This document shows positions 1 through 63,849 of a stretch of DNA of 63,849 bases, one piece after another. The notes under the pieces are model-generated. The model was not told where the DNA came from. It searched no databases and saw only the letters and a program-made list of their open reading frames with translations. Each line of letters begins with the position of its first letter. The stretch's first letter is position 1. The stretch covers positions 33,420,331-33,484,179 of the forward strand of contig NC_058133.1 in assembly GCF_016433145.1 (NCBI RefSeq), read 5' to 3'. The position numbers and the translations under genes were made by a program. The stretch is from Gracilinanus agilis (taxonomy: Eukaryota).

Positions 1-2135
1 GCTTTGAGGATGAAAACAAGCCTGGAGAAGCTCTCAGGCTTCTTGAGTGCCCAGCACTCCTCTGGAATAACTGAGGCCATTGAGTAGTAAGTAGCATCTG
101 AAGGCTGCAAGTTGGCTCTGACCAGCAAGGCCAGACCCCTGATCTGGACCCCAGCCTGCACCCATCCCCACCTCCTGGGGCGGAGCTGCTGGGCATAGAT
201 AAAGTCCAGTGAGCAAAGGGCACTTGTTGGGTGTCCAGGCCAAGCTCCTGCTCCAAGGACAGCAGCGGAGGAAAGCGGAGGCCACAGGGAACCAGGTACA
301 GTATCTGCTCTGTCCTGCTCTGCGTGCTGGGGAGATCGGCCGGGCTTGGGGGGACATGATCTGGGGGGACGATCTTTCAGGGTTCGCAAACTCTCCCCAA
401 TTTCAGGGTCCATGGGTCCCGCTGGGGTGAACACCCGGGACCCCAGATTTCCAGCTCCAGGGGCCTTAGAGCCTTAGAGACCCCTCATTTATCAGAGAAA
501 GAAAATGAGGCCCCACGGTCACGAGTAGGGCTGAGATTTGAATCCAGGGGTTCGGATTCTAAATCCATACCTTTTTCACCCAAATCTGGAAAGACTGAAG
601 ATATATTGGTCTTCTGGGAAAAGGGGGGGGGTGAGAAGTCAAGAAAATCTGGGGTAAAATAAGTGATATTAAGCCTATTTTTGTATGGAAAAAAATCAGT
701 ATTACCGATCTGTACACAAGAGAATATTTAGTGTTGGGGCAGAGGGGGGGACCGTGCTGCCAGAGTCCCCCTACCCATCTGGAGATCCCAGGACCCCACC
801 CCCGGGAGCCCTGAAACCCAATTTGGTCCATGTTCCTGTGGGGGTGGGAATGAGGGGCAGGCGTGTACGTGAGGCATGTACTGCCTCCTGACCTTGGGTT
901 ATATGGGGCTGGGAGATAAGGATTCTGGGGTCCATTACTGCCTCAAGCCTGGCTACAAGGCCCTGGTCACCAAGGATGTCAGGACTGGAAGGGAAATGGA
1001 GCCTAAACACCACCCTGACCCCCACCCGCCACCCCTCCTCACAGAAGAGGCCCAGAGGAGAGAGAATAGCCCAAAGTCATTCAGGCAGGGAGGATTAGAA
1101 CCCAGGGCATGGCTGGTATTCCTATTTGGTAATCTCCTCACCAGCACTGGAGGGCCTTTGGGCCTGCAGTCTTGGAAGGGGGCCGGGGTGTCCAGACCTA
1201 GGCCTGGGGTTGGAATTCTTTATCATGGAACCTGGAGCCCTAAAGGACCTTGGGGTGGGGATGGGAGCCAGGGAGGGGCCTAGGAGGAGGCCTGGGGCTT
1301 CTTTTCTGTTTGTCAGACTCCTGGGGGAGGTGGGGACGGAGGAAGCTGGGGACAGTCTGAACAAAGTCCTTTGTGGAGGAGGCAGCAGCGGCAGGAGGCC
1401 TTCCCCCGCCAAGGACACAGGATGACACAGCAGCTCAGGGGGAGGATGGGCTGGGCTGGCCTGGGTCAGAAGAGCCCCAGGCCTGCATCTCGCCTCTCAC
1501 ACCACTGAGCTAGGCCTTGTGGGAGGGGGAGGCCTCCCTTCTTCCAGCCTCAGTTTCCCCCTTGATGCTATGAGGCCACCCCTTGAAGTGGCCAGTTCTC
1601 GATGAGCCCATCCTCCCTTTTCCGAGGCCAGGGTTCCCTTTCGAAGGAGCCTCCTCTCGACTGCCCCATCAGTCTCCACTGACTGAGCCAAAATCCACGG
1701 GGAACTCAGGGTCCTGAGGGGAGCAGGAGGAGGCAGCCGAGCGTGAGCCTGGGGGCCGGGAAAGATGCCGGTGGCATCAAAAGAAACTGGGAAGAGGAGA
1801 AGAGGAGAGGGTTGGGGAGAAAGAGAGCGGAGTTCTGTTTGGGATGTAAAAAACTTTTCCTTACTCTACTGTGTATTGGCTCCAAGGCAGAAGAGCCATA
1901 AGGGTTAGGCCATGGGGGTGAAGTGACTTGCCCAGGGTCACACAGCTGGGAAGTGTCTGAGGCCAGATTTGAACCCAGGACCTCCTGACTCTCCATCCAC
2001 TGAGCCACCTCCGTGCCCCCACCTGGGGAAGATCTAAATCAAAATGTCTCTGGGTGTTGTGGGAATGAAGCTCAGGACAGAGTCTGGGGCTGGAGGCATA
2101 GATCCGGGAATTATCTCTGGTTGCTGGGGAGGTCA
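1..2135 (-). CDS. Candidate unidentified multi-exon protein-coding gene, continuing off the left edge. Proposed exons 2135-2023, 1197-1142, 984-893, 360-172 and 97-<1; speculative upstream exons 3428-3312 and 3116-3065
   Basis: AG/GT-bounded, stop-free, phase-compatible chain (1>0, 0>2, 2>1, 1>1, 1>open) giving ...PDILGDQGLVARLEAVMDPRILISQPHITQ-DHVPPSPADLPSTQSRTEQILYLVPCGLRFPPLLSLEQELGLDTQQVPFAHWTLSMPSSSAPG-DATYYSMASVIPEECWALKKPESFSRLVFILK. No homolog recognised. Confidence 0.4.
1861..2012 (-). mobile_element. Marsupial tRNA/CORE-derived SINE
   Basis: Antisense CORE motif aagtgacttgcccagggtcacacagctgggaagtgtctgaggccagatttgaaccc. Confidence 0.85.
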
Positions 2136-2337
2136 CTAAAAAACAAGAGAGGGAGACTAGGGGGCCCAGAACAGAGCTGCCTGTGGTTAGTGAAGACCCA
2201 GCAAAGGAGCCTGAGAAGGAGCAGCCAAACAGGGAGAAGGAAAACCAAGAGAGAATGAGCTCCAAAAACCCAGAGAGGAGAGAGCATCAGGAGGAAAGGG
2301 TGATGATGGCCAGAGAGGAGCAAAAAAAGAAATGAGG

Positions 2338-2790
2338 AGGGGCAGCTGGGTGGCTCAGTGGACAGAGGACCAGGCCTAGAGCCCAGAGGTCCTGGGTTCA
2401 ATTCTGGCCTCAGACACTTCCTAACTGTGTGACCCTGGGCAAGTCACTTGACCCCCATTGCCCACCCTTACTACTCTTCTGCCTTGGAACCAATACACAG
2501 TATTGACTCCAAGATGGAAGGTGAAGGCAAAAAAAAAAAAAAAAAAAAAAAAAGACAAAGTAGGACTTTAAAATAATAACAGGGGGCAGCTGGGTAGCTC
2601 AGTGGATTGAGAGTCAGACCTAGAGACGGGAGGTCCTGGGTTCAAATCTGGCCTCAGACACTTCCCAGCTGTGTGACCCTGGGCAAGTCACTTGACCCCC
2701 ATTGCCCACCCTTACTTACCACTCTTCTTCTTCTGCCTTGGAGCCAATACACAGAAGTTAAGGGTTTAAAAAAATATATAAAAAATAATA
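2338..2790 (+). mobile_element. Two adjacent marsupial SINEs (about 2338-2552 and 2583-2790)
   Basis: Each has a ggggcagctggg head with A/B boxes, a CORE body and an A-rich tail. Confidence 0.9.
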
Positions 2791-4394
2791 ATAATAGCTA
2801 CCATTTACATAGAGTTTACACATTATCCCATTTGCCTACTCTGAGAGATAGATGTGATCATTAACCCATTTCACAGATGAGAAAAGACTGGGACTGAGAA
2901 AGATGGTGTGATTTGTACAGAGTCAGTCCGAGTGTTGGAGGTGGGATTTAAACTCGGGCCTTGATCGCTGCAAGTTTAGTGCTCTGCCCACCAGGCTGCC
3001 TGGCCGCTTCCTCATCTAAGCAGAGAAGGCCCCCAATATTCCAAACAGATAAAGGGAGAGAAACCTGGGCCTGCCTGGGAGGGGCTGCCGTTCTCCTGCC
3101 GGTGACAGCCTGTGGCCTTGGAAGTTAAAGAAAAATTATTTGAGGAGGGAGAAAAAGACCAAGTGATGGCCTCCGGCCTGCGACAAATCCCTCATCTGCT
3201 CTGCATGCCTTGGTTTCCTCGTTTGCCAAATGGGGACAAGGCTGACATCTCCTTCCCGGAGTCCCTGTGAGGGTGGAACGAGAGAATGTGTGTAAAGGCC
3301 GCTATAACTACCAGGGAAGGCTGCGACCTCCGGCCTGGAGCTTCACAAATCCTCCCTGTTCCGGCCTCCACATCCTGCCCACGATGGCCTATTTCAGCCT
3401 CTTCCACCTCGGGGCTTGGCTGGTTCATCTTGTGCCAAGCCAGCCTGACTCAGCCGCTGCCTCCTCCGCTGCCCAGGCGGACGGGCACGTGCCAGCCTGC
3501 TTTCCCTTTCTTCCTCGTCCTTCCTCTCTCTTGTCCTTCTCTTCTCCTCCAATTTATTTTTTTAAGGCCTGCCCGTACGGAATAGAGGCTTGTCCTCGTG
3601 CGACATGCTTTTTCCTTCTGGCCGTGGGTGGAAATGCTGCCCGGACCTGACGTTGGCGAAGTTCTGAATAAAGATAAATGAATGGCTGGTGGTGGAGAGC
3701 TGGGACAAAACTGTGAGGGAGAATCCCCGGCTCAGAGGCAAGAGGGCCAACGGGCCTTAGCCACCTCCAGGCGCAAACCCCCTTGTTTTACAGAGGAGGA
3801 TACTGAGGCTAGAGAAGGGGAGGGCCTTGTAAGGAGTAGATTTGGTCCTAGAATGGGGCCTCAGACTCCAGCGCCAGCCCAGCTTCTATTTCTATCCAAG
3901 GGCCCCCACAACATCTGAGCCTCAGTTTCCCCATCTGCATGAAGAGAGGCCTGGACAACAGATACCTCCTCCATTCAAATCAACAACCCTACGATCCAGC
4001 CCCCTGTCTCTACTCAGGTGGCCGGATCCTGGAGGTCCCTGGAGCTCAGAGTGAGAGGCAGGAGGGCCAGGATCCTGCCAGGTTCTGAGGAAGATCCCTC
4101 TGACTGCTGAATGGAGGATGGAGGGGGACGGGAAGGCCAAATGGTAACTCCTCTGGCTGCCTGACCTCTTCTTCCCTCTCCAGACTTCCATATTATTATA
4201 TTATACAAATAGCATATATATATATATATAAAGAAAATTCTTGTCTCCACGCTGCATAGTCATGCCAAACAGTTCTTCCTGCTTCTCATACATGAGGCCT
4301 CCATCTCCCACCTCTTTACTTTTGCCCTGATTGACCCCTTCCCTGGGATGCTCTCCTTCCTCTTGGTCTCTCAAAGGTGCCCGTCACCTTCCAT

Positions 4395-4775
4395 GCCACC
4401 TTCTCTCCCATCCCCTTCATTGCCCCCTCCTTCTCCTTCCTCCTTCCCCTGCCTTCTCCTCCTCCCTCCTTCTTTCTCTTCCTCTCTCTTTCTCCTCCTC
4501 TCTCCTCCTCCTTTCTCTTTCTCTTCCTCTCTCTTCATCCTCTTTCTCTTCCTCTCCCCTCATCCTCTCTCTTTCTCCTCTTTCCTTCTTTCTCTTCTCT
4601 CTTTCTCCTCTCTCCTTCTTTCTCCTCCTCTCTCTTTCTCCTCCTCTCTCTTTCTCCTCCTCTCTCTTTCTCCTCCTCTCTCCTCATCCTCTCTCTCCTC
4701 TCTCCTTCTTTCTCTTCCTCTCTTCTCCTCCTCTCTCCATCCTTCTTCCCTCTTCCTCTCCCCTCCTTTGCCTCT
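4395..4775. repeat. Long imperfect (CT/CCT/CTT)n polypyrimidine tract
   Basis: About 380 nt that are almost entirely C/T. Confidence 0.95.
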
Positions 4776-5559
4776 GCCTCCCCCTTGTTCCCTTGGCAGT
4801 TGGGATTCTATCCCTCAAAGCCAGAGAGAACAAGGACATCAGGGGAGCTTGGCTTAGGGACACAGAGACCTTTGTCCTCTCACAATCTCACATTGTGAGG
4901 CTCTGGGCCTGCCCCGATGCCAGGCAAGAGGGACCGAGATGTGAAATTCCTCCTGGTGGGTGTCTGGACGGGTTGGCCAAGGCCTCTCCATCTTCTTCCT
5001 CCCCATTGCCCCCCACAACCTACTGCGGGAAGGTGCCTGTGCTCCCAAGACTGAGTCAGGCAACATGGCCTTAGGGCTGCTCAGCCTCATGCTAGGGCCT
5101 GGGGCAGTCAAGGAATTGGTGGCCCCCCAATCTGAGTGCATTAAGGCAGAGAGGAGTCAATGCTGCTAAGTGGGAAAAGCCCTAGACTAGAGGGTCAAGG
5201 GACCTGAATTCTAATGCTGCCGGTCACTGCCTCTATGACGCTGGGCCTCCCTTTACCCTCTGTAAAATGAAGGCCATATTCCACCACCTCTCAAGTCTCT
5301 TCTAACTCCAAGGCCTGTTTTATTCTCCTGGGGAGGACCTAGCGTTCTGTCTGGAGTTAGAGGCAGCCTTAGAAACCAATTCTGGCTCTCTCAACTTACA
5401 GATAAGGAAACTGAGGCCCATCATGGGGAGAAAACCTATGTGAAGTCAGGAAGAAAAGCATCATTTCAGCCTAGATCCTTGGGCTCCACATTCCCACGAT
5501 GCTGCCCTCCCAGAGAACAGAAGTTTCTTAAGGGCAGGCCCCGAGTTCTTTCTCTTTTT

Positions 5560-5757
5560 TTCTTTTAAATCCTCCTCTTCTATCTTAGAATCAATCTTGA
5601 GTATTGGTTCCAGGGCAGAAGAATAGTAAGGGCTAGGTAACAGGGGTTAAGTGACTTGTCCAGAGTCACACAGCTAGGAAGTATCTGAGGTCAAATTTGA
5701 ACCCAGGATCTCCAATCTCTAAGGCTGACTCTCCATCCACTGAGCCACCCAGCTGTT
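5560..5757 (-). mobile_element. Marsupial SINE
   Basis: Antisense CORE-SINE with T-rich tail. Confidence 0.85.
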
Positions 5758-5953
5758 CCCTAAGTTATTTCTTAATCTTTGTCTCCCTAATGCCTAACAC
5801 AGACAATGCCTTGAATGCAGTAGGTGCTTAATAGCCTTTTTTGAAGATATAAATGAATGAGTGAGTAAGTGAGTGAGTGAGGACAAAGAGAGGCTGCCTC
5901 TATGCCCGTCTCTCCTGACATCCGCCACTTTTGTTCTCCAGGCAGCTGGCAGG

Positions 5954-8900
5954 ATGGGTCCGCCAGGCCTCCCGCTGGCCATCCTGCTCGGGCTGCTGGG
6001 GGCTTCCCTGGCCTTTGAGAACAAGACGAGGTTCTGCCAACCGGCTCCGATGTGGCAAGTGGACGGAGGCAGAGCCCCCATGGAGGAAGCCCGGGGCAAT
6101 GTGACAGTGGTGGCCCTCCTGAAGGCCAGCTGACACTTCTGTCTCAAGCAAGCTGCCAGGTATCGGGCATGACAGGGATGGTTTCAAGGGTGGGATGGGA
6201 CAAAACGCAGCAGCTCCAGGAGCCAAGGGGCCCAGGCTGGCCCAACGGGCTCCAAGAGAGCCAGACTAATGGTCAACTGAAACTGGGTCAAAACGCTCCA
6301 GCTCATCCTTATGAGCCATTGGGCGATGGCACAAAGCTCATTTTGAGCCTCAGTTTCCCCATATCACAGATGCTTATAGTTGGAAAGGACCTCAGCAGGA
6401 ATGAGAGCCTGCCCCCTCCCTATCCCAGAAACAAATGGGCCTTATTAGGGCAGCCTCTACTTGCAGACCTACAAGGATGGGGAGCTTACCACCTCTCAAA
6501 GTAGCCCATCCTACTCAGGGCCAGTTCTCTCTGCTAGGAAACTTTTCTAGACACCCAACTTCAGTCTGCTTCTCCCTTGGCTCCTGGTCTTGCCCTCTGA
6601 GGCTAAGCAGGACAAGGCTGGCCCCTCCTCCACAGGATGGCATCTCGAGCCCTTGAAGACGGGTATCCGCTGGGGAAGAGGGATCCTCCCTGAATCTTCT
6701 TGTTTCCAGGCCAAATGTCCCAGGTCCTTCCCTTGAGCTTCCCATGGCATGAACTCCAGGCCCTTCCCCATCTGCCTGCCCTCCTCTGGACTCTCTCCAG
6801 CTCACAGCCTTACTCTCACCTCCTCTGTCCTTCTGAATGGAGCCCCAGACATCATGAGTTTTTGCCTGCCTTAACACACTATTGTTTGGGGGCAGCTAGG
6901 TGGCTCTGTGGATAGAGCACCAGATCTGAAATAGGAAGTCCTGGGTTCAAATCTGATCTCAGATACTTCTCAGCTATGTGACCCTGGGTAAATCACTTAA
7001 CCCAATTGCATAGCCCTTACTGCTCTTGGTACTCAGATTCAGTATCAATTCTAAATCAGAAGTGAAGGGCTTAAAAATAACCCTAAACCCCAAATCATAC
7101 ACTTATATGAATGAGGCTGTGGTCCACCAGGACCACCAGATTTCTTCCAGACAGGTTGCCATTCATCCCATCCTGTCTCCCACTAGCCTAGACTTAGAAA
7201 GGTGTTTTTTGAACCCAACCTTATGACACTGGTCCCACTGAATTTTATCTCCTACCACTTCATGGGAGGCCGGGGTGAAGCAAGAGCCAGTGAGAGATGG
7301 GAAAAGGGTGAAGGGGAGGAGGAAGCTCTTGGGGAATGGCTTCAAGTCTCTCAGAAAAATAAATGGGAGGCCAGGTTCTCCACTAACCCAAGTCTGGCAC
7401 TCGATCTCCCAGAAGGGAGTCGTGTGGAAAACACTTGGCAGCCAGCACTTGGGCACGGCAGGAACAGGGCCCCGGCTTTCACGAGGCCTCCTGGCAGTTC
7501 TGAGCTGAGCCGCCCTCAGTGCCTTCCCCTTCCTGGGCCAGCCCCCACGAGCGCCCTACTTTCTGGGCCTCTGTTCCTTGCCTGTTCCCAGGCCCAAGCC
7601 AACAGTGGGTTTATTCAGTGAGAGAGGAAAGGGGGAGGAAGAAGAGTGGGCGTAGGGAACCTGACCCAGAAACGGGATCTTTCTGAAAAGTAAACCCTTC
7701 CTTCACTCAAGGGGTCAAACGGACTCCTAGCTTGAGGCCCTTCCATCCAGCTGCTTCCTCTGCCTCCTCGCAGACTTCCAAGGAGGCTCAGAAATCGTCG
7801 AGGCAAGCCACACACGCACAACCCCCCAAGATCCTTTTAAGAGGAGAAAATGGCGGCCTTGTCCAAGGACTCAAAGGAAAACCAAGGCAGGGCTGGGCCT
7901 TGGCTCCTTTTCTCAGCACTCTCCTGCCGGCAGAGGCTCTGAGGTCAAGGGGGAAAGGAGGCCCCCCGAGGCTCAGCTCACCCGTCCCTCCCTTTTCCTC
8001 CTCAGCATGGGCAGCTTGCAGGAGCGCCTGGCCCGGTTGGGCGCTGCCGACGTCCGTTTTATCATAGTCAATGAGAAGTCGCCTCAGTCCCTGGCCCTGC
8101 ACGGGGAGCTGGAACGCCATGCCCCGCCAGGCATCCCTGTCTACGGCCAACCAGGGCCTGGCCCTGACATCTGGAGCATCCTCAGCGGGGCCAAGGATGA
8201 CTTCCTTGTCTATGACAGGTGAGACCCCGCGGCGAGGGCCAGAGAGGGCGGCCAGAGATCCTGAGCGCATCGGGGGGAATCAGGCAGCCCAAGGCCATCC
8301 TGAGCCTCTTGGGGCCGGGTTGTCTGATGCCCAAACATCCCGCCACTGAGCTCTTCCTGGGGGCGCCTTTCTTCCATCTGGGCTGGCTGGATTTCCTCCT
8401 CCCCGGGGTTGCCAGGCCTCTCCTCCCTCCCTTTCCTTGACTTGGCGGAGCTGCCCCACATCCCGTGGATCGGCTGACTGATGCACAAGAAGGGCGCAGC
8501 CTCCTGATCCGCCGGCCCGGCCGCCGGCTTCTCCCTGTGCCCCACTATATAGGGCCGTGAGAAGGATGTAGAAAGACTCAGAGTCGGCAGCCGACCGAAG
8601 TTCTGAGGCAGCATGAATTTCCCGGCCTTGGGGGTGGGGGTGGGGGCAATCGAGCCTTGAGAAGGGAGGGGGCGACTTCCCCAAGAGGTGGGCATAGTCA
8701 GGGGGCCCCAGGAGGCCCTCAGAGCCTCCTAATCCCACCCCTCCTTTTGTGAATGAGGAAACAGGCCCAGGGAGACCCAGGGACTGTCTAAAGTCAAATG
8801 GCAGGAGCAGGGCCAGGGGTGGGATTCAGATTCAGGCCCTGGAACCCCGAGCCCAGCACGCTCCCCACCTCAGGCGGGCTGCTCCCCCACCTCTGTCTGT

Positions 8901-10298
8901 CCTCACAGGTGTGGCCGCCTGACCTTCCACATCCGGCTGCCCTTTAGCTTCCTGCACTTCCCCTACGTGGAGTCGGCCATTCGTTTCACCCACCGGCACG
9001 ATAGTTGTGGAAACTGTTCTTTCTACCCTGCCCAGGTGAGACCCCGGAAAGGGCATGGTTGGCGGGCAGCCACGGGCATCCAGGCCTGGTGGCCTGAGAA
9101 GCATCAGGCATCCTCATCAGTCGTCCCATCAGACGGCTTTATTTCCTAAATGGGCAAAGGACCAGGGACTTACCCAAGGTCACACAGACAGAGAGTAACC
9201 GAGTGAAAAGAGACTCCCCACCTTCCCTCCCCTGCTGAGCACTCAGAGCCCCCATACGGTCTCCCTGAGCTATCGAGGCTCAAGTCTCCTACATGGGGTG
9301 AGCTTGCCCGGCCTGGACCGTAGGATCTGCCCATCCTTCAGTGCCTACCTGGAACCTCTTCCTCAGGGGTCTCCCCTTCAGCTCTGTGGAGGGTATCCTG
9401 AGGTGAACCCTTTGTTCAGAGCCTGGGGCTGGCTCAGGCTGTCCTGGAGAAGGCGGCCTGCCTACAGGCAGCTTATGAGTAAATCCTCAGCGCCAGCTGG
9501 CTGCCCTAAGCTGGACACGTGGAGCCACCTTCTCCCACACTGGCCAGCACGACCACCCAGAGTGCTAGGGCAGAGGCGTCCTCGGCTCGAGGGGAGCCCA
9601 CAGGAGCAGCCCCAGCAGCGAGCGACCAGGAGGCAGCCACCAGGGAGCCCCCACACCCACCCCATTGCAGCTGGGGCAGTTTGTGATTTGGAATCTTGTC
9701 CTCTTCCGCCTGTGGGGTCTGAGGAGCGCCTCAGGGGTGCTCTGGGGATGACCAGGGACATTTCTCCTCATGCTTAGCCTTGCAGAGAAAAGGGAGATGG
9801 GGGTAATCCCGAACCCAGGGCCGCACTCCCCGAGTACCCATGGCGATAGAAGCTAGCTCCAAAACGGAGTCACACGTAGCAAGAGAGGGAAGACAAGGGA
9901 CCCCCTTCCCCTCGGACGCCCCAGGGAGCTGGTAGACTGGCTCGGCCCCAACTTTGGGGCCTTCTTACAGGCTCCCCCACCCCAACCCCATCATCCACTT
10001 TCTAGTCCAAGCTGTCTAGCAGGGATGTGTGAAGTCAGGGAGTGTCACCCTCTGGTTTCCTCTCTAGGTGAACAGCACGGACGAGGAGAAGGTGGCGTCC
10101 ACTCAGTCCCCTGGCCTAGAAGGCCAAGGGCAGGAGCCCCTGGGTGAGAAGCCCAGCAGCCACAGGCTGACTCTGTGGTCAAGCGCCCTTCGCACTGCCC
10201 ACCCCCGTGATCCTGTCCAGGGCCACAGCGAGAAGCCATCCCTCAGCCTTCCTCCACACAGCCTAGAGCCATCCCGCGACGAAGAGGCCACTGGATAA
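5954..10298 (+). CDS. SELENOP2: Selenoprotein P paralog (SELENOP2 / SelPb-like), 258 aa with one Sec. Coding exons 5954-6159, 8006-8218, 8909-9035, 10068-10298
   Basis: Signal peptide MGPPGLPLAILLGLLGASLA, then VTVVALLKAS-U-HFC (TGA 6131-6133, UxxC), KDDFLVYDRCGRLTFHIRLPFSFLHFPYVESAI and CGNCS, all SELENOP N-terminal domain hallmarks. All introns GT-AG with phases 2/2/0; exons sum to 777 nt; TAA at 10296-10298; SECIS downstream. Confidence 0.93.
6888..7080 (+). mobile_element. Marsupial SINE in SELENOP2 intron 1
   Basis: ggggcagctaggtggctc head, ggttcaaatc B box, CORE body. Confidence 0.85.
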
Positions 10299-10524
10299 CC
10301 CTCGAATGGCCGCGGTCCCCGCCAGGTCCCCACCCTCCAGGCCGGCCCCAAGAGGGCCCCCCGACCCCATCCCCAACCTCATCTCCTGTCCAGCCGGCTC
10401 CTGTGTCAGAGGGGAGGAACTGAGGAGTCCCCGGGGCCATGATGGAGCCAGGAGGCCCTCAGCCCTATCTGTGTCCATCCGGGTTGTGGTCCACTTGCCT
10501 GTGGTGCTGGGCCATGCCCACTGC

Positions 10525-10612
10525 CCTTCCCTCCCTCAATTAATGATGCCCACAGTGAAACCCAGAGAACTGGTCATTGTGGGCTGATGCCACACAGAGA
10601 GGAGGGAGGAGG
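10525..10612 (+). promoter_or_regulatory. SECIS element (type 2) in the SELENOP2 3' UTR
   Basis: ATGA core 10543-10546; helix II GCCCACAGTG (10548-10557) pairs with CATTGTGGGC (10575-10584); unpaired AAA 10558-10560; apical mini-stem CCAG-agaa-CTGG; GA at 10586-10587; helix I CTCCCTC/GAGGGAG. Confidence 0.93.
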
Positions 10613-10710
10613 AGGAGGCTCCATTGTCCATACCCAGGCATGACTGTGAGCCCAGATGACCCACCACCAAGCTGGCCCTCAGAGGGGGTGGGAGGCTCGA
10701 GGAAGTGACC

Positions 10711-10716
10711 AATAAA
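10711..10716 (+). terminator. Probable polyadenylation signal of SELENOP2
   Basis: AATAAA about 100 nt after the SECIS. Confidence 0.7.
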
Positions 10717-11257
10717 CTTCTCTCTCCTGAGCCACCTCCCCAGCCTGCTTGAGGGTTTTCCGGGTATGAAGGTGATGGCAGGCTGCATGCGGGGCAGGGA
10801 GGGAGGCCGGAGCTCTACGACACTGGCAGGGCTGTGTGTGAGGGGGCACTTGGGGAGAGGGCAGCCAGCCTGGGCGTCGGAGAACAGGACTCCCAGCGGA
10901 GAGAGTCTGGGGAGTGTCTCCCCTCTACCATGGACCAGCCAGACCCTGGGGATGCAGAAACAAAACACCCCAGTTCCAGCCCTGCTGGAGCTTACATTCC
11001 CCTGAAGGATACAGTCTTTAAATGGAGATACCATGTAATCCAAGGGAGGTCACACCACAAGGAAGGGGAGGACTTCCTGGAGGAGGTGGGCCTGACCTGA
11101 ATCTGGAAGGAACCAGGGATTCAAAGAGGCAGGGAAGAGCGAGGCCAAGTCCTGGAAGGAGGATAGGCCAGCTTGGCTGTGTGGTAGCAAAGGGCTGCTC
11201 CAAGCAGGGTCCTGCCAAGCCAAAACTGTGCACAGGACTTCCAAGGCATTAAAAAAT

Positions 11258-11450
11258 AAAAAATACTTCACTTGAGTCTTAGAAGTGATACTGTGTATTG
11301 GTTCTAAGGCAGAAGAGTGGTCAGGGCTAGGCCATGGGGTTAAGTGACTTGCCTAGGGTCCCACTGCTAGGAAGGGTCAGGGGCCAGATTTGAGCCCAGG
11401 ATTTCGTCTCTTAGCCTTGATCTCTCATCACTGCACCACCTCGCTGTGCC
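11258..11450 (-). mobile_element. Marsupial SINE
   Basis: Antisense CORE-SINE motif. Confidence 0.8.
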
Positions 11451-12238
11451 AGTCCTGAGACATTTTCATGTCTAATCTGCTCTGCATCAGTAGCTATAAA
11501 CCATAGAAATAAAAGCTCTTGGCGGGGTCCTAATCATTTTGAAGGAGGTAAAAGCTGGTGTAGGGGGTGAAAAGGAGAAGTGGGAGGGACTCTAAATATG
11601 ATGCCTCGGACAGAGACTTGGGGGATCCCCAAAGTCTGGGGCGGGGGATAGACATGGAGGAAGATGGAGCGGTCAGAGAAGTTAGTGAGGATGACCCAGC
11701 TGGCCACTCAACTCTCATTTTTCAGAGGCCCACAGAGAGGCAGGGGCTTGGATGTGACTGTCCCCTGGGCGACTTGTCGAAGTCCTTGAAGAAACCCTCT
11801 AGGGAGGACCCACTGCCAACCTGGGGGGTTTCCTTCCGGGGGGGCTCTGAACCTCTGGGGGTCCCTGGCACTTCGAGCCCAGGATTATCTTGCTAGCATT
11901 CCCCACCACATACAGGGTACCTCTTCCTGCTTGTGGAGTCAGTGGGGACCTGGGCTCAAACTGATTGGGTGACCCTGGACAGATCACTTTACTTGGGTGA
12001 GACTCTTCTGTAAAATGCGTATCATCCCACCCATAGTGCCCCCTGGAAGGGTAGGGATGTGTGGAGGCTCCAGTGAGGTCCAGTTTGTGTGTGCTCTGTT
12101 GTCTTGGATATCATCCGAGATGTGCCCCTCACTCCATGCCCGGTCACCCTATAGCCTGAATCAGCTGGCTGCTCTCCTTCTTGGTTCTCTGCTGTCCTTT
12201 GAGGGGTCCTGATTTTCCCAGCCAGGGAAAGAGATCGC

Positions 12239-13559
12239 TGTGGCCTGTAATGCAAAAGATGCAAGAGAGGCTTTTGCTCTTACAGGAGGCCAACTGAAAA
12301 CTTCTGGCAGTTAGAAGCCTTAGAATTATGAGAGAAGTCAGTTGGTGCCTGAGGCTTGAACAGAGAGGAAGGACTAACAAGAACTCTGCTTGGCTTTCAG
12401 TTTTGTTTTTGGCCTGTGCTTTGTCTCTGGACAATTTGTACTTAGCTAATTTCTCTGGACCTCTCCCTGACCTTCTCCATATTATTCCCCTGTTTCCCTG
12501 CCTGTTTTCCCGGGGCTCTGGGAGGCAGGGTGGCTTTTGGGTTTTAGTGAATAGACTTTGTGGGTTTAGTTCCCCCAATAGGCAAGTAGGACATCCTTGA
12601 ATTCAAACTATCCCTTTAGTATACCCTCTACTTTAAAAGCAGCCAAATAGGGGACAGCTGGGTAGCTCAGTGGAGTGAGAGTCAGGCCTAGAGACAGGAG
12701 GTCCTAGGTTCAAACCCGGCCTCAGCCACTTCCCAGCTGTGGGACCCTGGGCAAGTCACTTGACCCCCATTGCCCACCCTTACCAATCTTCCACCTATGA
12801 GACAATACACCGAAGTAAGTACAAGGGTTTAAAAAAAAAAATTAAAAAAAAAAAAAAAAGCAGCCAAATATTCCCTGGCTGAGAGAAGCAGGTCCTCTCA
12901 GTCTAACCCATTCCTGTGACCCTTCCCCATCTTGAATTTCTCCCTAGCGGCTGTCAGAAACCCCAAACCCCTCTCTCCTTCCTGACCAATCCTGAACATT
13001 AATAAATCTCTTTGCTACCTAAGCAAACCCTCTGGAGAATCATTGTGTTGAAGAATTAGGCAAGGGTTGAGGGGGAAGGATTTATTCTCTTTATTTCCTG
13101 AGGGAAACTGGAGGCATCCATCTTAAGAGGAAGTAGCTGCCCAACGCTTCCTCCTGAATCCCTTCAGTTTCACTGACAGGGAGGAGTCTTGCAACTCCTC
13201 CTTTGAGGACTTGAGAAACTGACAAGCCCTCAAGTCAGATTTCAATCATTTCTGACTGACCTTATTCCCCTTATTCCTTGTGTCGGTAGAAGTACCTTTC
13301 CTGCCTGGAAGGGTTCAGCCTATTACCCCCAGTGTCCTCTGTCTCTAGCTTGGGAGTCTAGTCTGTGTTAGCCGCCTCTCCTAAACACCTCACCCTGTAC
13401 CCTTACCATCCTAATACCGCCTTGTCCATTCCTCCCCAAACTCAGCCTTCCCTTTCATTCCTCTCCTATCACCTCAATCACCTTTTACCCCTCCGTCACT
13501 CAGCAACGGAAGCAGAGCACCCCCCAATTTTAGTCTCTCTTTATCCATCTTTAGCCACA
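12239..13559 (+). mobile_element. Putative solo LTR containing a nested SINE
   Basis: TGTGGC...GCCACA inverted termini; CCAAT at 12986; AATAAA at 13001; no clear TSD. Confidence 0.45.
12650..12855 (+). mobile_element. Young opossum-type SINE with 15-bp TSD
   Basis: TSD AAAAGCAGCCAAATA at 12635-12649 and 12856-12870; intact head and poly(A). Confidence 0.95.
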
Positions 13560-15715
13560 GAGCCTACCCGGCTGGGTCAGGATCTCACAGGCCCAGTGAA
13601 TGATGGGAGGGGAGTGTGGCCCCAGCAGCCTCTGCTGGGCCCAGAAAACTGCTCAGGGCTGGGGAACCCTCTCCTACTTCCAAGGCCTAGAGAGGGCTTC
13701 TTGCAGTTCTCCCCAACAGTCCTGACCTCTGGGAAGGCCTTCCCTGTCCCCATTTATCAGAGCTTAGTGCAGAGCAGGAAGGGACTTGCCCCGAATCCAA
13801 GGCCAGAGCTCTTGCTTTGCCAGAGTAGCAGAGCTGTTCGACCCCAAAGCCAGTGCTGGGCCCCCACAACAAGGGGCCCCCTTCTGTGGCCTTCTGAGGA
13901 GAAATGGGAACTGTCTCTAGAGAATGGAGCCTCAGGGTTGGTCTCTCCCACTCTCAGCTTCTCATGGCCTTCCCTGCTCCAGCTCTCCAACAGCTAAAGG
14001 GTCTTAAAGTTCAACTTGAACTCCCCTCCTCCAGGAAGCCTCTCCTGATTGCCCCTTTTCACTGCAATTATCCCGCTCTGACAGCGAGCCCCTCCTGGCA
14101 TGTTGTCTGAGAGTTCCCCAAGTGTGGATCTAGAGCCCCCTCACACAGCTAATATGTGTCACAGGCTCGCTCTGCTCTCTATCGGAGCATATGTAGCGGG
14201 GTGGGGGACACAGCGTGGGATCTGGCAGGGAGCTCCCGGCTCCTCTCCCAGGGCCATGCAACCTCCCATCAGAAGCAGGAATCCCAAAATAACATCCCTT
14301 GACCAGCCTCTACCTGAAGACCTCTAGGGATAGGGAGCTCACTACCTACAGAGACAGCCCAGCCAGCTAGCTAGTTAGTGACATGCCTCTGTACCATCAC
14401 CCCGCTTCCTGTTGGGCTCTCTAGAGCCAGCCACCAAGGCTCACGCCTCCTCCCCAGTTGAGCCCTTGGAGATCCTTGAAGACCATTCAAAGATGGGCAC
14501 TGAGGAATAGTGTGTGTGTCGGGGGAAGCACTGGGTTTGCATTCAGAGGCCCTGGGTTCAAATTATGCCTCTGTTACCCCCTGTCTGATCTTGGGCAGAC
14601 CCCTTCCATCTCCTGGCCTCAGTTTCCTCATCTGTAAAATGAGATTGAGTTAGATGAGAGGGACCATGAGGCTCCTTCTAGCTCTTAATGAGGCCCCAGG
14701 GCCAGGCCTTGGCAGCAGCACCATCTTGTGGCCAAATGTGGATACTCACTGAATGAATGACATTAAGTGCCTGCTCTGTGCTGCCACTAAGCGCTTTACA
14801 AACATATTATTTGATCCGCAGAAGTGCTATTATTATCCCCGTTTTACAGATGAGGAAGCTGAGGCAGAGGTTAAGTAGCTTGGCCAAAGTGCATCATCCA
14901 ATTAATATCAGAGGAAGGATTTGAACCCAGGTCTCCCCAATGTCTCCCAAGCTCATCGAGTCAGGATAAACCTTAGGGATCATGGGGTACAACCCTGCCT
15001 CCCCATCATGGAGATGAGGTCCAGGGAGGGACAACACGGCCCCTGCTGTTGGGCAAGTCCATGGCAGATGTTTTCCCGCTCAGGCCAGGTCTTCCCAGAG
15101 ACCAGGTACTGCCCCTTGTCCAGCCCAGTCCCTGCACCTCCTTCTTGGGGGATAGGGGTCTCCCTCCATATTCCCTGAGCCCTGAACCCCTTCTGGCCCA
15201 AAGGGCACTGAGGCGTCCTTGGAGATGCAACTCCTACGAGACCCTGGTGCTTCTCCCCAGTTCTCAGCCTCTCTCCTGCCTGCTATCTCCCTGCAGGGCT
15301 GGCCCATGGGCTATTCCCCCTTTGAAGTGGTCAGCCCAGCCCTGCCTGTCCGGTTTGACCCCTGGGTGAGGGTTGGCCGCTCCCCCCGCCCATCCTGTTA
15401 ATCTTCCTCCTCCAGACTCTGGACCCTCTACAAGAGGCTAGGGCCTGGCTCCCCAGTCCCCCCAGCTCTGCTCCAGGACTGCCCACATGCCACGGCCGGC
15501 CTCCTCTCTTTGTCCGTGAGCCCAGCAGGCCCTCGGTGACCTCGGATGGCTGTGGGGCTCAAGGGCCACAGCCCATGGATGAAGGTGGCTCCGTCAGTCT
15601 GGCTGGAGGGGCTGAGAGGGGATCCCGAGCCTCCCCCCAGGCACTGGAGTACCAGAGAGGCCCCCAGAAGATCCTTCTCAGTGAGTGTGAACCAGGCCAG
15701 GCCACTCTAGACCTC

Positions 15716-15721
15716 TTTATT
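15716..15721 (-). terminator. Probable UROD polyadenylation signal
   Basis: AATAAA on the minus strand about 80 nt after the stop codon. Confidence 0.7.
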
Positions 15722-15801
15722 CTCTTAAAAATACTCTTACAAACATTCTCCTGTCAGACCCCTGAGACTAGTCCTGGGGTGGGTGGGGTGAGGTGGGGGG
15801 C

Positions 15802-18975
<3,174 letters not shown>

Positions 18976-18979
18976 CGCG

Positions 18980-19135
18980 TGGACCCCACTCTTCTCTGCA
19001 GGGTCGTGGAGCAGCCCCAGCTTCCCCCGAACGTACCGCCCCCAGCCCTGACCCCGCCCCTGGGCCCGCCCCGACAACAGCCAGGTCCCGCCCCACGCCG
19101 CTCCTGGGCGCCGCCATGTTACTGATCACATGAGA
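18980..19135 (-). promoter_or_regulatory. UROD CpG-rich promoter with clustered GC boxes and a YY1-like motif
   Basis: Several CCGCCC boxes at 19034-19094; CCGCCATGTT at 19111-19120; TCACATGA E-box at about 19126-19133; no TATA. Confidence 0.65.
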
Positions 19136-20405
19136 AACTGAACTTGGGCCCTCAGGGATCTGGGGCTGTCTGAGCCTGTGCCTGCAGGACCCTTTTACTA
19201 CCGTAAAGTCCAGAGTAAGGGCGCAGAGAGTCCCAGCTGCGAAGAGGCGAGGACTCTCGGGCTGCCCAGTAGTGGCGGTAGCAGTGGGGAAAGTGAGACT
19301 CAGATCTGGGAAACGACCTGCTTAGAGTCATCCAGAAAGCTGTTACCTACCCTCAAGTGTGCTGGAGGACACCACGTAGCCATAGGACCTCAGTTTCCTT
19401 ATCTGTAAAATAGGGATAATCATAAGCATCTCCCTCACTGGCCTTTTTGTTGGAATCATCAAATGAGCTCAAGTCTAGACAATCATTTCAGATCTGGCTG
19501 GGCTCTGCAAACTCACCGGAGCTCTGCAAACTTTGCTCGGCCCATGGATACAGCCCTTTCCTTCCTAGCTTCCCTCAGTGGAAGATTCCATTGCTTTTGT
19601 GGACTCAGCCTGTGCCCCCACGGAGTCTGTAGGAGGATTGTAGCCCTTTCCTAGACACATCAGCCCAGGGTTTGCCCTTTGGTCATCCTTTCCAGGCCAA
19701 GGTGGGATGAGGAAATTTCCAGGCATGGGAAGAGATTCAGCTGGAGGAAAGGGCCTGAGGAATTCAATAAGACTGATGACAGAGACATCCAGAGCAAGTC
19801 AAGTCAGCAAGCATTTATTATGCACTTACTGTATGCTAGGAACTGTGCTAAGGGCTGGGGACACAACCACAAACTAAAAGAAAAATTGTCCCTGCTCCCA
19901 AGAAGCTTACATTCTTCGGGGGGGGGGGGGGGGGGGGGAGAGCCTGGGAGTGATGGAGAAGTCCATAGCAGTGCAGCCAGGTGGGAAGTGAGGGGCCAGC
20001 TGGCCCAGGGGACACATGACCCGTGACTTCTAGGAGGAGAAGCTTTCCAGGGCCTCATTTGGTAAATGAAGAAACTGAGAAGTGACTGTCCCTTCCTACT
20101 TAATAATAATGATGATGACCATGATGATAATGCTGAGCGTTTTATGCACATTCATCTCACTGGGTATTCCAGTGACATCTGTCTCCTTACCCAGCCTTGA
20201 CTCTTAAACCACTTAATATTTTCTAGAATTCACTCTTTGTTCTCTGCTGTTTCACTTTCAGGATCAACACCTCTTTGTCTCTGGGATGTATTTAATGATA
20301 TGATGATGATGATGATGATGATGATGATTATATTCTATATATAATACATATTATTATGTATTTTATCAAGGCTTATTGGATCAGAATGGATCAAATCAAG
20401 CCTTT

Positions 20406-20610
20406 TCTTTCTTTTTTTTTTTTTTAAATAAACTATTGTCTTCCATACTGAGTATTGATTTCAAGACAGAAGACAGGTAAAGGCTAGTCAATGGGGGTTA
20501 AGTGACTTGCCCAGGGTCACACAGCTGAGAAGTACCTGAGGTCAGATTTGAACAGGGGACTTCCCATCTCTAGACCTGGCTCTCAATTCACTGAGCCATG
20601 TAGCTGCTTC
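20406..20610 (-). mobile_element. SINE with TSD CAAATCAAGCCTTTT
   Basis: Direct repeat on both sides of an antisense SINE with poly(T). Confidence 0.9.
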
Positions 20611-22269
20611 CAAATCAAGCCTTTTTCAAATAACTCCTGGTTCTTGGTCCCAAACCTTGCTGGGCTCTCACCGCTGCTCAGCAATCCTTCTGGGGCCCTC
20701 GAACAGGGCCTGTGACAAACTTCCTCCTCTCCTTTCCCATGTTCTTCCCTCTTCTGGTATCTATTTGCCATGAAGTCAGTATCATAGCTCATTCTCCCTG
20801 TCTTTCCTTTTATAAAGGTGTGTGGAGCAGAGAGGATATCACCAATCAAGGAATCAAGTTGAGTGAGCATCTCTAAATACTGAATCAATCCATCAAAGAC
20901 ATTAAACTAATCTTTAATCCATTTGGAAGAAATGAAGGTTATTTGATGAATTAAAACATTACACAAGAAGGGCAATGAGAGTGGTTGAGAAGTCTCAGCC
21001 CTGCCCTGTGGGGCCCCTATAAAATAGCAGACTTGTAAGGATTCCAGGGATTGGAGTGGTAAACTAGCTTAGTGGCGGGAACAGTTCTGGTCAAGCTCCT
21101 GAGAGGGAATCACTTTAGAAGAAATCTTATGTGTTCTGCAGGCTTAAGCCTGCCTTCCACTGCACCCCATATGTATTTCATCCTAACTGTTCTTACTATA
21201 TCACCTTAGTAAATGTTTTTAAAAGCTAATAAAATCTGGCTAATTGCTATCGAGTGAAGACACATTAAGGGAAGCACTCTGGTGGGGGCTCATGAGTTAT
21301 AGCATTAGAGAAACTTTCCCTAAATCTTCAGGTTTGCCCCTAGAACTCTAAGGGTGACAGAGAGCAGCCACCCTCTGGGACCCTCTTCTACCAGGTTGAG
21401 TGGGTGTTGGGAGAGTGTGTTGCACTCTGAACACTGGATTTTATCCTGCTTCCAAAGTGAATGCTTCTCCCTGGATCCCATTTTCTCTCCTCTCTTCACC
21501 AGAACCCTGCTCAGGCGTCATGCCCTCAGTCTCTGGCAGCTTCAGCTTTGCCCCTTCCCCTTCCCTGGATCCTTCCTCTCTGCCCACAAATCTATCTCTC
21601 CTCCCTGTAGCACAACGCCCTGAACAAGTGTTGTCCCTGGAATTCTGGCTGGATGGCCACTCTTCCACCCCCTTGGTAGGACTTCCAACAAGGGCCTGGG
21701 GTGTCCTTGGCTCTGCTGAGCACTAGAGAGAGAAAGGCAAAGGCAAAAGGGAAGGGAAGCGGCCTCTAGCCTCAAGGAACTTCTAGGCAACTGGACGAGA
21801 CAATGTAAAAATAAATATATGCAGGATAAAGGAGGAGTGTCCACGTTCTTATACACCGTTCCATGGTGCCATATATGGCACCTATAGGGTGCTGATTGTG
21901 TGCCAAACACTTTAATCTCTTTGGACCTCACAACCACCCTGGGAGAGAGATGCTATTAGAAACTTAGATGATTTATTTGTGGGAAGGCTATGACTGGGGC
22001 ACCAATTATTAGAGGTACAAGTCTTATTATTTCCATTTTACAGTTGAGGAAACCAAGGCAAACAAGTTAACCAAGGTCACAGCAAGTGTCTGAGATTGGA
22101 TTTGAACTCAGATCTTCCTATCCCCTGACCAGTGCTCCATCCACTGCACCACCAGTTGCTTCCAATAAATGCAAACACACGCGTGCCTCTAGATTAAATA
22201 CAGAAACGTACCAGGGAGCTCAGGAGGGATGAGGGGACCTGGGAGCTGTGTGGGAAGATATTAAATAGA

Positions 22270-22620
22270 GGGTGGGTGGGAGGAATCATGGATGACACCT
22301 GAGACTCTGAGTCTGGGGGAGGGAGAGGATGGGGGTCTCTCTGTAACGATGGCAAAGTTTGGAAGGAAGAAAGAGCATCAATTCCATCCGGGACATGTTG
22401 AGTTCAGGACGTCTACAGGATATCCAAAAGGCGCTTGGTAATACCAGACTGGCACTTGGAAGAGGGTTCAGGGTCGGATCTATGGATGCACAGATCACTT
22501 CCATAGAGATGACGGCTGAACCCTCGGTAGCCAGTGAGCTCCCTGAGGAGATGAGAGAAGAAGAGAAAGAAGCTCAGGACCAAGGCTGAGGTGACACCTC
22601 CTAAGCATAACCTGGAGGAC
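22270..22620 (-). mobile_element. Ancient L2 LINE fragment
   Basis: Minus-strand peptide LNMSRMELMLFLPSK resembles the L2 ORF2 motif LKLNMSKTELIIFPPK. Confidence 0.6.
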
Positions 22621-23574
22621 AGGGAGAGAACAGGGCCTGGAAAACCCAGGAAAGGGCGGTCCAGAGTGGGGCCCAATGCTGCTCAAGCTCAAGAAAGATT
22701 ACGACCAAGAAAAGAATGTTGGATTTGGCAATTAAGGGGCCATTCAAGCACTGGAAGCCAGACTGCAAAAGGCTGAAGAACCCAAGATAAAGGGAAGTAG
22801 AGGCACTTTGTGAAAGGGAGAAAGAGAGGGGAGATCTGGGAGATGGCTGGAGGGTCTGGGGCAGTGAGGGTGAACCTTTTAGAGGCTGAGTGTCCAAATT
22901 GTAAACTGCATGGAGATGGGGAGGGGAGCAGCCTGGCCCCCTGTCCCTCTGGCTTTCTAGTAAGGAACTCTGGCAAACTCTGTGCTGGGGTGACAGTGCG
23001 TGTTATCAGAGAGCACTCTGAGTGCCCTCGCTGGCATGCGTGCCATAGGTTTGCCAACATGAGTCTAGGGTCTAGGGAAGGTGTATCATGTAACATTTGT
23101 ACAACCCAGTGGAATGGCTTATCAGCTCTAGGAGAGGGGAAGGAAAAAACATGAATCAGGTAAATATGAGAAAATATTTTTTAAAAATTAAATAATAATA
23201 ATAATAATAATAAAAGGAAAGGAAAAAAGAGTGTGTAATGTACATTGTGGCTCCCCAACCCAGGGAAGAGCGGCCACGTCTACCCCTCAGTATTCCAGGG
23301 ACAACCCGGAGAGGTTTGGGGTGTCTTTTTTTGAGCCGTCTGCTCAAATCCCCACCAGTTGAATTTCTCTCCATCTGCTGGGGGGGCATCCTAGATCTAT
23401 TGAACCAGTTCATATCAATTAACTTTTTCAGGAAGATATTTACCTCAAAGATAGAGCAAGAACATGTGAACAAAAGTCCCCCTGCTGCTCACACACTAGG
23501 GTTCATAACTCTTGGCAGAGAGGTTGAAGGTTAGTGACAAAGTGGAGAAAATTGGGAATTTGGCTGGAGAAGTT

Positions 23575-23773
23575 GGATGGTTCCGTGGATTGAGATCTGA
23601 GCCTAAAGACAGGAGGTCCTGGGCTCAAATGTGGCTTCAGATGCTTCCTAGCTGTGTGACCCTGTGCAAGTCACTTAACCCCCCATTGCCTACCCTTACC
23701 GCTCTTCTGCCTTGGAGCCAATATACAGTATTGATTCTAAGATGGAAGGTGAGGGTTTAAAAAAAAAAAAAAA
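23575..23773 (+). mobile_element. Marsupial SINE
   Basis: CORE body and poly(A) tail. Confidence 0.85.
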
Positions 23774-24049
23774 CCTCACTGACTTGACTTGCTTTGGTTC
23801 ACTGTGGGCCTGAAGTCAGGGGCAGCGTCAGGGCAAAGCACTGAGGAGCCGAAGGATTGCAATGAGGGACTGGATGAAATGAGGAATGGTTTAGGGGTCA
23901 CGGAGACTCCAGAAGAATGCGAGAAGTTTTTGCTGAAGGAGTGGGAATTGTGGAAGGCCCCAGGAACTTGGGGAGCCATAGCGAGCTTCAGGGTGAGGGA
24001 GGAGCTGAGAGGCATCAGCATCAGAAGGTGGACAGCCCGGAGTGTGAGG

Positions 24050-24821
24050 GCGGGGCTGGAGACGAAGACTCCGGGACAGGAGGAGCTCCGGGAGAACGTC
24101 CATGAGCAGAGTGGGCAGCCGCCAGGGAGAGTGGAAGGCAAGGGATGGGGAGGCCCTGAGTGCCGGGGCGGGGGCGGTCCAGCTCGCACAGGCTTCTGGG
24201 GGAAGCGGCTGGATGGAGGGGATGGAAGAGGAGCTGTCTGGGAGGGAGGGGAGGGTATTCCTTGTGGAAGGAGAGATGGGCGGGGGCAGGGCTGGCAGCC
24301 CACAGCTCGGTAGCCCCGGAGGGGGAGGGGAAAGAGGGGGGCCGCCAGTTTGCCATCTGGTGGAGGTCGTGGGGTCCCCGGGAGAGGAGTGACTTGGCTA
24401 GGGCCAACTGGTCAGTAGGTGTCAGTGGATGGACAACGGGCACTGTAAAGCAATGCTTCTCCCGCTTCATAATGTAGACCCCCAAATATATGGGGGTGCA
24501 GGCTGCTTCTCCTACAGCACAGCACCCGCAAATATATGAGGGTACGGGCTGCTTCTCGTGCCTCAGAGTTGTGGCAGAACTCCTGTCAGTGGGGGGGCGG
24601 GGCCGGGAGCAGCACTCTGAGGTGCTGCGGGAGTCCTCGGGGCAATACGGCCCTTCTGCGGGAGTACGCTGGTTATTACGGGCCGGCTCGGAGGTCGCCG
24701 GCTCTGCGCCGCCTCCTCTGCTCAGCTGGGCGCCGGGTCGGAGGTTCGAGTCCCGCCTCCGCGCTCTTGCCTCAGCCGGCTTCCCCTCCCCTTCTCCCCG
24801 CCTCCCCTCAGAAGTCTGGCC
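24050..24821 (+). promoter_or_regulatory. HECTD3 CpG-island promoter and 5' UTR
   Basis: High CpG density and GGGCGG boxes immediately upstream of the ATG at 24822. Confidence 0.7.
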
Positions 24822-35995
<11,174 letters not shown>

Positions 35996-36178
35996 GCTCC
36001 CTGGCCTGGCAGCGCTCCTGGGGACCCCAGGCAGGTTGGCACTGGACGCTGGATGTCGGAGTGTCTCGGGACAGCAGTGAGTGCCTTCTCTACTGTGCCT
36101 CTGCTGGGGGGCCGATGCCCTCTGCATCCTTCTGAGGTCGGGCTGCCTCAAGAGGGGATGGAAGGCAGTCCCTACCCT

Positions 36179-36184
36179 AATAAA
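36179..36184 (+). terminator. Probable HECTD3 polyadenylation signal
   Basis: AATAAA about 185 nt after the stop codon. Confidence 0.7.
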
Positions 36185-36330
36185 CCACTTCACCCCTCTC
36201 TTGGGCCATCTGCAGTTTCTTGTGTCCTGGCTGGTATAAGGGTCCAGCCAGCCTCTGATTTGCCTGGTCTTGAGTGCCTCTGAGTGCTTAGAAATCCCCA
36301 GGCCAGGGAGTCAAGGCCTGGTACTTTCCT

Positions 36331-36538
36331 TTTTTTTTTTTTAATTTTTTTTTTTATTTTAAACCCTTAACTTCTGTGTATTGACTTATAGGTGGAAGAG
36401 TGGTAAGGGTGGGCAATGGGGGTCAAGTGACTTGCCCAGGGTCACACAGCAGGGAAGTGTCTGAGGCCGGATTTGATCCTAGGACCTCCCGTCTCTAGGC
36501 CTGACTCTCAATCCACTGAGCTACCCAGCTGCCCCCCC
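36331..36538 (-). mobile_element. Young opossum-type SINE with TSD GGTACTTTCCT
   Basis: TSD at 36320-36330 and 36539-36549; full length. Confidence 0.95.
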
Positions 36539-37199
36539 GGTACTTTCCTGAGGTAGCTTGGTCAGGGCCAGGGTCTGCAATCTGATGCTACCTGGGTTCA
36601 AGTTCCATCCCCACCACTTGCTGCCCCTGGAGCCTGTGAGCCTCCCTCCCAAGGTATGTCCTTAGGAGATTCCTCTAAGAGGGACAGTCATTACCTCCCT
36701 CTGGGCCTCCATCCCTTCTTGGTGAGTTTTTCTTGGGTGGGGAGGTGGAGGGCAGAAAGAGGTGTGAACCCCGCTTTGGAGCTGGGAGCTCTCCCACTGG
36801 GTATCACCCTAACTCTAACTGCTGGAGTGGGTACTGGAGAAGCTTTGCCAGTACAGGCTCTTTCCTGGGGGCCCAGATGGGTTTCCCTTTAAGTCAGAGG
36901 TTCTTAACCTTCCTTATGTCACGACCCCTTTGGCAAAGCCTGTGAATCCCCTTTGGAAGAATATTCTTAAATGCACTATATAAAATACCAGGGATTACAA
37001 AGGAGACTGATTATAATCAGATACAGCTAACAAATATTAAAACTAAAACAAAAACCAAACTCTTAGAGCCCAGGTTAAGACCCTGCCTTAAGAGACTGCT
37101 CACACAGGTGGATTTTGTATTCTTTCCTGAGAGCACGTGTTGGGGTGAAGGTTGGGCAGATGGTCCATCCTCTCTCCCAAGTCACCTTCCCTTTTGTCC

Positions 37200-37640
37200 T
37201 TCAGTACTCATTGAGCCACGGCAGTGGTAGAAAAGAAAGGACCCTGGATGTTCTCAGAGGATGTGAGTTAGGTGCATCAGCCATCCTGGTTGCCCTCCCC
37301 TGGATAATCTCCAGGTTTTCCATGTCCTTCCTAAACCTAGTACTGAGTAGACTCCAGATGTGTATGGTCTGACTAGGACAGGGTAAGAAGAGAGATGATC
37401 CCTTCACTCCTTATTTCCTGGAGCTCTGTCTCTCTGCATGCAGCCCAAGCTCTCCTGGGTGTCCTTGGTCGCCCCATCATTCTGCTGACTCATAGTGAGT
37501 TTGTAATTAATCCATAAAAATAATCCCCCAGATTTTTTCCCTGCTAACAGCTGTCTCACCGTCCCTTCACCCCATCCTGTACTCGTGATGTTGATTGTTT
37601 GGTCTCAAGGGAAAGACTTTACATTTATTCCTTCTGTGTT
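37200..37640 (-). mobile_element. CR1/L3 LINE fragment
   Basis: Minus-strand peptide LEIIQGRATRM resembles the CR1 RT C-terminal motif LERVQRRATRM. Confidence 0.7.
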
Positions 37641-40600
37641 TTATCTCTGAAGATCTCCATGTCACTATTATTTGTGTTGTCTTCCATTAGATTATAAGCT
37701 TTTTAAAAGCAGGAGTTTTCATTTTCTAAAATTAATTATATTAAAATTTCCTCCCCTGCCTGCATTAGAAAAGGCATCATTTGACAAAAAGATATATGTA
37801 TATATAAAACTGTCTTACTTTTTTTTTTTAATCTTCACATTCTGTCTTAACATCAATACTGTGTATTGGTTCCAAGGTAAAAGAGTGGTAAAGGCTAGGC
37901 AATGGGGGTTGAGTGACTTGCCCAGGAAGTGTCTGAGGCCAGATTTGAACCCAGGACCTCCCCTCTCTAGCTTTTTTCTATTTATCAATTCTTTCCCTGG
38001 AGGTGGACATATACAAGTCATTCTTCAAACAATATTTCTGTTGCTGTATATAGTGGGTCAAAAGGTATATACTGTTTTCTGTTATAACTCTGAGCATGAT
38101 CCCAGATTAAGAAGAGGAGCTTAATATTTAATTCTATGATGGTCAGGGCTGCTAGGTGGATACTTCCTAGCTGCGAAACCCTTGGCAAGTCACTTGACCC
38201 CAATTGCCTAGCCCTTACTGTTTCTATCTTGGAACCAATGATTTTAAGATGGTATGGTAAGGGTTAAAAAAATACTCTGATGGTCTTTATAACTGGGGTT
38301 TCTTTTCCCAATTCCCACTTATGCTGATGGATCATCTCCCCTTCAGGGTCCTAGGGTACCCTGGACAGGTGGTGGGATGTCTTGTTAATGCTATTGGCTT
38401 GAGCCCCATTCTGGTGTGTTTCTGCCAACATCAATCATCAGTTTTCCTTCAGTTTTCTCTAACAAGTGCCAGTTAGTATTTCCTCAATATGATTGATACC
38501 ACTAATTGGAACTCTCAATATAAATATGACCAATTTTGCAAAAAGAAAAAAATAAGTTCTACTTAGAAGAAATAGATTAGAAGTACAAAAACTTCCCCCC
38601 AGTTGGGAGACACATCCTCTCCTATCAGTCCTTGGGGGCAAGTAGGCTCAAAATGAAATGGAAAATGCATCAGATTTGCAGTTAGATATATTGGGTTTAA
38701 ATCTAGGCTGGACCATTTACTACCTGGTCATCTCTCTAGGCCTTAGTTTCCTCATCTGTAAAATGAAGAGGTTGGACTAGATGACCTCCAAAGTCCCCCT
38801 CAGCTCCAAATCTATGATCTCTGTGAATTCCTATCTTTGAGGAGATTCCGGAAGATGGCTAGAGGGAGATATCTTCTTGTAGGAGTGTTTATCTTTCTCC
38901 ATCCACTTTTGCTATATTTAATAAATTGTGGCTAGATTTTGTTGAATATCTGAGTTCCATGGCTATGGGGACTTAAGACAAAATTCCAGATGTAGGGTAG
39001 GGACTCCTCTAGATCTGTAAATGTAATATTGATATTGTGATTCATTTTCCACATCATCACCTGGATAAATTATGAACCCTGTTAGCTTGCTTGAAGCTTT
39101 GGACCATGGAGTTGGGGGAATAAATTAGATAACTATAAGCTGGGCATCCTCTTGTGGCCCAAAGAGATACTGCAGCATTTTGGGATAGCCCAGTCATACA
39201 ACAGAAAAAGGATGTGGCCATTACTTCACCGCTGGCTCAAGATTGGAATTACTTCCAACCTGCTGGACAGCTTGATAGTATGCCGATTTGCTGGATAATT
39301 AATACAGTGACGTGCTTCCATCGCGTATGCTTACAGAAAGCAGTTCAGGAACTAATGTGTACTATGTGCACTACAATGTCATTATTATTGGGCCTCGTGT
39401 GTCACATGCAGGACACCCGATACCGTATGAGATAATCATTTTGTAAGTAGTAAGGCATTGGAAATATGAAATTATTTTTATTTATAGAGGCCTGGCTAAC
39501 ATTGCTGTATGGGATGATTACCACTTAACAGTTCTAGGTGACAATTCAGAGCCACCAGTGTCTAGGAAGCTACAGCGTGAAAATACAGGTATATGGAGGA
39601 AAAGGTTCTGGTTTTAGACTCGGACAGCCTCTGTAAACGATCTCTGGCTTTGGGCCACAGGCTGACCTCCTCTGGGCTTCTTTTTCCTCTCCTCCACCCC
39701 CATATTAGAATGTGAGCTCCCTCAGGGCAGGGTCTATGGTTTTGCCTTTTTTTTTTTTTTTTTTTAATCTTCTCTAGGTAGTGCTTGGCAAGAAGTGAGA
39801 GCCTGCTAAAAGTTTGTTGACTAACTGACTAGATGACCTCCAGGGTTTTGTTTAACTCTGAGGCTGGCTCATGCGGTGACTTCCAGCCTAGCTGACATAT
39901 GTTCCAAATTCACAGCCCAGAAAAGTTGCTGAGTTCACGAGGTTATTCTCTTCAATACAGAACTGATGACATTCTGATGACAGCAGGGGAAACCACCACC
40001 ATCAAATTCACATGTGTTTACAGAAGATTTTACATACCCAATTAATGAAGGGTTCTCCCACACACACAGACTCTCTTGGAAACACTAAACAAATATCAGG
40101 AAACTATGTTAAAACTTGTGATGAGCCCATTAGGCTTGGGCTTGGAAACAAAACTAACAAAACACCAATATTTGAGGACTGACATTTGGCCAATTTGGGC
40201 TCTTTCCTTCCCTTTTTTAAATCTTTGGTCCAACAATATGAAAGCAATGATTCCCTTCCCATCGATTAGTCTCAACAAACTGGTAGTAAGAGGAGAAGGG
40301 GATTGCACTGGGATGACCAGATCCCTGCTGACAGGGTAGGCCCACAGCCAAGGACTCTTGGGCTTTTGAGAACTTTCTGGCTCCCATAGAGGACCCTGGC
40401 AGGCAGGGCCCCTTTCCCAGCACTCTAGGGGAATAAGGAATGTGAAATAATAATTTTTTAAAACAGAAACCTATGGAGTTATTTCAGTAATTGGCTGGAA
40501 AGGCTAATGGGTTTCATATTCATGTTGGCAGAAGCCAGGCTCAGCTCAGGTCCCAGTGAGGTTGAAGGCAGCAGGGGAACCTCCAGGGGCCCCATGGCAC

Positions 40601-41271
40601 CAAGGCTTTGGGGGAGCCTTTCCCACAGCCTATAATGTTGAAAATAAAGCCATGGCACCGTGGAGAAAACTTCCAAATACAAACCAGGTTCCTCATTTTA
40701 TCATTTCATAGACGGGGCAGTTAGGGGTTGTGAAGATGGGTAGAGTTAGAAGTAAGAGAGGTAGTCTTGAGTCCTGCCTCCCTGGCACTGAGAGCTTAAT
40801 TTATCTGGGCCTCCTGGTTTTTCTCTTGTTTTCTTTTATGTGTTCCAAAAGGATATTTCTAGGACCATTTTTTCTTTCTTAGATTTTTTTTTTTGGTGGC
40901 CCTTTTTCTCTGCCAAAGTCTTCCTGCTCTACCATTGGGAAACAAACAAAAAACCAAATCCCAAACATTTAGCATTCCTCAGGAGGGCGTCTACCTCTTA
41001 AGTTGTGAGGATCAAATAAGATTAATATAAAAAACGAATGCACTTTGCCAACCTTAAAGTACCATTGTAAATGCTAACATACACTGCTCACTTCTTTTAT
41101 TCTTTTTTTTTGCCTGAAATACAAAGAAGCTAATGAGATAAACATAAATTTAAATTAGGACAGAAACAAAGTTTTGTATGAATGTAAAAAATTTTCCTAA
41201 CTGGGGGCTCTGAGCTATTGGAGTTGCATTCTTAACTTTTTGTATGACAAATTCCATAAAGAGAAGATGGC

Positions 41272-41481
41272 GGGGGCAGCTGGGTAGCTCAGTGGAGTGA
41301 GAGTCAGGCCTAGAGACAGGAGGTCCTAGGTTCAAGCCCGGCCTCAGCCACTTCCTAGCTGTGTGACCCTGGGCAAGTCACTTGACCCCCATTGCCCACC
41401 CTTACCAATCTTCCACCTATGAGACAATACACCGAAGTACAAGGGTAAAAAAAAAAAAAAAAAAAAGAGAGAGAGAGAGAG
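41272..41481 (+). mobile_element. Young opossum-type SINE with TSD AGAGAAGATGGC and a (GA)n expansion at the tail
   Basis: TSD at 41260-41271 and 41482-41493. Confidence 0.95.
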
Positions 41482-41984
41482 AGAGAAGATGGCACCACCT
41501 AGACTTGAGAGACATATTGCTGAAAGGCTAAAAAAAAAAAAAAAGTCAGCTAATTGTTATGTGGCTGATTAAATCTCCAGTTAGGGTAGGGAGGAGAGAA
41601 TAGTGAGGAATATGGTCTAGTCAATTCAAATCTCTACAGTGATGTACAACTACAGGAGTTACATATGGATTTAAAGAAATTCTTTGAAGTTTAAGTGGAA
41701 AGAATCAGGAAATCATAGAAGTGCTAGACATTCAATGGAGGTCTGAAATTTTAAAAGGCATAAAATAATAATAGAAAGACTTCACAAGAAAGGCCAAGAG
41801 ACCTCTATTTCCAGTGTTTTGTTTTTTTTTTTCTTTTCAAATTGTCCCATAGTTGATGAAGTATATAGAATTCGGAATCAAAAAGACCATATATTCAATA
41901 TTCATCAACAGTGTTGGGGCTACCAAAAAAAAGAAGAAAAAAAGCTAATTTGATCTTGCTCTACATTAAATAAGGCATAGTATG

Positions 41985-42230
41985 TGACAGTCCCCATGTC
42001 TTTTGCCCTGGTGAGACCACATCTGTAGTACATATATTCAGTTCTGAGCACCATAGTTTGGAGAGGAGAGGAATAAAGTGAAGAACTTCCAGAGGGCAAC
42101 CAGGATGATAAAAGGCCTTGAGTTCATGCCCTCCGAGAACTGGTCAAAGGAGATGGGTATGTTTAACTAGGATAAGAACACAAAAGGGACATGAGAGCTA
42201 TCTTTAAGTATCTAAAGGCTGCCTGTGTGA
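41985..42230 (+). mobile_element. CR1/L3 LINE fragment
   Basis: ctggtgagaccacatctg...ttccagagggcaaccaggatgataaaagg matches the CR1 peptide ALVRPHLEYC...QRRATRMIKG. Confidence 0.7.
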
Positions 42231-42649
42231 TCTTGGGCTAAATAGCTAATTTGGGACTTGTTGCCCAGTCATTTATCAGTCATGTAGTGACTCTGTGACC
42301 CTATTTGGGATTTTCTTGGTAAAGGTACTGGAATAGTTTGCCATTTCCTTCTCTAGCTCATTTGCCAGCTGAGCTAAAAATAATTAAATTACTTGCCCAG
42401 GGTTTCACAGCTAGGAAGTGCCTGAGGCCAGGTTTAAACTTGGGAAGCTGAGTTCTCCTGACTCCAGGCTCAGAACTCAATTCACAGAGCCACTTAGCTG
42501 TTATTTTTCCGAATATTACAAATGACATTTCAAATATGGCCTCAGGCACTTCCTAGCTGTGTGTCCCTGGGCAAGTCCCTGTGTGCCTCAGTTTCTCCTC
42601 ATTGTAAAATGGGGATACTATTTTGCCATGAGAAATATTGAAGATGGTC

Positions 42650-42900
42650 TCAGAGGTACCTGATGGACTTGTATAAATGGATACAGAGAGAAGTAAGCAG
42701 AGCTAGAAGGGATACATCACAGAGAAAAACAGCTTTGAAAGACTTCAAAACTCTGACCCACTCAACTGCCAGTCGATGGTCCAGAAGACTGACCAAGTAT
42801 GCTTCTCCCTAACATAGTCCTTGACAAGAGAGGTGGTAGACTGTAAATGCAGAAAGAGGCATGTGTTTCTGGATATAGCCATCCTGTTGACTACTACTCT
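42650..42900 (+). mobile_element. Marsupial L1 3'-end fragment
   Basis: Resembles the marsupial L1 3' region (ctttgaaagacttcaaaactctga...agagaggtgg). Confidence 0.6.
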
Positions 42901-43999
42901 TGACTAGTTGGGGAGTAGCAAAGGCAGAACTGGGACAGAGCCTGGAGAGCTTTGCATGGTCAGAGTCCCAGGGGAGGGTGGGTAGAACTGGCCACATAGA
43001 GAGCAGTAAACAGGGATGGAGGAGGTTGAGCAGTCAGGTGCTAAAAAACCTGAGCCTGGTGAGATGCTGCTGGGCATTTAGGGAACATCCTCCTCAGGTG
43101 CTGCCAGGTGGTGGGCGAATTGGTCACTCCTTGGTAAAGTGATGTCCTGCACTTGAGCAGCTTGCAGATGCAGAACAGCAGCTGGCATGGAGCTGTTTAC
43201 AGCTGCCTGAATGTCACCTGGGAGAGCCACAGAGTGCCCACACGATCCCTCACACTTATTAACTGTGTTGCTTAGGTGGTCTGTGGCTTGTTAGGTGAGC
43301 TTTGCAAAGGGAGGGTATGACTGCTTGGGAAACTGGGGATGCCCCACCAGCTAAGGGCTAGAGGAGCTTCTTCAGGCCTGGGCACAGAGTGGGTGTTCAG
43401 TGGAGGCTAGAGGACAACAGAGAAGGACTCAGGCTGTGGCAGCCATCTCTTTCTCTCTCTCATTGTCTTTTTCTACGCCCCCCCCCTTCCCTTATCTTTC
43501 GCCCAATACTAGGTATAGATTCCAAGGGAGAAGAGTCATAAGGGATAGGTAATGGTGGTTAAGTGACTTGCCCAGGGTCACACAGCTAGGAAGTGTCTGA
43601 GGTCACATTTGAACCCAGGATCTCCCATCTCCAGACCTGGCTCTCAATCCACTGAGATGCCTAGCCTCTGGGGTAAACATTTCAAAGGGGGTTCCTGCTC
43701 CAAAAAGGAACAAAGGCTGGGGCCAAGGTCTTTTCACAGTGGTCTTTTATAAGGAGTAGCCGTGCTTCTTCCACTTGTTTCTTCCTCCTCCTCTTCCGGG
43801 AATCAACCGGCCTGATGTCCACTCCAACATCCAGGGGCACCTTTGGACCATCAGAGGTTGGCTCCCCGGGCTGCACTGACTCCTGCTCGGGGAGGCTGTG
43901 CTGATCGGCAGCCTTGGGGCGCCCAGAGTTGCACGTGTGACCCAGCAGTTGCTTAGAGGTAGTGAGCTAATCGTCACAGCAACTCTCCCTGGGTAGGAA

Positions 44000-44560
44000 G
44001 GGGCTGAGGCTTGGGCGGCCGCGTCTGGAGGTAGAGAGCTCATCATGACTTAAGTGTGGGAAGAGTAGGGGGCGGCAGGAGAATCTAGAAGAGGGAGGGA
44101 GATTGGGACTATTGAGCAGCAGGGCTGTTTCGGCAACAACCTAGGGTGGGAGGACGCAGCAACTTCCGAGGTACTCAACTTGTAGAATACCTCCAGTAGC
44201 GCTGCTCGGCGCTCATTTAGTCTGGTCTCCGCTCCTGGCCCCACCCCCAACGATTGATGTGCTTGGGCTTCGCTCTCTGCGCAAGCGCCGTAGCTGTGTG
44301 GCCGCCATTGGGCTGTCAGTCTGGCGTGCGCTACGGGAGGCTGAGGCCAGGGTGAGAATTGGGGTGGGCTGCATGTGAGGGTAGGGGGTTTCTGGGCTGG
44401 GGGAAGGGTGGGGGGTCGGGTCTGTGGAGGGACACAGAGTCTCGGGACTAGGCTGTCTGAGGCTGGTGCCGCGGAGGTGCTGAGGGGAGCGCTTTTGACT
44501 TGAGATGCTGAGGAAAGCGCAGAGGCTTGGGAGATGCTGGGGAAACTCGGTAGATAGAGA
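44000..44560 (+). promoter_or_regulatory. EIF2B3: EIF2B3 CpG-rich promoter and non-coding exon 1 (donor at 44351/44352)
   Basis: CpG cluster in CpG-poor surroundings; GCCGCCATTG YY1-like motif at 44301-44310; CCAGG|GTGAGA donor; the next acceptor (51581) lies 9 nt before the ATG. Confidence 0.7.
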
Positions 44561-44730
44561 GCCGGGCCTAAAGACGGGAGGTCCTGGGTTCAAAACTGAC
44601 TTGAGAGGCTTCTGGTTGTGTGACCTGGGCAAATTGCTTAACCCCTATTGCCTAGTCCTTAACACTTTTCTGCCTTGGAACCAATATACAGAATTGATCC
44701 TAAGACGGAAGCTAAGGGTTTTTTTAAAAA
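44528..44730 (+). mobile_element. Marsupial SINE in EIF2B3 intron 1
   Basis: ggttcaaaac B box and CORE body. Confidence 0.85.
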
Positions 44731-44734
44731 ACCC

Positions 44735-45790
44735 AAACCACCTAGGAGACCAGCATTGCCATCTGGGGGGTGTGGTGTAAGAAGACTGGCAGGACAGAGT
44801 CAGGCTATGAAGGGCTTTAAAAGCCAAACTGAAGATCGTACATGTATAACCTAGATCAAATTGCTCACCATCTGCGAGAAGAGGGAGGTAGGGAGAAAAA
44901 CCATATTTTGATGATGGATATGGAAATTTATTACATGTAATTGGAAAAATAAAATATCTACAAAAACAAGCCAAACAGGATGTTATTTTTTTATCCTGGC
45001 GGTGACAGGGAGCCACTGGAGTTTATTGAGGGCCTGTGTTTGTGTGACTTGGTCAGCCATGTGCTTTAGGAAGGTCACCCTGGTTTTGAGTAGAGGATGG
45101 AATGGTGTTATAACAATAACTATTGAAAAGTAGCCTAGGCATGAGGTGATAAGAGCCTGGGGGGGGGTGTGAGGGGGTAGCAGAAGGGAGGAGGGAGTAA
45201 TTTAAGAAGGAAGAGTAGACAGGCCTTAGCAACTACTTGGATATGTTGAGGGGGACAGGGTTTGAGGGAGAGAAATCTAGAGTGGCTCCTTGGTTAAGAG
45301 CCTGGGTAACTGAAAAGATGATGGTACCCTCAACAGTTAAAGGAAAGTTAGGAAGAAGGAGGGATTTTGGTAGAAATATGAGTCCAGTTTTGGTCATATT
45401 GTGTTTAAGATGTCATGGGACATCTTCAGATCCAATTGGCAGTTGGAGATGTGAGTTTATAGTTCATCTAGGAGGTTAACTCTAATTAAGTAGATCCAAA
45501 AATCATTTGCATAGAGATAACTAGATTCTTGGGAACTAATGAGATGAAGTAAAATAGTGTAGAAGGAGTAGAGGAGAGGACTCAGAATAGAGTCCTGGGG
45601 GATTCTTACTGTTGGAAGGCTCCACCTGAATGAAGCCAAGGAGAATGAGAAGGATTAGTTATATAGGTAGAAGGAGAAGGGAGTGGTGACCCAAAAATCT
45701 AGAAGGAAGAGAATATCTAGGAGATGAGGATGACGGACAATATTAAATGTTATAGAGAGATCAAGAAGGATGAGGAGTGAGAAAGGCTAT
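44735..45790 (-). mobile_element. Ancient L2 remnants
   Basis: Purine-rich antisense L2-like text such as gaagggctttaaaagccaaactgaag. Confidence 0.6.
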
Positions 45791-45799
45791 TAGTAATGA

Positions 45800-47180
45800 G
45801 GAGTCAAGATAGCAGAGTAAAGGAGTCAGAAAGATCTGAGAAGATCATAGCAAAATTTGGTCGTCCAGAGAAGTTTATTAGTACTGTATGCCTGTTTCAT
45901 GAAGGCATGCTTGTCCTGGATAGTGGACAATGCTTTCATGCTTTCCCATTCACCAACAGAGTGAAACAGGGCTATGTACTTAGTCCCCTGCTTTTTTAGC
46001 ATGACATTTTCAGTGATGTTGTCAGATGCTTTCCAAGAAGACAGAAATGGCATTGTGGTTAGCTACAGGGGAAGTGGAGTGGCTCTGTGGCTAAAGAGGT
46101 AAACCCTTTAAAAAAAAGAGGTTCTGTGTTCAAATGTGACCTTGGACACTTCCTAGTTGTGTGACCCTGGGCAAGTTACTTAACCTCCCTTGCCTAGCCC
46201 TTAACTGCTTTTCTGTCTTGGAATCAATACTTAGTACTTCCAAGATGGAAGGTGAGGTTTAAAACAAACAAACAAAAAAAGTAGTTAGCTACCACACTCA
46301 CGGTAAATTTTTAATTTGAAAAAACTACAAGCCAAAACTAAAGTAGAAGGAAATGTTTTTGTTTGCAAATGATGGTGTATTCAGTGCAGCCTCTGAAACT
46401 GAGATGCAACGGAGAATGGATCATTTCTCTGCTACTTATGCTAACTTTGGCCTGAGAATTAATTTGAAGAAAACAAGGTTTCTTCCAGCCAGCACTGAAC
46501 CATCTATATTGTGGAACCAGCATTTACAGCAAGTGGAGAAATTTTGAATGCTATGGATAAGTTCACTTACCTTGGCAGTATACTTTCCAGATAATGGGGT
46601 TGATGCATGCATTGCCAGAGCTAGTTCAATGTTTGGGAAGCTCCAAAGGAATGTGTGCCTACCCTACTGAAGGTCTATAGGGACATTGTGCTGACATCAT
46701 TGTTGTATGCCTATGAAACTAGGACAGTAAATGAGCACCATGCCAGAAATTGAACTGCTTTCATTTTAATTGTATTAGGAAGATTCTGAAGATCACTTGG
46801 CAAGATGGAGTACCAGACACTGAGTTCTTTTCTTGAACAGAACTGCCAAACATTTAAACTGTACTGCAGAGTACATCTCTGATGAGCTGGCCATGTTGTT
46901 ATAATGCCAAAAAAGGCTTTTATGGAAAACTCACATGAGGGAAACACTTACATGAAGGTTAAAGGAAACAATACAAGGATTCGTGAGGTTTCTGAAGAAC
47001 TTTGGTATTGATTGTGAGACATTGGAGACCCTGGCACAGGACTGTCTTATATGGTATGCCTATATCAAAGAAGGCACTATGTGCTCTGTGAGCAGCACAG
47101 AATTTCAGTACCCCAAAAGAAACATGAGATGCACAAATTTAGAGACATCTCCATCCCAAGTTTTCCTAAAGACTATTTAT
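45800..47180 (+). mobile_element. Degraded, 5'-truncated RTE-clade LINE, interrupted by a SINE at about 46070-46278
   Basis: Peptides IIAKFGRPEKFISTV, TNRVKQGYVLSPLLF, FLFANDGVFSAASETEMQ and FGLRINLKKT are RTE reverse-transcriptase motifs with frameshifts. Confidence 0.9.
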
Positions 47181-47209
47181 GCTTGATCAGCCACAGTCAT
47201 GGGTTATAC

Positions 47210-47885
47210 TTTTTTTTTAACTGATTAAGAAAATTTTTCCATGGTTCCATGATTCATGTTCTCTCTCTCCCCTCCTCCCACCTCCCTCCCATAGCCTACA
47301 CACAATTCCACTGGGTTTTACATGTGTCATCGATCAAGACCTTTTTCCATATTATTGATATTTGCATTAGGGTGATCATTTAGAGTCTACATCCCCAATC
47401 ATATCCCCATTGACCTATGTGATCGAGCAGTTGTTTTTCTTCTGTGTTTCTACTTCCACAGTTCTTTCTCTGGATGTGAACATCATTCTTTCTCATAGGT
47501 CCCTCAGAAATGTATTAGATCATTGCATTGTTGCTAGTACAGGAGTCCATTACATTCGATTGTGCCATAGTGTATCTATCTGTCTCTGTGTATGGTTCTC
47601 TTAGTTCTGCTCCTTTCACTCTGCATCAATTCCTGGAGGTCTTTCAAGTTCATATGGAATTCCTTCAGTTTATTATTCCTTTGAGCACAATAGTATTCCA
47701 TCACCAGCATATACCACAATTTGTTCAGCCATTCCCCAATTGAAGGGCATCCCCTCATTTTCCAATTTTTTGCCACCACAAAGAGCGCAGCTATAAATAT
47801 TTTTGTACAAGTCTTTTTCCTTATGATCTCTTTGGGGTATAAACCCAGCAGCTGTATGACTGGATCAAAGGATAGGCAGTTTTTT
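47210..47885 (-). mobile_element. Marsupial L1 3' end
   Basis: Antisense L1 ORF2 C-terminus (KNWKMRGCPSIGEWLNKLWYM) and 3' UTR. Confidence 0.9.
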
Positions 47886-47889
47886 AAAT

Positions 47890-49085
47890 GGGTTATAAGA
47901 GATTATTGCAGGGATGGGGGAGGGGCAGGGTGATAAGAGAAGCAGTGTTCAGAAACCAAAGAAACTTGAAGAGGGACAAGTTAAAAAAAGAAAAAGATAA
48001 ACAGAAGAAAATAGGTTGGAGGGAAATACACATTAATCATAACTATGAATGTGACTGGGATGCTCTAATCAATAAATTGAAGTGGATAGCGGAATGAATT
48101 AGAAACCAGAATCCAACACTAGGTTGTGTACAAGAGACACACTTGAAACAGAAAAACATGATTAAAATAAAGGGCTGGAGCAGAATCTGTTAGGCTTCAG
48201 CTAAAGTTAAAGCTACATTTCACCAAAATTTTTCTAAGAAAGGCCTCATTTCTCAAATATGTAGAGAACGGAGTCAAATTTATAAAAATAAGAGCTGTTC
48301 CCCAATTGACAAATGGTCAAAGGATATGAAGAGACAGTTTTCAAAAGAAATCAAAACTACAGTTATATGGGAAAATGTTTTGATTAGAGAAGGGCAAATC
48401 AAAGCAACTCTGAGGAATACCCTCAAACTTTTCAGAAATGACAAATATTACTCTTTGAACAAGCAATACTACTACTAGGTCTATTTTCCAAAGATCAGAG
48501 GAAAAGGATCTATATGTACAAAAATATTTTTAGCAGCTCTTTTGGTGGTGGCCAAGAAATAGATATTGAGAGGATGCTCATCATTTGGGGAATTTGTTGT
48601 GAACAAATTGTGGCATATGATTGAAATGGAATGCTATTATGCTATAAGAAATGACGAAGGAGATGACTTCAGAAAAACATGGCAAGCCCAAAGTGAACTG
48701 GTATAAAGTGAAATGAGAAGAACCAGGAGATCATTGTACACAGTAACAGCAATGTTGTGGTATTGATCAACTGTAAGACTTAGTTACTCTGATCAATACA
48801 GTAATATAAGATAATTTCTTGTTGAAAAAATGCTGTACACTTCCAGAGAGAGAACTGATGAACTTTGAGTACAAGTTGAAGTATATATAATTTTCTTCCT
48901 TCCAGCTTTGTTTTGTGATTTGGCTAATATGGAAATGTTTTGCATGATTTCACATGTATAATTGACATTGTTTACCTTAGTGGGTGGAGGAAGGATGGGA
49001 GGGAGGGAGAGAGTCTAGAACTCAAATTTTAAAAATAAAAGAATGCTAAAACAAACAATAAAGAGATAATTTTAAAAAAGAGAGA
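47890..49085 (+). mobile_element. Rearranged L1: endonuclease N-terminus joined to ORF2 C-terminus and 3' UTR
   Basis: ALINKLKWIAE*IRNQNPTLGCVQETHLK resembles the L1 EN start; within about 200 nt it switches to 3'-end sequence. Confidence 0.75.
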
Positions 49086-49089
49086 ACAA

Positions 49090-50450
49090 AGCCTATTAGA
49101 GGTCACTGAACTTAAGAGAGAGCAGTTTCTGTTGAATGATGAAATTGTAGAATAGATTGCAGAACTCAGAAGAAAGGAAGAGAAAAGGAAGTGGAGGCAC
49201 CTATTGTAGACTGCCTTCTAGAGGAGTTTAGTCACAAAAGAGAAAAAAGACATGGGACATTATTTAGCAGGGATGCTAGTGATGGTTTCTTGAAGATAGG
49301 AGAGACGTGGGTGTGTTTGTAATCAGTAAGGGAGCATTGGGTAAACCAGGAGAGACAATGATCTATGAGAGGATGGGGATGAGAGGGCAGGCAATCTCCA
49401 GGAGGAGGAAATGAATTGGGAGAATCGTTTGTACAGTTTTACCTAGGCCAGGAGTAAATTTCTCATGTGGGATGGAGGTGAAGAAGAAGGGAGCAATAGA
49501 AGGACCTGAATAATAAGAGATGAGGAAGGCAGGGCTCGTGTCAAATGGCCTTAATTTTTCCTGTAAAATATAAGGCAAGGTTGTCAACTGGAAGGGTTGG
49601 GGGAAGGAGGAGCCATGGGAAGTTTGAGGAGAGATGAGAAGGTTTGGAAGAACCTCTGGAGAGAGTGAGTTGTTCAGGAAGGTATGGTAGGATTTCCTGG
49701 CAGCAGAGAGTGCCCAGTTAAAATATATTACAAAAATAATGTAGTGGACCCAGGGAGCACAGTTTTGTGATTTTCTCCAGCTTTGTTCAATAGCTTATGT
49801 ATAGGATTCAGGCAGCAGAAGGTTACAGTGATTTCAGGGCTGGGATTTGGCAAGTTTAGGTCTTTGATAAGATAAATGGACAAAAGATTAGAGATAAAAG
49901 CCTATGTAGAATTGAACTGTTTCATCCAGGGGTCAAGATGGGGAAGAAAGAAGGGAGTAGCCAGAGCAGAGGAGATAGCCTAGGAAAGAACTGTGAAGTC
50001 AAAGGATTGAAGAGCAGGGTTTGGAGACAAAAGGAATAGGGAAAGGTGGGAAGACAAGGGATTGTGATCAGACAAGGGAATTTCAGAGTTCATGAACTTG
50101 GAGGTAGTGCCACTGTGGGTAATGGCAAGATCAAGGGCATGACCATCTTTGTGTGTGATGAGGAGGTCATTTGAAATAAATAAATCGAGGAACTGGAAGG
50201 TTAGGGTTTTTGAGGGAGTATCAATATATATGAAACCCTCTAGAATGAGGGCAAGAGTTGGGGAAGAGAGAAAGCACTAGCTAAGCATTGAACTTGTTCT
50301 GGAAAGAAGGAGAGTATCCTGGGAGTCTGTAGGCAACAGATTCCAGGATTTTGATTGGGTGATACATTTGGATTGGCTGATCCTAGGTGTTACTTGAATA
50401 ATGGTGGTGGAGGGAGAGCCTGGACTTGGCAGTGGGGAACAAGGAGTATC
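49090..50450 (-). mobile_element. Ancient L2 remnant
   Basis: Purine-rich antisense L2-like sequence. Confidence 0.55.
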
Positions 50451-51557
50451 TTGACTTCCCCACTGTCAACATAGATTTCTGGATGACTCGGTTTACCCTT
50501 ACTTTTGAGAAAACCCAGTATTAAGCACACCTATTTTGATTTGAATGTTAAGCACCTTTTTGTTCTGGAGGCTTCTCTACTGGATAAAAGTTTCCTCTCT
50601 GGAAGCCCAGCTCCTGAGTTTGACCTTTGTCTTTGATTTGTTACAGTTGACTTCCCTAATGCCATAGCTGCTGAATGTTAGCAGGTCTACACACTGTTTG
50701 TGGTTAGTCTTTGTAAGCTTCCCAAAAGGGTATAAGAGACTCTCAGGTTCAGTATCTCTTTGGAGTTGGCATCTAGTATGGTGTCTTCTCCCAAGGATAC
50801 AACTCCCAGAGTCTCAGAGCCTTTGGTTCCATATGGAATTTCTTTTATGACTATGTGGTGGCCAGATTAATGAGCCTATCTCTTTTTCATGATTAAAGAG
50901 TGGGTTTTCTGACCACTTGATAGTTCTGTAGTTATTTCCAAGTTAACACCACCAAGACCATCGAGTGAAAGTACTACTTGTGTTGCAAAGTTTTGAGAGT
51001 ACACCATCAATGATGGAGCCAGGTCTCAGGGAGAGCCAGAAGTCAGATAAATGAAAAAGTTTAGGGTGAAACCATTTCTGTTAGCTATGGTGCTAGCAGT
51101 CCAGAGAATACTGTGCAGAGGTGCTCCCTGCAGCCATGGGCAGAGATCCAAAAGCTGCTTTTTTCAGCATTTGGGAGGCAGCCTGACCCAGAGGGCCTGG
51201 CCTGAATTCTAAGGATCCTTCTTCCAGTTCTCAGTTGAAGGGGCAAGTTGTCTTTGGATCCAAATGAGATAGGGAGCTGCATGAGGAAGCTGGGCCTCAG
51301 AGAGGTTAAGGAGCTGGCCCAGGGTCACACAGCAGGTCACTTTCCTCTTCAGGATTCCAGGATTCTTCAGGATTCTTGCCTGACTCTTGTATGGAACTTT
51401 AGAGTTCAGTGAATTCTATGCTGTTTTAGTTCTTATGTCCCATACTAGGAGTTTCTGGAAGCACCTGTTGATATAAGTGAACACAGGTTACCCTAAGGAA
51501 AATTGGGTGAGTGCCTTCTGGTGTGCTTCACATTTTATTACAGACTGACCCTGTTGA

Positions 51558-54194
<2,637 letters not shown>

Positions 54195-55844
54195 GTAGAA
54201 GATCATTTTCTTTGATATTTATTCTGTCTAGTGAGTCCGAAGCCCTTCTGCTTGTCACCTTGTGAGTCAGAACTTCTTTTTTTTGTTGTTAACTAAGATG
54301 ACCCTGTTCTCATGGACAAGAAAGTTGGGAAGGCCAAGTAGGTGGTCTTAGGTTGCCCAGAAAGTGACTGGTAGAGTAGTTTGTCCATGTTCTGTATACA
54401 GGGGAAGAAGGGACCAGTGGGACAGCTGGCCCTAGTGTTGATCATCTCACAAGCTGGTCATTAAATCCAGCTCAGCCAATAGAGTAGAATTCTGAAAACA
54501 TTGTGAGTGGCACCATTTTGGGCTTGACTTCATCCTCTTTTTCTGTTCTCTTAAGCCAAGACTTCTCTTTCTGAGTCAGCCTCTGATGGAGCTGAATTTT
54601 GCCTCTGTAATTATTCCTATCTTTAGCTTCAAGTTCAATCCTGAGACATAGGTGCTAGGACTTCCTATGTGCCAAGTTAGCTGAGGAATTAATGTGAGTT
54701 GTAAATGATCATGCTCACTCATCTTTCTATGTGAAAACCTAGGGTATCCTTGGGCATTGTCTGCTAGAGGACAGACAATGGACATACTGTGCTCAGGGTA
54801 GCCTATGTAAGTGCTGATGATTCTTATACCAACTCCCATTTTCATAGACATGCCTCAAATCTAGGCTTACTCTCCAGGATTTGAGATTCTCTGATGCATT
54901 GTCTTGAATGCCCACTAATGTGCTTCTTGCCAGGATGATCAGCTGAAGATCAATTAAGTCAGCCAGCTTTAAGTAGCATTTAGAAAAGAATGTTTTACTA
55001 AGGTAAGAAAAATTGGTACAAAATATTGACCCAAAAGTCTATGCTAGACTCCTCTGTAAGCACATGTTTAGTCTAGGGGAAAGTGGGCTCAAGCTTAGAG
55101 ACCATGTATGGCAAAGGGGAAACACACAGTTCATGGTTGCTAGAAGTCCTTTTCTTATATTTTTGGGGTGCTCAGGTTTATTTTTATTTATTTTTTCTAT
55201 ATTATTCATTTTTTTTTGCTATAGAGTGATTTTTTTAAGGCCTAAACCCCAAATCACATACCTATATATGCATGTGATAAGTGATGTCATATGTTTTGCT
55301 TTTGCATTTCTACTCCCATAGTTCTTTCTCTCATTATGGATAGCATTCTTTTACATAAGTCCTTCAGGAGTATCCTGCTCAGGTTTATTTTAAGCATAAG
55401 TCAGACTTCAGTCTATGGGCTCCTGATGCAGAAAAACTACAACCAGCTGCTGCTGCTACAGGAGACATGTTGTAGAAGAAAGGTTGGGATTCCAAGATTC
55501 TTTTTGCTGGGGGGGACAGTTGAACAAAAAAGGAATGAGAATAGTCAGAGACACTGTAGCTTGCAGAAAGCTGTTCTGATTTGCCTCGATTAAGGTTTAT
55601 TTTATATGTTTTGAGATCACACATAAAGTTGGCATGGAAATCCATTCTCACCATCCATCTTTTTCTTAGAGACAATGTGTTAGGCATGTTTGATGTATCT
55701 GTTGGGCCACAGTGGTGAGAAAGTACAGGCTTTTTCATGGGAGACAATTTCTCCATATTTCATTCATTGTTCTTTTATGTTAAAGAACTGTACCGAATCA
55801 GGTCTGGGAGGGGGGAAACTTGGAGACTGTTCTGGCCTGTTTTT

Positions 55845-56056
55845 TTTTAATGTTTTTTTAAAATTTTTTTAAACCCTAATATCTTTTATATGTATATATC
55901 CTTCTATTTTAATTTTATTTGTTACAGGGCTAGGCAATGGGGGTTAAGTGACTTGCCCAGGGTCACACAGCTAGGAAGTGTCTGAGGCCAGATTTGAACC
56001 TAGGACCTCCTGTCTCTAGGCTTGGCTCTCAATCCACTGAGCCATCCAGCTGCCCC
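55845..56056 (-). mobile_element. SINE with 17-bp TSD TGTTCTGGCCTGTTTTT
   Basis: TSD at 55828-55844 and 56057-56073. Confidence 0.93.
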
Positions 56057-57234
56057 TGTTCTGGCCTGTTTTTGCAGGCACCTGTGTATGGGAATATGAG
56101 TTAGAGTTTTAAAATCTTTAACTCAGCATATGCTGGTTTGTTGTGAAGTGGCTTCTAGGGGAATTTCTGTATTACTGTATGTAGAGGTGGGAATTTCCTA
56201 GGAGCTATAGGGGGCCTGTACGGGACTCTGCCATTAGCCTGTATTATTTTTCTGTGTTTACCTGGGGCTAAGTAAGGATATTGATTACAATAATTTCAGT
56301 GAAGGGGAATGTTAGTGAGAAAAGAGTCACATAGGGGAAACTGAGTGAAACAACCATCCTTATGACACCTGCCGTGCAGGTTTCAGAACTAGTGATAAGC
56401 TGTGCTAAACATCATGAGCTTGATGGCTTCCCAAATCTTTGGACCTCCTGAAGTGTGCAAGGTCCTCCTGGTCTAGCCAGAGAGAGAAAAAGAAAAAGTG
56501 TGTGTGTGTGTTAGGTAGAGTTCTCATTCTCTTTTCTCTCCCTCCTTCTCTTTTCCCTCTCTTCGCCCTCCCCACTTCTTTCTCTCCCTCCCCTTCTCCT
56601 TCTCCCAAACCTCAGCACTGGTTATGAGTAATGTTTTTAAATGCATAAAATATTAAGGATTGCAAAGGAAACCAATTTATATGGAATTACAATTATCACA
56701 GTCTTTTAAAAAACTCAGAGACTCTAGATTAAAAACCATTATGCCAAAGATGTCAGACTCATGTTTGTGAATGGGCTGAATCAGATTAAAATGGAATTGG
56801 GAAATGTTAACAAAATAAAAACACATTACAACACAGATAATGTTAATTTATAGTTTTTTCTAAGTCATTATGCTCCCTAGGAGCAGTTTCTGTTTGAGAT
56901 TGAAGAAGCTGCTTTCTATTATCTTCCTTGATGATCTCATCTGCCCAGTTATCATCTCTCTTCAGATTCATAGATAGTTATTGTCTCTCTCTCTGTCTCT
57001 CTCTCTGTGTCTCTCTCTCTCTCTCTCATCACAAAGATGAGAGATTGCCTCTTGGAAATCTTTTTTTTTTTTTAAACCCTTACCTTCTGTCTTGGAGTCA
57101 ATACTGTGTATTGGCTCCAAGGCAGAAGAGTGGTAAGGGTAGGCAATGGGGGTCAAGTGACGTGCCCAGGGTCACACAGCTGGGAAGTGTCTGAGGTCAG
57201 ATTTGAACCTAATGTGAAAGGAATTTTCCTGGGT

Positions 57235-57700
57235 TTCCACTGACTTTTTTTTTTAACATTTATTAACATTTATTTTTTAGAAAAGTTAACATGGTTACAT
57301 GATTCATGCTCTTACTTTCCCCTTCACCCCCCCACGTCCCCCCGCGATGGCCGATTCGCATTTCCACTGGTTTTAACATGTGTCATTGATCAAGACCTAT
57401 TTCCAAATTGTTGATAGTTGCATTTGTGTGGTAGTTTGAAGACACACTTATGCAAGAAAAAAACTCATGAAGGAGATAAAGAATGGCTTGCTTGAATCTG
57501 CATTCAGACTCCTTCTATGATTCCTTCTATGGTAGTTAGCTCTCTTCATAAGTCTCTTGGAGATGTCCTGGATCCTTTTATGGTTGATCATTGTACATTG
57601 CTGTTACTATGTATGATGTTTTTCTGGTTCTATTCTCTTCACTTTGCATCACTTAAGTCTTTCCAAGTTGTTTTTTTTTTTTTTTTTAATGATTAGCCTG
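57235..57700 (-). mobile_element. Marsupial L1 3'-end fragment next to a truncated SINE (57060-57211)
   Basis: Antisense L1 3' UTR similar to 47210-47400. Confidence 0.75.
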
Positions 57701-59344
57701 TTTGTCATTTCCACTGACTCTTGTCTTCTTTGGAGTTGGGTGCTCTGTGGCTCTTTCTTGTTTTTCTGCAGTGCTTGAAATTGTTAATGTGTATAAGGAA
57801 CTAGGGAAGAAGAAAGTACTTTCTTCTCCTGAGAGCATCTCCCAAAACATGTGCACAGATTCAGCACAGGAGAAAGGGGCCTAGACTTCTGTTTTTCTCC
57901 TTGTTGTAGGTTACTCCTGTGTTAAAAGGGCTGGGGATGGTAAGGATTCTTAGGAATGCAGGTGAGAGTGGAAAGGAATATCAAGCTATCCTGGTGAACT
58001 GCCTTCTTCCACCAGAAGCCAATATTTATAAAAATGACCTTTCATTTCAAGGCTTGCTCCTGAGCCTGGCTAAGATCACATGATGTAGGACAGGAGGGTT
58101 CTGCTGGCTACAATACTGGGAAAGGAGTTTTAGCTTTGGCTCTGCTTCCAGCTCAATCTGGGACCTTTTCTTCTATCCTCATGTGTAAAAGAGACAAGAT
58201 TAGCTATGTGAGCTTTGGAATGCCCTCTCTTCCCTGGACCCCTTAGATTTCTCATGATAAAGCCATCCTTCAAAGTAATTCCATTTACTCTTGCTTCATA
58301 GGTGTCCTCCCCAACCACCCTGATTGTAGAGATGTGGTGGGAAGTAGGCCCACTGTTATGTTCATCTGATGTCTTCTCCCAACACTCGACACATGTAGCC
58401 ACAGGATAGCCCTACCAAAGACTAAGGAGCCTTGGGGCCACCAGGGGGCAGCATGAGGCTTACCAAGTATCAGGGGTAGTGGGGATGCCAAGCACAAGCT
58501 CTTTCATTTCTTGGTAGTTTTTCCTTAGCAGCACTGATCACTGCTGTGTTGTGCAAGGCTCTAGTCTGTGCTTGGTCTCTGGGTGCTAGGTGTATCTTGC
58601 CTTGGCTAAGGTGGAGAACTAACCAGAGACTAGAATCTCATTCCCTCAGTTTGCCCTGAGACCAGGAAAGTTCAGTTCAGATCAATATTTTCCCTGTCCA
58701 TTTTTCTCCTGTCAGAGAGGAATAAAGTGGGAAGAAGAGAAAGGGACTTATGGTATAAGAGAGCCCTGAATTTCGAGGCAGAATCGCTGAATTCATTTCC
58801 TGGCTCTGCTGTTTACTTGTGTGACCTTGGGTGGGTCATTTCACCTCTCTGGGACTTAATGTCCTTCTGTATATACTAGGAGGGATTGGATCAGATACCT
58901 TCTAAACTTTCCTTTCAGTTCTAAGTCCCACAATGCTTAGATATGCCTCCACCTCCATCTCCCCTCTCTTTTTGTTATGGCTGCATTATTTGAAGAAACC
59001 TCTTATCTGAGAAGATCCCAGACCCTGACCCTAGCATGTCAGAGACTTGTTGGATGATTCTCACCTTTTCATTTTTTTGGTTGGGCTGGCAAGGTGGTCT
59101 CAGGTAGCTGCTCTTATTGACTCCTGGTCATTGGCCCAGAGAAAGGAAATGGGATACTACTTCCAAAGAATAGGGAGAAGGCTGATTGGTCTGGATTATA
59201 AAGTGTAGGAAATGGAGGAGAGGAGATGAGGGTGCAGTGGTGAAGATCTTTTAGTGCCAAACAGATTAAGTTCTGTAGTATCCCAGAGGCTAAAGATCCT
59301 AAGAGGGATAATCTTGGAAGGTGACTTCAGAGTACATCACTGTC

Positions 59345-61185
59345 CCACTCACCACAGTGGCCATTTCAGACCTTTCCATCTCTAGTCAAACCTCTTTTGG
59401 CTCCCTTTGCCCTTACCCCGTCAGTTGAGAATCTTGCCTCATATTTTACTGGAAAATTTGAGGCTATTCGACATGAGCTCCTTCTTTTTCACACCTCCTC
59501 AACTCACATCACTCAGATTCCTTCTGTTACTTTCTCTACTTTCATTTCTGTCTCATGTGAAGAGGTGGCCCTTCTCTTTTCCAGGTTAAACATGTATAAG
59601 GGATCCCATTCCAGATTTCCTCCTGTCTCATCCCTACTTCCTCACTTCACTTCTTCAGTCTCGCCCTGTCTACCAGCTGTTTCCTACTGCCTACAAACAC
59701 TCACGTATCCCTTATTCTCAGAAAATCCTTACTTGATTTGTCCATCCTCTATAGCAGTGACTCCCAAAGTGGATGCTACTGCCCCCCTGGTGGGTGCTGC
59801 AGCGATCTAGGGGGGCGGTGATGGCCACAGGTGCATTTGGGGGTGGTGAATAACTGTAAGGGGGCAGTGATAGTATGTGACAGGGGGCACTAAGTAATGT
59901 TTTTTCTGGAAAGGGGGTGGTAGGCCAAATAAGTTTGGGAACCACTGCTCTATAGCATTATCCTAAGTCTTTCCTCCTTTTTTGTGGCTCAACTCCTTGA
60001 GAGGGTCATCTACAATAGGTGCTTCCATTTCCTTTCTTCTCACTCTTCTTAATTCTCTACAGTCTGGCTTCCAACTTTATCCTTCAACAGAAACTTCTTT
60101 CCAAAGTTTCTGACAATCTCTTAATAGCCAAATCTAATGCTCAGTCCTCAGCCTTTTGGAACTCTATAGCCTTTGACATCAGTTATCCACTTCTCCTTAA
60201 GAGTCTCTTCTCTCTAAGTTTTTGTGACACTACTCTCTGTCTGACTTTCCCTCCTTTGCTGGATTTTCATCCAAGCCATACCTTTAAAACTGTTTCAGTT
60301 GGTGTTCTCATCAGGTCTCACAAATTCAGTTATCACCTCTATGCAGATGATTCTCAGATTTGCTTAGCTAGCCCTACCCTCTGTGCTTATTCCAGTTTTG
60401 CATTTCCAACTACCTATTGAACATTTCAAACTGGATGATCTGTTGACATCCTAAACTAAATGTTTAATATTGAAAACATTTTTTCCTCCCCAAACCATCC
60501 CTTCTTCCTGACTTCTTTATGCTGTGGAGACAACCACCATTCTTCCTAGTCACCCAGGCTCTCAACCTTGGTTTTATCCTTGACTTCTTACTCTTTCTCA
60601 CCCCTCATATCCAATCTGTTGCCAGGGCCAGTCAATTTTGCCTTTGTACAATCTCTTGCAAAACCCCCTTCTCATCTCTGACACTTCTACTATCTTGATG
60701 CAAATCTTTATCACCTCATGCCTGGATTGTTACAATAGCCGCTGGTGGATTTGCATGCTATGTTTCTTCCTCACTCCACTCTACATTCAGCTTTACTTAT
60801 ATCCAATATAAAATCCTCTGTTTGGTTTTGAAAGCTCTTCATTATTTGTCTACACTTTAGTACCTTCCCTGTACTTTGTGATCCCCGTGCCTGATTGTAC
60901 CTTTCCAGACATTCCCATGTCTTGATTCCAGGTACTTTCACTGGCTGTCTGTCCCTGGGGCCTGGAATGCTTTTCTCTCATCTCTGTCTTCTGACTTCTT
61001 TCAGGTCTCAGCTAAAATCCCACTGCCTTCCTTAATCTTAGTGCCTCTGTAACTTGTTTGTCCATAGTTGTATGCACATTGTCTTCCTACTACACTGAGC
61101 TCCTGGAAGACAGGGACTATCCTTTGTTCTTCTTTGTCTCCCCAGGGTTTTAGCACAGGTGCATCATAATGCTGATTATCTCAAT
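59345..61185 (+). mobile_element. L2 LINE, long degraded ORF2 fragment
   Basis: YHLYADDSQI RT motif in ORF 60019-60420; pyrimidine-rich L2 text; L2-like 3' tail. Confidence 0.85.
59755..59947. mobile_element. Non-autonomous hAT (Charlie-like) MITE, 193 bp
   Basis: TIRs CAGTGACTCCCAAA / TTTGGGAACCACTG; perfect 8-bp TSD CTCTATAG at 59747-59754 and 59948-59955. Confidence 0.93.
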
Positions 61186-62089
61186 AAGTATCAGTGAGTT
61201 GGGATTTGAACCCAGGTCTTTCCAATGTTATGTCTAACTCTTCCCTTACTAGATCAGGCTGCCTGTAGTTTGGTTCTTTTAGTCAGAATGTGCAGTACAT
61301 AAAAGAAAATCATATGAAAACCACAGGAAAGAAAAGTTGGGGTCAAACTGTGGCAGGTCCTTCAAGGCTAGGCTCCAGATTACCATAGAGAAGATGGGAT
61401 TCTACTTGACTGTACAAGTTTACTCCCAAGGGAATTTAAGCTTCTTTCTTCAAGTCTTATGTCAGCTTTATTTTTTCCCTTGTATCCCCATTGACTAGTA
61501 CAATACCTCACATGTTGTATATGTTTTAAGAAATGCTGGTTGGATGGAATTAAGCTGCCCAGCTTTCCAGAGTCAGAGCCAGAGTTTTGGGAGTGATTGT
61601 AGATTAACTAGTAAAAACTGTGATGTAAAGCCCAGAGGATGAGGCTGCCTGTTTCAGACTCTATGGCACCAGTGTTTCTAGGGACCATGCTAACAGTCTA
61701 ATCAATCTGTGCCCTACCCAGGTACCAGATTTCATTGAAATCTGTTAAAAATTACAGAAGATCCGCTTATTTAAAAAATACATTGGCTTTTTTTTGTTGT
61801 TGTTTCAACCTGGCAGACAGAACCACAAAACAAAATTAAGATGTAACTTGATAACCCTTTAGGAATGTTTCATGTTTCATCAGAATTGGTCAACTCTTCA
61901 GAAAGTGATTGTGGGAAAAATGGAGAGAATGTGAAATGGCAGACCTTATTTCCTATAGTAGCAATCCAAGTTTTAATACACACAGAACTCTAAAAACCAA
62001 ATAGAGAGGGGTTTTACCTAAGTAAGGTTAGAGAAGGAACTTCAGAAATTTGCTAGCCAACTACCCCCTCTCTCTTTTCCCCAGTTCCA

Positions 62090-63120
62090 AGGACTGTATT
62101 TTATTTAAGAGTTGATACATTTTTGTGGCTGCTTTATTTTTACACCATTTAAAATTCCCAGTATGTTCCCCTCCCCCCATTCCTTATTTGAAAAAATAAA
62201 AGAGAAAATAAAAACAGCTCAGCAAAACTAACCAGTGCATCAGAAAAGTCTGACCTCTACTGTGTTTCATACTCATTGTCCCTCTTCTCTACCAAAAAGT
62301 AGGGGGAAGTGCCTACTCTTCCTTCATTTTTGGTGCTGAACTTGGTCTTTGTAATTTTACATGAGTCAGGTTCACCTATTTTGGTGTGCTTTTCATTTAC
62401 ATTATTTTAATTGTTATAGTGTTCTCCAGATTCTATTTTCTTCACTTCGCCTCAGTTCATCTAAGTCTTCCTATGCTTCTCTGCATTCATTGTGTTCTAT
62501 CATTTCTCATAATGTAGTAATACAGCATTACATTCATGTTTCTCACTTGTTTTAGCCATTCCCCAACTTTGTTGTCTTGTTCTTTGCTATAGCAAAAAGT
62601 GCTGCTATGATTAAGAATAGTTTGGTTTTTTATGAATCTTGTCTTTCTGTCTTTGATAGTGGGATCTCTGGATCGACGGTCAACCCCTTTGATTTAACTT
62701 AATTTAGTTTTACTGATAAACATTCATTTCCAATTATTTCACTCTTAATCAGTTCATCCATATTCTTTTCATTAATATTCTTTTTTTAACTTTTTTTTAT
62801 TACATGTTAAAACAGTTTTGACATTTTGTGATTCAGGTTCCACCCTCACCCCTACCACCTCCCCACTCCCAGCAGGGAATGGTCTGTTATAGGTTATACC
62901 AAGTGCTTTCCTGGCTGTGCAGTAGTAGTCTACACTTTATTTAGTTCTTCTCCCATTGATGGGCACTCACTTTCTTTCCAGTTCTTTGATCCCCCACAAA
63001 AATTGCCTACATGAATCTTTTGGTATATATGGTATATGTGGTATACCTTTGGTCTGAAGGTGACAGGTAGCAGAGCTGCCCCCAGAATCCAGCCAGGTTC
63101 CAGTACTTTCTGTTGCCACA
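62090..63120 (-). mobile_element. Old L1 3'-end fragments
   Basis: Antisense L1 C-terminal peptide SKNWKESECPSMGEELNK and 3' UTR-like text. Confidence 0.6.
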
Positions 63121-63299
63121 CTTGTCTCTTCTCTTCAGTTTGATAACTATTTTATAACTTATTTGGAGCCTTGGTTTTTAGAAGCCTTGTTTCTGGAAAC
63201 TACATTACATTTGGGACTTATTTTATCTGCTGGTTATTAGTATTATATTAGTTTTGTCCCTAGATTTACTTAGTTCTTTTTTGAGACATAACGGCAGTC

Positions 63300-63520
63300 A
63301 AGAGACTGAAATGCAGAGGAATAAATTCAAAGTTAAAAAAATAAAATTTACAAGTACAAGATGGAGGAGGCATGGTTAGACAGCAATCTGTGTGAACACA
63401 ATCTGGAGGTGTGAGTGGACCACAAGCTCCATTTGAGTCAACAGGGCAACTGAGAAAGTCTGAGTGACCTGAGGCTGCATTAAGAAAGTAAAGGTCCCTT
63501 CTGGTTATGGGTTTGACTAG
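63300..63520 (+). mobile_element. CR1/L3 fragment
   Basis: acaagtacaagatggaggaggcatggttagacagc...gaccacaagctc resembles L3. Confidence 0.6.
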
Positions 63521-63849
63521 ATGCTTGCAATAATTTTCATCTCCCCAAATCTGTACTTTTGAAGCTCTTGAAGTATAAGAAAAAGTAGAAAAAGTTTAAT
63601 AAATACTTATTGAGTATCCACTGTGGGCCAGGCACTGTGCTAGGCACTTGGAGTGCAAAGACAGAATTGGAGTAGTCCTTATACTTAAGGAGCTTGAATT
63701 CTTTTTGGGGAAATAATACATTCAGAAATGGATACCCAATACATGCCACACAGATACCAAGGTGCTGGGGGTGGGGGAAGTCAGAACAAGCCTCAGAGAG
63801 GAAGAACTGAGCTTTGAAGCCAATTTAGGATTCTCTTAGGCAGAGTTAA

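What the first reader, a model, noticed from the sequence alone, without database searches (positions are those of the whole stretch)
5954..10716. Intact single-Sec selenoprotein P paralog (SELENOP2/SelPb) hidden by an in-frame UGA
Seen: the ORF track stops at TGA 6131-6133, but homology, frame and splice sites continue through three more exons, and the 3' UTR holds a SECIS. Known: SELENOP starts with a signal peptide and a thioredoxin-like UxxC domain; the short paralog SelPb occurs in non-placental vertebrates and was lost in placentals, and humans have no such gene beside UROD. Inference: a functional secreted redox selenoprotein retained in this marsupial, easily mis-annotated as truncated or as a pseudogene.
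Basis: partly seen in the sequence, partly recalled or inferred. Interest (0 to 1): 0.88.

Follow-up and report, generated by a model that had tools for sequence, protein, structure and literature searches.

The report
Intact single-selenocysteine SELENOP2 gene, marsupial
This is an intact copy of SELENOP2 (selenoprotein Pb), a secreted single-selenocysteine redox protein that marsupials are already known to keep and placental mammals have lost; it is an ordinary but easily mis-annotated gene.

Summary
On the + strand, four coding exons (5954-6159, 8006-8218, 8909-9035, 10068-10298) with GT-AG borders splice into a 258-codon frame. That frame has one in-frame TGA (6131-6133), in the motif ALLKAS-U-HFC. 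The first three pieces match consecutive parts of Pfam SelP_N.

A SECIS hairpin lies at 10533-10601 and an AATAAA signal at 10711-10716. An intronless, cDNA-like contig from a related opossum-like assembly (82% protein identity) maps onto the window at exactly these junctions. It also reveals an upstream non-coding exon at 218-295, so the gene spans about 10.5 kb.

The TGA, the exon structure and the SECIS are conserved in Sarcophilus, Antechinus and Dromiciops. dN/dS against the opossum-like copy is 0.22 over the domain. A tree puts the protein inside the marsupial "selenoprotein Pb-like" clade, apart from placental SELENOP. UROD lies next to it, tail to tail, as in other marsupials.

SelPb/SELENOP2 is published as present in marsupials and lost in Eutheria.

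Two modest additions:
- All seven public marsupial protein models I retrieved avoid the Sec codon.
- A hairpin 14 nt after the UGA forms only after splicing. It is conserved, with compensatory changes, from teleost to marsupial, and resembles SRE1 of SELENOP.

Other notes of this scan flagged that hairpin and the SECIS on this same window.

The parts
218..295 (+). Non-coding exon 1 (5' UTR); the true 5' end may lie further upstream. The donor is CAG|GTACAG at 295/296.
   Evidence: L001 bases 1-78 align here at 93.6% identity. The donor was read. The block about 115-355, including the donor, is conserved 4-5.5 kb upstream of the Sec exon in Dromiciops, Antechinus and Sarcophilus.
5946..6159 (+). 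Exon 2: 8 nt of 5' UTR, ATG at 5954, signal-peptide-like residues 1-20, then the Sec codon and the UxxC motif.
   Evidence: Acceptor CAG| at 5945/5946, inferred from the L001 mapping. Translation. Pfam SelP_N positions 2-36. Hydrophobic core at residues 6-16, followed by ASLA|FE.
6131..6133 (+). In-frame TGA, codon 60, read as selenocysteine within ALLKAS-U-HFC.
   Evidence: The same TGA in the same context is present in L001, Sarcophilus L002, Dromiciops L003 and Antechinus L004. It is also present in a bird transcript contig and a teleost SELENOP2 transcript contig.
6148..6157 (+). 5' arm of a 10-bp hairpin that starts 14 nt after the UGA. The hairpin forms only in spliced mRNA.
8010..8019 (+). 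3' arm of the same hairpin, located in the next exon.
   Evidence: the spliced 70-nt segment folds at -37.5 kcal/mol against -14.2 unspliced; 90% of core cells are paired across 8 mRNAs against 21-42% when slid, with compensatory changes at three pairs.
8006..8218 (+). Exon 3 (second coding exon).
   Evidence: Pfam SelP_N positions 47-116, E 1.5e-16. The junctions are confirmed by L001.
8909..9035 (+). Exon 4 (third coding exon), holding the conserved CGNCS motif.
   Evidence: Pfam SelP_N positions 118-155, E 6.8e-16. 97.6% identical to L001 at the protein level.
10068..10298 (+). Coding part of exon 5: a Pro/Ser-rich tail of 76 residues with no further TGA, ending in TAA at 10296-10298.
   Evidence: No Pfam hit. 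dN/dS 0.64 against L001.
10299..10735 (+). 3' UTR.
   Evidence: L001 aligns up to 10733. Only the 3' half, the part around the SECIS, can be aligned among marsupials.
10533..10601 (+). Single type-2 SECIS element: AUGA core, unpaired AAA, a 4-bp mini-stem and UGAU on the 3' side.
   Evidence: Rfam SECIS_1 at 27.4 bits, E 0.041, below the gathering score. Fold z -5.8. 80-85% identical in four other marsupial loci, with AAUGA, AA and CUGA invariant. 85% of cells are paired against about 50% when slid. The same architecture occurs in pigeon and in a bird transcript.
10711..10716 (+). AATAAA polyadenylation signal.
   Evidence: Read. It is conserved in L001, which ends 17 nt after its own copy of the signal.

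Best explanation
The region is the orthologue of SELENOP2 (SelPb/SELENOPB). It is a five-exon gene with a non-coding first exon, spanning about 218-10735 on the + strand. Its mRNA encodes a 258-residue precursor with three parts: an N-terminal signal peptide, a thioredoxin-fold SelP_N domain with a selenocysteine in a UxxC motif, and a short fast-evolving tail that has neither a His-rich run nor a Sec-rich run. The UGA at codon 60 is recoded to Sec by the single type-2 SECIS in the 3' UTR. A hairpin that spans the exon 2/3 junction 14 nt downstream of the UGA probably helps, in the manner of SRE1 in SELENOP. Shown here: the intact reading frame, canonical splice sites, the same junctions in a spliced copy from a relative, conservation of the TGA and SECIS across marsupial orders, purifying selection on the domain, placement in the SELENOP2 clade, and shared synteny with UROD. 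Inferred: secretion, Sec insertion in this species, a thiol/selenol oxidoreductase or peroxidase-like activity, and the stimulatory role of the hairpin.
For: The gene model and the single TGA come. SelP_N hits fall in consecutive order. The SECIS is supported. L001 is an intronless 1106-nt contig carrying a 5' UTR, ATG, in-frame TGA, TAA, SECIS and AATAAA; it maps to the window as colinear blocks that end at the predicted junctions. dN/dS is 0.22 over residues 1-181 at dS 0.22, and 0.36 overall. The TGA exon is conserved in Sarcophilus, Antechinus and Dromiciops. The nearest proteins are named selenoprotein Pb-like in seven marsupials. The tree gives 99% SH-aLRT for the marsupial clade holding the window and 98% for the split of named SelPb from placental SELENOP. 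The order SelPb, then UROD on the minus strand, then a HECT gene holds in the window and in other marsupials. A family model has pLDDT above 90 over the domain, places the CxxC at the strand-helix junction, and matches TlpA/ResA/DsbE-type and peroxiredoxin thioredoxin folds at Foldseek probability 1.00. The hairpin is conserved with compensatory synonymous changes. SRE1 in SELENOP stimulates Sec insertion (PMC5727441). The literature describes SELENOP2 as single-Sec, lost in Eutheria and present in marsupials (PMC3316567; 10.1101/2025.05.29.656587).
Against: There is no transcript, ribosome or protein evidence from this species itself. The Rfam SECIS score is below the family's gathering threshold, and the orthologous SECIS elements did not reach E <= 1 in a 70-kb search. 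With only five close sequences, SECIS covariation is weak. L001 sits in a genome assembly, so it may be a processed retrocopy or cDNA contamination rather than a transcript; either way it derives from spliced mRNA. The C-terminal tail is nearly neutral (dN/dS 0.64). The Dromiciops orthologue shows an in-frame stop in exon 3, so the gene can decay in some marsupial lineages. No biochemical function of any SELENOP2 was found in the papers searched.
Confidence: 0.9

Rival explanations
1. A decaying pseudogene or truncated gene. The TGA is a true stop, the product is a 59-residue peptide or nothing, and the downstream 'exons' are relics.
For: Standard ORF calling stops at 6133. The gene was lost in placentals. 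The Dromiciops copy has an in-frame stop in exon 3. The Rfam SECIS score is below threshold.
Against: Three further exons stay in frame with intact GT-AG sites. dN/dS over the domain is 0.22. The TGA and its context are identical in five marsupial lineages, a bird and a teleost. The SECIS core is invariant while the rest of the 3' UTR has diverged beyond alignment.
Confidence: 0.04
2. The canonical multi-Sec selenium-transport gene SELENOP (SELENOP1), with its Sec-rich C-terminal exon missed.
For: It shares the SelP_N domain, the UxxC motif and the exon pattern with SELENOP.
Against: The tree separates it from placental SELENOP with 98% support. Over exon 3 (window 8007-8216, the second coding exon) it is 33-41% identical to SELENOP-type proteins, against 84% to wombat SelPb. 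The frame ends in TAA with no further TGA. Only one SECIS was found in 5000-12000. Exon 5 has no SelP_C or other Pfam hit. The UROD synteny is shared with other marsupial SelPb loci.
Confidence: 0.01
3. An intact SELENOP2 gene whose protein does not act as a redox enzyme. It could for instance be a binding or signalling protein that uses the Trx fold as a scaffold, or the Sec could serve only a structural selenenylsulfide.
For: No activity of SELENOP2 was found in the literature searched. Frogs and sharks replaced Sec with Cys without losing the gene. The tail evolves fast, and in this species it keeps only three scattered histidines, without the His-rich runs seen in bird and fish tails.
Against: The U/CxxC pair sits at the canonical active-site position of a thioredoxin fold and is kept as U or C throughout. 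Keeping costly Sec decoding for about 500 My argues for catalysis.
Confidence: 0.12

Closest known systems
SELENOP2 / SelPb / SELENOPB of non-placental vertebrates (Mariotti et al. 2012, PMC3316567; BMC Genomics 2026, PMC13134290)
   Same: It has a SelP_N domain, a single Sec in UxxC, a single SECIS and no Sec-rich tail. It is orthologous to marsupial 'selenoprotein Pb-like' genes by tree and by synteny with UROD.
   Different: Nothing essential differs. The tail lacks the His-rich run that bird and fish SelPb carry, and the public marsupial models omit the Sec exon or part of it.
SELENOP (SELENOP1), the plasma selenium transporter
   Same: A paralogue with the same N-terminal thioredoxin-like UxxC domain, a signal peptide and the same exon plan with a non-coding first exon (the SELENOP exon plan is from my own knowledge, not tested here). 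It also has an RNA stem just after the first UGA (SRE1, PMC5727441).
   Different: SELENOP has a C-terminal domain with many more Sec residues and two SECIS elements. The gene here has one of each, and it sits in the other clade of the tree.
SECIS element, Rfam RF00031 (type 2)
   Same: It has the AUGA/GA quartet, an 11-bp helix II, unpaired AA and an apical mini-stem, and it lies in the 3' UTR about 245 nt after the stop.
   Different: It scores 27.4 bits, below Rfam's gathering score of 35.
SRE1 of SELENOP and the Sec redefinition elements of other selenoprotein mRNAs
   Same: A stem-loop a few nucleotides 3' of the Sec UGA, at the homologous codons, conserved through synonymous compensatory changes.
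   Different: Here the two arms lie in different exons, so the stem exists only after splicing. Its effect on recoding in SELENOP2 is untested, and it was not mentioned in the papers I read.
TlpA/ResA/DsbE-type thiol-disulfide oxidoreductases and peroxiredoxins (structural neighbours)
   Same: Thioredoxin-like fold with the redox motif at the beta1-alpha1 junction.
   Different: Sequence identity is only 9-17%. These proteins are bacterial or intracellular and carry no selenocysteine.

Membership tests
SELENOP2 (SelPb) | SelP_N (PF04592) domain | tested here: met
   Three exon pieces hit profile positions 2-36, 47-116 and 118-155, each above the cut-off.
SELENOP2 (SelPb) | A single in-frame UGA in a UxxC motif of the N-terminal domain | tested here: met
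   There is one TGA in 258 codons, in the context AS-U-HFC. It is conserved in orthologues.
SELENOP2 (SelPb) | No Sec-rich C-terminal domain; normal stop codon | tested here: met
   The exon 5 tail has no TGA, ends in TAA and has no Pfam hit.
SELENOP2 (SelPb) | One SECIS in the 3' UTR | tested here: met
   There is a single SECIS_1 match in 5000-12000, at 10533-10601. It is below Rfam's cut-off but is conserved in four marsupial loci and in birds.
SELENOP2 (SelPb) | Groups with SELENOP2 and not SELENOP1 in a tree | tested here: met
   99% SH-aLRT for the marsupial SelPb clade and a 98% branch between named SelPb and placental SELENOP. The tree uses 115 columns and the quick method.
SELENOP2 (SelPb) | Conserved genomic neighbourhood (beside UROD/HECTD3) | tested here: met
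   URO-D on the minus strand at 16.8-17.8 kb and a HECT gene at 33.6 kb in the window. The same order holds in Trichosurus, Dromiciops, Antechinus and Sarcophilus.
SELENOP2 (SelPb) | Secretory signal peptide | tested here: inconclusive
   A hydrophobic core at residues 6-16 and an ASLA|FE site align with the N-termini of homologues. No dedicated predictor was available.
SELENOP2 (SelPb) | Expressed, with Sec actually inserted | not testable with these tools
   Only indirect evidence exists: a spliced copy in a relative and purifying selection.
SELENOP (SELENOP1) | Multiple Sec codons in a C-terminal domain plus two SECIS elements | tested here: not met
   One TGA and one SECIS.
SECIS (Rfam RF00031) | Score at or above the gathering threshold of 35 bits | tested here: not met
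   27.4 bits, E 0.041. The core motifs and the helices are nevertheless present and conserved.
Sec redefinition element (SRE-like stem after the UGA) | Conserved stem close to the 3' side of the UGA, with covariation | tested here: met
   A 10-bp stem 14 nt after the UGA. 90% of cells are paired in 8 mRNAs against 21-42% when slid. Compensatory changes occur at pairs 20-39, 23-36 and 24-35.
Sec redefinition element (SRE-like stem after the UGA) | Raises the efficiency of UGA recoding | not testable with these tools
   This needs a reporter assay. It has been shown only for SRE1 of SELENOP (PMC5727441).
Thioredoxin-like fold oxidoreductases | Trx fold with the redox motif at the beta1-alpha1 junction | tested here: met
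   The model was built on the shark Cys homologue with an alignment that includes marsupial sequences. pLDDT is above 90 over residues 31-150, and the best PDB matches are Trx-like proteins at probability 1.00. This model is of a homologue, not of the window's own protein.

The most novel reading that the evidence does not exclude
The stem that forms across the exon 2/3 junction 14 nt after the Sec UGA may be a splicing-dependent recoding enhancer, shared by SELENOP2 mRNAs from teleosts to marsupials and homologous to SRE1 of SELENOP. That would date this RNA element to before the SELENOP1/SELENOP2 duplication at the root of vertebrates. The papers I read do not describe it for SELENOP2.
Probability: 0.45. 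Interest if true: 0.35.

Novelty: already known. Interest (0 to 1): 0.2.

Why it matters
Mostly as an annotation matter. The gene is real and intact, yet every public marsupial protein model I retrieved skips or truncates the Sec codon: koala, wombat, brushtail possum, Tasmanian devil, antechinus, opossum and monito del monte. Any catalogue built on those models would under-count marsupial selenoproteins. This general problem, and a tool to fix it, are already published (PMC12822975). A correct five-exon model with the non-coding first exon, the SECIS and the post-UGA stem would be useful to anyone studying why placentals could lose this gene, or what a single-Sec SELENOP paralogue does. That function is still unknown.

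Tried and rejected
- Rfam scan of four orthologous loci together (70 kb): no SECIS reached E <= 1. The search space was too large for a hit of about 27 bits.
- Rfam scan of the pigeon locus: it also missed the SECIS. A pattern search then found a SECIS of the same architecture.
- SECIS covariation on five marsupial sequences: too little divergence to be informative, with 2 double changes against 1.1 expected.
- The look-up of encoding contigs for wombat P0001: not on record. No DNA was returned for Trichosurus or the shark because the files are too large.
- The pigeon Sec exon lies in an assembly gap of that record. I left it unfilled.
- PDB sequence search with the family profile: no solved relative.
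- Organism of assembly GCA_029782595.1 (L001): the tools could not name it.
- Pseudogene reading and canonical-SELENOP reading: both considered and rejected; see the rival explanations.
The pieces were searched apart, and the spliced protein was used only inside scripts, with X at the Sec position.
Full report
**What is in the sequence.**
The mechanical ORF list ends one frame at TGA 6131-6133 (ORF 5873..6133). From ATG 5954 the frame reads a hydrophobic N-terminus, then ...NVTVVALLKAS, the TGA, then HFCLKQAA up to a GT donor at 6160. The stretches 8006-8218, 8909-9035 and 10068-10298 each begin after a pyrimidine tract plus AG. The first two end before GTGAGA.

Joined, the four pieces give 777 nt, which is 258 codons plus TAA. 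The TGA at codon 60 is the only internal stop. There are no N runs inside the gene; the window's N runs lie at 25756-25954, 27214 and 30782-30829.

**Family.**
Searched apart, the exon pieces hit Pfam SelP_N at profile positions 2-36, 47-116 and 118-155, all above the curated cut-off. The last exon hits nothing.

A whole-library HMMER search with the 70 residues of window 8007-8216 found 112 relatives. The best were 84% identical. Cluster look-ups and a second search name these "selenoprotein Pb-like" or "SelP N-terminal domain-containing protein" in seven marsupials: wombat, koala, brushtail possum, Tasmanian devil, antechinus, grey short-tailed opossum and monito del monte. Next come bird SELPB, then frog, caecilian, shark and fish SelPb-like proteins.

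The window's spliced protein was used only in scripts, with X at the Sec position. It is 82% identical to an opossum-type protein (P0175), 76% to wombat and 64% to Tasmanian devil. The source is therefore a marsupial, closest to the didelphids among those sampled.

**Tree.**
The tree has 90 rows and 115 columns covering the second and third coding exons. The window falls in a clade of marsupial SelPb proteins plus one unnamed relative, with 99% SH-aLRT support. This clade is sister to bird SelPb. A branch with 98% support separates all named SelPb proteins from the four placental SELENOP proteins.

**Splicing evidence from a relative.**
P0175 is encoded on L001, a 1106-nt contig of assembly GCA_029782595.1. 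L001 is intronless. It carries a 5' UTR, an ATG, the same in-frame TGA, TAA, a SECIS and AATAAA.

It aligns to the window as colinear blocks:
- 218-295
- 5943-6159
- 8003-8216
- 8910-9039
- 10066-10304
- 10518-10733

Its donor is CAG|GT at 295/296, and it is joined to an acceptor at 5945/5946. That exon, its donor and roughly 100 nt upstream are conserved 4-5.5 kb upstream of the Sec exon in Dromiciops, Antechinus and Sarcophilus. The gene therefore spans about 218-10735.

L001 lies in a genome assembly, so it may be a retrocopy or cDNA carry-over. In either case it derives from spliced mRNA.

**Selection and conservation.**
Against L001, dS is 0.24. dN/dS is 0.22 over residues 1-181 and 0.64 over the tail.

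The signal-peptide and Sec exon, with TGA in ALLKAS*[H/Q]FCL, is present in the genomic loci of Sarcophilus, Dromiciops and Antechinus. It is also present in a bird transcript contig and a teleost SELENOP2 transcript contig from public RNA-seq assemblies.

**SECIS.**
- Rfam SECIS_1 matches 10533-10601 at 27.4 bits, E 0.041. This is below the gathering score of 35.
- The element folds into a 12-bp lower helix, an internal loop holding AUGA and UGAU, an 11-bp upper helix, unpaired AAA and a 4-bp mini-stem. This is a type-2 SECIS.
- The fold energy is -43.2 kcal/mol, z -5.8.
- It is 80-85% identical in four other marsupial loci, while the first 200 nt of the 3' UTR cannot be aligned.
- AAUGA, AA and CUGA are invariant.
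- 85% of the pair cells are standard pairs, against about 50% when the partners are slid. With five close sequences, covariation is not informative.
- Pigeon and the bird transcript carry a SECIS of the same build.
- Only one SECIS was found in 5000-12000.

**Stem after the UGA.**
In spliced mRNA, 6148-6157 pairs perfectly with 8010-8019. This gives 10 bp with a 6-nt loop, starting 14 nt after the UGA. The unspliced sequence has no such stem.

Across eight mRNAs, 90% of the core pair cells are standard pairs, against 21-42% with slid partners. The eight are the window, L001, three marsupial loci spliced in silico, the bird and teleost SELENOP2 transcripts, and one SELENOP1 transcript. Three pairs change on both sides through synonymous substitutions.

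This resembles SRE1, the stem just after the first UGA of SELENOP, which stimulates Sec insertion in reporter assays (PMC5727441). That paper does not mention SELENOP2.

**Fold.**
No solved relative was found by sequence. An AlphaFold model was built on the natural Cys-form shark homologue, with an alignment that includes the marsupial proteins. Its pLDDT is above 90 over the domain, and it places CxxC between strand 50-56 and helix 61-79.

Foldseek matches TlpA/ResA/DsbE-type thiol-disulfide oxidoreductases and peroxiredoxins at probability 1.00. The redox reading is thus structurally reasonable, but it remains an inference for this protein.

**Neighbourhood.**
URO-D ORFs lie on the minus strand at 16841-17774. 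A HECT-domain ORF lies at 33600-33869 (+), and a nucleotidyl-transferase ORF typical of EIF2B3 lies at 51558-51812 (+). The order SelPb, UROD (minus strand), HECT gene is also seen in Trichosurus, Dromiciops, Antechinus and Sarcophilus.

**What is known.**
Mariotti et al. 2012 list SelPb in fish, birds, platypus and marsupials. They state that it was lost before the split of placentals (PMC3316567). A 2025-26 study restates that single-Sec SELENOP2 was lost in Eutheria and became a Cys homologue in frogs and sharks (10.1101/2025.05.29.656587 = PMC13134290). The Cys forms appear in my hits too. Widespread mis-annotation of selenoprotein genes is also documented (PMC12822975).

In line with that, each of the seven marsupial models retrieved has one of these faults:
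- it replaces the Sec exon with a spurious upstream exon (koala, possum, antechinus);
- it splices around the UGA (devil, opossum);
- it starts right after the UGA (wombat);
- it is truncated (Dromiciops).

**Verdict.**
The thing itself is a routine orthologue of a known gene, in a lineage where it is known to persist.

This follow-up adds three things: the corrected five-exon structure, the demonstration that the public marsupial models all miss the Sec codon, and the conserved junction-spanning stem. Expression, Sec insertion and biochemical function in this species remain untested.

Noticed in passing
window 1-3428: Another note of this scan reads this stretch as an unrecognised gene lying head-to-head with SELENOP2. 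SELENOP2's own non-coding exon 1 lies at 218-295 on the + strand, and 296-5945 is its first intron. Anything in that stretch is therefore inside or overlapping SELENOP2, not upstream of it.
   Followed up: partly
window 195-222: Just upstream of, and overlapping, the 5' end of exon 1 lie ATAGATAAAG and GAGCAAAGGGCA. In Dromiciops, Antechinus and Sarcophilus the second motif reads GAGCAAAGGTC. It looks like a nuclear-receptor DR1 / HNF4-type half-site pair, which would fit liver expression. That resemblance is recalled from memory and was not tested.
   Followed up: no
window 16841-17774 (-): UROD lies tail-to-tail with SELENOP2. One open frame of 220 codons (17115-17774) covers URO-D profile positions 76-201 without interruption.
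   Followed up: partly
window 33600-33869 (+) and 51558-51812 (+): A HECT-domain exon (HECTD3-like) and a nucleotidyl-transferase exon whose sequence reads like the start of EIF2B3. The gene order matches the UROD-HECTD3-EIF2B3 block; the order as it is in human is recalled from memory.
   Followed up: partly
L003 (Dromiciops) 9907-10104: The orthologous exon 3 runs into an in-frame stop just before the conserved KDDF motif, and the annotated protein switches frame there. This is either a real frameshift (possible gene decay in this lineage) or an assembly error.
   Followed up: no
L001 (GCA_029782595.1, contig JARCCX010335561.1): This 1106-nt contig of a genome assembly is a complete intronless SELENOP2 mRNA copy, from the 5' UTR to just past the AATAAA. 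It is either cDNA carry-over or a young processed retrocopy.
   Followed up: partly
Proteins P0113, P0116, P0003, P0118, P0119, P0001, P0120: All seven public marsupial SelPb models lack the Sec codon. The faults are a spurious first exon, an internal skip, a start after the UGA, or truncation.
   Followed up: yes
window 4213-5071: A long purine/pyrimidine-biased low-complexity tract inside intron 1. Its open frames read as Glu/Arg/Lys/Gly runs on one strand and as Ser/Leu/Pro runs on the other.
   Followed up: no
window 29770-30320: A CA/TG dinucleotide-repeat region; its open frames read as His-Thr or Cys-Val repeats. It lies next to the 48-nt N run at 30782-30829.
   Followed up: no
L005 (pigeon) 1-6505: Pigeon SelPb lies beside a MUTYH-like gene (HhH-GPD, NUDIX_4) and a glyoxalase-fold gene. 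By my recollection this is the same chromosomal block as mammalian UROD. The pigeon Sec exon falls in an assembly gap at 9803-9952.
   Followed up: no

Follow-up and report, generated by a model that had tools for sequence, protein, structure and literature searches.

A stem-loop across the first coding exon junction of marsupial SELENOP2, probably the counterpart of the SELENOP recoding element SRE1

Among the described recoding structures, the closest relative of the stem-loop considered here is SRE1 of SELENOP, which was reported by Mariotti et al. in 2017 (Nucleic Acids Res, PMC5727441) and, according to the accessible text of that article, is a conserved vertebrate stem-loop located just 3' of the first UGA. 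As that text presents it, a fragment covering codons 41-76 carried SRE1 in an intronless reporter, whose products were uncoupled by StopGo sequences and from which the recoding ratio was measured; mutations in the stem of mouse SELENOP SRE1 decreased recoding by 20-50%, an effect that compensatory mutations reversed. The paralog SELENOP2 (SelPb) is absent from the 131-mRNA alignment and from the text of the article, as far as these are accessible. In 2016, Wu et al. (Open Biol, PMC5133445) described a conserved, ancestral intron 26 nt 3' of UGA1 that is common to Sepp1 and SelPb, and proposed an exon-junction-complex/eIF4A3-SECIS tethering; the junction complex was discussed there rather than any RNA helix, and the searchable text of the paper contains no cross-junction stem-loop.

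Two further systems bear a more distant resemblance. The SRE/SPUR of SELENOS is also an mRNA structure beside a Sec UGA that influences recoding, and an influence on splicing has been suggested for it too, whereas its UGA is the penultimate codon and its structure runs into the 3' UTR, so that the architecture is a different one and there is no homology. The SRE of SELENON (SEPN1) likewise lies in the coding region, as a stem-loop a short way 3' of a Sec UGA, but gene and sequence are unrelated, without homology, and the reported UGA spacing is shorter. This spacing amounts to roughly 6 nt, and we know of no intron that splits the SELENON element. Stimulation of Sec insertion and inhibition of termination have been attributed to this SRE (Howard et al. 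2005, 2007, as cited in the accessible part of PMC8704476).

The DNA analysed here, hereafter the window, is a stretch of 63,849 nt from the marsupial Gracilinanus agilis (contig NC_058133.1), which harbors an intact four-exon SELENOP2 gene of 258 codons (777-nt coding sequence) with one in-frame TGA and one SECIS match. Its features are given below by window coordinates and strand; for the helix, the U of the UGA is counted as position 1, and position i pairs with position 61-i.

5954..6159 (+), first coding exon of SELENOP2, which runs from the ATG up to the donor (translation; Pfam SelP_N positions 2-36; GT at 6160)
6131..6133 (+), Sec codon UGA in the UxxC redox motif (AS-U-HFC), an in-frame TGA with a SECIS downstream
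6143..6145 (+), 5' side (CUC) of a 3-bp lower helix, placed below the main stem and a 2x2 internal loop when positions 13-48 are folded (MFE)
6148..6157 (+), 5' arm of the hairpin, GCAAGCUGCC (positions 18-27)
6158..6159 (+), AG, the two closing bases of exon 1, with which the apical loop begins
6160..8005 (+), phase-2 GT-AG intron of 1846 nt that interrupts the hairpin loop and starts exactly 26 nt after the UGA
8006..8219 (+), SELENOP2 coding exon 2 (Pfam SelP_N positions 47-117, E 1.7e-17; 120 homologues)
8006..8009 (+), CAUG, the four opening bases of exon 2, with which the apical loop ends
8010..8019 (+), 3' arm of the hairpin, GGCAGCUUGC (positions 34-43)
8022..8024 (+), 3' side (GAG) of the 3-bp lower helix in the MFE structure
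8910..9035 (+), SELENOP2 coding exon 3 (CGRLTFH...FYPAQ; SelP_N positions 118-155)
10068..10298 (+), last SELENOP2 coding exon with the stop codon, without a Sec-rich tail, collinear with the wombat protein P0001
10533..10601 (+), 3'-UTR SECIS element (Rfam RF00031, SECIS_1; full-length match, 27.4 bits, below the Rfam gathering score of 35; E 0.0076)

The gene is SELENOP2/SelPb, as its product has the thioredoxin-like SelP_N domain, one UxxC Sec and no Sec-rich C-terminal tail, and a single SECIS follows. The SelP_N matches flank the UGA on both sides, and this UGA corresponds to the Sec position in all 31 SELENOP-family sequences compared (the window and 30 others). The closest proteins are a koala 'selenoprotein Pb-like' protein and a wombat protein with the SelP_N domain. 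The SECIS match displays the AUGA, AA and UGAU motifs and appeared at the E-value threshold only, no match being returned at the Rfam gathering threshold anywhere in the window. SELENOP2 is present in marsupials and lost in Eutheria (bioRxiv 10.1101/2025.05.29.656587), its Sec has been converted to Cys in frogs and sharks (Anura, Selachii), and its expected place is beside UROD; the phylogenetic distribution and synteny found here are in line with this, the dasyurid ortholog (L001) adjoining URO-D. The exon 1-exon 2 junction (6159^8006) is predicted from canonical signals, including a polypyrimidine tract followed by AG at 8004-8005, from 16 other genomic loci that share the position and phase of this intron, and from the spliced transcripts of relatives. 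SELENOP2 gene models often skip or truncate the hairpin region, and several of the database proteins used here are among them. No support was obtained for an ISL-like structure where the SELENOP2 coding sequence begins (z = +0.92).

The two genomic segments GCAAGCTGCC (6148-6157) and GGCAGCTTGC (8010-8019) are exact reverse complements with 7 G-C and 3 A-U pairs, and give rise in the spliced SELENOP2 mRNA to a 10-bp hairpin with a 6-nt loop, the stem of which begins 14 nt after the UGA. By RNAfold, the 10-bp hairpin has an energy of -18.8 kcal/mol, while the extended form, in which the three added pairs of the lower helix bring the base to 9 nt after the UGA, reaches -23.1 kcal/mol; the lower-helix pairs 13:48 and 14:47 are retained in most SELENOP2 sequences. 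A stem start of 14 nt (9 nt if the weak lower helix is counted) lies at or beyond the 6-9 nt that is usual for recoding stimulators. The loop reads AG|CAUG, so the junction falls inside it, with 2 nt on its exon 1 side and 4 nt on its exon 2 side, and 1853 nt separate the arms in the pre-mRNA. As a local hairpin, the structure is present only in spliced mRNA, the one form that gets translated, and the ancestral intron falls in its apical loop. The first-pass annotation had described from the letters a perfect 10-bp hairpin with seven GC pairs 14 nt after the Sec UGA, and its coordinates and exon ends all hold, as does the distance of 1.85 kb between arms that lie in different exons; its junction is indeed in the loop AGCATG, but is not exactly centred there as had been stated.

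This hairpin exceeds chance. No perfect hairpin of at least 10 bp occurred in the 1406 tiles of 90 nt into which the window was divided, and in the 777-nt coding sequence it is the sole perfect hairpin of at least 7 bp and falls in those 46-nt windows that are the most stable. Against a null in which amino acids and GC3 were fixed, P was 0.002-0.003. A second GC-rich hairpin directly 3' of it (about 8021-8048) was not conserved (alifold -0.7).

The reading that we favour, with a probability of about 0.68, is that SELENOP2 (SelPb) has in this hairpin its own copy of an ancient selenoprotein P family stem-loop, the one published for SELENOP as SRE1; as the second-paralog copy of a known recoding stem-loop, it would extend a known element and add no new mechanism. 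Both are stem-loops just 3' of a UxxC Sec UGA at the same ancestral intron, and the helix with i+j=61 recurs in SELENOP1, while the present copy differs in residing in SELENOP2, a paralog with one Sec and one SECIS. The helix falls within codons 41-76, and folding of that fragment of a rodent-like SELENOP1 transcript yields the helix; judging from this position and from its being the sole conserved helix there, the SELENOP1 copy is probably the published SRE1.

Conservation was assessed in the 31 SELENOP-family sequences, which comprise both SELENOP1 and SELENOP2 and, as the birds are nearly identical to one another, represent about seven independent lineages rather than thirty; of one locus (L013), the downstream exon alone was available. 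A helix in the same register was found in a dasyurid marsupial, 11 birds, catfish SelPb and one further SELENOP2 transcript, as well as in the SELENOP1 of mammals, other tetrapods and fish. The MFE fold includes it in 29/31 sequences, the exceptions being L030 and L025, a mammalian SELENOP1 transcript in which the helix is absent; L009 and L031 retain only a few pairs. The wombat protein has Asn where Ser pairs, from which protein evidence alone an internal C-A mismatch is predicted.

In the dasyurid (L001), CUGCAGGCUGCC...GGCAGCCUGCAG forms a stem of at least 12 bp; where the window has CAA/UUG, this stem has CAG/CUG, a compensatory change from A-U to G-C that is synonymous on both sides. Marsupials and birds differ in a compensatory manner at 24:37 (U-A versus C-G) and 25:36 (G-C versus C-G), two or three pair types each are seen at 16:45, 17:44 and 21:40, and double-sided changes affect six helix pairs. 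RNAalifold across both paralogs returned this hairpin as the consensus, with a near-invariant core GCARG:CYUGC and covarying flanking pairs. Canonical pairs fill 74-76% of the cells in register i+j=61 versus 19-44% in slid registers, and the covariation score of the helix was higher than in all 500 column shuffles. On these comparisons the pairing is phylogenetically conserved with compensatory changes and is not lineage noise. The first-pass annotation had staked its proposal on a stem conserved in other marsupials or sauropsids and had named RNAalifold covariation as a check; the second marsupial and the 11 birds, with their compensatory changes, came out in its favour.

It might be argued that the helix simply follows from constraints on the protein and its codons, in which case the RNA helix would have no function and the perfect marsupial version would be a chance extension: the conserved Q-A...L-R/Q, encoded by the commonest GC-rich codons (CAG, GCC, CUG, CGG), would happen to self-complement. 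In the helix core (18-22:39-43), the wobble base of codon 6, the whole Gln codon and the initial base of the Ala codon are paired with the wobble base of codon 13, the whole Leu codon and the initial base of codon 15. In favour of such a by-product, Q, A and L vary little or not at all in the protein, CUG and CAG are the commonest codons of GC-rich genes, and in the very GC3-rich birds the synonymous null gave merely marginal values (P = 0.04-0.23). However, the helix survives in AT-rich SELENOP1 mRNAs with a GC3 of 0.42, and third-position bases of the core are held under changing residues, since position 18 is G in 24/25 sequences across seven amino acids and position 39 is C in 22/25 across five; position 42 is G in 25/25. 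Moreover, some of the compensatory double changes proceed via amino-acid replacements. When codons were sampled with GC3 weights and the protein sequence was fixed, P ranged from 0.0003 to 0.07 in 7/8 sequences tested and was 0.23 in bird L009, and the combined Fisher P over six deep lineages, with this bird outside the combined set, was about 2e-6 although such a null already fixes the protein. When synonymous codons were permuted among those of the gene itself, which form a small pool, P was 0.016, a weak null because many permutations recreate the original sequence. Together with the rescue of recoding by compensatory SRE1 mutants, these results render a mere by-product very improbable.

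Conservation, covariation, selection at synonymous sites and the occurrence of the helix in SELENOP1 are what the sequences show. If the helix is the counterpart of SRE1, its role would be expected to be the same. By analogy, the helix of the spliced mRNA would sit just ahead of a ribosome with the UGA in its A site, where it may raise the share of ribosomes that insert Sec under the direction of the 3'-UTR SECIS and lower the share that terminate, which would amount to a stimulation of recoding in SELENOP2. By its sequence the hairpin can be classed as SRE-like, that is, as a coding-sequence stem-loop directly 3' of a genuine Sec UGA; this class had been proposed in the first-pass annotation and agrees with the UxxC motif, the homologous Sec position and the SECIS. 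Action after decoding, through a pause for folding of the UxxC redox centre, through signal-peptide or ER events, or through mRNA stability or nonsense-mediated decay, seems improbable. Such a role would suit a perfect stem about 14 nt past the UGA, which from ribosome footprint geometry would be unwound one to three codons after the UGA is decoded, and the two further exon junctions that the gene model places downstream of the UGA predict that the transcript is sensitive to nonsense-mediated decay; yet the effect measured for the homologous SELENOP1 element was on the recoding ratio, in a StopGo-uncoupled reporter.

Descriptions of the hairpin in SELENOP2 were not found in the searchable literature, and two things look undescribed: that SELENOP2 carries the element, and that the junction lies in the apical loop in every genomic copy examined. 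The earlier statement that this paralog had no such description stands to that extent, although the kind of element was already known as SRE1 of SELENOP1. In the same way, the arms of the proposed splice-assembled element do lie in separate exons, but the intron 26 nt after UGA1 had been published, and it matches the present one, according to the accessible text of PMC5133445, in identity, spacing (26 nt, 6134-6159), phase and occurrence in both paralogs.

This intron also raises the idea of a link between the element and either splicing or the exon junction complex, which we regard as unlikely. In one version, the arms at the exon ends, one ending 2 nt short of the 5' splice site and the other starting 4 nt past the 3' splice site, would pair across the intron and thereby draw the splice sites together; however, the predicted pre-mRNA folds of eight birds with introns of 83-107 nt kept 0/8 arm pairs across the intron, and in marsupials the arms are 1.1-1.8 kb apart in the pre-mRNA. 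In another version, which builds on the eIF4A3-SECIS tethering that Wu et al. put forward in 2016, the hairpin and a complex placed 20-24 nt upstream of the junction (positions 6-10) would tie Sec decoding in the pioneer round to splicing. Ligation of the exons would then allow the helix to form, the exon junction complex would land between the UGA and the helix (positions 6-10), and both together would set Sec insertion against termination or decay, in both SELENOP paralogs and from a time predating their duplication. The constancy of the arrangement speaks for a link of this type: intron position and phase were identical in 17/17 genomic loci checked (14 SELENOP2 and 3 SELENOP1), the intron falling at exactly one place in the loop in both paralogs, and the accessible text of PMC5133445, where the tethering was proposed, describes the 26-nt spacing as highly conserved and ancestral. 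Against it, SRE1 was active in an intronless reporter, and UGA1 was still recoded in constructs without the intron. The coupling of splicing to Sec insertion that the first-pass annotation had suggested found no support here. It is doubtful that the placement of the intron in the SRE1 helix loop is functional rather than a frozen accident, and that it creates a splicing-dependent module governing the first decoding round of the UGA; the junction in the loop does offer a concrete handle on the published idea that the intron beside UGA1 matters for decoding.

Taken as the SELENOP2 copy of SRE1, the hairpin would extend this element from SELENOP to a single-Sec paralog and date the helix at least to the SELENOP1/SELENOP2 duplication at the vertebrate root, and unplaced SELENOP-like transcripts that share the register hint at an older origin. 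SELENOP2 would be a cleaner system than SELENOP in which to test an SRE, because with one UGA and one SECIS neither SECIS choice nor processivity is at issue. Compared with SRE1, the marsupial SELENOP2 stem is much stronger, with 10-17 continuous pairs where the SELENOP1 stems are interrupted. Folds of 60 nt gave -27 and -37 kcal/mol for marsupial SELENOP2 versus about -15 to -20 kcal/mol for the tetrapod SELENOP1 sequences that keep the helix, and -26 to -31 kcal/mol for fish SELENOP1; the very strong marsupial stem may be viewed as a natural high-stability variant of the element.

The SELENOP2 (SelPb) gene is intact on the + strand of the window, spanning 258 codons with one in-frame TGA, and its elements are listed below.

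5954-6159, 8006-8219, 8910-9035 and 10068-10298, + strand: SELENOP2 coding exons, from sequence reading and translation
6131-6133, + strand: Sec codon TGA, motif AS-U-HFC, the sole in-frame TGA of the coding sequence
10533-10601, + strand: SECIS_1, full-length Rfam match (27.4 bits, E 0.0076, under the gathering score of 35)

The Rfam scan of the window at the gathering threshold missed this SECIS, because 27.4 bits falls under the gathering score of 35. The N-terminal part of the protein, in three exon pieces, covers successive stretches of Pfam SelP_N (profile positions 2-36, 47-117 and 118-155). The proteins nearest to exon 2 in the HMMER search are those of wombat (85% identity) and koala, the latter named "selenoprotein Pb-like", which marks the window as marsupial DNA. 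At the coding start (5954-6073), no excess of folding stability was found (z = +0.92 against dinucleotide shuffles), and by this crude test the "initiation stem loop" of SELENOP has no counterpart here in SELENOP2. Runs of N, representing assembly gaps or masked stretches, occur at 25756-25954, 27214 and 30782-30829.

Exon 1 ends in GCAAGCUGCC-AG followed by GT, while exon 2, preceded by a polypyrimidine tract and AG, starts with C-AUG-GGCAGCUUGC. Exact reverse complementarity of the two 10-mers gives 7 G-C and 3 A-U pairs, and the stem begins after a 14-nt spacer from the UGA. On re-reading of the window, all coordinates assigned to the arms and exon ends in the first-pass annotation proved correct, as did its separation of about 1.85 kb in the pre-mRNA (1853 nt measured); the junction lies within the loop AG|CAUG, though not at its exact centre as had been claimed. 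The spliced 10-bp hairpin folds at -18.8 kcal/mol, and at -23.1 kcal/mol when a lower helix of 3 bp (6143-6145 with 8022-8024) is added (both RNAfold). No perfect hairpin of at least 10 bp was found in 1406 tiles of 90 nt across the window, and within the SELENOP2 coding sequence the junction hairpin is the only perfect one of at least 7 bp, lying within the most stable 46-nt windows. Synonymous resampling with amino acids and GC3 fixed gave P = 0.002 for its fold energy and 0.003 for its run of pairs. Directly 3' of it lies a second GC-rich hairpin (8021-8048, GGAGCGCCUGGC...GUUGGGCGCU.CC, about -17 kcal/mol), with no conservation across other SELENOP2 sequences (alifold -0.7).

The putative junction 6159/8006 is supported by three lines of sequence evidence, namely splice signals, introns of relatives and transcripts of relatives. 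The signals of the 6160-8005 intron are canonical; a GT-AG intron of phase 2, exactly 26 nt past the UGA, is present at every genomic locus examined (one dasyurid, 11 birds, one catfish, one cattle-group SELENOP1 and two further SELENOP1); and seven assembled transcripts of relatives (L012, L015, L019, L021-L023 and L025) run continuously across the junction. Intron 1 of bird SELPB (L002-L011 and L017) measures only 47-154 nt, compared with 1.1-1.8 kb in marsupials. Database entries for bird SELPB consist of 47-aa protein fragments, and in many other database models the UGA region is left out or cut short; mis-annotation of SELENOP2 is systematic.

Exon 2 as HMMER query yielded 120 SELENOP-family proteins, and DNA was obtained for 30 other loci. 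The UGA-proximal region is free of indels throughout the family. With positions numbered from the U of the UGA as 1, position i pairs with 61-i in the window stem. The MFE fold includes this i+j=61 helix in 29 of 31 sequences (all but L025 and L030), with only a few of its pairs kept in L009 and L031. The dasyurid stem, CUGCAGGCUGCC-AGGAUA-GGCAGCCUGCAG, is longer than that of the window by two pairs, and its pair 21:40 has undergone a double synonymous compensatory change, from CAA/UUG to CAG/CUG. In birds, whose arms are GCAGGCCC...GGGCCUGC, pairs 24:37 (U-A to C-G) and 25:36 (G-C to C-G) differ from those of marsupials, both through amino-acid replacements, and the catfish SelPb arms are ACGCAGG...CCUGCGU. 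The core 18-22:39-43 (GCARG:CYUGC) does not vary among the first 16 sequences and hardly varies among 27. Absence from other marsupials or sauropsids had been named as grounds for giving up the stem; since it is kept in the dasyurid and 11 birds, it stands.

The RNAalifold consensus over both paralogs recovered the same hairpin. Canonical pairs fill 74-76% of cells in register against 19-44% in any slid register, and covariation score and percentage paired exceeded all 500 column shuffles, just 4 of which matched the extra pair types. Third-codon positions of the stem are frozen despite amino-acid change: G18 in 24 of 25 sequences (seven residues), C39 in 22 of 25 (five residues) and G42 in all 25. 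The synonymous null gave P = 0.0003-0.07 in seven of eight sequences tested and 0.23 in bird L009, which lies outside the Fisher combination (2e-6 over six deep lineages).

The same helix is found in SELENOP1. Cattle-group SELENOP1, both genomic and transcript, carries UGCAGG...CCUGCG plus a small upper stem AUCY/GGAR, and the helix also occurs in a rodent-like transcript, another tetrapod and fish, where it reaches 12 pairs (13-24 with 37-48). According to Mariotti et al. 2017 (PMC5727441), such a stem-loop (SRE1) lies in SELENOP; disrupting its lower stem reduces recoding by up to 50% and its upper stem by 20-30%, and compensatory mutations restore it. The i+j=61 helix (positions 13-48) falls within the SRE1 fragment, which ends at position 54, and folding this fragment from the rodent-like transcript reproduced the helix. 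The helix is presumed to match SRE1 pair by pair. The text of Mariotti et al. makes no mention of SelPb/SELENOP2, exons or splicing, intron boundaries being mapped only in the legend of Figure 1. Wu et al. 2016 (PMC5133445) described the intron 26 nt 3' of UGA1 as highly conserved, common to SelP and SelPb and therefore ancestral, and proposed eIF4A3-SECIS tethering because an exon junction complex would adjoin UGA1. Both stem-loop and conserved intron are thus already published for the selenoprotein P family, and the SELENOP2 hairpin adds a copy of a known element rather than a new mechanism. The earlier description of an SRE-like element was right in kind, the element being conserved, and its statement that no description was known for SELENOP2 agrees with the searchable literature, where no report was found of SELENOP2 bearing the stem-loop, nor of its straddling the junction in both paralogs.

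The best-supported mechanism for the SELENOP2 hairpin would be the SRE1 mechanism: on mature mRNA, the structure would sit just ahead of the ribosome decoding the UGA and would favour SECIS-directed Sec insertion where it competes with termination. The geometry is a caveat, as the perfect stem starts 14 nt from the UGA, or 9 nt counting the weak lower helix, at the outer limit of the spacing usual for stimulators; a post-decoding pause or a stability role is a possible though less likely alternative. Coupling of splicing to Sec insertion, as first suggested, is supported by nothing here: only spliced mRNA is translated, SRE1 is active without an intron (PMC5727441), UGA1 is still recoded from intron-less constructs (PMC5133445), and the arms of bird pre-mRNAs, whose introns measure about 100 nt, are not predicted to pair across the intron. 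The intron sits invariably in the loop and the junction complex is predicted to be deposited on positions 6-10, a mildly intriguing combination.

Over the same 60 nt, the marsupial SELENOP2 stems (-27 and -37 kcal/mol) are by far the strongest of the tetrapod set, where SELENOP1 copies keeping the helix reach about -15 to -20 kcal/mol; fish SELENOP1 reaches -26 to -31 kcal/mol. The marsupial strength arises because the upper half is fully paired, whereas elsewhere the stem is interrupted or the loop spans 10-16 nt. Wombat, from protein evidence only, has Asn at codon 13, which predicts a C-A mismatch, and the perfect stem would thus not be universal even among diprotodonts. In a mammalian SELENOP1 transcript (L025:286-345; U-YFCILQSSS, codons CUA CAA UCA) the core helix is lost, making it a natural variant and a candidate for lower UGA1 recoding.

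Neither of two remote SELENOP-like sequences on metagenome contigs (L030:3971-4030 and L031, TGA at about 1443), which have the motif W-U-xxC, carries the i+j=61 helix; each instead has another hairpin, of 7-8 bp and with a 3-nt loop, that begins 11-13 nt past the UGA and is centred on CAGGCUG (Gln-Ala). This may point to repeated selection for structure of some kind at that distance. Three SELENOP-like transcripts from environmental metatranscriptomes (L026, L027 and L029; U-[HG]FCL[ST]QA...EAMR) pair positions 10-20 with 41-51 in a lower helix of 11 bp that shares the register of the vertebrate element; should these transcripts be non-vertebrate, the helix would be older than the split of SELENOP1 and SELENOP2.
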